Source of the DNA: Tubulanus polymorphus
Taxonomy: Eukaryota > Animalia > Nemertea
Length of the DNA: 64,000 bases
Assembly (NCBI RefSeq): GCF_964204645.1
Contig: NC_134027.1
Coordinates: 4,062,485-4,126,484, forward strand
Reading direction: 5' to 3'
Shown: positions 1 through 64,000 of the stretch, in pieces
Position numbering within the stretch: the stretch's first letter is position 1
Layout of the letters: the number at the start of each line of letters is the position of its first letter
The notes under the pieces: generated by a model
Told to the model about the DNA's origin: nothing
Seen by the model: the letters and a program-made list of their open reading frames with translations, nothing else
The model's database searches: none
Translations under genes and position numbers: made by a program

Positions 1-18
1 TGATGGTTTTATTTTCAG

Positions 19-1527
19 TCCAGGAAGGTCGATGAGGAAGTCACATGTGTCAAGTTCAGAATCAAGTCTCAATGGAAATTCAATGAAAGCTAGTTCTTCA
101 CTAACTAGATCAACATCTTTGGTAATATTTCTAAATATTTTTGGTCATATATGAAAAATGTATTTCTGGTCGTAAAATGCTATTTTGGAAATAAACGATG
201 TACGATTATCTATTACAGAAGAGACCGACTGGAATAAAATCTACAAATACTGCAATTGGTAATAGAATGAATGGGCTGGCTGTTGGTCGCAGTAAACCTT
301 TAAAAAATAATCAACCTGCAACATCGCATTCGGGACCAATCAAAGCTTTACATCCGTCATCAGTAACAAGCAGTACAGCAATGTGTGATAAAGGTAGGCT
401 AAAATGTACTCATATATTGCTATACAAAGGTTGATGTTTTGTTGTTTTTAGTTGAGCTATAAATGTGTATTATTTGTAAAGGAGCAATGAATTGCGGTGA
501 TAGAAATCGTCAGTGGAGTGGCAGTAGTACTAGTAGTGTCAGTAGTGTAAGCAGTCTTGGATCTTTAACGACACCCGTAAAACCTGATAGGTGTTTACAA
601 CCGAAAAAAATACTATCTTCATCTACATGTATCAACAACACTCGCATGCAACGACCAGCTTCTCGATCTAACAGGTACTGTATACGCTGTCTGATATAAT
701 CTGATATTCAATCTCGGAGGCATTAACTGATTAGTATGGAAAAAATCAGGCACATTTAATTGGTCCTAGCCATAGAACTATATGTAAATGGGAACACTGT
801 GTCGTCACTATATATTTGCCTTTGCGATCTTCGGAATTCATCAGCACCCTCGTGGTTAGCAATTAACGATAGATTCTCGGTTATAATAATATTTTCTCTG
901 CGGGCATTGAGGATACAGTTTTCGAGATTTGGTATAGTTTAAAGACTATAACAAATCATGAAAAATGCTAATTAAAAAAGAGACCGTTAACCAGTCAACA
1001 AAATGTATCACTTATCATGAGGGTGCTGAACAATCCACAAGATTACTGGCGGTGCCTAGTGTAGTTTTCCGGTTTTCTAGCTTGTTAATTAAACGATGAC
1101 TTCTCTTATTGTGTATTGTCTCATTGCAGTGGTTCTATTCCTCCATCTACCCCTGTATCTGCCTCAAAAAGACGTTCATTTTTACCAACACCCGGACGAC
1201 AATCGTCCGATAGAAAAACAACGGCGAGTCGAAGTGAAAGCTCGTCATCAGTCCAGTCTACTGATGAAAGTTTTGTCCTAAGGAGACCACCAACGCCTAG
1301 TCGAATAGTACCGGTATTTAATCACACAATTCACATCTTATATACGTCCATCATCAGAGATGCTTGAAATTACCCTCAATTTCCTTGTTGATCATTTTCA
1401 GCCCAAGAAATCAACGATACCTTCTGTCAATCCGGTAAATAGCAATAAAGAAAATGTATCTGTGACTGGATCGCATAAACCTTCGAAATTAGCAACGTTA
1501 CTGCGGAAACCGAGTATAAAAAGATGA
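19..1527 (+). CDS. 3' part (last 5 coding exons) of a Ser/Pro/Arg/Lys-rich disordered protein with SxIP-like motifs; possibly a GTSE1/PSRC1-type microtubule +TIP
   Basis: Exons 19-121, 219-393, 482-674, 1130-1313 and 1402-1527 are bounded by AG/GT with matching phases (0,1,2,0) and join into one frame ending ...KPSKLATLLRKPSIKR* (TGA 1525-1527). Motifs SFLPTP, STIP, SRIVP and KEN; AATAAA downstream. The family assignment is a guess from composition. Confidence 0.75.
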
Positions 1528-2074
1528 CAGCGACACCGAAGAAATGAATAAAAAAACTTTCTAAACACGCAATCCTTATTTGCATGATTCAAATGTTAAG
1601 AGTAAACAAAACTTTAAAATGTAAAAAATAATATGCGTATTCCATGTACACTAAACGGAAGTTTTGTCAATTATTTTAGATGTTTTTTGTAAATTAACTC
1701 TTTGTACTTAAACTGGAGAATGCATTCATTCACAGATCTGTTAATCAACCTATATAATGTGATAATAATAAAAAGTGCTAAATGTTGAACAAAATGTTAT
1801 GATTCCTTGTTATTCCTCTGTGGGATTCGACCTGATCTCCCTATCCACGAGCTAGCAGTTTCTCATGGATGCGATTAAAGATCTGTTTTGAGCTATCGGG
1901 TTCTCGAGGATAGGATTTAATACAAATGACAATAAAGTAAATTGAAATGCTTGTTACGAGGAGTGCGTAGAAATTGATTGATTTAGAGTAGATGGTGGCT
2001 GAAAAATCGTTTATTCCTAACCAGAAGTAAACACACAACTTCATGCCGTCGAGAGGCCAAGAAAGGAGCGAGAA

Positions 2075-4009
2075 ATGATTCTTTTAGGTAAATTGCCGTG
2101 AAATCTACGGATGGATGGAGTCTGGACGGTCAAGAAGATATCGATTCTTATTTATTCATTCTGTTTGAACTTTTTAGCCTGGCCCCTGAATGTTAACGGC
2201 CCGTAAAATGCTTAAATGGTAATCTTTTTTAGATCTGAGTGAAGTACATATTTTAGAATCTGCGTTGCGACATGCCCTACAACGCGATCAGTGTCAACAA
2301 CCGGATGACATCGACATCGGTTATATCCAATTAAGAGCTATCAGAAATGTTGGGGTTAATGAACAAGAGTTGTTGCATTGTATTAGAAATAACCAGGAGA
2401 TTTTAGATGAAATAGTTGTAAATGCTGATGATGATTGCTGGAGTAAGTGGTGCGCTAAAAAAGCTGCAGGTATGGTACAGTTTCAATTCCAACAAGGCTT
2501 GTTTTTTTAACGCGGAGTACAGCTTTTATTAGATAAAAAACAAAATGATAGAGTGAAAGGAAAGAAAATAGAAATAAGATCTTTCATCTCGGAAGGACTG
2601 TAGAAAAAAATTGAGGAGTGAAAATTGTTTAAAATTTAATTAAGATGGGAGAAACTAAGAATCATACAAATATCGTTATTTTATTTCTTGTTTCTAGTTA
2701 AAGTTAGGCAGAACATAAACCCAAAGACGCAGTCAAATCACTTGAACTCGATGACTGATGACATAGTAACGAGAATCAGTAACATTGTTGAATCAGCGGA
2801 TATATTTCCTGTTGACAGTAATTCAAATGATAGTCTTAAACGGATAACGCGAACAGAAACTGATAATGAAGATTTCTTCTACGTCGATGATGACAAAGAT
2901 GCTGATTTCGTTCCTAATGACGCGGAATGTCTTACGGATCAATCGTCAAATACGGATTTCGCTGAACCATCTACGTCTAGAAAACCGCCGGGTAAGTATA
3001 CCACCCTAAAACAAGTCTAATAAGGAGCATTCAAATACAGTATAAGACAGTGCAAGTCATATGTGATTGAATAACAATACTGAGTGAATATTCATCATCT
3101 CAAGAATATTGCCATTATTTCGTTTTAGATAATGGTGAAAAAAGTTCAGAAACAACAGATGGTGAAAACATTTCTTCTGGTGAGTGTGTAACAATTCAGA
3201 AATGTCACTTGTGCAGTCGGTTATTTCTTACAGATGAGGAGCTGATCGAACATTTTGCCTGTTTTCACGACGGCTTTTTACCGTTTAAATGTAACGTATG
3301 CGGTTCCGGTTATAACGTCCTCGAAGAGCTGGTCGTCCATCACGTAGAATATCATAGATCTGACGATAAACCGAAACCGACACTCGTATGTAGATTATGT
3401 GATGAAAATTTCGATGAAGATCGACGTTACATCGAACACTGCACCGATGAACATCCGCATGAAAACCCGCTCTCTTGTGGAAAATGCGACAAAGTAATTT
3501 CGTCTTTACATCAATTAAAGCGTCACCAAGTTTTACATTCGACTACGAAACGTTGGATCTGCGAGAAATGCGGCGTAGGATTCACACGTAAAGACGTGCT
3601 GAAAAATCACACGCGCGTAATACACGATAAACTGAAAACCGTCGAATGCGGTATTTGTAACCAGAAGTTTTCGAATCGATCTCAACTTACGTTACATACA
3701 CGCGTGCATACGCGTGAACGACCGTTCTCATGTACGGTCTGCGATCGCAGGTTCGCCGAGAAAGGTAAAATGACTAAACACATGCGAATTCATACGAATG
3801 AACGGAACTATCAGTGTTCATGGTGTGATAAACGATTCCGCGAGCATCCATTGTTGGTACGACATGAACGCACCCATACCGGAGACCGGCCTTTCAGTTG
3901 TGATATTTGTGGAATCGCGTTCTCTCGTAAAGACTCGCTTCTAGTTCATAAACGCGGCATTCATAAAGTATTTACTCATGGCGACTTATTGAAAAAAGAA
4001 CCTGGATAG
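2075..4009 (+). CDS. C2H2 zinc-finger protein, isoform A (shared exons plus read-through terminal exon, 9 fingers, ~474 aa)
   Basis: Exons 2075-2087, 2233-2469, 2698-2991 and 3129-4009, all phase-1 junctions with GT-AG; HTRERPFSC/HTGDRPFSC linkers; AATAAA near 4235. The first 13-nt exon and its ATG are the least certain part. Confidence 0.8.
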
Positions 4010-4328
4010 ATAGTCGATTGAATTTAATCGAACATATTTGACTCCTCTCTACTTTGTATAATGGTCAGCCAGTAAACTGTTGGTTTTGGTTTGAAATTTC
4101 TACTGGCACCTGTAGAATTTTTACCATTTGCAGCTTGCCCCATTTGTGTAAAATACTAATGATTGACATTATCTTAGTCTTCTTGAGAAATGAATCTACA
4201 ATTTCGTTTCTTTGTTCGCGAACATGTAAACATAAATAAATATGCATTGTATCAAATGGGTATATATTGTATTTTATGAATTTCTCTTCAGAACTCTCCA
4301 CAATATCTGATTTGGATGATTGTTTCAG

Positions 4329-5293
4329 GTTCAGGTGAAGAGTATACGCCTTCGAAACAGAGAAAAACGCGACTATCTACAGCTGGACGATCTAAACCGC
4401 GGCCTCCTCGTCGTAAAATCACAAAATATCTTCCGTTTGATTGTTGCGCTAACTGTCGATTGTGTTCGAAATCATTCGTATCCGAGGAAACGTTGAAAGA
4501 ACATTTTAGAATCATGCACAGTTCAGAACCTGTGTATTGGTGTGATATATGCGATATCGGAGACTTGGACTGGTCGTCTCAGGATTTAGTCGAGCATCGA
4601 GCGAACAAACATGACAGCGCTAGAGATACTAAGAGGAGAGGTCGACCGCCGCGAGTTGATTTTGATTTAACGTGTCGTTTATGCAGAAATGTACAATCCT
4701 CTCATGTAGCGTTGAAGGAACATTTTAAAATCTCTCATCCCGGTTTATCGGCGTATCAATGTCGGGAATGTAATAAATGCGTGACATCTTTTCGACAGTT
4801 GAAGTTTCACATGGCCAGTCATTCCGGGCACCGGCCTATTAAATGCAGCCATTGTGACTCTACGTTTGCATGCGAAAGCTCGATGCAAGCTCACTTTAAA
4901 CGTCGACATAATCCTGAAAGAGAGCGTCGTTGGATTTGTCACAAATGCGGCCTGGCTTTTTACGAACGCGTAACGATGCAGTCTCATTTAGCTTTACACA
5001 CGAATATACGTTATCCGTGTGATATCTGCGGAGCGAAACTTTCCAGTAAAGGACACGTCAAAAAGCACATCGCGTCCATACACCGCGGTGAAAAACATCA
5101 TCGTTGTCCCGAATGCGGTCAGCGTTTCTTTGAACTAGCGGCTCTTCGTCAACATCGACGCGTACATTCCGGAGAGAAACCTTTCAGTTGTGATATCTGT
5201 CAACATCGATTCGCGCGTTCTGATATGGTTCTGGTTCATAAACGCTTGGTTCATAAGTTGATTATTCCAAAACGAAGCGAAAAATTGTACTGA
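4329..5293 (+). CDS. Alternative terminal zinc-finger exon B (9 C2H2 fingers plus AT-hook KRRGRPPR)
   Basis: Acceptor gattgtttcAG (4327-4328) opens the 325-aa ORF in phase 1; HSGEKPFSC linker; stop at 5293; AATAAA 5882-5887. Confidence 0.8.
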
Positions 5294-5459
5294 ATATACC
5301 GGTACTTCTTATATGTTATATTGGCATTCATTTATAACTGCGCAGTACAGACTTTTCAGGAAAAAAGATGTAAGGGCAAATGTAAAAAGTGCATCTGTAC
5401 TCCAAGTGATTAAAAAGCCCAAGTATTTCTAGATGTTTTGTTTTTGTGATATCACTACA

Positions 5460-5785
5460 CAGGGTCCCTACAACTCCTTGATTCCTTGAAAATCCTTCTA
5501 AACAAAAAATATTTTTCAAGGTACTTGAATATGCTTGAATGTGAGCAAAATGCCCAAAAGTCCTTGAAAATTCCTTGAATTTTGAGAAATTGGCTCTTTT
5601 TTTGGCTCTGGGTCTACTTATCATATACACAGAATTCCACCGAATTAAATGGTTTACTGAGAAAAACAGTACTGAATTAGGAGGTGTCAACAGTAATTGA
5701 GATATGAAAGGGATACAGACACTACTCGAAATTTTCTCCTTGAAAAGTCCTTGAATTCTGGAATGACTGCTATGTAGGGACCCTG
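5460..5785. mobile_element. Non-autonomous DNA transposon (MITE), 326 bp, 5-bp TSD; hAT5-like
   Basis: TIR CAGGGTCCCTACA (5460-5472) / TGTAGGGACCCTG (5773-5785); CTACA duplicated at 5455-5459 and 5786-5790; internal TCCTTGAA repeats. The superfamily is inferred from the CAG ends and the 5-bp TSD. Confidence 0.85.
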
Positions 5786-5967
5786 CTACAGTACATTGTA
5801 CAAATACGATGTGATTTGGTCATCAGATGATTGTTTGAAAATGAATGTCAAATTACGTACATGTATTCATCTTTAGTAGTGAATAAAAGTACTATTTTTT
5901 ACTTGGTCGTGAAAAATATGTTTAATGTTATTGGGAGTATAGTTGTTGTGATGGTTTTTATTTTCAG

Positions 5968-7658
5968 ACTGGTCTAAAATGGAACATCCACAAAAACGAT
6001 TAAAACTGACGAATTCTGAAAAAACAAACGATTCGGAACTCATCGAAGCCGATATTGGAGCTGCTGGTGATCACAAGTTGGATCTCGATGTGGATGACTT
6101 GATCGGAAATGATTTAGATTTGAGGCCATTACTATCGGATATTGTTGATGAAAATAATGATTTTGAAAATTTAAGGACGTTTGAAAACAATCAAAAACAA
6201 GCGCAGAAAAAAGTGAATTTAGAATGTCGTTTGTGTCTGGATGAGTTTTCAACTCACGGAGATTTCAGAAATCACTTTCGCACAACTCATCCTCAGACGA
6301 AGCCGTATATGTGCACTACGTGTGGTGATGTATTCTCATATGAACAGTGTTTGGAATTTCATATAGAAAAACAGCACAACAGCGACAAACCTGATGGGTG
6401 GATCAAGCCAGAAATTAATTGCGCGTATGAACTTGTTTGTAGAATATGCAATGAAATTGGAGATATAAAAAGTCATTTTGATCTAGTTAAACATTTTGAA
6501 AAGGAGCACCCAACTTTGTTTCCATATTTGTGCATTATTTGTGGTGTCTGTTTCCCGGGTTTTAGTAGACTACAAATTCATTTACAAGATGTTCATGAAT
6601 GTGAAGTTTATACAGCAAGCGATGATATTACTGAATCATGCCGGAGTGATAAGCAATTATCAGTCGATTATTGTGCGGATATAGTTTGTCACATTTGCGG
6701 AGAACTCTCATGCAATCCGCTCAGTCTAGCGAAACACTTTAAGATAAAACACGGTGCGTGGAAACCTTTCATTTGTGTCATCTGTGAAATCACTTTCAGT
6801 TCTCTTTCAAAGTTAAGAGGTCACCAACTAAAAGAGCATGCAGTCAATAAGGTGGAATATGACGAAGACGTTGTTAAGAAAAAGAATTTCCCAGAAGTAC
6901 CCGCTTACAGACTGTATTGTCAGGAGTGTAATATCAATTTAGAAAAACATATTCCTTATATTGAACACTTTCGAACATATCACGGAGAAGAACGACCTTA
7001 TTCCTGTCGCGATTGCAACCAGAAAATGAAGACTTTGTCGGCGTTGAATTATCATTATCGAGTGAAACATTTAAACTATTCGATGTTTACTTGTGACGTC
7101 TGCCAGAAACCGATGCGAAATTCGCAGCTTTTAGAACTTCACAAATTAACTCATCTCGATCGAAAAACTCGCAAATCGTTACATCGTTTTATGTGTTCCG
7201 ATTGCGGAGCTGCGTTCGAACGCAAGAGTTTACTCGATTCGCACATCCGCAGCAAACACACGAATGAAGTGACTGATGTGTGCGACGTATGCGGGAAAGT
7301 GTTTTACAATAAAGAAAATCATCGAACGCACATGAAATTCCACGCCGGAATTAAGAAATATAACTGTAATATTTGCGATAAAAGATTTGTAACTTCGTCG
7401 ATGTTGACGCGCCATTTAACGGTTCATAAATCGAAGAAATCGCATCAATGTCCCGTGTGTCTGAAATGGTTTGCGAGGAACGATTCGATGAAAGCTCATT
7501 GTCGTTCATTTCACAGACTAGAAATTTTACAAACATCGACCGCATCAAATACTGCTTCATTCACGTGTGATATCTGTATGGAAACATTCCCGACTAAGTC
7601 CATCCTCGATGTACATTTTACGAAACATTTAACTGAAGAAATTGGAATCGAAAAATGA
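5968..7658 (+). CDS. Alternative terminal zinc-finger exon C (~14 C2H2 fingers)
   Basis: Acceptor tttattttcAG (5966-5967); G|AC TGG TCT AAA ATG is phase 1 and in frame with the 559-aa ORF; stop at 7658. Confidence 0.8.
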
Positions 7659-7770
7659 GCTTTTGGTACCTATTTGAGAATGGTCAATGTGTGTTATTAA
7701 TCCACCCGAATTCGTTACACTAGTGTCGTACGTGTTCCTGTGATTTAAAAAAAAGGATCTCTTTTTACAG

Positions 7771-8558
7771 ATTTCCTGAACGCGGCAGACCCGCCAAAAG
7801 AAGTTGTACATGCCGCAAAACGACCCAACAGAAATCGGACGGTTAAAAAGACCAACAAACGACTTGTTGGTAGACCTTCCACAGGAGGCTACGAACTGAT
7901 CTGCAGGTTATGTCAGACCGAACACCTTCAACATAAAGCTTATCGTGAACACTTCAAAATCGAACATCCAGGATTTAGACCTTATTTTTGTGAGCAATGC
8001 GATAAAGCATATGCCTTGTACACTCAATACAGGATACATTGTCGCACGAAGCATATTACAGTCTCCGATAAAATGTACGCTTGTGATCTGTGTGACAAAT
8101 GGTTTATTCAACCTTCTAGTTTGAAACTTCACCAACAAGTGCATCTAAGTGACGAATTAAAAACGCAACTAAAGCGTCACGTTTGTACAATTTGTAACAA
8201 AAAGTTTCGGAGTAGTTCGATGTTAAAAGTGCACGTTATGACTCATACCGGTGAACGTAATGCTATTTGTAATATTTGCGGTCTCGCAACTCGTACTCAG
8301 ACTTTACTCAAATTCCACATGAAAATCCATTCTCAGGAAAAAGATCACAAGTGCCATGTTTGCGGTAGAGGGTTCGTTCAGCCGGGTACTATGAAACGAC
8401 ACCTGCTTTCGCACACCAAACAACGACCGCATCAGTGCGATATGTGTGAAAAACGATTCGCGCGAAAAGACGCTCTTAGAAATCATAGGAAGTCGATACA
8501 CAAATGCGACAATGTTTGTGGTAACAAATCTTTGAGTATAATTTTGCAGAATTCCTGA
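7771..8558 (+). CDS. Alternative terminal zinc-finger exon D (7 C2H2 fingers)
   Basis: Acceptor ctctttttacAG (7769-7770); G|AT TTC CTG... is phase 1 and stays open into ORF 8016-8558 (DFLNAADPPKEVV...YELICRLC...). There is no in-frame ATG until after the first two fingers, so an upstream exon is required. Confidence 0.8.
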
Positions 8559-8945
8559 TGCTGCTTTTGGTACTTGTATATATTGTATACATAGCGAAAA
8601 CTTAATGAATCGAAAAAAAAGTTGCGTTTATGATAGCTGTTCTTATTATGTAAAAATGTATAAAATTGTTCACGCATGTAAACACTTTGCGGTTGTTTAT
8701 ATTTAGATAATAAGAATAATTAAGAGCTATAGGTTACGTTGTATTATTTTATCTGCATTTCATAGTAATAATATAGATTCCAGCGCAATCGAATCTACTA
8801 ATGGTGATGTTGGATGTTCACGAAGAAAACTCGAAGGACCCCTCAATCTATATAGACTGTTTAATATTCCAGAAAATAAACGCGCGATTTTCTCAGAATA
8901 TCCTCTTATTTCAGTCATACGCCCACCATCAACCATCCAACCACA

Positions 8946-9674
8946 TTAAGTGAAGCACGACCACTGAGTCTCCTTCAACCGTGATGACCACGACCGCTTG
9001 TATTCCGCTTTCAAAAACGAATTCTCGTGCGGATTGAATTTCGGATTTGAATAGGCGATGTAACAAGGCGCTGAAGGCATTGGGCATTCGGCAAAAACCT
9101 TCATTTCCGGCATCCTGAATACTATCGGTGACGCCGATTTCAATTCCCAATCTCGCGTTTTCTGAGATCCGTTCCAAGCATAACTAGACATGATTCCGCA
9201 TGTTCTCTTTACGTCCGGGCCCCAAACTCTGCGAGCGTCTGCACCTTGCGCTTCTTTTTTGTACAGTCTCCGTAGTAATCGTTTCTGGTCTTCAAGTTTC
9301 CACGAATCGTGTTTTTCACCTTTAAATCTTCCCGGTGAAATATTCGGGATTAGATTAAACTTCAGCGATTTGCGGCTCTGCCCTTCGACGACGGGCGAAT
9401 CTTGGTCCTTGAATTTACGATTAACTCGTTGTTGGCTGGAGACGGTTGGACGATTGTGTCTTTGAACGACAATCGGCAGTTCATCCGGAGTAAACTTTCT
9501 CTCCATCATATCATCATCATCGTCTATCATCAGTTTACCATTTCTCATGCGACGCCTTCGTCTCTTCTTGGCCATGTCAGCCCGAGCCTCTGCCCTGGCC
9601 ATTTCCGCAATATCTTTGGTCTGTGTTTCAAATTCAGATTCATGCTGGTCACTTTCTTCTTTTATATGTTCCAT
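8946..9674 (-). CDS. Uncharacterised 242-aa protein (basic KKRRRRR stretch, poly-Asp)
   Basis: Long ORF in more GC-rich sequence, head-to-head with GMPR; no recognisable domain. A possible acceptor ttAG just upstream means it may have a further 5' exon. Confidence 0.5.
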   Translation of the reverse strand: MEHIKEESDQHESEFETQTKDIAEMARAEARADMAKKRRRRRMRNGKLMIDDDDDMMERKFTPDELPIVVQRHNRPTVSSQQRVNRKFKDQDSPVVEGQSRKSLKFNLIPNISPGRFKGEKHDSWKLEDQKRLLRRLYKKEAQGADARRVWGPDVKRTCGIMSSYAWNGSQKTRDWELKSASPIVFRMPEMKVFAECPMPSAPCYIAYSNPKFNPHENSFLKAEYKRSWSSRLKETQWSCFT

Positions 9675-10258
9675 CCTTAGATCGACGTCTCCTGGGTTCT
9701 AAGTCGTAACTATTGCGTTCGTAGAATATAATAGTTCAAATTAAAGAAACACATCCATAAGTTTCGACGACTAAACCATTCGTCATGTTTGTATTTGTTG
9801 ATTGTCGTTTGGACTTTTAATTCCCACAGCTCAACCCGATTCTCACGCTGCTTTTATAAACGGCATAAAAAGACACTTTTAGTAAGAAACGGCAACCACC
9901 CGCACGACTTCTTTTGTGCCGGGAGTTCCACATGTTTGATATCAGCACGTAAACTTGTCCATGTTATCAGGAACCTCAGTCGACCAAGCAACATTCCGCA
10001 GGTTTAATTTTGTCTGGGCTGGAACCATTCGTTACAACCGTTAAGCAAGAACGCTCGAAGACGGAGGCGCCGGGGAGCGCGGGTCGCAATGGCTGGCGTC
10101 ACGCGGGTTTTTGGCGTCTCGTCGTGCTGCATCACTTTTAATACACCATATCGTTTTGCACCATAAGACGCCGCCGTTATGTTCATCCATACCATGGCCT
10201 CTCAAGAATCCATGATCGGGTTCATGGTTCATCTAACGATTTCTTATGCTATACCGTG

Positions 10259-10358
10259 AGGTGCTGCCACAATGCTCATCGTTAGCGGATTCTTCATACA
10301 CTAATATGAATCCGCGCTCTGGCAATCTACGGGCGATGAGCATATAGCGGCAGCACCT
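10259..10358. promoter_or_regulatory. Mirror-symmetric putative bidirectional promoter
   Basis: Three nested inverted pairs: AGGTGCTGCC/GGCAGCACCT, ATGCTCATCG/CGATGAGCAT, GCGGATTC/GAATCCGC. Lies ~90 bp upstream of the GMPR ATG and between divergent genes. Confidence 0.55.
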
Positions 10359-10448
10359 GCCGGTGTAAATGAGTGCTGTGAACTTTAGAACCCACTGGAC
10401 CGATTCATTGATTCCTTACCGCTGTTTAGCTGTGGAATTTGGTGAAAA

Positions 10449-12586
<2,138 letters not shown>

Positions 12587-13600
12587 ACTTTATGATTTAA
12601 CCTTTTAATGTCTTCCCTTTATCCCCGCTGCAGTTATTTTTCCTAACCTGAATAGTGAAGTTGTTTGAATGCTTTTACCGTTATGTTTGGCAGGACGAAT
12701 AAAAACTAAATGTGTGCCTTATGATAATACTTGTACAACAGCCTACATTGATGTGCTAGAAAAAAAGGTTGATAGTGTCTGTGATAACTAATGATGATCT
12801 CCTATACCTCAAAGAAGATTATTTGTTATGAGACAAAATCAAATTCGCCCAATGTGGCGATACAGTCGACTCTTAATGCTAATCTAAATAATCAATTGAA
12901 TCTTGATTTTTGATCATATCCAGATATTACTTATATATTGTTATAATGTATATGTAGAATATTGATGCTTAATTTGGATTTCTTATCAAGCTACTTGGTT
13001 TTAATTGGTCCCGAATGATCCGAAATAAGCAAGGTCTACTGTATTTATTGTTTAAATTGGTTTGAAATGTGTATAACCCTCTGTGTAATTGTTAGATCTT
13101 AATCATTGTTTGCCTACTGTTGAAATGACTGCAGGAATAAAGATTATGTCAATCTAAATGATTTGTATAATTTATTTTTCCAGGAGCTTCTTTCTAGTTT
13201 GTTGCCTAATCGTAGGTAGTAAGTTTTGTAATAATGATAATAATAATATTTATTTACAGTCTGTTACTTGGATATCTCGCTAGACTTTACAAATAATGCA
13301 GATATAAAACATGGACAAATAAAAAGATGATAGCATAAACATTAAACAGTAGGCTGATATGGAATACATACAATCCTATTGGCTTATGCCAACATCAAAA
13401 TATCCAATTGTCTAAGTTAACCACAGACATTGCCCTACTGTGACTTAGATTCGCCAGCTGAGGCAGTTGCAACGTAAGGAAAATGGGTTTAGGATGTGGC
13501 GACGCGATGTGGCTAATTAATGCACTAAAACTATCGATTTTAAACCACAGAACAATATGGCTGTGAGAGTTGTCGAAGTTTGACAGTTTTAGCGCAAAAT

Positions 13601-13857
13601 ATGAGCGATTCTCCGTTTCACCGTTCACGAAAAGACGATTTCGAGACTCCTCAGGAATTACGGCGGTTATTAGTCCAAAAAGAGGAATTGATAAGGGCTC
13701 AAGCTCAGAGGATATCTCGTCTTGAAGCTGAACTGGATCGCGTGAAAGTCGACCGCGATTCAGTTGTATCCAAACTTCGATCCCTCAGTCCCAATCCAAG
13801 TTTTGACAAGCGACAGGATTTATCAAGAATTGCGATCGAAAAGTCTCAAAATGGAAA
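13601..13857 (+). CDS. First coding exon of a large multi-intron gene; N-terminal coiled coil/leucine zipper
   Basis: ATG at 13601; heptad-like LRRLLVQKEELIRAQAQRISRLEAELDRVK; strong donor AA|GTAAGT at 13858 (phase 2). Resembles the N-terminal zippers of cGMP-kinase-like or other signalling proteins, but the gene cannot be identified. Confidence 0.7.
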
Positions 13858-15519
13858 GTAAGTCTTCGAAGAATTCCTATTCATGTACTATTCTGTTTCT
13901 TGTATGTACTTTCTTACTTAAATGCTACACTGACAATCTGTGCCCGCGGCTGCCCGGACCGCGTGGCGGTGACGATCTGCGTTTCTGGTCTCAAATGTCA
14001 CACTTTTATAGTTAAACCTGTCATAGATGAGTAGTTGAGTGTTTGAGCTAGTTTATGCTTCATGGTTGATAGGTCTCTGACCATGTCCAAATCCTTTGAG
14101 TGTGTCAATTCTATTTGAAATCTCTCAGTTTTCATTTTCAGTTCGGGCAGTCTCTTTTAGGGCACAGTTCTGGTGGATAAATTGTATTTTCTTTTGCCAA
14201 TTCATAGTAATCTTGAAACTTTCGTGCGAATGCAAACTACACAAAATCAATGCCGTTCTTTCACATTATTTGTCTAGGTTCCTACACTTTTCTTTTTTGA
14301 ACATGAATATACTTTCAGCTTTAATAAAGGAGCTTTCAGCCACCACTGGTGGATGTAAAGAGGAGTGCTTGAGTGCACTTCACAGGGTTGTTGCAGTGCA
14401 CTCATCTAATATACCTACCCAATAACAGTTATTGTATATATGCAATTGGAAATAAAAAATATTCCTGCCATACAAATTCACTAGAATAGATTCAAACTAG
14501 GAACATGTATTTTCATGATATAGATAGTGTATTATCATTGTCATTTACAAGCAGTTGACATCCTTGTTCTTATCTATCATTGTTTGAGTCAGGTTCCAAA
14601 TTCCAATTTATGAAGGAAGTTCCTGGAACAAAAAGAAAATTGTCGCGGTTTTATGTTCAAAATAAGAAATCTTTGAGAAAGAACAAAGAGATTTTGGATT
14701 TCCTTTGTGTGTCTGGAAGAGATTATCCCTAGTAGGCCTAGATCTTGATTGATTTATATCTGTCCTGTAGGTCTATTGAAGCTGCAAGAATTCCCACTTG
14801 CCTGACATACGCGCAGTCTTATTGATCCGAGTCCCAGGTGATAAAAAGTTCAAACTATTGTTCTGCTTGTTTGTCCAGTAATTTTTATTTCAATGATTCA
14901 TCATCCAGACTTTTGCTTCCAGCATGGAATAGTTTCGCATTTTCTATAATGCCGTAAGCTGAGTGCCATTAAATAAGAAATAGTATTGAAATAAGAGTCG
15001 AGCCATAGAAAGTCATTTCCGCATAGGCCTACTGTGTTTCTGTCAGTTGGAAAGGAACCCAGTGCTGTAAGCACTTTTCCTAGGTTGTCCATTGTATTTA
15101 AAACTCAAGTTGTTTGTTGAGAAGAGTCAGCGTTTAATCTGTCGGTCCATCGTATCCATGGTTACTGGCTCCAAATCATCAATGGCGGATCCATTCCTCA
15201 TGGGATGGTTATATTCTTAACGGGATAAAGCGACTGGGATAGTTTATAGTCGGTTGTCAGGGTATTTCTTTGTAGAGCGCGTCGTAATTAACATCATTAC
15301 AGATTTCTCAAATGCTGCAAATCTTTCATGTAATGCTGTCAGATTGGAACTGTTTTCGGTAGTTGAAAGACCCTTTGAAGTCCGGCTGAACATTTTTACC
15401 GACTGATAAGCTAAAGCTTGCCTTTGTATCGGAAGGCGTAGGAAGTTTTTGAAAAAAAAATTGCAAATTACAAATAACCTTAAATAGTATTCACATTGAA
15501 TCTAGTTCTTTTTCTTCTG

Positions 15520-15622
15520 GGCCCGGTTTTATGGTATAAACTTTAGGCCGGGGGTTAACTCAATTCATTTTCAATAAAGTTGGCCCCTGGGTTAAAGGAA
15601 TAGCGGTCTACGAAACTGGGCT
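15520..15622. mobile_element. Short Harbinger-like MITE (family 3), degenerate
   Basis: GGCCCGGTTT...AAACTGGGCT ends flanked by CTG/CAG; shares GTTAACTC and ATTCATTTTCAAT with 26561-26663. Confidence 0.5.
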
Positions 15623-16156
15623 CAGGGTTTTAAGTTATGGGTTGGGAACATTTCAGTGATTTCCTCAAAACATCTTAGATGAAGCGCCTGTAATTTGCTT
15701 GATATGATTCTGCCAGTGCGTATGCTCAACTCTCCGTTTTCATATTCCCAACTAATGCTTTCATCAAACTCTCTTCCGTTGCCTTGGATTGTCCTTGGTG
15801 ACAGATCACAATGTACTGCTAGTCATGAGTCACTATCGATTATATTACCTGTCGTATTGCTGATAAAAGAAAAAAAAAACCGACGGTCCTGGATTTTACA
15901 GTCATTATCTGTTGTGTTTACGCGACATCATTGTAATGGAAATCACAATGATCGTCCATACAACTATTGTCTCACGGATAAAATTTCCCGTTCATTATCT
16001 GTCCATGCGTAATATTTAGTTTTAACTCATCTCAATTAAAAAAACCTCAGTTGCAGGGATTACAACCAAGTGCAATATCTCCCTATTCATAGAGACGTTA
16101 TTCACATGCGAGATGTGCCGCAATACTGCTTTCGTGAAGTTCCATTGTGTTTGTAC

Positions 16157-16280
16157 AGGCTACGTTCACCGGTCTGAATTTAGTTAGAATTTATAACGTA
16201 CCAAGCGTTCATGCCGACAAAAAGTCCATTCCGCATTTGGTCTGTCAATTTTAGAACGGACCAGTTACCAGTCCAAACTT
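16157..16280. mobile_element. Truncated MITE family 2 fragment abutting a family 1 copy
   Basis: Begins AGGCTACGTTCAC; contains TTTAGAACGGACC and CAAGCGTTC motifs shared with 46290-46585. Confidence 0.5.
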
Positions 16281-16281
16281 T

Positions 16282-16584
16282 ACCTGCGATCATAAAAGCG
16301 TTTTTGCCCAGGAAAAACTGTTCACATGGGTGCCAAAATTGGCCCGGGCAAAAATTGGCCTGACCAAGCATCGGAGCAGGTCCGAGCCAAATTTTAGCCA
16401 AATGATTGTGCTGAATTGGAGCTGGTTCTGTGACTCACTTTGCTTTGTTTAAGCATTGTTTAGTATCGAGTGAGTGGTTTGGCACAGGCCAAATTTGACT
16501 CGGGTCTGATCTGTGTCAATTTGGTCCGGGCCCAAACTGTGTCAATTTGTTCAGGGCCAAATCTTTGCGGGTGATCACGGGGCT
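16282..16584 (+). mobile_element. PIF/Harbinger-like MITE family 1, degenerate copy
   Basis: Colinear similarity with 61103-61433 (CCGAGCCAAATTTTAGC, AATGATTGTG, GCTTTGTTT.AGCATT, TAGTATCGAG). Confidence 0.8.
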
Positions 16585-16642
16585 ATTGATCGATGAAATG
16601 AGACGATCTTGAATTAAAACTTTTCTTGATTTCTATTTTCAG

Positions 16643-16687
16643 GCTATGTCCAGGTATGCGAGTCACTCCAGATTCCAGAACACCAAG
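16643..16687 (+). CDS. Candidate 45-nt exon 2 of the gene starting at 13601 (K)LCPGMRVTPDSRTP
   Basis: Long pyrimidine tract plus cAG; donor AAG|GTGAGC; phase 2 in and out, matching the 13857 donor; open frame. Confidence 0.55.
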
Positions 16688-17836
16688 GTGAGCTCTCGCT
16701 GAATATCCAGGAAATGAAATTTTCCTCTTATCTATTCATGAATCATTGAGCGCTATTTACTGCCGCTTACCACAACAAATTTCAGAATAAACGGCGAAAA
16801 TTTTATAGCCTTCGGTATACAGGCTCGGTGCCGGTCGAGTTTCTGAAACAGTTTCTGCTTCATTCATTTCTCTGCCCCTTTCTCTCTCGGGAGATCCGAA
16901 ATATAATTTATACAGTTCTTGATACTAATCTTCGTTCACAAGCTTCGTTTGATATGATTTGATTTGATTTATGTCGAATTGATTCCTGTTGAGAAAATAT
17001 ATCGTCAGGCATATGTTAAATGAAATTGATAGTGTTTTGATGTGTTATGGTGTCATTTTGATGTTTGCGTAGTTGTGGCTGTCCACATCGTGTTGATATT
17101 TCAACCGTTCAATTTATTTCGTAGAAGAATAATAGGTCCCTGTATTATTTATGCTCTCTGTGGTTCTGTTGTTGTTCCTTATATTGTGAAGTAGTCGATT
17201 TCCTATTAATTGCCGACTAATCATTAGAACTTTGAGTTAGTTTTACATCTTTTTTTTTCACTGTGACTCGACGGACCATCAAGTTATGTATTGTGTTTCG
17301 TTTCTCGAGGACGCGATATAAAGATTTAGCACTTGTTAATGTCGCTGGTATGTGACACTGTTTTCACTCAGGATTCCTGAGCTGAGTCACCTCTTCACTC
17401 TCTCTTTCACTCATACACCACTCATGACAAATAACTGCTACTCAGAGCTTGCTTTACATGTTTTTCATTAGATTTGGTTCATAGTTTAGGAGTTCAACGC
17501 ATGAGTCGAATCATTTGATAAGAAACACGATTCTCAAATGCTCTCATATTTCTGCACTCGCACCAAAATGTCTGCCTATAATTTGTAGTTTATATGAAGA
17601 TTAAAGGTACCAGTATCTTGTTGCCTGTATCTGTGGGTGCAGATGACTTATCATCTGAAAGCTTTTCAATGTTCATTTCTGTAGAAATTGATGATTTTTC
17701 TACTGCACATAAATTAGGCAGTATTACTTAAGAAATCAATCGTTTATACCACACAATGCCTTAAGACTTTTCAAATAGTATATAAGCTTTTTAATGATCA
17801 GGAGGGTATTTCATTTGCGTTTGTGCTGAAGTTTTT

Positions 17837-18093
17837 AGCTGTGTTCACTGCAGTATTTGTGTGTTTCAATTAACAACGGATCAAGGATTCATCCTAGTGA
17901 AAACTCCCTTCTAAATTGGTTCATTCCATTGTAGAACAGACCAATCTAGACCGATCAAAATACAGGTTTTGGTCCGAAAGTTTGTCTGAGTGTGAATAGG
18001 AACTTTGCCTGTCAATTGCGGTCTGGCATCGAAGATTTGCCTTCTAGAGCCAAATTAGAATGGACCAACCAAGCGATAGTCTGAACGTAGGCC
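17837..18093. mobile_element. MITE family 2, degenerate copy
   Basis: AGCTGTGTTCAC...TGAACGTAGGC ends; internal AGAACAGACCAATCTAGACC and AATTAGAATGGACC motifs. Confidence 0.55.
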
Positions 18094-19145
18094 TAGCTTA
18101 TAATGGTAAAACAATGAAGTCATTGATACTGAATTAATCAACTGCATTTTAGCACAATTCTTAGAGAATATTTGTGTATACGTCATGCGGTTGACTGGCA
18201 TATTTCTGTTTCGTTGGACTGATAAATCCTACTGATTGTGGCAGGGGTACGCATGACTCAATTCCTCCATCAGAGATCGAGAGATTTTCCGTACATTGTT
18301 TGTACAGATAGCCATGACAGAGCACTACTGTACGCCTGGACCCTCAATCACCCAGCATTGAGTCACTTCATAACGATAGATCAATTGGCGATAACCTTAC
18401 GTTGTGAAGAATTGTCGAAGAAATTAGATCCAGTTATCAGTGATGAAGTCAGCAAATAATTGCTCGAGACAAAAAAGTAAAACGGCGATGGTTTGCAGGC
18501 GGAACTATGAAACTGTTTATCTTAGGTTTTTGTGCAGATTTTTATCAGAAATGATGTAGGAAGTCATTTGATGATAGTGCTTTCACAGTCACCCGCAAGA
18601 TGAAATAATTTCAAAGGAAATTGTTAATATCCTTGTCGATGGAATAATGTCTTCTACTAACTAAGTTGTTAGGTTTACGGAGCTTTAGTGCTATTCCTAT
18701 CTCTCAGCGATAATATCGAAGCCGGGTTTGTTCATCGTTTCAACTAGGCTTGGAATACCACTTGCTCAGAATCATGTATTTACAAGTATTGAAATCAATT
18801 GGCAATTATCTGAGAATTCCAGAAAACCTTGAATTAATACCAAATCAGTAGATTGCGTGATTGTGAATATACTAGATGGCAATTATTATACTCATAACAT
18901 GTTATTATATGATATCAATAGGGTTTCATTATAGTTACTGTGGTTTCTATTGATGCTGTTTAGAATTTCGCCCTATTTAGGTCCACATTGATACGACCTA
19001 AACTCTTGTTTCTTATTGGATGAATGTAATCGCTTAGTTTTTAGTTGAAATCTAAACCCTGTATAGATTTATTAGTGAAGTTCTGATGTCCTCAGAACAA
19101 TGATTTCTGTATCAGTAACAATTCGATTTACTCCTCGTTTTCTAA

Positions 19146-19322
19146 AGCCGCTTTCACGACACTATGTTATTTGGAACAGCCTAAATTTGGTGCGTTCCAA
19201 TTTAGAATGGTCCAAGTTTCCCACTCCAAAATTTAGAACAGACCTGGATTGGTTTTAAAGTCCTGTCTGGAAACGGGCCAAATTTATAGACCGTTCTGAA
19301 TAATGTTTGCGTGAACGCGGCT
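19146..19322. mobile_element. PIF/Harbinger-like MITE family 2
   Basis: Imperfect TIR AGCCGCTTTCACG / CGTGAACGCGGCT; TAA TSD at 19143-19145 and 19323-19325. Confidence 0.8.
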
Positions 19323-21196
19323 TAAAGCTTCATCTCTTCGTCTATTAGAGAAACGCTAACCTAGTGTCAATGTCTGGTAATAGCTATTGATCCGCCTCCT
19401 TACTTCTTATACCGAAAATAGTAATTGTCAAGGTTGCTGATTCCCGATGGACTGATTCTCAAATTAGGCCAGCGGTTTGATTTGTAATAATTCGTGTCAA
19501 TTCTCGCAGTGATTGGTATACAGCTCGTTTCGTTGATTACACAGTGTTATACTGATTTTCACCGCCGCTATCATGACGCTTCAAATTGATTGATGCCGCG
19601 CCAAATATTGCTTCTTTTTTAGCGTGGTTTGTTCGTTCAAAGCGCCCCTGTGGCAATGATCCTATAACAGGATAGGGACTGACCTTTAGTAAAAGTGGGG
19701 TCTGTATTTGATATATACAGAAGAGCCTAATCTGCTGCAGCTCTGAAGTAGGATGCTCGAACATCTGATTTCAGATTCATCTAGGTAATACTGAAACTAA
19801 GTGGTTGCATAGACGTCACAATTACGGCGTAATTCTTCAATTATCCTTCCTCACCAGATGAGATGCTCGAGGATTATATTCGCTATCACAATTACTTTTG
19901 ATGAAGAAATATGAAGAGATATGTCATCATGTTCCTTAATTTCATTTCCTCCACCATTTTCACATTCTTTCGCTGTAAATACTATTAATTCTATTTCATT
20001 AAAAAGGAGCATCTTCAATCTAAAGCTTGTAATCTTGACCAAGTTCTCGTCTTGTGAAGGCATTAGTCTTCGGGCTATGCTATGCAACAAGTTGTCGGAT
20101 GATTATTGGTTTGATGCAGGAAGAACTCGAACAGAATCGTCGCATTCACATCAACCTATCAGTTCTCATACGTCTTAGTAATTATGAAACCTCTTGGGAG
20201 TAATTCTGCAACAGAGATGTGTGGGGGTATCGCAGCCTCGATAACAATATATAATCACTGTAAAATGCTGCATTTTTCCGTTTGCTGATAAACAGTAATA
20301 TATGTAAGTTCATGGTTTATAAGAGAAGGAAGCGCTAATATAACTGATGTCGCTGGTTTATAAGGTTCTCGTTGTTTTCTCTTTGATGTGTGAAGTGTCA
20401 TCATCAGCCATCGCATCAATACTAGTATGTGCATCAATAGATAGGCAGCCTCTGTTTATCGATTGAAGTTTAAAATGCGGCTTGAAAAGAGATTCAGAAG
20501 AAGCGGCATCAACCATCGTGCTAAAATTTGACAGTCGTGAGGAAATGTTTGTCACGTCACTCCTGTTAAACCGTTGAGTTTGGCGCACATAACTGGCAAT
20601 ATGCCACGACCGTAGGCGAGATACGAATTTTAGAAATTGGAACAATCGATATCTTAAAATCGATGGCGTGCGCTGATTGGCCGGGCCGTCTCGCTAATGC
20701 TTAAAGATATGGCCGGAGCTGCGTCCGGAAAACTTCGGTAGCTCAGCTATTAATTATGGGATTCGAACCGAACGTGTCTCAACTTGTAGACAACATTCAA
20801 ATCTAGGGAACTAAAGAGCCGATTTCGCGTAACTTCCACCAAATCCGAGTACGGCGCGCTCAAAGAACCCGGAAGTCAACAGATCAATTTTGTCCGATTT
20901 TTGCTCTTCAAAGTACGTATTTTTGACCCTAATGTGCCTTTTATTCAAAATCTAAGACTTTAGTTCTCTGAAAAATTGGATAAGCTGTCCAGTGATACCC
21001 AATTTATGAGGTATTTTTGCTTCAATAGTGAAGGCAGGACGAATTTAGAGTTCAAAAATTTGCAATTCTGAAAAAAAATTTCAGCGCTCGTGGCCTATCG
21101 TAATTGATATGTTCTTTTCTGTATATCAAGTGAATATAAGCTTGTCAATGACTATTATTTTTCAGCTGATGATTCTATGACATTGATCTGTTGACA

Positions 21197-24100
21197 ATGC
21201 CTGTCGATTTTGATGAGATGCCCGTCGATTTTGATGAGATGAAGGTAAATTTAAGAAAAATAAATTCAATCATTTTTTATTGCCTTTTCATTTCTCTTTG
21301 TATAAGAAAAGGCTGAAATTCAAACGGTTTTCTTTGATTTTTAGATGGAAGAATCAAATAATAAGCGGAAAAAAGGTTTCAACTTTGGCCACGGCAGGAA
21401 AAAGAAAAAGTTTGCTGATAAAATGAAGAGCATGAGTGAGTAATAGGCGGCTAGGCCCTATACAGACTGCATGAATTACAACTTTTGGCCCATAAAATGT
21501 ATGATAACTATTGTTAATTCACAAAATAAGTCTGCGGTTACATGACCTTACCGACCTGAACCTTCAGTTGCAACCATTTGGCTACAGCAATATAGCCAAG
21601 GACCCAATTTCATTCCATTCCCGAGGTATGTCATGTAATTGCAGATACTTTGTTAAAGAGTAAAGAGGTTTTCGCTGCAGAAATACATTAAGACTTGTTC
21701 AGAAAGAGATTTCAATTTCCGTATCCCAGTGTTAACCTCTGATCTTGATGCTGTTTCATTGTTCGAGACCATATTTTGTATGAAAATGTTTCTTTTTTTG
21801 TGGAATAAAGTGGAGTATAATTATCATTTAAATTGTAACTCTTCTGCATTCTTTTTCTTGTTAGTTTGTTTTTCTTTCGTCATCGTTTGATAGTCAAAAG
21901 CTTGCTCAACCCGGATGAGTTTATTCCAGAATTAGGCCAAAATATGTGTGTAAACCTGGTTCAGTCGGAATAATTAGGGATATACTATCCGATTGGTGCA
22001 AATTTGACTGTACAACGAACGTGTCGGCATTCACATCCAGGAAATCGGGTTACCTACTCAATTTTTTGACGGGACCAAAATTTACTGCGGCATGTATTGA
22101 TTCATTCGATCATGATTTGCTGAACACAAACTGGAACAATTTCATAGGACAAATGCCCCCAGTAAGCAGGATCTACTGTTTCACCAATCCAAGAGGACCA
22201 AAGACTAGCCTGGAGTGAAAATACAAAATCAGAATAACCAAGCCATAGATAGTGTATACATGTATGATAATATTTATTTTGCCCTAAAAATTTACAACAT
22301 TTCACTATATACAACGGAGCAACGCAAAGACTGTAAGTACATTATTGCCTCATTCTTTCATTTTTGTTAAGTTTAGATTAAAGGTTATTACTAATAAACA
22401 CCCAATTAAGAAATAAAAAAAATAATACTGTCTTAATAATTTGACAAACAGTACAACGTTTAATCATTCATAACATCCAAGATAAGTGCAAAAATCAATA
22501 AATATCAAACATTGAAATTTTGGAACAAAATTAAATATACAAACATTTAAGTAATGCTCGCTTTATAACCTGATTTGTTGATAGGATCGTGTATCGGTAG
22601 TCGTAACAGCGCTAAATCAGATGAGAGTACCAGCGAATCCCTCGAGCTAAGTGCAATATCATCAGCATCAACTACTATCAATCCCGTTGACTCAGATATT
22701 GCAGAACCAGAGTCATCTTATGAGATATCGTATCAGTCTAGTTCAACTCCTAAAAAACAGCCAGCGCCGCCATCCATTTCCCAAGAAAATGTAGATTTAA
22801 AGGAAAAAGTGCGTCAGCTGGAGCAGGAACTTCAAACTATCAAATGTATCCAACAGAACAAAAATACGCTGATCATCTGTGATGGAGACGAAGACAAAAC
22901 AATTTTCAGAGCTCGAAATACATATAAATCGAAATCCCGAGACAACTACAACTATTTCATCAAATTAGATGAGCCGAAGATACAATCCTTAGATGCTGGT
23001 GAAAAAACTCTTGAGAAGCGAGCATCCCTGTTGAAACTTATAATCCAATTCATCTCCAAAGATAAAGACCAATCAATTGAAAATGCTGCCAAAACAATAT
23101 CGTACTTATTAAGAAAAGACACATCCATTAAAGAAAAGGTTATTTCCCATATTCCCGATATGAAACCAGCGCGGATGCTCACTGCTCAAGAGTACCTTGA
23201 AATCAAAATGCATCTTCGACTGACAATGACCCAGTCTTTGGAACTAGGAAAACTTTTACGACTGTACAATATCAATATTTTGCCATCAGCTGACAAACTG
23301 CGCGAGGAAATTAACAGTCGATCTGAAGCTTTAAAAAACAATCTTGATGTAGGTCAAGCCGAAATGATTGTAAATTCGAGAACCTCGGAGAGAAAAACAA
23401 CTGCGTACGCTAAAGTGAATAGTTTCCGTGTTCAGTTACTTGTAAAAATTAAACGTTTGTCTGAAAAAGGTCAACTGTTGTTTCCTGCAGAGGTTCATGG
23501 TGAAATATGGATTAAGATTGGGGCGGACAAGGGGGGAGGTAGTACGAAACTTGTATTTTCAATTATCAACTGTAAATTGTGCAATAGTACAGACTTTACA
23601 GAGATGATCGCGTATTTTGAAGCTGTAGATTCATATGAGAATATGGAGCAGGTTTTCTCACCAATATTTGATGAGATGAAGACTATCTCTAGTGTAGATA
23701 TTGTAAATAGTGATGGAAAATATGTAGCCGTCGCGATCCGTTTTTTTCTATTTGGTGACCTTGCCTTTTTGTGCACATGTATGGGTCACCAGGGTTCAAC
23801 GGCCAAATTTCCTTGTTTGTGGTGTCAAGTGAAGCTGGATGACCTAAGAAAGCACCACGGCTCACCACATTGTCCACAATCGGTGAAATTTGAATCTCGA
23901 TCAGTTGCCCTCTATAAACAGAATGTAGCAAATCCAGGTGCTAATAATTTAAGTGTAGTGAAAGCTCAGATGTTTCACCTACAGGATATCGATCATTTAG
24001 TTCCTCCTGGACTTCATATCTCCCTGGGACTTGGCTTACTATTTTTCAACATGTTAGAAAAAAAATGTCAAGAATTTGACAACGAATCTTTGGGGGAACG

Positions 24101-25166
24101 TGATGAAACACTTTACAGAACCTGGCAAGAAATTTCAACAAAAACATCGGAAGTCCAAGAGGAACTAAATGATCTTTCAAGTCGTATTGATACGAAATGC
24201 AAATACTTACAGAAACTCACTACTGCTAATAGACGTGGTCGATGTGTTGTTTCGTGTACATCGAAAATTTGTCTAATAAGGACAATTGAGAATCCAAATC
24301 CGAATCGGTATATATATTGTATCAAATGTGACGCTCCGTACCATGAGCAGTGTATCGAAGATTGTCCAGATTTTCAGTGTGAACTATGCCTTACAGGAAA
24401 ACAATTGTCGGCCAACAAAATCATCAGATGCATCACTGAAAATCTGGCCAACCTTAAATCCAGACAAGTTGAGTTAAAAAAGGAATTCCAAAAGAAATCA
24501 AGTGAGTTAAATGCTGTGTACAGTAAAGTTCAGGCCCAAATGGGACCTTTATGTAAGACATTAAATCAAGTCCTGATAGAAATCGGCGTTGATCGTCAAG
24601 CGTATCATAGCAATAGTTTTGTAGGGAATCATATTCACAAGTTGCTAAACAACGCGGAAAAATTATGCAAAGTGATTCCCGACGAATCGATTAGTTCCTT
24701 GTTCCAAGAGTTGTTCGAACGACTACGTTCGCTATATCGATTATACAGCGCATCTCGGTTTCTTTCTAAAGACGAGATATCCAATATGACAACACAATGC
24801 CACGATTTTGGCCGCTTTTTTACGTCTAAATTTCCCAATGTAAATATCACTCCGAAAATCCATATTCTAGTATACCATGTTCCCGAATTTGTAAATATGT
24901 GGGGAACACTTGGCTTGTTCAGCGAGCAAGCTCTTGAAAGCAAACACGCTAGTGTCAATCGAGATAATCGGACATTTTGCAGCATACGCGACAATGTTTT
25001 ACGCTCCAAACTTCTCTTCCAAAACCAGGCCTTGTATGCGACGAAAACATTAGAGCAACCGGCGTCTGTTCCACGTAAATGCAGTTGCGGCGGTTTCTAT
25101 AAGAAGTGTCTAGCCGATGGAAAATCTGTAAAGAAATGTAAATCGTGTCAGAAAATTGCCGAATGA
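21197..25166 (+). CDS. RAG1/Transib/Chapaev-type DDE transposase with internal PHD finger; predicted 3 exons, ~906 aa
   Basis: Exons 21197-21244 (phase 0), 21345-21435 (donor A|GTGAGT, phase 1) and 22585-25166 (acceptor ttgatAG, phase 1) total 2721 nt. Likely catalytic D in IKIGADKGGG (23526), D in FGDLAFL (23757) and E in SEQALESKH (24936). C-x2-C in FPCLWC and H-x4-H in TPKIHILVYH; also PPGLHISLG. Confidence 0.88.
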
Positions 25167-26419
25167 TTTTGATGTAACTTGAATTATCTGAGTAAATCAC
25201 CTGTAACTCTATACATGTTAAAATTCGATAGCAATTGTGTAAATATTTTTCAAATTACCTTGAAATATGTGGTAAGCTTTTCTATAAATCTCTAATTGAT
25301 TGAGTCGACATTACTGATCAGCAGGTAGCTATGTAAGATCCTGAAACGTGAATAGTGTACGGAAGTGAACAGACACAACTGTATGGAAATACGGTCAATG
25401 TCGTGATAATAAAGCTTTAAATTCTTTTCTCAAATTATGCACTATGCTCCAAATCATTCATTTCGAATCAGCATTTTAATAAGTATAGGTGGCAGGTATT
25501 ACGATCCGTCCCTGATTATAATGAAATCATGGATCATCACCCCTTTCCAGCCTATCATATTCACCAGAAAGACCTAACTAGAAAGAGGACTATGAACCCC
25601 AGAATCTTACAACGATAGGCCAACAGCCCAGCATTCTAGACGGCACTTACTTGTAACGTTGATGCTAAACACAGTTATTGACAGTCTTATCATCCAAATT
25701 TGCTAGTCGTCAACGGACTTTTGCTCTATAATTCAATGAAGTAAGGATCATCAATCAACTGAAATGAAAGGATATAAATAAAATCATTATTAGTCTTGTG
25801 GAACTACCCCAGAAACTCTCCAGTCAGGAAACTAATGTTTAGGCCTATCAACTCTTTTTATTGTTTCTTATTCTTATCTTTTTTGAAGTCATAATAGACT
25901 ACCACAGACAACCCAAACCACAGCCTAGACCCCTTGGCCAACTAATGATGCGGTTTGAGGTGGCTGTCGATTGATACTTTAATTTGAGGTCAAATTGATT
26001 GATTTGAATTGACGACGCACGTACTATTTCACATGGAATTTTTATCTTTTGAAGCCTAAATATCGAAACTTACCTCTCATCGTTGGCCATCGCTAGTTAT
26101 TCATATTCTCTTATAGAATATATGACGTGAATTACTTAGTGAAACCATGTTGAAAGCTAATACTGCGCTAAGAACTTCGCGAAATTCACACAATTCTAAT
26201 CAGCTGACTGCGATGTTTTTCTACCCGCGACCGGTTGACGACGCAGTGTCGTGTTGTTTATTTCCTTATACAAACATATTGTATTTCAATTATTTTATCA
26301 TTTCGATGGAAAATATACGGCTAATTTATTAATTGAGAGACAAATAAATCAACTTAGGCGGGTATATTGCAAAAAACACGATTTTACGATAACGCTAACG
26401 TAAACGACTTGCCCTCAAC

Positions 26420-26477
26420 AGGTGCTCCACAGGTGCGCGGATAGGTGCTTGCAGGTGCGCGGTTTAAGGTCAAGGTG
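26420..26477 (+). repeat. Subterminal AGGTGC repeats of the transposon right end
   Basis: AGGTGC at 26420, 26431, 26443 and 26453, then AAGGT(G) twice. Confidence 0.7.
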
Positions 26478-26560
26478 AATTCGTTTTTCTATTACGCCTA
26501 CGGTCGTGATGCGTTGTTCTGACGGGTTTAAAAATTTTCGATGTCCAATAAAAACCCCAG

Positions 26561-26663
26561 GATCCTGTTCCACAGTTCTTAGTTAACTCTTTTGTTAAAA
26601 TCGATTCATTTTCAATGAGTGAGCTTTAAGTCAAATCTTAAGTCACAACTGTGGAACTGGGTC
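26561..26663. mobile_element. Short Harbinger-like MITE family 3 (103 bp)
   Basis: Imperfect TIR GATCCTGTTCCACAGTT / AACTGTGGAACTGGGTC; CAG TSD at 26558-26560 and 26664-26666. Confidence 0.75.
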
Positions 26664-29386
26664 CAGAGAAATAGCATATTGTGTATCTAAACGATGTCTC
26701 TACTGATCGCTATGAATGACAGTTGTTTGCGTATAAGGCCCAAGTTTGACTCTGGATGATCCAAAGATCTATTAACTTTTAACGACAGCCATTTAGCCGA
26801 ACGACGATATTCCAGATCATCTTATTCGCTCCCGGAAATGTCATAGTTCTCTATTCACTTTTCACTTGATAGTTTGCCTTATCGTTTCAGTGATTTCTAC
26901 CGGTCCTGTTGGCGGGTATTTCGCTAGTATTTGCTTGTAATGCGAAACTATGTGAAACGCAGCTGAAAAATTCTATTATTCGCCATCAAGATGATACCTG
27001 CTTAAGGCGAAAACATGAACCATTTATGTAATAGTCGATGACGTTGAAAGATCATTGACAGAATTCTTGTATCTGCCCATTATCTTATTCTTGTGTCCCT
27101 TGTGTAAAGTATGATAGGTTTATTGCAACTTATCAGCGACTTATTTGAAAATCAATCATTTGTTGATGGGAACTGCATCAAATATTGGGTCAACTTACCG
27201 AAGTTACTAAATGATTATTGATCACGTATGAAGTATTTTTTCATCGTTACGACATTCTGGCTTATCTTTTTTATTTCGTTGTTGCTCGTCTATTTGTTTA
27301 TGAGATCGCTATTTATCAGGGAAGTGAGTAGTTCAATTCTCGTATAGAAATGGATGGCAGAAATTTAGCATCAGCTGTAATCGTGCGAATGGATGGTGTT
27401 TAGATTCATCAGGGAAGTAGGATAACATTGGCTGCATCGATTTAAAGCCATACATTTACAAACAAATCAACGTTTCATTTGTTCTGACATATTGAAAATA
27501 ACAAATCATCATGAATATTTTATCATCTGTATTTACAGCTGTTCTCATTAATTGAATGTTTATTATTGAAGTCTATATTAAGCCCTTTGTCGCTTCATAT
27601 GTTTGAATTCCACCTTTACGAACTGAACAGTATTGTCTGTATTGACGAAGCCCCATTATCGTTTGATTTTATTTGAATATGGATATCGGCTTGTCTAAAT
27701 ATGTACTTCAATAAGAGATATCGGGTTAAAACATGGATTGAAGTGGTGCTGCGATTGGGCTACCCGCTCTATCTACTGTTTAATGTTGAGATATTTTGCA
27801 CTCGCGTTAGTTGTTGTGAAAGCACTTGTTATTCGCGGCTTATTACAGGAAAACTTCACTCTGTACTGACAGGTTATACCTGCGAGATTAGTTCTAAGTC
27901 AGTTCTCGATAAGTCAATATTGATTCAACGAACATCGAAAGTGATCGCAATAAGTTTAAGTGCAACCTGTGAATCTTCTCGAGAAAGTCTTATATCCATA
28001 TACGATTTTTTCAAAAGATATTTCTGATAGTATGCTTACGTTCTTTTTCCTTATATCTATATCTTTCGACGTTTTCATAAAAGTTTTCTATCTGGAACTT
28101 TCGGATAGAAAACATTCTGCGTTAGCCCCCACCGTATTGTAAACATCGTTTATTTGCTTTGAACGCATAATAACACAAAGGTTCGATAAAAACTGAACTT
28201 CATAATCAAGATTTGCTGAAGTTTCTGTAAAGCCTCAGTTCAAACCATTAGTCATCTAGATGATTATCTCATTGATGTTTTCATCAGTTTCGTTCCTTGA
28301 TTCTTTCATCAGATTCAACTTCATTTGTTGCTGCAGCTTTTAATTGTCAATGCTGCGAGGTTAACACGGTGATTAGATATTAGCCGTTATCAGTCCTTAT
28401 CTCATTCATCTTCATCATTAAATTTCATTTTGAATGATCCCCAACTGTGTTTTTGAGTTAGTGAGCCCTTTATCAAGTGAATCATCTCTTTTGAGTTCAT
28501 GATTGTTTTTGTGGTCAGTGCAAATGAACTCGGAACCACAAGATACAAATCGATAATTTTTGCCATTAAACTTGAAATCTGTGATCGAAAGTTTTCTGGT
28601 GATTTTCCAATTACTTTCGTTTGAATGAGATCGTGATTTCTGTCGGTTTGTTGCGATTACTATCAATCGATGTTTGAAGTATTTTAATGATATCGGTAAT
28701 TCTGACGACGCGAGAATTCTAGAAAACACGATTAAATATGGATAAATCAAGTGGAATGCGTTCGATGGTTATTGTTTTTGTCAAAATAAGTGCTTTATGG
28801 ACGCGACTGTTGAACGCGCCATCATTCTAGTGATTACGTCTTATCACTACTCTTTAATAGCGCAAAACATATTTCCGTTTCACCGAATGAGCCTTGTATT
28901 TATTACGTTAGGATAAACGGGTAGCTTGATATTTTGACTAAGATTTTAGAAGGAAACTAATTACTCTTTGGGGAAATTACTTCAGAAAGAATATGAAACG
29001 GTCCATCTACCGGTGCACCTTTATCATTCATTATTGATGTTGGAAACGCTGAAATAGCACGCGTTGTGGCGTAATGAATTATAGCTTTAATCAGCATTAG
29101 TTTCAAATACCTTATACCAAAGAATCGATGAAATCACCTTGACCCTGGTGTAGATTAGACTGTTACAAACCTATTTGTGCGTTATATAAATCATGATTAA
29201 GGAGCAGTTTTCCGTGTTTTATAACATTGTTGCGAGTTCCTGCGGTAAAACAACGGAAATATTTTGCAGTGTACGTGTTTTCCAAAAACGAGAACTGACG
29301 TGTTTTATAGTGAATATAGAAAACTGAGTTTAGATTATGATGATTTCATCGAAAGAGAGAGAGTTCTTCAATTTATTATTGATTAT

Positions 29387-29702
29387 AGCCACAATCGCCC
29401 AAGCGTTATCGGCCAGGGCCAATCATTCATCCTCGTACCAATAAGTCTGTGCCTGTTTGATACCGGAAAATTTTGGCCCCACCAAAAAGGTAGGACCAGG
29501 CCCGTGCCAAATTCTAGCTGGATTTTCCTATACAAATGCCAACTGGTTCTGGTAGTGACTCACCTCACTTGCCACAGCATCTTTTTATCATTGAGTGAGT
29601 GATTTACATGTGAACGCACTCTCTGATTAAGCACGGGCTTGACTCGGGTCTGATCCGGGCTAGTTTGACCGGGGCCAAAAAGTCTCTGCTTGATCCCCGG
29701 CT
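29387..29702 (+). mobile_element. MITE family 1, degenerate copy
   Basis: AGCC...GGCT ends; GGACCAGGCCCG.GCCAAATT and TGTGAAC.C.CTCTC..ATTA.GCACGGGC shared with 61103-61433. Confidence 0.75.
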
Positions 29703-32700
29703 TAGAAGATATGCGCATTTTCATAGAGAAATTGGCGAGCGTTTCCCAGATATGCGATGTTATTTTTGTGAGTAAGAATATTAATAAATTCTGGCTAATG
29801 CAGCATGATGAAGCATGTAAATTTGAATGCTAGTTTTGACTGATTCATTGTCCTGTGGGATGTGAACGCGGCCGATTAATATCTGCAGCACATGTTGCAT
29901 CTGGCTAATTTCATAACCTGGAACTATCTCAACTGTAAAATTGTGTGTCTCCCACTAAATGGAGGAGTAATGACTGACTCTTCGATAGTAGGTCCGTAAA
30001 TCATCGCAATAACTACGAGTCTTAAAATTGCCAATTGAAAATATAATTCACCGAGGTTTAAAACGTCTTAAACGCGTAGGAGTATCAACTCGCGATCGTT
30101 TCGTCAGAAATCTCCGACTTCAGAAGACGTGGATTTAGAAACTGAAGCCGGCGCCGCGCGGCATGGTTTGATGAACGATGGTTGTTTTCAGACACCGAAG
30201 AAGATTTCAGACATGTCATATAATCATTCAATATAGACAAATAACAACCAATCCCGCTGATATATTATGTATATATCTCTAGATTGCATGAACAATATCA
30301 GTTTTCGTTATCCATTTCTTTAGTTTTTATCATCATCACATAAGATACTAGTGTTACAGTCATACAGCGTGTCAGTGTACGAAAATGTACTACCCGTATT
30401 TCTATTGTCAACAGTCACGAATTATTGGCCAAATTTGAGGTTTTTGCCATGAATCGACTTTTTTTATGAAGGTGACACTTTACTGTAATCAACGTCTGGT
30501 AACATAAGCAATTTGAATAGTGTAGTAATGTGGAGTGAGCCCCCCCAACACCCCCCCCCCCCATGGTATGTCTGTCTGTCAACATGATTGCATTTATCTG
30601 GGTCTTTGAAGTTTGTCTGGAACTTGGTCTCATGTGGTGGTACCTTTATAAACGAAGCACTAGGGTGCATGGATACTGTTACAAAAATTCACCTGTTTTA
30701 CTGTATTGTAGGTCGTGCAATATTAGAGCGATTCGCGCATACAATAAAAGGCAAATACTCACGAACTAGAAGTAGGAAGTGAGAATTCTTCACTTGATAT
30801 GAAGTAGCTATCCCGATGAGGAAACTGCCATATCTAGATATTGACCGAAATATTAGTTGCAGTCTTTGAAACATTCGTAGTGGATGCTGTTATATCTGTT
30901 ATATCAAAAATTCATGCCGACTATGTGAATTTTTGCTTAGGCCTATACTATCTAAGGGGTTTAGGATTATAAGGGAGTGGGTTCACTCTCAGGTACTGTC
31001 GGCTTGATATGAGGTATATGATGAATCAATTTTCATACTGTCTGAACATATTTTAAGTCAAAATCTCTTAGGAAATACTTCAATCAATTTGTTTGTTTTT
31101 CAACAGCAATTTTCGGAAGGGTACTCGGCCGAAATTCCGAAACTCACCCCCTAAATCTATCACCTATTAAAGAAGACAAATTTCATTATTTTCCCTGTTC
31201 AGGTTTAGTAAGATGAGCTACGTAGATGTTTGATCTATGATATCACGTGGAAGAATAAAAACCTTCATCCTACTTCGGTTATAGATGATAAACTAATCTT
31301 AGATTATCCTTAATTTATCATCGTTAATCACCTGATGCAGCGGCGGCAGCAGCAGCAGCTGCAGCTTCCCTCTCGACCGTGACATCAGCAGCATCAATTC
31401 TCACCCAGCGTTGAGTGTCATAAGTTCATCACCGATCTCGATCTAACTGAGGATGACGCGTGTTTCATATATCGCTGTTAATTATTAGGTTTATTATAGG
31501 TTCGATGAATAGATATATTGAAATTGATTTTCTTCATTGTCCTGCACAAGTTATGAATCAGTTTACGATCAGACTGTGCAAGAGATGAATTATTAAGACA
31601 ATGTCTGATATCTTGTTGTTTATTGAGACGAGATCGATTCCCTTTAGATTTTTCCTGGAGTAGTTAAGTGCGTATAGTTCAGATGGCAGCACTGACTGTG
31701 TTACAACGCTTAGTCCTGCTCTGATATGTTCTCGTCTTTTTCTCATGTTTAGCCCCCTATAAACGGTTCTTCAGTTTATGGTTGGCATGTTTTTCTACTG
31801 TTCAAGTATGTTTTTTACCAGCGGTATAATACTTATATGTATTAGTACATACAACAGCGTGATACCGCGGAAACATATGAGATTATATAAATCCAGAGGG
31901 GATAATCAATAGAGATAATGCAGATTAGTAATATTATCGGGTGGATGTCTCTTTATTGATGCGCAGTGTCCGTTCCCAGGCACTCTCAAGCGGCTTACAG
32001 AGAATTTACCGAAAACAAATATCTAGCCAATTTATACAGAATCTAGATGCGGTTGAATCAAGTTCTAGTTCATTGTGTGGATTTCGATCGAATTCTCGTG
32101 AAAAATCGATATAAAAACGGTCGAAAGGTTCGCGTTTTTTTTTTTCGGCTAGATGATCAGAAATAGGTTTTGTGGATCAATAAGCGATCAATACCTGTCA
32201 AACTGTATTGACGTCATGCGCTGTGTCTATTCAATAGTTCACATACATTTGATAGTCACAGTGGGACTGTGTACCAGACACTAACCAATTATTGTAACTA
32301 CGTTATAAGGCTAAAATCCGAAATCACCAACACAATTTGGGGCAATGATTTTCGGCGAACGCGTGGTATTAGATGAAAAGGCCAGACGGCTAAAAATTGA
32401 ATATCAATAACGTCTGATGAATATTATTGATGTGGTTTATATAGGTCTATGTTGTATAGTAAGGTGACGGTTGCTGATCGCGTAGAATATTCCGATTGCG
32501 TAATCTTAATCCCGTCTCATCTCGCAACGCGATGGTTTTTCCGATGTCGATTTAGAGATATCACTAGTACAGAATACGATGAAATTGGTTTTTGTATATT
32601 TGAATCGTCGTCGTTGGTGGCAGTCTCTGTAGGGTTTATTGAGTTGTCGGAATTTATATGATTTATAATATGACCGAATTAGGCGATAAAGCCTGCAACT

Positions 32701-32891
32701 TCATATCCTGAGGGAAAATGAAAAATCTGAAAACCACTTGAGTTTGATAAATAATATTTTTTCAAGCTCATGATGTTACAACTGTATTTCTGCTTATGAA
32801 TGTTATTTTATTGTATATTTTGTGTATATACTGCTTGGGTTATAGTATGAAATTGCGATGACTTAATGTTTTGTCATTTTTAATTTTCTAG

Positions 32892-32919
32892 CTTTCAGAG
32901 GGCCCAGCGTGTCGATGAG
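32892..32919 (+). CDS. Candidate micro-exon of the 13601 gene (SFQRAQRVDE, or 21 nt from the second AG)
   Basis: T-rich tract plus ctAG; donor GAG|GTAGGG; phase-2 entry matches the 16687 donor; GC-rich island in AT-rich surroundings. Confidence 0.35.
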
Positions 32920-35467
32920 GTAGGGTAATGCTAAAATGTTTTTCAAGTTGTAACGTTGTTTTAGGCTGAGCAACATTGCGCTTAGATAGAACACTGAACG
33001 AGGAATTTAGGTTAATTTTGGTGAAGCTTTTTCGAATTAGTTTTGAAAAAAATCATTGACTGTTATTAAAAAGAATGCTGCGAGATGAATAGTTCTGATG
33101 ATTTAGTATAGATGGCAGAATTGTCAATGTTGCTCGAGTCAATGCGTCAATGCGCTATCCAATCTTCCTTCATTTGAACACGCACCATTTTTTATGTCAC
33201 CACATTTTCAAATTTAATCATAATTTCAAATTTTCATGGTGTTTTTAAATGTGTCGTGATTTGAAACATTTTAGCCCTATCTTACATCATTGGCTTCGCA
33301 TTTCTTCAAAATATTTAACAATCAGTATTTTTCACTGCTATAAATATTGGTGACAGATTCGTGCAAATTCTTCTCTGTATTTTACTCATTAATTCCTTCG
33401 ATTTTGTTTATGACTTTCCTTCAATGTTGTATTTTCTCTCATAGAGAGCTCAGATGAATAAAGGGTGATGGGAAATATATCAATGTTGTTTTTCATTTCC
33501 TGCTTTTAGTTTTAGGTCTCGTAGTAACTGATGTATAATTTCCTGACTGCTAAGATATGAGCACTTTAAAATAGATATTCTTTTGCGTTTCATTACATTA
33601 CGATTCTATTAGAATCAAGCTGTTCTCCATCATGTGAGCAGATTTTTTTTGAAGAAGGTAAATGGAACTGACAAGAAACGACGAGATAAATGTGACAGCA
33701 TTCTAGAATAACACTACTGGGAGATAGTTAACCATTCCACGTTATCTGCAGTCAATCCGCTGTTGCATCTCATAGTGGATTTTACCCCGATTGAATACCG
33801 TGCAAAATAAATGAAATCTCAAAATTTCATTCCAAACGACACTGATATATTTTCTGCAATACTCACATCCCTGGAATATGATATGAATAGATAACAATGG
33901 TTTCTATGTGGCCAATTTTTTCTTAGTTCTGTTCATTTACTAAAAATCAGTTTTCCACAGAGAATTAGATGATTATCGGAATTGGATTGATAAGCACAGG
34001 TCATTGTAGCCACAAAACAATTTACAACCCTTATTATATTATGTAGGCCTATGTGTAGTTTACGTGGAAGCAATTTTCCTCATTGGTATTTTTTCGCGTT
34101 GAACACAAACCAGATTTGTATAATTTTGATTGGATGCTATACGCACGTATATCTTGTAAGTACGAAGTCGATATAAAATCTTTTAATTATCCAACTGGAT
34201 TTAGTTAGATATTTACTGCCTAAAATAACTCTCGGATAGAAAAACTTAATTACTTGAATTGGAAGCACCATTTCGGGAGCAGGGAATCCTACACCACTGT
34301 TTCTCAATAGGTTATTCAATTAGTAGATTAGACCAGGGACATTTAAAGTTAGCGATGATTTGTTTCCCCAGAGCTTATTCTGAAATTCCTGTGCAGACAA
34401 ATGAAATCACTTATCACAAACCAGTTGAGTAGAAAACTAGTTTAGCTGCCTGGCTAAACAGGAACAGTGAATGTCTGGTATTATTGTGGTGAATTGATTG
34501 CCACTTTTGGAAACTGCTTAGTAGGCAAAGTCAATTACCGCAAAAATCGATGTAAAAATATCAGTGTTAAGACTTCGATTTTGCTGATGGTTGTTGAAAT
34601 ACTGGAGATTGCTGCACGACAAAATCTCATAATAGAACGGCGAGACCGAACTGGATCAAAATCAGTTATCTTTCTAATTTCTTTATACCTGACCTTTATT
34701 TCGTGCTCATGGACCTTTAGATCTCATTTCCTCTTGGATCATTTTCAGAAAAAAAAATATAGATGTATTACTTTTTGAAGCACTGGACTTTCTGTATGGT
34801 GTAATGGCTAAATGGCATTAATAACAAGAGCTGTGATAAGGACAACTTCTTGTTTGGTATCGTGATGCCAAAATGGGAAAAGAAAATATGCTTTTGGTGA
34901 AAAACTTCATTTCATCTAGCTTGTTACACAAATTACATATTCGCAAGAAGCTTCATAAAATCATGTCAAGTTTTGTTTGTGTCTGGGAGAGTGAAATGTT
35001 TGCTTTTAATCTGTAGCTTCTGCACACATGAATATAGATATGCTACTATGTGAAGGGTTTGTCAAGCATTCATAATCTTCAGATTCAGACCAAGGAGGCA
35101 GGTTTTTCTCGCTAAAATGATGCTGTCATTAGAAGAAGGTGTGCCATCCACCATTTTGGGATTACTGTCGACTGCAATATTCATAGATCCAGATGAATTT
35201 ACTCGGAATCAGAAAGTTCTAATTGTGTTATGGCAGACATGAACTTATAAAAATCCCTTAAGACTTGTAAGTATATTTCTGAAGGATTTGTGGAGTCAGG
35301 GCTTTTATACGAAAGCTATTACAAATGATCAATATCTTATTGAATAGAATCAATACATCAATATATATATGCCCTAATGGGGATTCACTTCCATTAACTG
35401 ATAAAACAAGTTTCTTTATATCCATTTCGAGCAAGCGTTGAAAGTTTAGCTTGTGTTAATTTCAATG

Positions 35468-35810
35468 CTTTTTACCCAAAGGCTTATAGGTCTCGATGGG
35501 TATTGTCATTGTCTGTCCATCCATCTGTCCAAGAAAATACTCTTCTTTCCGAACAGAGTATAGTTCTTGAAGAAGAGTTCATATTTTTGGAAGGTTTATG
35601 CTATAAAGGATTATACGATGCTTATTGATTTTGGCCATTGCCTCATTGAAGATGGCTGACTAGTGGCCATATTTAATTGTTAACGCAATACAAGTTGCAG
35701 TTTTTGAAGTAGAGGTTTTCCCCTCTATCAGAAATATGCTTGATAGCTAAAGTTCCATATCAATTTTGGTAATAGGCCCGTTCAAGATGGCGGACTGGCA
35801 GCCATATAAG
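35468..35810 (+). repeat. Degenerate interspersed repeat with TCCA/TCTG microsatellite head and ~136-bp internal tandem units (Helentron/HINE-like)
   Basis: TTTTTACCC... start followed by GTCTGTCCATCCATCTGTCC. The unit ATTTTGG...AAGATGGC.GACT..(T/C).GCCATA occurs at ~35625 and ~35760. The class is inferred from architecture only. Confidence 0.4.
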
Positions 35811-38800
35811 ATCCTGTCAATTCCTACAGGGTGCAGCGCTAAAAATCGAGCGGTCATGTTTGCATGAAAGATGTCTGTTATGCATTAATTATCAATGATA
35901 TCATTGATTTCTGAGCGGGAGTTGATTTTGGGTTCTAGGCAGGTATTCGATATGTGAATAATTTCTCGTGTTGATTTCGTCGTAAATCTTCGACGCAATT
36001 AAACATTGATTCATCACGAGATTCGTATGATGAAGTTGAGCTTGATGAAGTGTTAATGTTGAAAATGAATTGAATAAGATGTAAGAATATCGAATTTATT
36101 CGTTTTTAAAAAGATCAAGTTTATATCGAGGACAAGTTTAGGATGCTTCGCTGAAAACTCTGGATTCATCGGTGTGCTGAAATATGAAACATCAGGCAAT
36201 ATTGAATGAGGATTATATGCGATAAAGGTCATTTAGAAGAGGCTCGTGGTAGTCTCATGTTTACCTTCGTTTTCAAAACTTCATCTCTGAAAGAGCCCTT
36301 TTATCATCTGTATATCATCGGCCAGAGATTGGATTTCATTCAGCTCTTCCTAATGGATGTATGTAATTCGGAAAGGTATCATCGCATGATTAAACATGAG
36401 GCAATGCTGACTGGGTATATAAGCTCGGTATAAGATTTCTCGACATTTCCCGCAAAAACATCATCTCGTAACTCCTGAGCTCTCAGTCAAACTATGACAC
36501 AAATTACCAGTATGCGTTTCACAAAAATGTCGAAAAAAACATTTTACAATATTCTGTAAATCAAATCCGTCTATGCTTCATGTTGTATGCGTTGATAGCT
36601 ATAAGAGAATCATCCCAATAGACTGGACTGGGTTTGAAGTTGCCTGGTTGGAATATGGAAAGAGAGTCTCAAGAGATGACATTTGCTACCGATTATATAT
36701 TCGCTATTTTGATTGATATGTATGAATAGTCGAGCGAAATGTGTGTATCCCATAAATACTTTTTTTCATATTGCCTATTTCAAGGCCGGTTGGATATTTA
36801 GATCATATTGGATCTTTTTATTAGATAATTTATCATACTTTTGACAAAAACTGTACAGTAGAGACTTTCAAATATGAAGAAACCTGTCTTTCAAGGGATT
36901 TACAGATTTACCATGTGGCAATTCATCATTTCAATGTTATGATATGAGTGTATGTAGCTGGCGACCATTTTCAATTTGTGTATGACATGAACGATGGCAA
37001 GATTTCTGCGTATGAACGAGGTGTTTTTAATTCTTATGACTACAAGAATGAATATCATCACGTCGAAGATTGATGTTATCACTTGTGATGTACTTAATAA
37101 ATATACCTTTCATTTATATCTACTAATTTCGTATTTATATGGTGTCTCGGTGGTCCTTCGTTTTGGTTATCAAAAATTAGGCTAACTATTGACATTTTCT
37201 CATATACTGCCTGATTTGGATTATTCCGAGAGAGATGGTATTTGTAGTTACTGAATCTATGTCGTGAAAATGTCCTGCGATGATAAGAAGAGTCTTTCAT
37301 CTTTACTAATGTTCACAGTGTCATGTGAACGAGACAATCTTCTGTGATCGATGATATACGCAGAGATGTATGAAACAGGGCTAGAGAAAGACTAGGATTG
37401 ATTTCATATAGGGTCTCATCTCTGAAGGATTAGCTGAACAAGTGTTCGATGCGCTTGTCTTGTACAAACAACCGTATGAAAACTGACAGAATATTCTACT
37501 GCCTTTTTCATCCATTGCAAGATCTGTTTCATAAATTCAGTGGCGTTGGGAGTGCAGAGACTGCAGCGGCAATGATTTACTGAATGACGTTTTTTTTTCT
37601 TTGAATACCACATTTTTGAAGAAATTAGGTAAATTCGCCGCGGCAATATTTAGAACCTTAGATGCTGCGGCAATCAAAATTTGATTCCAACGCCTGAGAT
37701 TGATGTTTTTTTCATGCTTCGAGGTATCTATCGAAGCTGAGTATTGTAGGTTCGATCATTGTCAAAACCTAGCGACTCATGAAAATTTGAAACCCATCAC
37801 TATCAACCTTCTTCCAACTGGTCACTTCTTCATACTAATTTTTATCAAATATTTTTACCAAGTGACGAATCTAGCAAAAAGTGATGGTGATCATCCTGCA
37901 ATTTCTGCTTTGCGCTATGTTCTATCGGACAATGATCATTCCCTTCAGAAATCATAAGGCTTCCCAGGGCCTAGTAATGTTTATGGATTATATCCAGGAT
38001 GTGTCAGATGAGCACCGTCTTTCAGAAATCTCTCATATATCCGAAGACAGTACACGGATGGTTCATATGATTTTTTCTGACTATCGACAGAATTACCGAA
38101 CATACGGACGATTCAATTCTATCACCAGAGACAATATATTAGACTGTTACACGAATACATTGAACTGTTCATATAACCATCGCTTCAGGTAATTTGTCAA
38201 GTCATTAATCGATGCTTCTCAGACATCAGACACATTCCTCAAACATCCATCAATTTATAGGACGTAATGTATTCGCGTAGTCGTGTTCAGACATAGCGCT
38301 TCGTGCTAGAATTGACACAATCAGACAGTAATTTAATATCTGAAGATTATTCATTGAGTTTCAACGTTACCAGCATCTGAATCAACTTCAGCTAGAGGAG
38401 AGTTAATATTAACCGGGTATCTTCATGATTCTCTAATTCATTTGATTTCCTTCATCCCAGTGATTTCTATTAGATAAAGCGCGAATACTTGTCTTAAATG
38501 ATGTTTAATCTTATGTTTTAAAGTATTTTATTGCTATTTCGTCTTTTTCACACATTAAGAATCGACCCAGTTAAGCGCGTCTAATTTAGCTCTAGGCTTA
38601 ATGTATATATCGGATGATAAACATTTGACGACATTTTCGTCTCAAGGGTAAATTGATTTAGGGTACGTTGTGACGTTTCAATCTTGTAACAGGAGATTCT
38701 GCGTCAGCGAGAATAAATGAATACGAGAAAGAAGAGATATCCAGTAAATAGCTTTTTCTAGCTTACAGTTGAATTCACCTTGTAGATAGATCGTGTTTCT

Positions 38801-39261
38801 CTTGCGTTGTGTATGATATCTCGGTTATGATGCTAATGGAGTGTACCAACTCGTGAATTCAACAGTCGATTTGCATTAGATTTGACAATATAAAATAACA
38901 GGATTGATATTTAAGGACGCATGTTCTTCAGGGGGGGAACACAATCATCCTGTATCAATTTGGATGATTAGATTGTTCTTCCCAGAAAAATGTCTGGGGT
39001 TGACAAAGCATGAAATTGATAATCTGAAAAAGAATCGGTTGTATTACAAACTGAAACATTCATCGGTAGGAAATAGCAAATGAAAAAGAATTCGACACAA
39101 AATCTTTACTAAGAAACAATCCCTAACATACTAACTCAAGTCATAATATCTAATGAATTTTATACATATACACGTTAATTTCTGCGTTATCCAAAAGCCA
39201 TGACTATTTATAATTGGTTTGATATCAATGCAAAAAATTCAAACCTATTGTTCCAATAAAA

Positions 39262-39338
39262 TGCCCAGCCCTTCCATGGTTTGAATCTGGGACACCTATG
39301 TAGAAAACCAGTGTGCTAACCACTACACAAATGAGTCG
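39262..39338 (-). pseudogene. Decayed tRNA-like sequence / tRNA-derived SINE head
   Basis: The minus strand reads TGTGTAGTGGTTAGCACAC (A-box) ... CCCAGATTCAAACC (degenerate B-box); the stems do not fold into a full cloverleaf. Confidence 0.5.
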
Positions 39339-39649
39339 TGGTAGGATATTTTGTTTGAAAGTTTGTCCTGTATGAGACCAGATGTCATTGTGGTGACCAA
39401 TCAGGCTTGGGAGCTGGATTCACTAGCAATACCATTATCAATCTTCCAGTTCCATTCCAAAAGGGCAAATTGCATATTTTGGCAAAAAAATTCTTGTAAT
39501 TACGAAGCCACTAAGCAAATATTAAGGAACTGAAATATTAAGGAACTGAATTACTTCATAATCCAAATTTAGCAATTCATTGGACCATATTATTCTAACA
39601 GGTATAAAATAGTATGTGAAAATTGTTGCTGAACCGAAAAACGGCATTT

Positions 39650-39782
39650 GGGATCATTCATTCATTACGTACGCATGAAATTTGACCACCTTTTTGGCCA
39701 TTTTTTCATATACATTAAGCATAACAGTACGCAATTGCACTTACCCCTCCCCTAATGTGTACGTGAATAAATGAATGATCCC
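39650..39782. mobile_element. Small MITE (133 bp)
   Basis: Imperfect TIR GGGATCATTCATTCATTACGTAC / GTACGTGAATAAATGAATGATCCC, flanked by TTT on both sides. Confidence 0.75.
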
Positions 39783-41331
39783 TTTGGTTTTTAAAGAGGG
39801 ACGGCTGCATTTAGTTACTTGTCAATTCAAAAGACGTACTTAAATCTCTGAAGAATGAATTTAACCTCAGGCACTGCATTATTTCATCAACCTTTCATTT
39901 TCAATTGCTCTTAAATCCATTTACATATGGACAATTGCTATGGGGCATCTGTTGAATTGGATTTCTGATGGGTTCTTTCACTACTGTACTTTATTACAGA
40001 AATTATTCTAGATATCAATTAACAGTAAAAGAGATATCTCTGAAAAAGGAAAGGTGAATTTACTTGAAACTTGCCTATATCAGAAATACTCTTTGCCGAT
40101 AATAGATATCAGAAAAAAATTAGTTTTGTAAGATAAGTGTTGAGTATCCATTATCAGTTAATGTGAAAGGTTACAAACACATTTTCATCTCGATATTGCT
40201 TCATCAGGTAAAATTGCCAGCAATATCTGATCAGAACATGAAGAATAATCTTTATCTGCCAGATACAGGTTTATATATACATTTTTTATTGATTTCTCCT
40301 CTTCGACTAACTGATGAAGAGTCAGGTATTCAGCGGGTTTAAACCATTTTTGCTTCGTCCCTGAATTCGTAGTAAGTTTGAAGTTAGTATTATAGTCTAG
40401 AAGGTATGGGGACTTTGCTAGCATCGATTGTGACAGAATCTTCAAGGAAACAGTGAAAGCAGTGAAGCTGAGTGGATATTGAATTGATTAGCTTCGTCCC
40501 TATTTGCCATCAGTAACAGCAGTCTGTGATGTATTGGTTAAATTGGTAAAGCAACTGAAGTTGACATTATCGGTGAAATTCATCATCTCCCTTGTCGAAC
40601 ACATGAACTTATCTTTTCTTTTACTGTGGCAACTTCTATATCTCAGATTGGATCATTTTGATGATCAAATGTAAATGATGTTAATTTTGATGATCAAATG
40701 TTGATGATGTTTCATCTATTTAGTTGTCAATATCATCCCTCTGATCCAGTCATCGTTTTTCAATCTATCTTCTCCATCAGTTTCTCCTTCTACTTGCTAG
40801 ACTAAAATGAATATGTATATGTTTTTTCACCTTGAATATGGAATGAATATTATACTGAGAGTTGTTACGGATGAAGAGTCATGTTGCAGGTGTCTGATGC
40901 GTCTAGGAGGCTGAGCGCTGTTCGAGATGAGTGCAGAGATGAGCGTCGTGGTGGTTGGTGCATCTCAGCTCAGTTCAGTCTCTCTCCGTTCACTCCGTTC
41001 TCTTGCTGCATTAGCTCGGTTAATCTCTTCCAGTTTGCTGGAAAGCGCGGCTCAAAAAACTGTCAAAACTCTGGATACAATTTCCATCAATTTACTCGGA
41101 TGTCGCTTTCATTCTAACGGGATTATACATCGCCGAATTACTGATGTCGAAAAGTGATCAATACTGGAATTGTGATTTCCACGTTTTTAAATTCTTAGTT
41201 AATCTGAGATTGTTTCTTATCTGCTGACAATGAAGAAACAGCGAGTTGATTGATATTGTCGGTGGTATTGTACAGTATTCATCTGTTGACAATGGATTGT
41301 TAATGGATTATTGTTTGTCTATTGTTTCAGC

Positions 41332-41359
41332 TGTCTCTCCTCTCTCTCTCTCTCTCTCT
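41332..41359. repeat. (CT)n microsatellite
   Basis: Direct reading. Confidence 0.9.
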
Positions 41360-44300
41360 GCTAATAAACGACAATCCCATGCGGCTGTTCTGCCGGTGTT
41401 TCCATTCATAATTTGTTAACGGTTGCATGAGAGACTTCTGAAATCTGTTGTTTTTTGTTACCGAATGAAAAGGAATTTGTGTCGTTAAGTTTGGTTCGAA
41501 ATGACTCTTGAGACTTGTTGGAATATACGTTGAATGTATGAAGTATTGATGGAGACAGATTTTAGTCGCTACTGGCGGAATATCAGTTATCACATGCAGT
41601 CCAGACGAGTCCAGATGGTAGAATGCTGAAAGCCGTCAGCCGCATGGATATCATTACTTGTTGGAAACTGTAGGTGCTGAGGTTGTCAACCGTCACTTGT
41701 TGGTTTATATGTGGGTGATTTGTGGGAGTTTCAGACGTCTGAAAGAAGGATAAGCTGTTTATAAATATCATTGTTACGGTGATTTTGAATGTTATTTTGG
41801 ATTCACTTATTGACTCGTTAACCCGTATTTCAAGGTCCAGAGTTTATGCACGTTATTATTAGTAGACTATCATTGTTGACATCTTACGATAAAAGATTAT
41901 TGTTGGTAGTATTTAGAATTCATCTGTTGAACTTAAACGGTGAAAGAAGTCTATTGATGTGAATCGGCACGACAGAAACTTTTAGATATATATTTATCAA
42001 ATTGTGGTAATGGCTACAACTATAAAACAGTAAGAAGAACGAGACTTTAAACAATATATCAGGATGATGATTCGATGTTGCGTAAACCCGTCATTCATCG
42101 GGTCTTTGACGAGCCTAGATGATCCGCGTCTATCCATCATGAGTCTGGATTATTACGAGTAAGTAAAATGTTAAATTAATTACTATATTTGATTATGTGC
42201 CTCAATCGTCTAGTATTAATGAAGACAGCAGTCGGTGAATTGGTTGCCAATCAAGTCTTCTTCATCTCGATTCTTGTGTGATTTGTCGAATTGTCTTTCT
42301 TATTATCTACAGGAATCATCTTTATTTGTGGAAATGAAGTATTTCCCCCAAGAGAATCAAGTTCTCTTGATAGATGTCAATCACTTCTCAGATGTCGTTC
42401 TTTGTAAAAATGATGCACTTAACAATTTCACGTGCTTCAAGCCAGAATCATAATACTCTATATCGTTTATGATACTGATCCTATATTGTGAATGTAAAAT
42501 GTTGTGCGCATAGATAATCAGATTTCATGTGAATATTTCATCTCCTGTCATACGTATTTCGTAGCGTAATTAGCCGTATATGATAGATATTGAGTTAGTG
42601 CGAACTGTTTCTTGTACACTTGTTGGACGGTGGTGATGTTCGTGTTAAGTTGTTGAGAATTTTATCATCTGTTTCGGAACTCTTCAGGTCATTCATTATA
42701 CCCATCGATATTTGCCGCGTTTGAATCAATTTGCTGTTCATACACATCGTATGTTGACACCAGTACATGTAACAGGTTCATTCGGTTCTTGCCCATAACT
42801 TATCTTGTTGTACATTTTCGCCATTCTGACGAGACATTCATTTATCAGACTGGAGTGTCAAGATGTCATCCATGTTTTCAAGACTACCAGTTACGAGTTT
42901 GATCTATCGGAGAACAGTCGCTTCCCGCATAATAAGGCAATGATTTTCTCTTCTGTAAATATGTTTTGCCAATTGAATTGAATGAATTTTTTCATTGGAA
43001 TCTATATACGTCCGTGCACAGAGTGATAAGAGGTCGTTTTAGTAACAGCTGCGTGAATATCTAAGTTCAATCTTTGCCATATATTCCATTACAGTGATCA
43101 TTATTCTATGCACATTGGTTTAAAAACTCATTTTAGGAAAATCTCTTCATGTCAGCGTAATCAATAATGCAACACGTGTCTCTTTAGTCTGATATATTCT
43201 TACTGAGAATTATTTTTAAATAGCCTGTATTTATTCAACGTATGGTTTATCTTAAAAACTGATTCATCAAGATTTAATCTACTCCGTCATGTGTTCATAT
43301 TAAACGAATACAAGTTTGTCCGTTTGCTGGCTTGATTTTTCAGATCAAGGATTTGGGATGCTTTTCCATCGTCAAGTCTACAAACTCATCGAGCTCAACT
43401 GCTTCAGTTGTATTAGCAGAACGGCGTACTATGTATCTTAATGCTGCTCAATGCTCTTATGTCTAAAAACTATAAACCTGTTTCTGGTGATGATAAGATT
43501 TGATGAAGGAATTCTCGAAGTGTGTAATCCGTCATTCACTATTTTACTCATTGCTCTCAGACTCCACTGAGCGCCGATGTTGTTTACTCCGCGGAAACAA
43601 ATTTAAATGGATTTCGAAACGTCTGAATTGAATTGAAGGAAAGAATGTATACACAGTTCTGGAGAATGTAAATTGGATAGTTTTTTTTTCTAGTGTTTGT
43701 CGATGCGTGCTCTAACCACAATCGATTCTTTGTTACTCGCTCATGCTTTGCTAATTAATCCGCCGCTGATTCTTTCTTAGTTAATATTCTAACAACGATC
43801 CTCTCCCGACTTGTCAGTTTTCTCGCAGTCAGTCTTCGGTTTGTTTTACGGTTAGTTTGACATCTATTGCATCTGTTTTATAGATGTCCTCATCTAACAC
43901 GAAACCGTGCATCATAGATCTTCACCTTATGTTCTAGTAATTTCTGAATCCATTCATGTGTTTTATATGATCGCATATTGTCTTTTATTAATCTTTCGTT
44001 TCGCTATAGCTACTGCCTGAAGTATATATTGTTACTACTAAGGATATTGGTGAACATTTATAACGACACTTCACGACACTGATGAACAATAGATTTCTCA
44101 TTTTCTACATCGTTTATTAGTCTTTCGTGAGTCTTCACACTAAAAACAATTAACCACAGTGGCGTTTCCCCCTCCCCTCCTCCACCCCCCCCCCCCCCGC
44201 ACCTTTTAATCGACATCAATAGTGGCAACTTCAACAGTTTTATGCGAGAGACCGGTTCATTAATTACACGGTGATATCTGAGAGGTTTCTGGCTTCTGCT

Positions 44301-46289
44301 TGATTAGTAGATACAATGTCTGATAAAGCTGGTGCAGAAACCATGCAACAAACCGTGATGATCAGCTTTAGAGAACATACATTGATGAATGTTCATCTAT
44401 ATCCGCAACAGACTTTCGCTGCTATCTCTACCTGTATACGGTAATTGTTATTAATTTCTATAACTCAATGGTTATGTTTATTGATACGGGTACCTGTATC
44501 AATATTTCTCCATAGTTTTCTGTATTCACCACCAGTTGTGATTGGGTGATTATAACTGATCCATTGAATCTTGATTTGGAATTAAATTGTTATTTGGAAA
44601 TTACAATCAAGGTTTACTCAATCGATCCAGTTTCATGCCGAAAATGAATTGTCATAGAAGTTCTACGCGGAGCCGACGGCGGTGGTTGTACTTTTTTCTT
44701 GATTGGAATTCTGTTCTCGAAAAGCTCGGAGGCATGTCTGTTCGTGATGAAGTAGAAAGCTTCGTTAGATCAAGAGAAAACCACACAGACAAAATGCTGA
44801 TATGATTATTACACCAATTACATTCCGTTTCTTCAGATTAACTCCCAAATTAGCACCTCGCTAATGAACTCGGAAACACCTCGAGAAACGACTTAATTGG
44901 TTTATATGTCATTTAATGATTTTGATAGGTTAGATATTTGAACTTACTTAACCTGAAATCAATTATAAAAAATGATTTGGAATACGTTTTTAGCCCTGTT
45001 GTGTAGAGACGTCACATGTGGGTACAAAGGTTTATCAATTGATTTCTGTAGTAAAAACCGCAAAAATTTCACTGTATTCCAAGATGAGAAAGATGTGTTT
45101 TGAGTGGGAAGTCGTGTTCTGCAAATATCATTAAGAGTCAGGCAGTCGCTGGAGGCATACGCGTCATACTCAATGACTACACAACGCAAACTAAACAAAT
45201 CCTATGTTCAGCCATTCGTGAATGTTTGGACCTCTTCATTTCACATCTTCTGAGCTTTCTTGCTCGACATGTGTAAGATACTTACGATTGAGTAGAGTAG
45301 ACCGTGCAGCTTGTCACAAATAAAAAAACAAAAAGAAGATTTTTGACTACGTTTATTAGATTATACGCAGAAAGGCATGTCTGGGTTCTCGGTGGAGTTC
45401 TGGCCCATTTTCATCGGATTCCCTGCTTTTTTTGACACGTAAACGGCTTTTGTGCACTATGAAAAGGCTTATGCGCACTAGGAAAAAAGCTGCCTTATGG
45501 TTGGATGAAGTAGCTGTGATAATACGTGAGGTCGTTATATCAGTTTAGTTGTTGATGAAAATGTATTTTCCTGCCGTCTCATCTCAGCCTACAGAAAAAA
45601 GCAATCGGCCATCAGAATATAGAAAATAGATATTGTGCACTCGACACTAAATGTGAAGGTTCGACTGATTATTGCCTGTTGTCTGGATGGTATATTGAGT
45701 TGCAATTGTTTGCTTGAAGAAAGATTTTTCGGTATTATCGGTCAATTACATACATCTAACATCCACCATTCGATGATATATTCTGTTCTCTAGTGTTTAC
45801 TTGCCAGTTTTTGCCAATAAGAGCATTTTATTCTTTATATAATATCGTACGATTGGCTCTTAAGATGAGCTCTTATGGATCGTAACGTTTCGTACCGAAA
45901 ATCGCGAGTTACGATTTTATTGGCTCGGTTTTGCAGCGATAGTCGCGTTGATAAACATCGCGTGCGTCAAACTGTGTCCCGATAATTCGCGGCGATTCGC
46001 GAAAAAATATGTATGGAAACTGATCAATGAACAAACATGAAACGAAATGGGATCGATTTTGAATAATGATATCACGAGTTTCTCGGCGAGAAGAGTTTTA
46101 TTCAGTTTTATGCGGCATTGATGCAGCTTTCGGCGATAGAAACTTAGTCGCAGCTGCGTCGTTCCCAAATATTTTTCAAGAGTAAAACTGCCACTTTTAA
46201 ACTTTTTTCCTGGTTTGCCCGCTAGTTAGACTTGTGCTTTACTACAAACTATGCCGAGAATCCTCAATGTTCAGATCGATATCTCCATT

Positions 46290-46585
46290 AGCCGTGTTGA
46301 AACTATGTTGTTTAGAACGGTCTTAATCTAGTCAGTTCCGATTTAGAATGCATCAAGCGTTCGTATGAGATAAAGTCCGCGCTAAACTGATCCATTCCTG
46401 TTTAGAACGGGCCAATTTAGACTAACCGAAAAGCCCGATCCAAATCCTTTTTCGATTTTCGAATGGACCATTTCTCTGGACATGAATAGAAACATGAACT
46501 TATAGCTCTGGTATGGTCCATTCTAGTTTGGTTTGTTCCAAGTATGGGCCAAATTAGAATGGATGGCAAAAAAGTGAACATGGCT
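46290..46585. mobile_element. MITE family 2 copy
   Basis: AGCCGTGTT...AACATGGCT ends; ATT duplicated on both sides; repeated TTTAGAACGG..CAATTTAGAC motifs. Confidence 0.75.
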
Positions 46586-48943
46586 ATTATGAGCTACAAT
46601 TTTGATTCCCGTTTAAAGATATCATATGCAAAACACCGATAACATGGATGCGAAAAGCTCATTTTTTAAGGGAATCGATCTGGGAATCATATGTGATATG
46701 TGGTCACGAATGTTAGATCTCCCACTAGGGCTATCATACATTATCAGCCGTCAGCTTGTCAACGGAAATTGATGAATAATTTCTCTATTTCTCGATCTCT
46801 CGGGAATCGAACGCAAACGCCGATTCTGAATCGGCCGTGTCTTATACTTCATAAAAGTTAAGAGCGTCTGGTAAAAGGGTCGTTCTTGCCTCTCTTTCGT
46901 GTATTTTTGCTTAGAGGCTTTGTACGACTACCTGACTACCCGGTACGAGGTAATTAGTCGGTGAATAGAGTAAGAGATTCATCGAAGGGTCGTTTATCGA
47001 GAAGTCTTGTCTTAGGAAATGTTGTTTATATTTGTCTCTCAGCCATTACCTGTGGAAGGCAGCAACGTCTATGTATACAATGGTATATTTTCGTGAACCT
47101 GACTGACATGAATGTTTAGTGGCACTGATCTGGCCGCGATGCGTTAGATGTGTTTTCTTCTCAGATCTTCAACTCGGCTGAATTACTTAATTCAATTGCG
47201 ACTGTGCGAAAGGAACATTAAACGCTCGAGATCTTCTAGGCTCGCGTCGCGCTGCCGATAATTGACCAAAACCCCCGGAATTAGATCGGGATATGATACG
47301 GCAAATATTACCAGTTCTATTATTCATACACTCTTGGAAATCCATTATGGTTATAAGAGCGAGCTATCGAGTTAGCACTTTAGGTTTATCGGCCTATCGC
47401 ATTTTAGATGGTGATACTTCGCAGTCTTGATATATATGAAGTGCTAAGCGTAGATAATACAGTCTTTGGCCCTTAAAATGAGCAAAAAACAACAGTCTTA
47501 TTAAGATAAACATTTGAACCGAATATACAGCTGTAAGAGAACACTCTGCAGGTGCAGCCGAGAGAGAGAGAGATTTACCTTAGACTTCTCAAGCACCTGA
47601 TCGGCTAAACCTTCCCCTTTCAGTTATACCCTGCAGGTGATTACAAAAAAACTACCTCGTTGCTAATGCTCGTATTAAGGACAAATACGTGTGGAAAAAC
47701 TGTATGATAGGATATTTGTTCAAGAAGATCGGTCACCTGAACAGAAGATTCAGAGAAGAAAAGGTCACGTTGTTTTTGTGTATGATGTGGCGGGGTAAAC
47801 AGGAATGTGAGATATATCAGTCAATCATCTTCATCTTCCCGCAAAACTTTCATCAATCGGTATTCAACGTGACATTATATTCCTCAGTGACATTTTCATG
47901 TCTTACGTAATCCTAGTGTCTCGACAAGATTCTCCTGATGTCGATAATGAAAGGCCAGTTGGTAGCTTTGAGCAGATTTACAGCGGCGATTTGAAGCATC
48001 GTAATAGGAATGTGTGTATTTTGGTTTATTGTGATCATTCTGATAAAATGTCTGGTTGTTTTCGTCGATGGTGTCCGATACGTCCTCATGCGAGACATAA
48101 CTAGACAACCATGTCTAGTGTTATGAGCTCTTTTCTTGTTATGCTTGACCAACTATAAAAATGTGTCATATCATAGATTGATCCTGCGCTTACGCCTGAA
48201 ACCATAATCTAATACCATTGGTCAAGCTAAGAAAAATCGCTTTCTTCTGATGTGGACATCTTTTACGATAACAAGATGTGATTACTCTGGGTAGAGCCAG
48301 CTAATTTGCCTTTGTACCCACTTATTTCACAGACATCAATATATGATACAGAATATTCACTAGTGGTGGAACTTTTAGCTGAAACGTCATAAATGCGCAA
48401 AAACACTTGTCTCAGAACCATTACATGGCATGACACTGTGAATATTATCTTAATAATTTCAAGACTCTTTGCGTTCTAATTGTGTAATAGTTGTCAAATG
48501 TCAGGGATGTTTAGAACTATTACTAGTTTTCTAGTAAATGCAACGTTTTCTGCTGTCAAGAAGATAAAACGTAAATATGCCCAGCATCTTGATAATCTTA
48601 AATTGTTGATTGAGACGCCAGACATTGCAAATCTGTAAACTGTAAATTTGCATAGCACTTTACAATTACAAATTGTGTCCTAATGAAGAGATTTCGTTGA
48701 TCAAACTGTCAAGATTTCGTGTCATGAATTTTCATGAAGATTCCCGCAGTGAATTGACGTCAAATATCCATCCACGTAACTTATTAGGACATCAGTATGT
48801 GGTGATTTTCTAATCTCGTCACAGCTGCTTATCACGGATAAAAATTGGATGCGTTATTAGGGAAATTGGCGAGACATCAATAGCGTGGTCAATGGACAAC
48901 TGGCTGTATTTATGATTATAGAAAATAGAAATATGGTGGTTAG

Positions 48944-49178
48944 CATGGGCATCATCAGAGAGGGTGCGGGGATGCGCCCCTCTCGAGGCAGCTTCGAATT
49001 TAAAAAATCAAGACTAGAGCAATTTCAAGGATTCAGAAATGCTTGTTTGCCTTCAGTGCTCGACTGATACACTACTAAATATAGCATATAGTTCCGCTTG
49101 TATTAATTCTGACCACCTTTAAAAATCCTTTAAGAGGGGGTGCGTACCCCCTGCACCCTCCCATTCGATTGGCCCCTG
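48944..49178. mobile_element. Degenerate hAT-like MITE
   Basis: CATGGGC...GGGTGCGGGGATGCGCCCC left end and GGGGGTGCGTACCCCCTGCACCC...GCCCCTG right end; no TSD retained. Confidence 0.4.
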
Positions 49179-49800
49179 TATTCTAACTCTACAACTCATC
49201 CCATCTTTCTTTCGACAAGGCATATGTTCTTGAGCAAACGTGCACTTTTTGTCGAAATAACTGTTATTTTTATTACACCTTGGACTTATTAACAACATTC
49301 TTCACAGAAGGTACCTTCGTTATCTGTGAGATCACACCCAGAGCTGAAATAGGCGGTAGTTATTTAATCGGTGGTTGAAAAAATCATTTCAAGTTGGTTC
49401 CGGTGAATATAGCGTGCTATTGATCTCATGACAGAAAATCGATACTGCTGTTATAATGCGTGATACCTCTCGTGAAATATCGCAGCCTCAATTATTCTTC
49501 TGCAGTCTCAGGAATATTGGTTTCAGCTTGTAAGTAATTTTTCACGTTCGTTGATCTCTCAAGACATCCTTTTTTCTGAAATGTGAAGATGGAAAATTGA
49601 AAAGTTTTTTTTTGCTGCAGAATTGTAGTAATATGTAGCAGAGAAATGCATTCGTACGTTCTACTGAATCACGTTCCTCATCCATATTCAGTCTATGTGA
49701 TGACCAATTCATTGCCATCAAAACCATCTACGTGCTGATAATATTTTGAATGCGATTGCGAGTAGAATTACCACACTCAAACACGGTGAATGGATCATAA

Positions 49801-49987
49801 GATAAAACCCATTATGTACAGATTAAAAGTTTTTTTAAATCGAGAATTCATTTGATCAAAAAATTACCTGATCACACCTGACAATGATCTCAAGGGTGAG
49901 ATCAAAACTTCATGTTCTTTTAATGTTTTGATTAAATAAATTCTCGATTTAAAAAAACTTTGAATCTGTACGTAGTGGGTTTTTATC
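49801..49987. repeat. Foldback inverted repeat, ~66-bp arms with ~54-nt spacer
   Basis: 49801-49866 is the reverse complement of 49921-49987 with a handful of mismatches. Confidence 0.85.
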
Positions 49988-52346
49988 ATATTGAATGTTG
50001 TTGATAAGGATACAAATATTTCTGATCTCAACCCAAGAATCATTGTTTTTGCTTTACATCGGGTTTAGAGCTTGGTTTCCCAACACTGACCCTATTGCAT
50101 TGTTCAACGGGAACATGGCCTTAGAAGTGTTGCCCGCACACTGTAAGCAGCCAGCAAGACACGAACCCGCTTCACTGATAGAATCAAAGAAAAGACGCTG
50201 CTGCCATCTTTGTCTCGATGCTGGAAGTGTTCGCTGCCATTAGAGAGAGATTTTTCATACCATTTGGTTATAAACCAGGAAGCATAAAATCAGTTCAATT
50301 GATTCTTTGATATCCAGTGTAGTATATGAAATCAACTACTATAATAGTCGTCATAAATCTCTTCAACACAATCGATGTTTTTCTACCCGAGATTCCTCAC
50401 GCTGTGATTAATGACTTGTTTACGGTGAATTGCCCTTTCAAATTAAATAGTTTTTTTTCCCAAAAAAAATGTGAAGTCTACGTCTCATAAACGAGTCTGA
50501 ATTTCTTTAGGTCAGATTTTTCAATCTACTACCACTAGATCTCATGAATGATTAAAATCAACCGACGTAATAAACAGTAACAGTGTTGATCCGTCATTCG
50601 CTACGATATTTACGTGTAAAAACTAAGAAGCACGAATATTAGCCAACTATGGAATAACCACTACTCGAAACAAGGTTATAAAAGGACAGAGTCTGATGAT
50701 GTTTTATTGTCAGGTTGATTGCGTTCAGGTTTGTGGTGGAGTACTGATGGATGTTATGATCCACGACAGGTAAGAGTTTATATGCTGTGTATCTCTGATA
50801 GATGGAGTCTGATCGACAACGTTCATCAATTCCGTTGATAGTGCTGACATCTTGCTATCCATTATCAAACTATTCGGAAGGTGAATTTTCGAAGTAGGCA
50901 TTTTAACTGTCGAAAAACAGGGTTATCAGATTTTGGAGGAAAGATGAAAATAAGTACTCTAAAGATCTATGTAATGTTATGTCTACTGAATGTTTGGAAC
51001 TAGTGCCCTGAAAACCTGTTTATATAGATAAAGAGCATATCAATTTCTTTGCCTTTTATTTATGGTCACATATTTTCTCTGGAATTCTTCTATCAGTCTT
51101 TAAATGTTGTTGATTATCCACATTATTTCTAATGCATTGATTTCGGAAATGATTTTTCACGTTTTGAATGCGGGCAATGACTCTTTGATTGGATTTACCA
51201 TAAATCCGCATGTTAGAAATAACAATTTGTTTGGCTTTTGCCATTAAGCGTCGTATATCTAGATCAGCACTAGAAAAATGGAAAGAAACGTTGAAGGAAA
51301 TTGAAATTGATGCATTTGGTGAAGATTTTTCGCGTTGTCATGGATATCAATTTTGAATCTACTTATTTTAATCAACTCAGATTTGCGCCGATTATTTATG
51401 AGATATTTTTGAATCTCTGATTCTGCTGAAGTAATCAGGCAAGCAAGCTGTTGATATTGATGTCGGGGGGGGGGGAATCTAGCCGAGATGTATAGGTTCT
51501 ACAATTATTGTTGTTTAATTCTGTCCGCTATGGAGAGTCCCTTTATCCCTCTTTTTTTCTGTTCACAGTTGCTGAGAGAGAGTTCTCATTTATCAGAAAA
51601 TTAAATCAGAAAGCTTATTAAAATAGCGTGCGCCACTTTTCTTCGCAGCTTGAAGTGCATCTTCCGGATCCACTTCGTACTGAAAGTTGTTAAATTTTAT
51701 ATCAATCGATAAAGCAAATATCAGTTTTATATGTGTGTGACTGTAAGTGTGTGGTGCCTGCTGGGTTCATCAACATCCTGCGCGAATAAAGCTTGGAAGT
51801 CGTTTAATTGCAACTCTCATTTTCTGTCTCCCTTGAAGTTACTTTTATAGCCTTCATTCATTCTCATTCATCAAGCTGTATATAGTTTTCAGAATCAAAC
51901 ACTACGAATAGTTCAACTTTTCATAAACTCCATTAGTTTGATCAGACACATGAGTAGATGGGCTGAAAACAGATGGCTTTCTGTTAGAGAGTTTATTGTT
52001 AGAGTTTTGGAGTACCGTTTTAATTAGGTATAAGATACATCTAAAACGTAATTCATGAAATAACTGATATATCGATAGTTTATTAGATGAAATCGTGTGT
52101 GACATGTGTTTGAAGACTCGTGGGAGAGATGATTGTGGTACAGGGACCACAGCCGTATTGTCTTCAGTCTCTACTGTATTCGAGTGACTCAAAACACAAC
52201 ACTAAATACTCATCTATTAGTACAATTACATCGTGCCTCATCTGTTAATTGAAAAAGCAATTTCTCTGAGTTCACGTTTAGATGAATAAAATATAAGTTC
52301 TGGACAAGCTAGCAGCTCAAACTTGACTCATCGGCAGAAATATATA

Positions 52347-52710
52347 AGCCTCGATCACATGGAGACGATTTTGCCCAGACCAGACCTGAGTTAAATTTGG
52401 CCGATGCCTAATTAAAGAGCGCATTCACATAAATCACTCACTCATTACTAAAATGCTATTATAAGGATGCTGTGGCAAGTGAGGTGAGGCACTACCATAT
52501 AGAATATTCATATAGAATGATTTGCCTCATCCTAACATTTTGTACAGGCCTGATCCAGCGTTTTTGGTCGGACCAAAATTGGCCTCTGCCAAACAAGCAC
52601 CATACAGGCAACAGGTGACCCATTTGGCACCAATATGAACAGTAGATTCAGGCTTAGTCTAGCGTGGGACAAGTTTGGCTCAGGCCAAAAATGCTTGTGT
52701 GATCACAGCT
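52347..52710 (-). mobile_element. MITE family 1 copy, reverse orientation
   Basis: AGCCTCGATCACA...TGTGATCACAGCT ends; the interior matches the reverse complement of 29387-29702 (GATGCTGTGGCAAGTGAGGTGAG). Confidence 0.8.
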
Positions 52711-53433
52711 ATGGAGTACACCCATTCTAGGTCTTAATTTGACGAGAGCGTCATCTCTCCCTCAAATACCTCAACACCGATAAATATATCATATAGATTG
52801 ATATATACTTCAGATAGAGTTACCTGTATGAAATATGATCTGATTTTCTATGCAATATGTATCTCGTATCGCGGTCAATAACACGTTGTCGCCACCAAGG
52901 ATGGAGAAAATCGTATTAACATATTCAATCGCTAGCCAGTAATGAAAGACCCCTAACCCAATATGTCTATATTTGATTTAGAAATATTTCATAAGGTTTG
53001 GCGTAAATAGTTCATGGTAAAATGATACGCATACAGCTTGGATGAGAATATATCCTAAAATACTGCAATCTTGGTATTCTAATATACACTTCATTATTGA
53101 CGGTGTAGGTGTTATGTTACGCTGTGAGTGGCCTGAAGGTAATGTTAGAAAACATGCTTTTCGTGATCCACTCCTTCAGAAAAACTTGCTGTTTTTTCTT
53201 GTTTTTATTCTACTCTCAACGCGATGGTCATTTTCTGGAAATGTCGTCATAAAAGAATGACTTCAATTACACATCAGCTTTTAGCTGTGTTAATGAATAA
53301 TTGATGATAATACTAGACTATTTGTGGTGTGAGTGTAAACTATGGTAGATTTGTTTGTCGCTGATGGTCATAGTTGCAGTAGGGGATAATAATACAGAAG
53401 AGGTGTCATCATCGGTGCGATGATGAGCAGTAT

Positions 53434-53499
53434 TGAGTACCAGTGAGTGTAAGAGTGAGTACCAGTGAGTGTAAGTGTGAGTCAGTGAAGTGAGTACCA
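53434..53499. repeat. Short tandem repeat, ~22-bp unit TGAGTACCAGTGAGTGTAAGWG, 2-3 copies
   Basis: Direct reading. Confidence 0.75.
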
Positions 53500-54322
53500 T
53501 TGACCGAGTAACTCGTCCTACTGAATGAGCAATGGTCCGCAGCAGCAATCAATTTCATCGGAATCTGCCGAATAAAAAAGTTCGAGGATATTTCATCGCA
53601 AGCCATTATCAATGATTAGAATGAAATCAGATCAAGGGTCATCGACATTTTTAACATCGACGGTCACTTTATTACATTGTGAATATTGCGATACACATTA
53701 CGAACTCATTTATAGTCAAAAGTTGAAGGACGAACTGCTGAATACGGTTGAAATTTCTTCATTTCGAATGAAATCAATGCGCAAAGCAGAAAGACTGATT
53801 TGATTTCAGTTGCGCTGCGATAATGTGGCTTTAATTGCTGCTGCGTGCTGGAAATATCTTACTGGCACATTGCCGAAGAATGTTTAGGGTTCCAATTTGA
53901 CCTGATCAGAAGCTAATCGAGTTGATTGTTCTTCTCTTCCCATCACAATACGTACCATTAACTGAATTTATTCCATTCACATGCTTTATTTTTACATATA
54001 CATGAGAATCTGTCGATATCTTTGATGATCGCGATGACCAAAGCAACATCGCCGATATTCTGGTAGACAATTACATCTGACTGCTACGGATGGCTAAACA
54101 TTACCCGGTCATCAATTTATTGGATGCAGACATTGTTTAAGTGATTAGAATATTAAGGGGTTGTTTCCTTTACTGTAAGGAGAACTGCCGTCTAATGGGT
54201 TTGCTGTACATGTCTTCACTGTCAACTATTTTAATGCGGCTTTTATTTGCTCGTTCTGGGGGAAATACCGAACTAGCACAAACATTGCCCAAATAGCAAG
54301 AATACACCGATTCCGCACAGTG

Positions 54323-54482
<160 letters not shown>

Positions 54483-57400
54483 TATTTGTCTCGATGCTCA
54501 CAAACTGATTAATGTTATAGATGCTCTATATTGACATAGCGAAACAGTTTTCCCACCGATTATAGATATTTATGAAATTATTGACATTTTCATAATCATA
54601 AAAAGATTATCTTTCCGTGCGCGATGTTTATGCTGATTATGGTATATCATCAACGCAGAGCTAATGATTTGTTATGTATGTTTTACTTCCCAAGTGGTAG
54701 GGTCATCACAACTGTATTTTAATATCTGTTTACATCATTGTATTCGATGGTATTAGTTCCGCCAAAAACTACCCGGTGGATTGGGTCAGGTTTGTGGAGT
54801 ATGTTATCTCAACTGTCAGAGATAGAAACAAACTGTCATTTCTCTTACTGATACGTGATATTCCAAGTGCTCTCCTTCAAGTTTTGGAGATACTTCAATT
54901 GCCATTTCTTCTCACCTGGCACACATACTTCAGAGGTAGTGCAAACTGAAATGCATTCTGAGATCATTCAGTTGAGTATATAGGTTCTATAGGAAAAATC
55001 TAACGTTTGATGGGAATATATCTCGGAGAGGATCTCTACAACTTCATAAACTCTGAAAAATGGATACATACTTCTGCATCATTTCCAATTGGACATTGTT
55101 CATCAAAAGGAAGTGATCTTTGTTGAAAGATATTAAGACGAGTACTGAACATCATTTCTAAGAATCAAAAATAATTATCAACAGGAACTCGGATATCTTT
55201 GATGGTATGAGGTTCTGCCATTGTTTTATGAAGAGGAGTGGAGCTGATGTTAGTACTGAGCACGATATAGAATGCGATATTAAAGCGACTTGAAATATAA
55301 GTTGTTGAAGCGAGGTTGTGTATTGATGAAGTAAACTCTTTCTGTTTGTCTGCGTCTGCTGACTGTTGTAATTATTAGTATCTTTCAATCATGTATATTG
55401 TTTGTACAGGTTTCTACAACAACAGGTGAGGAATCAACTGTGCTGGATAAAAATTCATTTCATTTCGTTGCAGTTATGTTTTTTAACATCGTACTGAACA
55501 ACTTTTCTTACACGATTCTTTTTCTTTCTCTTTTCATGTTTATCTTGATTTATTGAAATTCTTCCTAAAGGTGAGTGTTACTTCCTTTTATGATATCATA
55601 AAATATATTCACTACATGCTTATAAGTACTGATATTTTGGCTCGACAGTTCTTACAGCAAATAATTTAATAAGGCCTAATTCTTGTGTTGGTATTTCTGA
55701 CTTGCCTTTGTACATGGAATTCCTTCGCTTTTCTATCTTGCACTTCTCTAACCGGTTGCGACTTATCCAATGTTATGATAACATTCACGAGACCCTTCCA
55801 TTAGCAAAGTGCCAGTATTGATTCTATCTGAGAGAAAAGAAGAATGTGCAGTCTTTAACCACTCAGTCATCCGTGATGAACGGATTTCTCGACACCTTCT
55901 TAGTCTTTACATATCCTTCAATTGTAAGACAAAGATTTACCTTGTAACGTTTTCAGAACATTTCTAAGAGAACGTTTCAAATTGATGCACTGCGGTGCGC
56001 TTCCGTGTACAGATAACATTATTACCAAGGATAAATCTCGGAAAACTGAGACCAGAACTCGATTCTGAAAGTTGGAAGTTTTGTCTACATAAACTGATGA
56101 ACGAAGATGATGTTTTCAATGTGACATTATGTTATGTGATTCGGAAGTTTCAGATTGAAGTTTCTGAACTCTTTTCTAGACAACGATATGTTGACATTTC
56201 AAGTTTTGAGTCTTCAACAGATAGTATTCCCAAATAATTTTTCAATGTCGTTTTTTTATGTAGTTTTTCATTGTTCTTTTCGTTGTGGTGCTGATCGACG
56301 AGGAGCGTTTTATATTTTGTCGGTTGATTGATATTCATTGCGTGTCATCGTTGTAAGCATCATTACCAGCTGAAAATCCCCGATGGCACGACTCGTGTTC
56401 CACATCTTCAGTTTGTTTTGATCTTCTGTTTGGTTCAGGAAACGCTGCCTTTAAATGGAAATGATGGAAAAATTCTTCTCTCAGCCTACCCGGTATATAT
56501 CTGTTGGATGTGACTATGTGCTGTGATCATTCTAGCATATTTGAAATGTGGGAGGATGCGAATATTAGGCGGGACCCATTTGCCGGTAATCAAGAGTAAA
56601 ATGAAATAAATTTTGACAGGTACTGATATACATGCTATCTAGTGGGAAAGCCCTTAGTCATGGTCTTTGTGCTGTGCTGGTTGCTTTCAATGACCCCTGT
56701 GGCTAAAATGGAAAGATGGCGGATTATTTTTTCCACTGTTCAAATCTTTACTGAAAACACATTTTGTAAGAATGATTGAAGAAAACTGATAGTGACTCAA
56801 GGCAAAATGTAGAACAGATCGGAGCGTTCTATAAAAAGCTACTGATGTTCAGTTTTCAGATAATTTTAGCTCAATATCCTTGAGTTTTGATGATAAAATC
56901 CATACAGTTGTCAGATTAGAAAAAAACCCCTGTAAAACCGTAGTGATTAACTCGCTCCTTTGCCTGTTTCTGCGTTTCATTCACACCTGTTTATAAGGTA
57001 TAACATACATTAAAGGTTGAAGAACAGTTAGAGTAAGGCAAGTAAGCGGATTTGTTATAAAAATGCTGCTGTTCTAGTGATTTATAAACGTAAATCCCTG
57101 TAATCCCGTGTATAAGACTCTACAGCTGATTTACTAAGATTACGGTATAGATTTTCTTGTTCAGCGCTAGTATTCGTTGTTCAGTTTTAGATGGCGATAC
57201 CAGTAGCTATAGATTGCAGTAATTATGTGAATTTTTATTTTCTTCTGCAATTATGATCATGTGTTTATGAATGCTTTTAGGCTATCATGAGGGGAAAGAA
57301 TCATTTATAAATCATACTCGTCTTCAATCCCGGGTTATTTTTGAATCGAGATATATAGTATGAACCAATTTTCCATTCAGATTATATACTATTCATCTAC

Positions 57401-58305
57401 CTACAGAATCTAGGCTACACCTCCCACCTAGGTTCTCATTTATAGAATTTATTCATAACTTCATTCATCGATGAAGAATAACATCTCGTATGTTCCAGTT
57501 TTAAATGTCTGGAAAAATATATCCTTATTTATCTAGCCACTTTAATAGTAGTCTATAAATTGGATGGCATAGATAATCAGTGTAATTATATTCTGGGTCA
57601 TGTGAGTATGTGAATAATGATGATGATTTGAAGTTACCATCGTCGGTATGTAAATAGTAGCAATCATTATAAAGATCAGATAATGCATCATCATGATTAT
57701 TATCATAAAAAATGAATTATGTTTTAGCCACGTGACTCGGGTCCTAGTCTAGTCTATATCGGGGCAAAATGATTATCGACATAAGTACCCCGAAAACAGA
57801 GAAAATGAACTTTCAGGCGAGATACAGCGACATTGATAATGTGGAAGGCATTTTGTGCTCCTTTAGGCCAGGGTTGTTAGTTACGGAGTGCGAGATTGAA
57901 TTGGATTTGATTAGCTATCATACAGCGTCGATATTATCACGGATAGTCTTGACACGCTAGCCACATTAGCACTGTTAGATCCTGTTAGATCCTGATGACA
58001 TATCGCCTGGGGAACTCAAATAACATGTCATAACTGACAAATCTGAACCGGGTGGCTGTGTACAGACAGCATCGCCATAATAGAACTTGCAGTTTTAGAA
58101 AAATATGGGTAGAAAATCAGTTTCTACATCTGATTTAAGACAAGCTTTCAACGCAAAATCTATTCAATTCAATTCAAAATCTATATAGCTATACTAGCCC
58201 AGCACCCGCCCGAGGGAAGTTTAAAAAGTAAACCACAAGAGACAATGAGTAAAATGAAATGAATAGATTGAATGTTTTAGGTGGCGAGGGACCTGATTTT
58301 CTTCT

Positions 58306-58420
58306 GCTAAAATTTTATTTTGGGCCTGGTCGAATATTTGTGGTTGGGCCAAACATCCTTCGCATTCGGCGCCAGTGTGAACAGTTGTTCCGGGTCAAAA
58401 ATGCTTGCGCAATCGCGGCT
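58306..58420 (-). mobile_element. MITE family 1 partial copy
   Basis: TGAACAGTTGTTCCGGG and ATCGCGGCT end match the reverse complement of the 61103 copy's left part. Confidence 0.65.
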
Positions 58421-61102
58421 GATGTGCAACAAGGAAGAGTCCTAGTCTTGCGTCTGATCACTCATTTGTCCCTCCCCTAGGATGACTGGCCTTGCATCGA
58501 AACCAATGATGTGTTAATTGTTTATGAATCAGCTCGGCATATGGTCAGGTGACGGACATGATGTTCCCTCTGAGCCATTCCCGGCCATCACTTTAACCAC
58601 CCCGACCATATGTTCCGCATCAGTGAACACAACTATTAGAAAATAAATTGCCTGTGATGGTATTCCACCGTAGACGATGAAGGAGGGAGATACAATCAGG
58701 ATATGGAAAGTAAGAATGCTCTCTCAGAGTTTGTCTGATTACGGACTGATTGTAGATTTATATGGGCTTACTGAGGTGAGTGTAATACTGGTTTCGTATA
58801 TCACTTACCTTTATATCGGCGTAAGATTATTTATATGGATAGTTAATGAAATTTTTAAATCTTTGCTTCGATAAGTTTCGAAGCTGACTTTAAAAATGGA
58901 TGAAATATTCCATCATTCTGTGTGATGAGATTGCTGGCGTAATTTCGCTGAATAACCTAATGTTTTTATAATAGTCGATGCTTCTCCAAACCATTTTCTC
59001 CGCTATGTTTACTTGGTCAGCAATCATTTCTGATAGCGCAGGCGCTCATCGATTTATCGAAATGTTGACATTTGCGATGATATTGGATAGAGTTTGTAAA
59101 ATATTTCAAACGTGCGGCTTTACGCTTCTGACTTAGTGTTCGGTACCGGTTTATCAATCATTGATGATAGAAATTGTAAAGATATCCTCAAAGGGGCCAC
59201 AAAACTCCTCAAACCAGCATTTACTAGATTGTCCTCTAAGTCCAGGTATCTGATTAATTTATTTTTATTGCTCGAGTTCCAACATTTAGTTTTGCACTTG
59301 ACAAATTAGCATAGCGTTCAGTATTCCAGTATTCGGTATACCGTGACATTGCTGAGTCAAAGGTTCCTGTAGGAGATCAGGCATTTTATTGCGCTCATAC
59401 CTCATATAGTTGTTTTTTATTTGGCAGTAATGACCCCCTTCGAGATTTGAGAGCGATCATAAATTTTCTTTGAAATAACCGCGCGATATTCGATGATAAT
59501 CGCGTGTGTTTCGTCGAGGTTATACGCACTATCATAATGTGGACAGCAGATGATGATCTGTAGGTACAGGACATGTATAATTAATCTAATTAAGTTGATA
59601 GGTCTGTAATTTATGTCCGAGGTTTCAATTCTGATTAGTCAGACTATCGTAGTGAATCATAGACCTATTGTCTTTATTGAGAGCACTTATGCAGCACTCT
59701 GAGGCGACTGGATACACTTTTCATCACTTCTCAGTCGTTTATGAATTGTTATGAATCTTTCATTCGTCGCTATTCAAGACTGAGAGCGAAGGGAATTGAT
59801 AGATATTTTTTGTAGCGTTGACGCGGAATGAACCGATATTTAGCTATTTTGAGATAAGATTTCATTTTCGTAGTTGTCCGTTGAAGCGTTATAACCTGAT
59901 GAATCCGCCGCAGACATTGTTCCGTCATCTAACGACATTCCTAGATTCACTAAGCGATGGTTATTTGCCGTGAAGATACGATAGGAAATGAGAAAATCTA
60001 CATTCGTGTTGAAAATAACATCCACTGATTGACATCAGACTTATTGTAAATTACTATCAGTATTTGGCTCATCTGCAGAGCGTAGAAAGTGGTCAGATTC
60101 TTTAAAACAACTTAGTTATTTTTTGTAAAATTGAGAGTGCAATCTCGGTGCATTCTAATTGTGAACTCGCTTTTGAAGGGTCGAGAATGATTCTGTAAGT
60201 GTTTGAGCGTTTCACGATGAATACGCAGGTGAGTCAGTAAAACTTAACCTTCTATCATCATTGTTTTGTGTTTCTCTTTGACTCATTGTCAATAATAAGT
60301 CACTCGAGGTTGATGAATGTTTCATTAATGAAGTTGAGTTGAAGATGAGAATGAAATATTTGACTGCTATCGATCAAATTAATGATGAAATTGAGCGAAA
60401 TGTGTCGTTTCGGTTTTTGATGCTTAAGAGACGTTCTGGTCGAAGCTGGTATCGGATTCTTCAGTAAGTCCTGTTTTATTCTTGGAATTCCTTCTAATAA
60501 CAGATTAATAATGATTATTAACGACTGTTGACCTCGTAGCAGGTGTGAACAATCATAACATTGCTACAGGTGAAACTAAATATATGTGTATACAATATTA
60601 GCAAGATCTCTGTTGATTGAATTCGAGTGACCGGTGGGTGTTTGAAATTGTTCATTTCAGGGTGCTGAAATGTCAAGGTTTCTTGAAAAGTTGTCTGAAC
60701 GTCTAAATTTATATTAATCGTTTATTGATATATCATTGTGTCATGATTATTTATCTGGTGATAAACTGTGTCTATCGATTTCATTATTGGAATATTGTCA
60801 AATATTGTTTCGTATGCGAAGACTTTGCACTCACATGTGAAACGCGAGGTCACGGGGTTTAGTAACGTCAACTCTGTTGGGTCTCAGTTTATAACTCTAA
60901 TTAATGGAACATTAAGAATCATGTTGCCTCGACTGATACACGTTAGACATTTTGAAATGACGAAGCAATCTTTTAGTTCAAGGTGAGTGATTTGAAAAAC
61001 ACTTGTCAGTCATCTTGTAAGGTGTTTGTTAAGATTCTCGTCGAGATACATGGAACGGGTGAATTTTAATGACAGCACTAAGTGTCGCGATGATGAATGT
61101 AT

Positions 61103-61433
61103 AGCCGCGATCACACGATCATTTTTGGCCCGTGCCAAATTTGGCCCGGAACAACTGTTCAAATGGGCCCGAGCCTGTTTGACCCGGGCCAAATTTGGCC
61201 CGACCAAAAACATCGGACCAGGCCCGAGCCAAATTTTAGCACCAGACAAATGATTGTGTTCGAATTGCAACTGGCACGGAAATGATCCACTTCGCTTTGT
61301 TTGAGCATTTTTTAGTATCGAGCGAATGGTTCACGTGTGAACTCGCTCTCTAATTAGGCACGGGCCAAATTTGGCTCCAGCCTGATCCGTGCCAATTTGG
61401 CCCGGGCCAAATCGTCTCCGTGTGATCGCGGCT
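61103..61433 (+). mobile_element. PIF/Harbinger-like MITE family 1, best-preserved copy (331 bp)
   Basis: Perfect 15-bp TIR AGCCGCGATCACACG / CGTGTGATCGCGGCT; TAT on both sides; many GGCCAAATTTGGCC palindromes. Confidence 0.9.
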
Positions 61434-64000
61434 TATGATGAATGTAGAGTAATGCGGGAAACTGTAGTAGCTCTCGCTCTCTGTAACAGACTATAGAGCG
61501 CTGTATGCGCCGTGTGTGCGCGCGTTTTGTGACCTATAACAGTTAACCAGCACTCGTAATTATTGCTGGTAGGAGATTTAAATTCATGGAAGGTCCCTGT
61601 TCTCCAGCTCTATCGTTAATTAATCGACATAAAAATCAGGTAAGAGTGATTTCACAGTTATTACACCACTTAACACACATCGCTGACTGTTGTTTCTAGT
61701 AAAAAATGTAACTGAGTGTTTTTGTATGGTTTATTTTGTTTGGAATGGATATATATATATATAATACATGTATTCCTCCTCCAGTCTTTATATATGAATA
61801 TTAGTTAAAAATGTATATCATATATAAGTAAGAAACTCATTAACAAATGTCGTGAACTATATCGTTGTGGTCGTCGGGCAATATTGGCCGTAGGACTTAC
61901 ATAAAAGCATAAATTGAATTTCCATTGCATTTGCTGTATGTATGTTTGCTTTAGGTATAGATTTTTGGCAGCTGTTTGAACGGAAACGGATAAATATTGT
62001 CCACATATCAATTCAGTACAAGTGTTTAAATATTGCCAGCACTAAATTTGAAACTTCATAAATTAGATTTTTACCCTACTTATTAAAGTCGTGGATACCC
62101 CGTTCACCATCAACTGCAATCTCTCTAGTGAAGTATCTAATTATTTCAGGTTTCAAATATCGATTTATAGGAATTTTTCGTACGGAAAAGTGTACTTGAA
62201 AATAGTGTGTGACACAAAAATTTCAGCGTTATACCTGGATAGGTTAATTGATTAATTTTTTATTCAGCCATGAAAACGTTAAAACTCCAACCAGTTGCGG
62301 ATGATTTATAGTTTTTATCGGTTTATGCAAAGATGCACCTAGCAAGCTGTGCCAAGGGCTAATGCCACAATGGCCCAATTATTAGTTTTATGGAGTGGAG
62401 CAGAATATTTGTTTCAAAAAAAGTTGAAATATAAGTATTTTTCTAAAAATATAAATAAATTGGCTATCAGAAAAATCATCAGTTTCTCTATAGTTGGATG
62501 TTGGGTGTTGGCTAACAGTTTTATGATTGATGATCTAACTTTTGAATAACGTATTATCTAGATATTTTTCTATATAAGTTGACCATTTCGAATGCAGAGA
62601 TTGATAGTAGGGTATCTACCTTAACCCTTATTGTCTGGTGTTGTTTTTGCTTTTCATATGACTATACACTAAAGTGAATGACTAATGACTGCCTCGAGTA
62701 TTTTTTAAAATCGCCCATCATTACTGATGTTTTATATAATACATATGTTTATTAGTGCTAGAGCTAGAGCTTATAGACGGCAGTTTTTATCAGAATTCAG
62801 TTACATAATGGTTTTTTATATAGAAGTTTCACTTTATTGGTATGATGAATATCGGTATGATATTGGTACCGTCTCGTCGTATTGACAATATTTAATGTCG
62901 ATAACACGAACGTGGTTGAAAATTCCTCTGCCAACCACGCAGTCATAAGTTTTTGTGAAATTGTTTTTCAGTCAACGGCTGCCCGATGACCCCTGGATGT
63001 TTATGACTAAGTTTCTACGAATCGTACCGAATTAGCACATTTTTTGGTTAACCGTGTGTTCCGATGTAGACAATAAGCAAATGCGCCGATATGATTATTA
63101 AAAACTTCATATTAAGCAACCTCAGCGTGTTTGTTTAGACGAGGGTTTATCTGAGGTGTACGGTGTACCGTGTAGGCCCATCTGGGGTCTTACTGTCTCG
63201 ATTTTTGCTCCAGTGCTGTCTCTAATTGCTGATGTTGTACTATTAGCTGTTTCTGAGTAACAATTTTCACTGAGCAAAAGCCGATAACCGATCTTTGATT
63301 TGACATTTCTTTGATTGTAGTTGATACTGATGTATAACGAAAAGCCAGTTTATCAAAAGGTTAAATCCACAATGAAATAAATCCTTTGTTTTATCAGCAT
63401 TGTTTTAACCGATTTATCAGATAAGCATGTTGATGGGTGGCTGGCTTGAAAATAGTCGATTCCATTAGGAGAATGTATTCTAAATACGTCTAAAATACGT
63501 CTAGTTTGCTCAGAACATTTCACTATTAAAAGTTCCGCTATATCTCGTGAATATTTTATGATTCAGTCTAATAAAATTAAAAGTGATGTTGAGTTTTGTA
63601 GAACGATATTGTTTTGGTAGAACGATGTTGAAACAGTAGATTTCACATGTTGTCAGTTTTATGTGCTTGTTTTACTCATATTTGATGAATCGATGTTCAA
63701 TAGTTGTCACTGCGTCCCTCGAATCATTGCTGTTGACATTACATCAGTGGTGCTGATAATATTTCTGTTTTCCATGTTGGATATTAGTTCAAAGGCTTTA
63801 TTATTCCGCGTTCTTAAACAATGGTTTGATCGTAAATGCAGGTTTTTCTGGTTATAAAAGCTCATTCCCTAGCATGAACTGGCTAAATTTAAAACATGAT
63901 TTGGCGAGACGTACCGGGGGTACTCTTTTTTTAGTCGAAGAACTTAATCCTGCTCAATACATGATTTTAGTGGTCGTATATTTTTTGTATGGCTTTTGGT

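What the first reader, a model, noticed from the sequence alone, without database searches (positions are those of the whole stretch)
2075..8558. One gene, four interchangeable zinc-finger arrays: a lola/mod(mdg4)-style variable-exon system without BTB
Seen: shared exons 2075-2087, 2233-2469, 2698-2991 and 3129-3179 end in phase-1 donors (G|GTAAGT at 2992; G|GTGAGT at 3180). Reading through the 3180 donor gives ZF array A. The three downstream arrays each start at a pyrimidine-rich AG that is phase 1 and in frame (4329, 5968, 7771), and each has its own stop. D lies only ~112 bp after C's stop and has no usable ATG, so it is hard to explain as a separate gene. Predicted isoforms are ~474/519/761/460 aa with 9/9/14/7 fingers. 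Known: Drosophila lola, broad, fruitless and mod(mdg4) join a constant BTB N-terminus to alternative DNA-binding exons. Inference: an independent origin of the same 'constant head + variable DNA-reader' design, with multi-finger arrays that automated annotation would probably split into separate genes.
Basis: partly seen in the sequence, partly recalled or inferred. Interest (0 to 1): 0.85.

Follow-up and report, generated by a model that had tools for sequence, protein, structure and literature searches.

The report
Ribbon-worm gene, four swappable zinc-finger ends
A ribbon-worm gene joins one unnamed front part to three, and likely four, different long zinc-finger ends, so it likely makes several regulators that read different DNA sites, the design of the fly gene lola built from unrelated parts.

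Summary
The anatomy is real. All four head exons end in phase 1, and the four tails give 474/519/761/460-aa proteins with 9/9/14/7 C2H2 fingers. The gene is Tubulanus polymorphus (Nemertea) LOC141901926. Spliced contigs of one run show the three head introns, read-through into A and the 3179->4329 (B) join. NCBI models head+B and head+C letter for letter as predicted. Head+D was not seen anywhere. It is inferred from an intact in-phase frame, a used acceptor and 3 of 3 synonymous variants. (2) C has no poly(A) hexamer before D and is spliced onto D from donors 7 and 30 nt after its stop, so D also serves as C's 3' UTR. The 115-aa head module has no Pfam or PDB match and only one relative, a paralog with a B-like tail. 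It works like lola but is not a lola/BTB gene. The scan's earlier notes describe the same BTB-less design, with far more tails, in a probable annelid and a sea urchin.

The parts
1980..2087 (+). Exon 1 (5' UTR from at least 1980; start codon 2075). It holds two short upstream ORFs, 1992-2030 and 2043-2078; the second stops on the main ATG (ATGA overlap).
   Evidence: Spliced contig of run X2 begins at 1980 (a contig end is not a mapped start); uORFs
2233..2469 (+). Exon 2, core of the unnamed, probably helical head module
   Evidence: Joints 2087/2233 and 2469/2698 in X2; 43% identity to the paralog over this exon; no Pfam family
2698..2991 (+). Exon 3: end of the conserved head module (to about residue 119), then an acidic linker
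   Evidence: Joint 2991/3129 in X2; alignment with the paralog
3129..3179 (+). Exon 4, last shared exon; phase-1 donor CTG|GTGAGT is the switch point
3180..4009 (+). Tail A: 9 C2H2 fingers reached by not using the exon-4 donor; AATAAA at 4235
   Evidence: X2 contig 3140-4228 crosses the donor unspliced; frame and hexamer; no matching protein record found
4329..5293 (+). Tail B: 9 fingers, counterpart of the paralog's only annotated tail
   Evidence: Joint 3179->4329, GT..AG, 39 letters on the short side; equals XP_074645608.1; 51% identity to the paralog's tail core
5460..5785 (.). High-copy miniature inverted-repeat element between B and C, with 26-nt terminal inverted repeats and a 5-bp flanking duplication
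   Evidence: (summed contig depth over 2000 in X1)
5968..7658 (+). Tail C: 14 fingers. The exon continues to donors at 7665 or 7688, so it is an internal exon carrying a stop.
   Evidence: Head+C equals XP_074645606.1/607.1; joints 7665->7771 and 7688->7771; 8 of 9 variant codons synonymous
7771..8558 (+). Tail D: 7 fingers. Acceptor is used in RNA. It is the 3' UTR of C transcripts and likely a coding exon when spliced straight to exon 4.
   Evidence: Acceptor use and X2 contig 7779-8619; intact frame and 3 of 3 variants synonymous; join to exon 4 not seen

Best explanation
One ribbon-worm gene splices a shared 198-residue head to zinc-finger tail B, reads it through into tail A, is modelled by NCBI as joined to tail C, and likely also joins it to tail D, which would give four transcription factors predicted to bind different DNA sites. 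Shown: exons 1-4 are spliced together; the exon-4 donor is either left unused (A) or joined to 4329 (B); and C is spliced onto D after its stop. Taken from NCBI's models: exon 4 to 5968 (C). Inferred: exon 4 to 7771 (D), which skips C as a cassette. Inferred control: two layers act at one donor. Early 3'-end formation (AATAAA 4235 for A, a site near or past the MITE for B) competes with splicing onward. Among long transcripts, acceptor 5968 versus 7771 decides between C and D, which share one distal 3' end. The two UTR donors lie 7 and 30 nt after C's stop, inside the roughly 50-nt window that usually spares a message from nonsense-mediated decay (rule recalled). The head's conserved 115 residues are likely a protein-interaction or effector module playing the part that BTB plays in lola. 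The tails differ at their recognition-helix residues and likely supply different DNA specificities.
For: Phases, frames and stops. Run X2 is fully spliced at 3 of 3 head introns, holds one contig across the exon-4 donor into A, and holds one contig joining 3179 to 4329. NCBI proteins XP_074645608.1 (519 aa) and XP_074645606.1/607.1 (761 aa) of one locus equal the predicted head+B and head+C products. D: its acceptor is used (2 joints) and is in phase with exon 4; its frame is intact with 7 fingers; 3 of 3 listed variants are synonymous (p about 0.018 given the base changes). C: 8 of 9 variant codons synonymous (p about 5e-5). The loose-end table (6 rows, none hidden) has no row at 4329, 5968 or 7771. 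The head module is 45% identical to a paralog, while the linker aligns poorly. Recognition residues differ between the arrays.
Against: Neither exon 4->C nor exon 4->D appears among the 6 joints. No head+D or head+A protein was found, no stand-alone D protein of 147-471 aa, and 0 of 8 exact look-ups of stand-alone tail frames hit. The 7665 donor keeps C's frame into D across the TGA, which fits a read-through or formerly fused C-D protein. A's variants are 3 of 6 non-synonymous (p about 0.24 for its synonymous share). The RNA evidence is assembled contigs of one run from one study, not molecules. I did not see the transcript support behind NCBI's C model. The variant test used only displayed rows (28 rows were hidden). 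DNA binding and the head's function are untested; both structure models are low confidence (mean pLDDT 48 and 44).
Confidence: 0.72

Rival explanations
1. Three tails plus a C-D unit. D is reached only through C: as a non-coding 3' UTR, as a 21-finger protein made by read-through of C's TGA on the 7665->7771 splice form, or as the relic of a once-fused C-D coding exon pair cut by a recent stop.
For: Both joints seen at 7771 come from C's UTR. Donor 7665 is phase 1 in C's frame, so C runs in frame into D across the stop. No head+D protein was found. C and D group together in a 5-sequence tree (support 77).
Against: A phase match has a 1 in 3 chance, and the second donor (7688) is out of frame. 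The 7665 donor is the weakest here (3 of 7 consensus positions against 5-6 for the four head donors), as expected of a cryptic site. No variant at the stop is listed in the contigs that cover it. The base after TGA is G, not the leaky C (context recalled). D begins with its own finger-free linker, as B and C do.
Confidence: 0.16
2. A is not a working isoform but intron read-through ended early, or a decaying tail.
For: No head+A protein record. 3 of 6 variants change a residue.
Against: The frame is intact with 9 fingers. The X2 contig covers A while none is laid on the head introns or on 4229-4327 (bookkeeping; holes in this data set are weak evidence). AATAAA lies at 4235. None of the three changes hits a zinc ligand (read).
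Confidence: 0.07
3. C and/or D are separate genes with their own promoter or spliced leader, and the joins to the head are occasional read-through.
For: C has an in-frame ATG 11 nt after its acceptor (5979). No exon 4->C contig was laid. The tails are no closer to each other (31-35%) than to unrelated finger proteins.
Against: NCBI models head+C as isoform X1. No loose ends at the acceptors. No stand-alone record from 5979 or 8073. D's first ATG would drop two fingers.
Confidence: 0.05

Closest known systems
Drosophila longitudinals lacking (lola)
   Same: Constant N-terminal exons joined to alternative 3' exons that carry different zinc fingers: 20 isoforms, 17 with a distinct finger motif (10.1101/132027, passages; PMC11426971, passages).
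   Different: No BTB in the head; TTK-type BTB is reported as arthropod-specific. Only 4 tails, but each has 7-14 fingers. One tail is a read-through of the last shared exon, and one doubles as another's 3' UTR. lola uses cis- and trans-splicing; trans-splicing is untested here.
Drosophila mod(mdg4); tramtrack, broad, fruitless
   Same: One constant head with several DNA-binding ends. mod(mdg4) has at least 30 isoforms (passages). Tramtrack's two spliced forms seen in a search listing only; broad and fruitless recalled.
   Different: BTB heads; mod(mdg4) ends are mostly FLYWCH domains; these genes have few fingers per isoform (recalled).
Lineage-specific effector + poly-C2H2 families (ZAD-ZNF of insects, KRAB-ZNF of tetrapods)
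   Same: Small N-terminal module, low-complexity linker and long finger array, restricted to one lineage (PMC4327956, passages).
   Different: Those families expand by duplicating whole genes. Here several arrays share one head. The head matches neither ZAD nor KRAB in Pfam. Cases of KRAB exons splicing to a neighbour's finger exon are recalled; I could not check them (paper not held).
Paralog LOC141901195 of T. polymorphus (XP_074644406.1)
   Same: Same head module (45%) and a B-type 9-finger tail (51% over the core); its record lies on a contig of the same length, 27,807,848.
   Different: One annotated protein with no isoform label. Whether it has unannotated further tails could not be checked (no genome held).

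Membership tests
lola / Tramtrack-group BTB-ZF genes | N-terminal TTK-type BTB domain | tested here: not met
   No Pfam family for exons 2 and 3 at E<=1, none for the whole 119-aa head at E<=10; no PDB match below E 1.4
lola / Tramtrack-group BTB-ZF genes | Arthropod host | tested here: not met
   Identical proteins are from Tubulanus polymorphus, Nemertea; group described as arthropod-specific
lola-like architecture (works-like) | Constant 5' coding exons joined to alternative, in-phase 3' coding exons | tested here: met
   A read-through and B join in RNA contigs; B and C in NCBI isoforms; D inferred only
lola-like architecture (works-like) | Alternative exons encode different DNA-binding-type domains | tested here: met
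   C2H2 arrays 31-35% identical, with different recognition residues; binding itself not assayed
lola-like architecture (works-like) | Each variable exon is terminal, with its own 3' end | tested here: not met
   C has no poly(A) hexamer in 7659-7770 and is spliced onto D; A, B and D have candidate hexamers
lola / mod(mdg4) | Trans-splicing between separately started pre-mRNAs | not testable with these tools
   Only contigs were available; no allele-phased reads
lola-like architecture (works-like) | Isoform-specific expression and function | not testable with these tools
   One spliced run of unknown tissue; contig depth cannot rank parts of a gene
ZAD-ZNF / KRAB-ZNF | ZAD or KRAB domain at the N-terminus | tested here: not met
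   No such Pfam hit in the head or in the paralog

The most novel reading that the evidence does not exclude
An independent, nemertean origin of the lola design on a previously undescribed 115-residue effector module, with whole 7-14-finger arrays as the swappable parts. It has a compact switch in which one exon (D) is the coding tail of one isoform and the decay-safe 3' UTR of another. Together with the BTB-less cases this scan noted in a probable annelid and a sea urchin, it would mean that 'one head, many DNA readers' is a recurrent alternative to gene-family expansion across bilaterians, and that annotation undercounts such tails.
Probability: 0.55. Interest if true: 0.65.

Novelty: new variant of a known kind. 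Interest (0 to 1): 0.5.

Why it matters
The constant-head, variable-finger design is described mainly for arthropod BTB genes. A case on an unrelated orphan head in a spiralian points to convergence. It also shows a second way, besides KRAB- or ZAD-style gene duplication, to expand long C2H2 arrays. In practice, two intact arrays (A and D) have no protein record that I could find, so finger repertoires of such genomes may be undercounted. Against high interest: two of the four isoforms are already in NCBI's automatic annotation, there are only four tails, no function is known, and the scan's own notes describe much larger versions in other animals.

Tried and rejected
Genome-wide work: no genome is held, so sister loci and the paralog's surroundings could not be read.

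RNA labels: no listed holder is on record as RNA. X2 is treated as RNA only because it is spliced at GT..AG ends; X1, X3 and X4 showed no such joints among the rows displayed.

Missing exon 4->C and exon 4->D contigs: not used as evidence of absence. X2 also has holes at 5827-5995 and at 6202-6207 inside C's open frame (bookkeeping), so short records drop out.

Depth: D (51.5) is deeper than C (15.6-18.7), but contig depth cannot rank parts of a gene and 3' bias could give this. Not used.

Head identity: Pfam (one sub-significant Tip-alpha match, E 0.004, for the paralog only), PDB sequences (best E 1.4) and ESM Atlas (no feature hit, structure rows all under the bar) gave nothing. AlphaFold models were too poor for a fold search, so none was run. 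P0043 (E 8e-4) is a bacterial coiled-coil repeat protein and was rejected as chance.

Common origin of the tails by exon duplication: suggested by a shared seven-finger register ending in an F[AS]RxD finger in all four tails and the paralog. Their mutual scores (94-125 bits) are no higher than those with unrelated finger proteins (90-125), so this stays unproven.

Docking/selector pairing: none stood out among the 25 longest of 56 inverted repeats (no shuffle control).

Chain-of-linkers route: B and NCBI's C join exon 4 directly.

Literature: 9 searches. Judged from listings only, none showed this gene or a BTB-less case in Spiralia; subscription papers are not covered. No supplements were read.
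Full report
1. Observation. The four head exons (2075-2087, 2233-2469, 2698-2991, 3129-3179) each end in phase 1 and encode 198 residues. Continuing at 3180, 4329, 5968 or 7771 gives 474, 519, 761 and 460 aa; shifting any of these by one base closes the frame early. A strict C2H2 pattern finds 37 fingers here and one stray match in the remaining window. With atypical spacing allowed the counts are 9, 9, 14 and 7. Pfam confirms C2H2 families in all four tails and none in head exons 2 and 3. D's frame is far longer than chance (261 codons against a maximum of 153 in 2000 shuffles).

2. Identity. Exon 2 matches two NCBI proteins at 100%: Tubulanus polymorphus LOC141901926 isoform X2 (XP_074645608.1, 519 aa) and X1 (XP_074645606.1 and 607.1, 761 aa). 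The species is a palaeonemertean ribbon worm. These proteins are letter for letter the predicted head+B and head+C products. So annotation did not split the locus. No head+A or head+D protein appeared in three head searches, no stand-alone D of 147-471 aa among 39 hits, and 0 of 8 stand-alone tail frames were in the collection. X1 has two accessions for one protein. That would fit two 3' UTR forms, which is my inference.

3. Transcript evidence. Five runs were listed, four holding the stretch, all from one study and none on record as RNA. Run X2 is spliced. One 680-nt contig runs 1980-3169 across all three head introns at the predicted ends. A contig 3140-4228 crosses the exon-4 donor into A. 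A 1201-nt contig joins 3179 to 4329 with GT..AG ends and 39 letters on the short side. The complete joint table for X2 has 6 rows: three head introns, exon 4->B, 7665->7771 and 7688->7771. D's acceptor is therefore real, but the joins seen come from C's 3' UTR, 7 and 30 nt after its stop. No poly(A) hexamer lies between C's stop and D. This is weak as a negative, because X2 also lacks records at 5827-5995 and at 6202-6207 inside C, and NCBI's exon 4->C join is missing from the contigs too. No loose end suggests a spliced leader at any acceptor (6 rows, all in the MITE). These are contigs of one run, not molecules.

4. Are the tails under constraint? I classed the 21 coding differences displayed; 28 further rows were hidden, and one search's 16 rows for X2 are complete. 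Synonymous: D 3 of 3 (p about 0.018 given the base changes), C 8 of 9 codons (p about 5e-5), B 1 of 1, A 3 of 6 (p about 0.24), exon 3 0 of 1. D behaves like translated sequence, although its only in-frame ATG before the later fingers (8073) would drop two fingers. The simplest route to translation is exon 4->7771, which is in phase. The main alternative is that the 7665 splice keeps C's frame into D across the TGA, allowing a 21-finger read-through product or marking an old fusion. The 7665 donor is weak (3 of 7 consensus positions), and the 7688 donor is stronger (5 of 7) but out of frame.

5. The head. A search of 1.84 billion representatives with exon 2 gave 4 hits: the two isoforms, a paralog (LOC141901195, 539 aa, E 1.7e-7) and a bacterial coiled-coil repeat that I rejected. 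A two-sequence profile found only the same three worm proteins among 3456 candidates. The first 119 residues are 45% identical to the paralog; the acidic linker behind them aligns poorly. The module has no Pfam, PDB or Atlas assignment. AlphaFold suggests helices at low confidence. It is therefore a constrained, lineage-restricted module of unknown kind; an interaction or effector role is inferred by analogy with BTB, ZAD and KRAB.

6. History. The paralog's tail is the counterpart of B (51% over a seven-finger core), while A, B, C and D are 31-35% identical to one another. The tails therefore look older than the split of the two heads. Either the paralog lost or hides other tails, or A, C and D came from neighbouring genes that lost their heads. 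All five arrays share a register ending in an F[AS]RxD finger, which suggests tandem duplication. Their scores against each other are no better than against unrelated finger proteins, so this is not established.

7. Mechanism. The best reading (0.72) is one promoter near 1980 and one switch donor at 3179. Leaving the donor unused and ending near AATAAA 4235 gives A. Splicing to 4329 gives B. Longer transcripts choose 5968 (C, with D as spliced 3' UTR) or 7771 (D). A, B and C-to-D splicing are shown in contigs, C rests on NCBI's model, and D, the 3' ends, regulation and DNA binding are inferred. At least three tails on one head: about 0.93. Rivals: D reached only through C (0.16), A non-functional (0.07), separate genes (0.05).

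8. Comparison. lola joins a constant BTB to variable exons, with 20 isoforms, 17 of them with a distinct finger motif (10.1101/132027, passages). mod(mdg4) has at least 30 isoforms, and the TTK-type BTB is arthropod-specific (PMC11426971, passages). This gene works like lola but fails membership: no BTB, not an arthropod, long arrays, and C is not a terminal exon. Its protein layout resembles ZAD- and KRAB-finger proteins (PMC4327956, passages) without those domains. Nine searches (listings only) showed no description of this gene or of a BTB-less spiralian case; subscription literature is not covered. The scan's own unchecked notes report the same design in a probable annelid (up to 87 ends) and a sea urchin. 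No note resembles this head or locus in sequence.

9. Verdict. A real feature and a new variant of a known kind; interest 0.5. It is a sound case of convergence with an undescribed head module and an unusual C/D coupling. It is tempered by the existing annotation of two isoforms, the small number of tails and the unseen D join.

Noticed in passing
window 5460-5785: High-copy MITE between tails B and C with CAGGG-starting terminal inverted repeats and a 5-bp target duplication (hAT-like by recall). B's RNA contig runs into it, so it may supply or border B's 3' end.
   Followed up: partly
window 4329-4340: B's acceptor is followed by GT, and six bases on by a donor-like CAG|GTGAAG (5 of 7 consensus positions, phase 1). 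This could act as a recursive site or a 6-nt micro-exon; no join from it was seen.
   Followed up: partly
window 1992-2078: Two upstream ORFs (12 and 11 codons) in the 5' UTR; the second ends on a TGA that overlaps the main ATG, which could tune translation.
   Followed up: no
window 4560-4660 (B): An RGRPP AT-hook-like motif between fingers 2 and 3 of tail B is kept in the paralog; the motif name is recalled.
   Followed up: no
window 1-1530 (+): End of an upstream multi-exon gene for a Ser/Thr/Pro-rich protein; it stops about 450 nt before the zinc-finger gene's first exon.
   Followed up: no
window 8949-9698 (-): Convergent neighbour with a 250-codon charged frame and no Pfam match; its RNA contig reaches 8726, about 100 nt from D's contig end.
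   Followed up: no
window 10452-12585 (+): Multi-exon gene that reads by eye as GMP reductase (recalled, not searched).
   Followed up: no
window 22569-25163 (+): Intronless 865-codon frame with DUF1280 (E 1.6e-22), possibly part of a mobile element.
   Followed up: no
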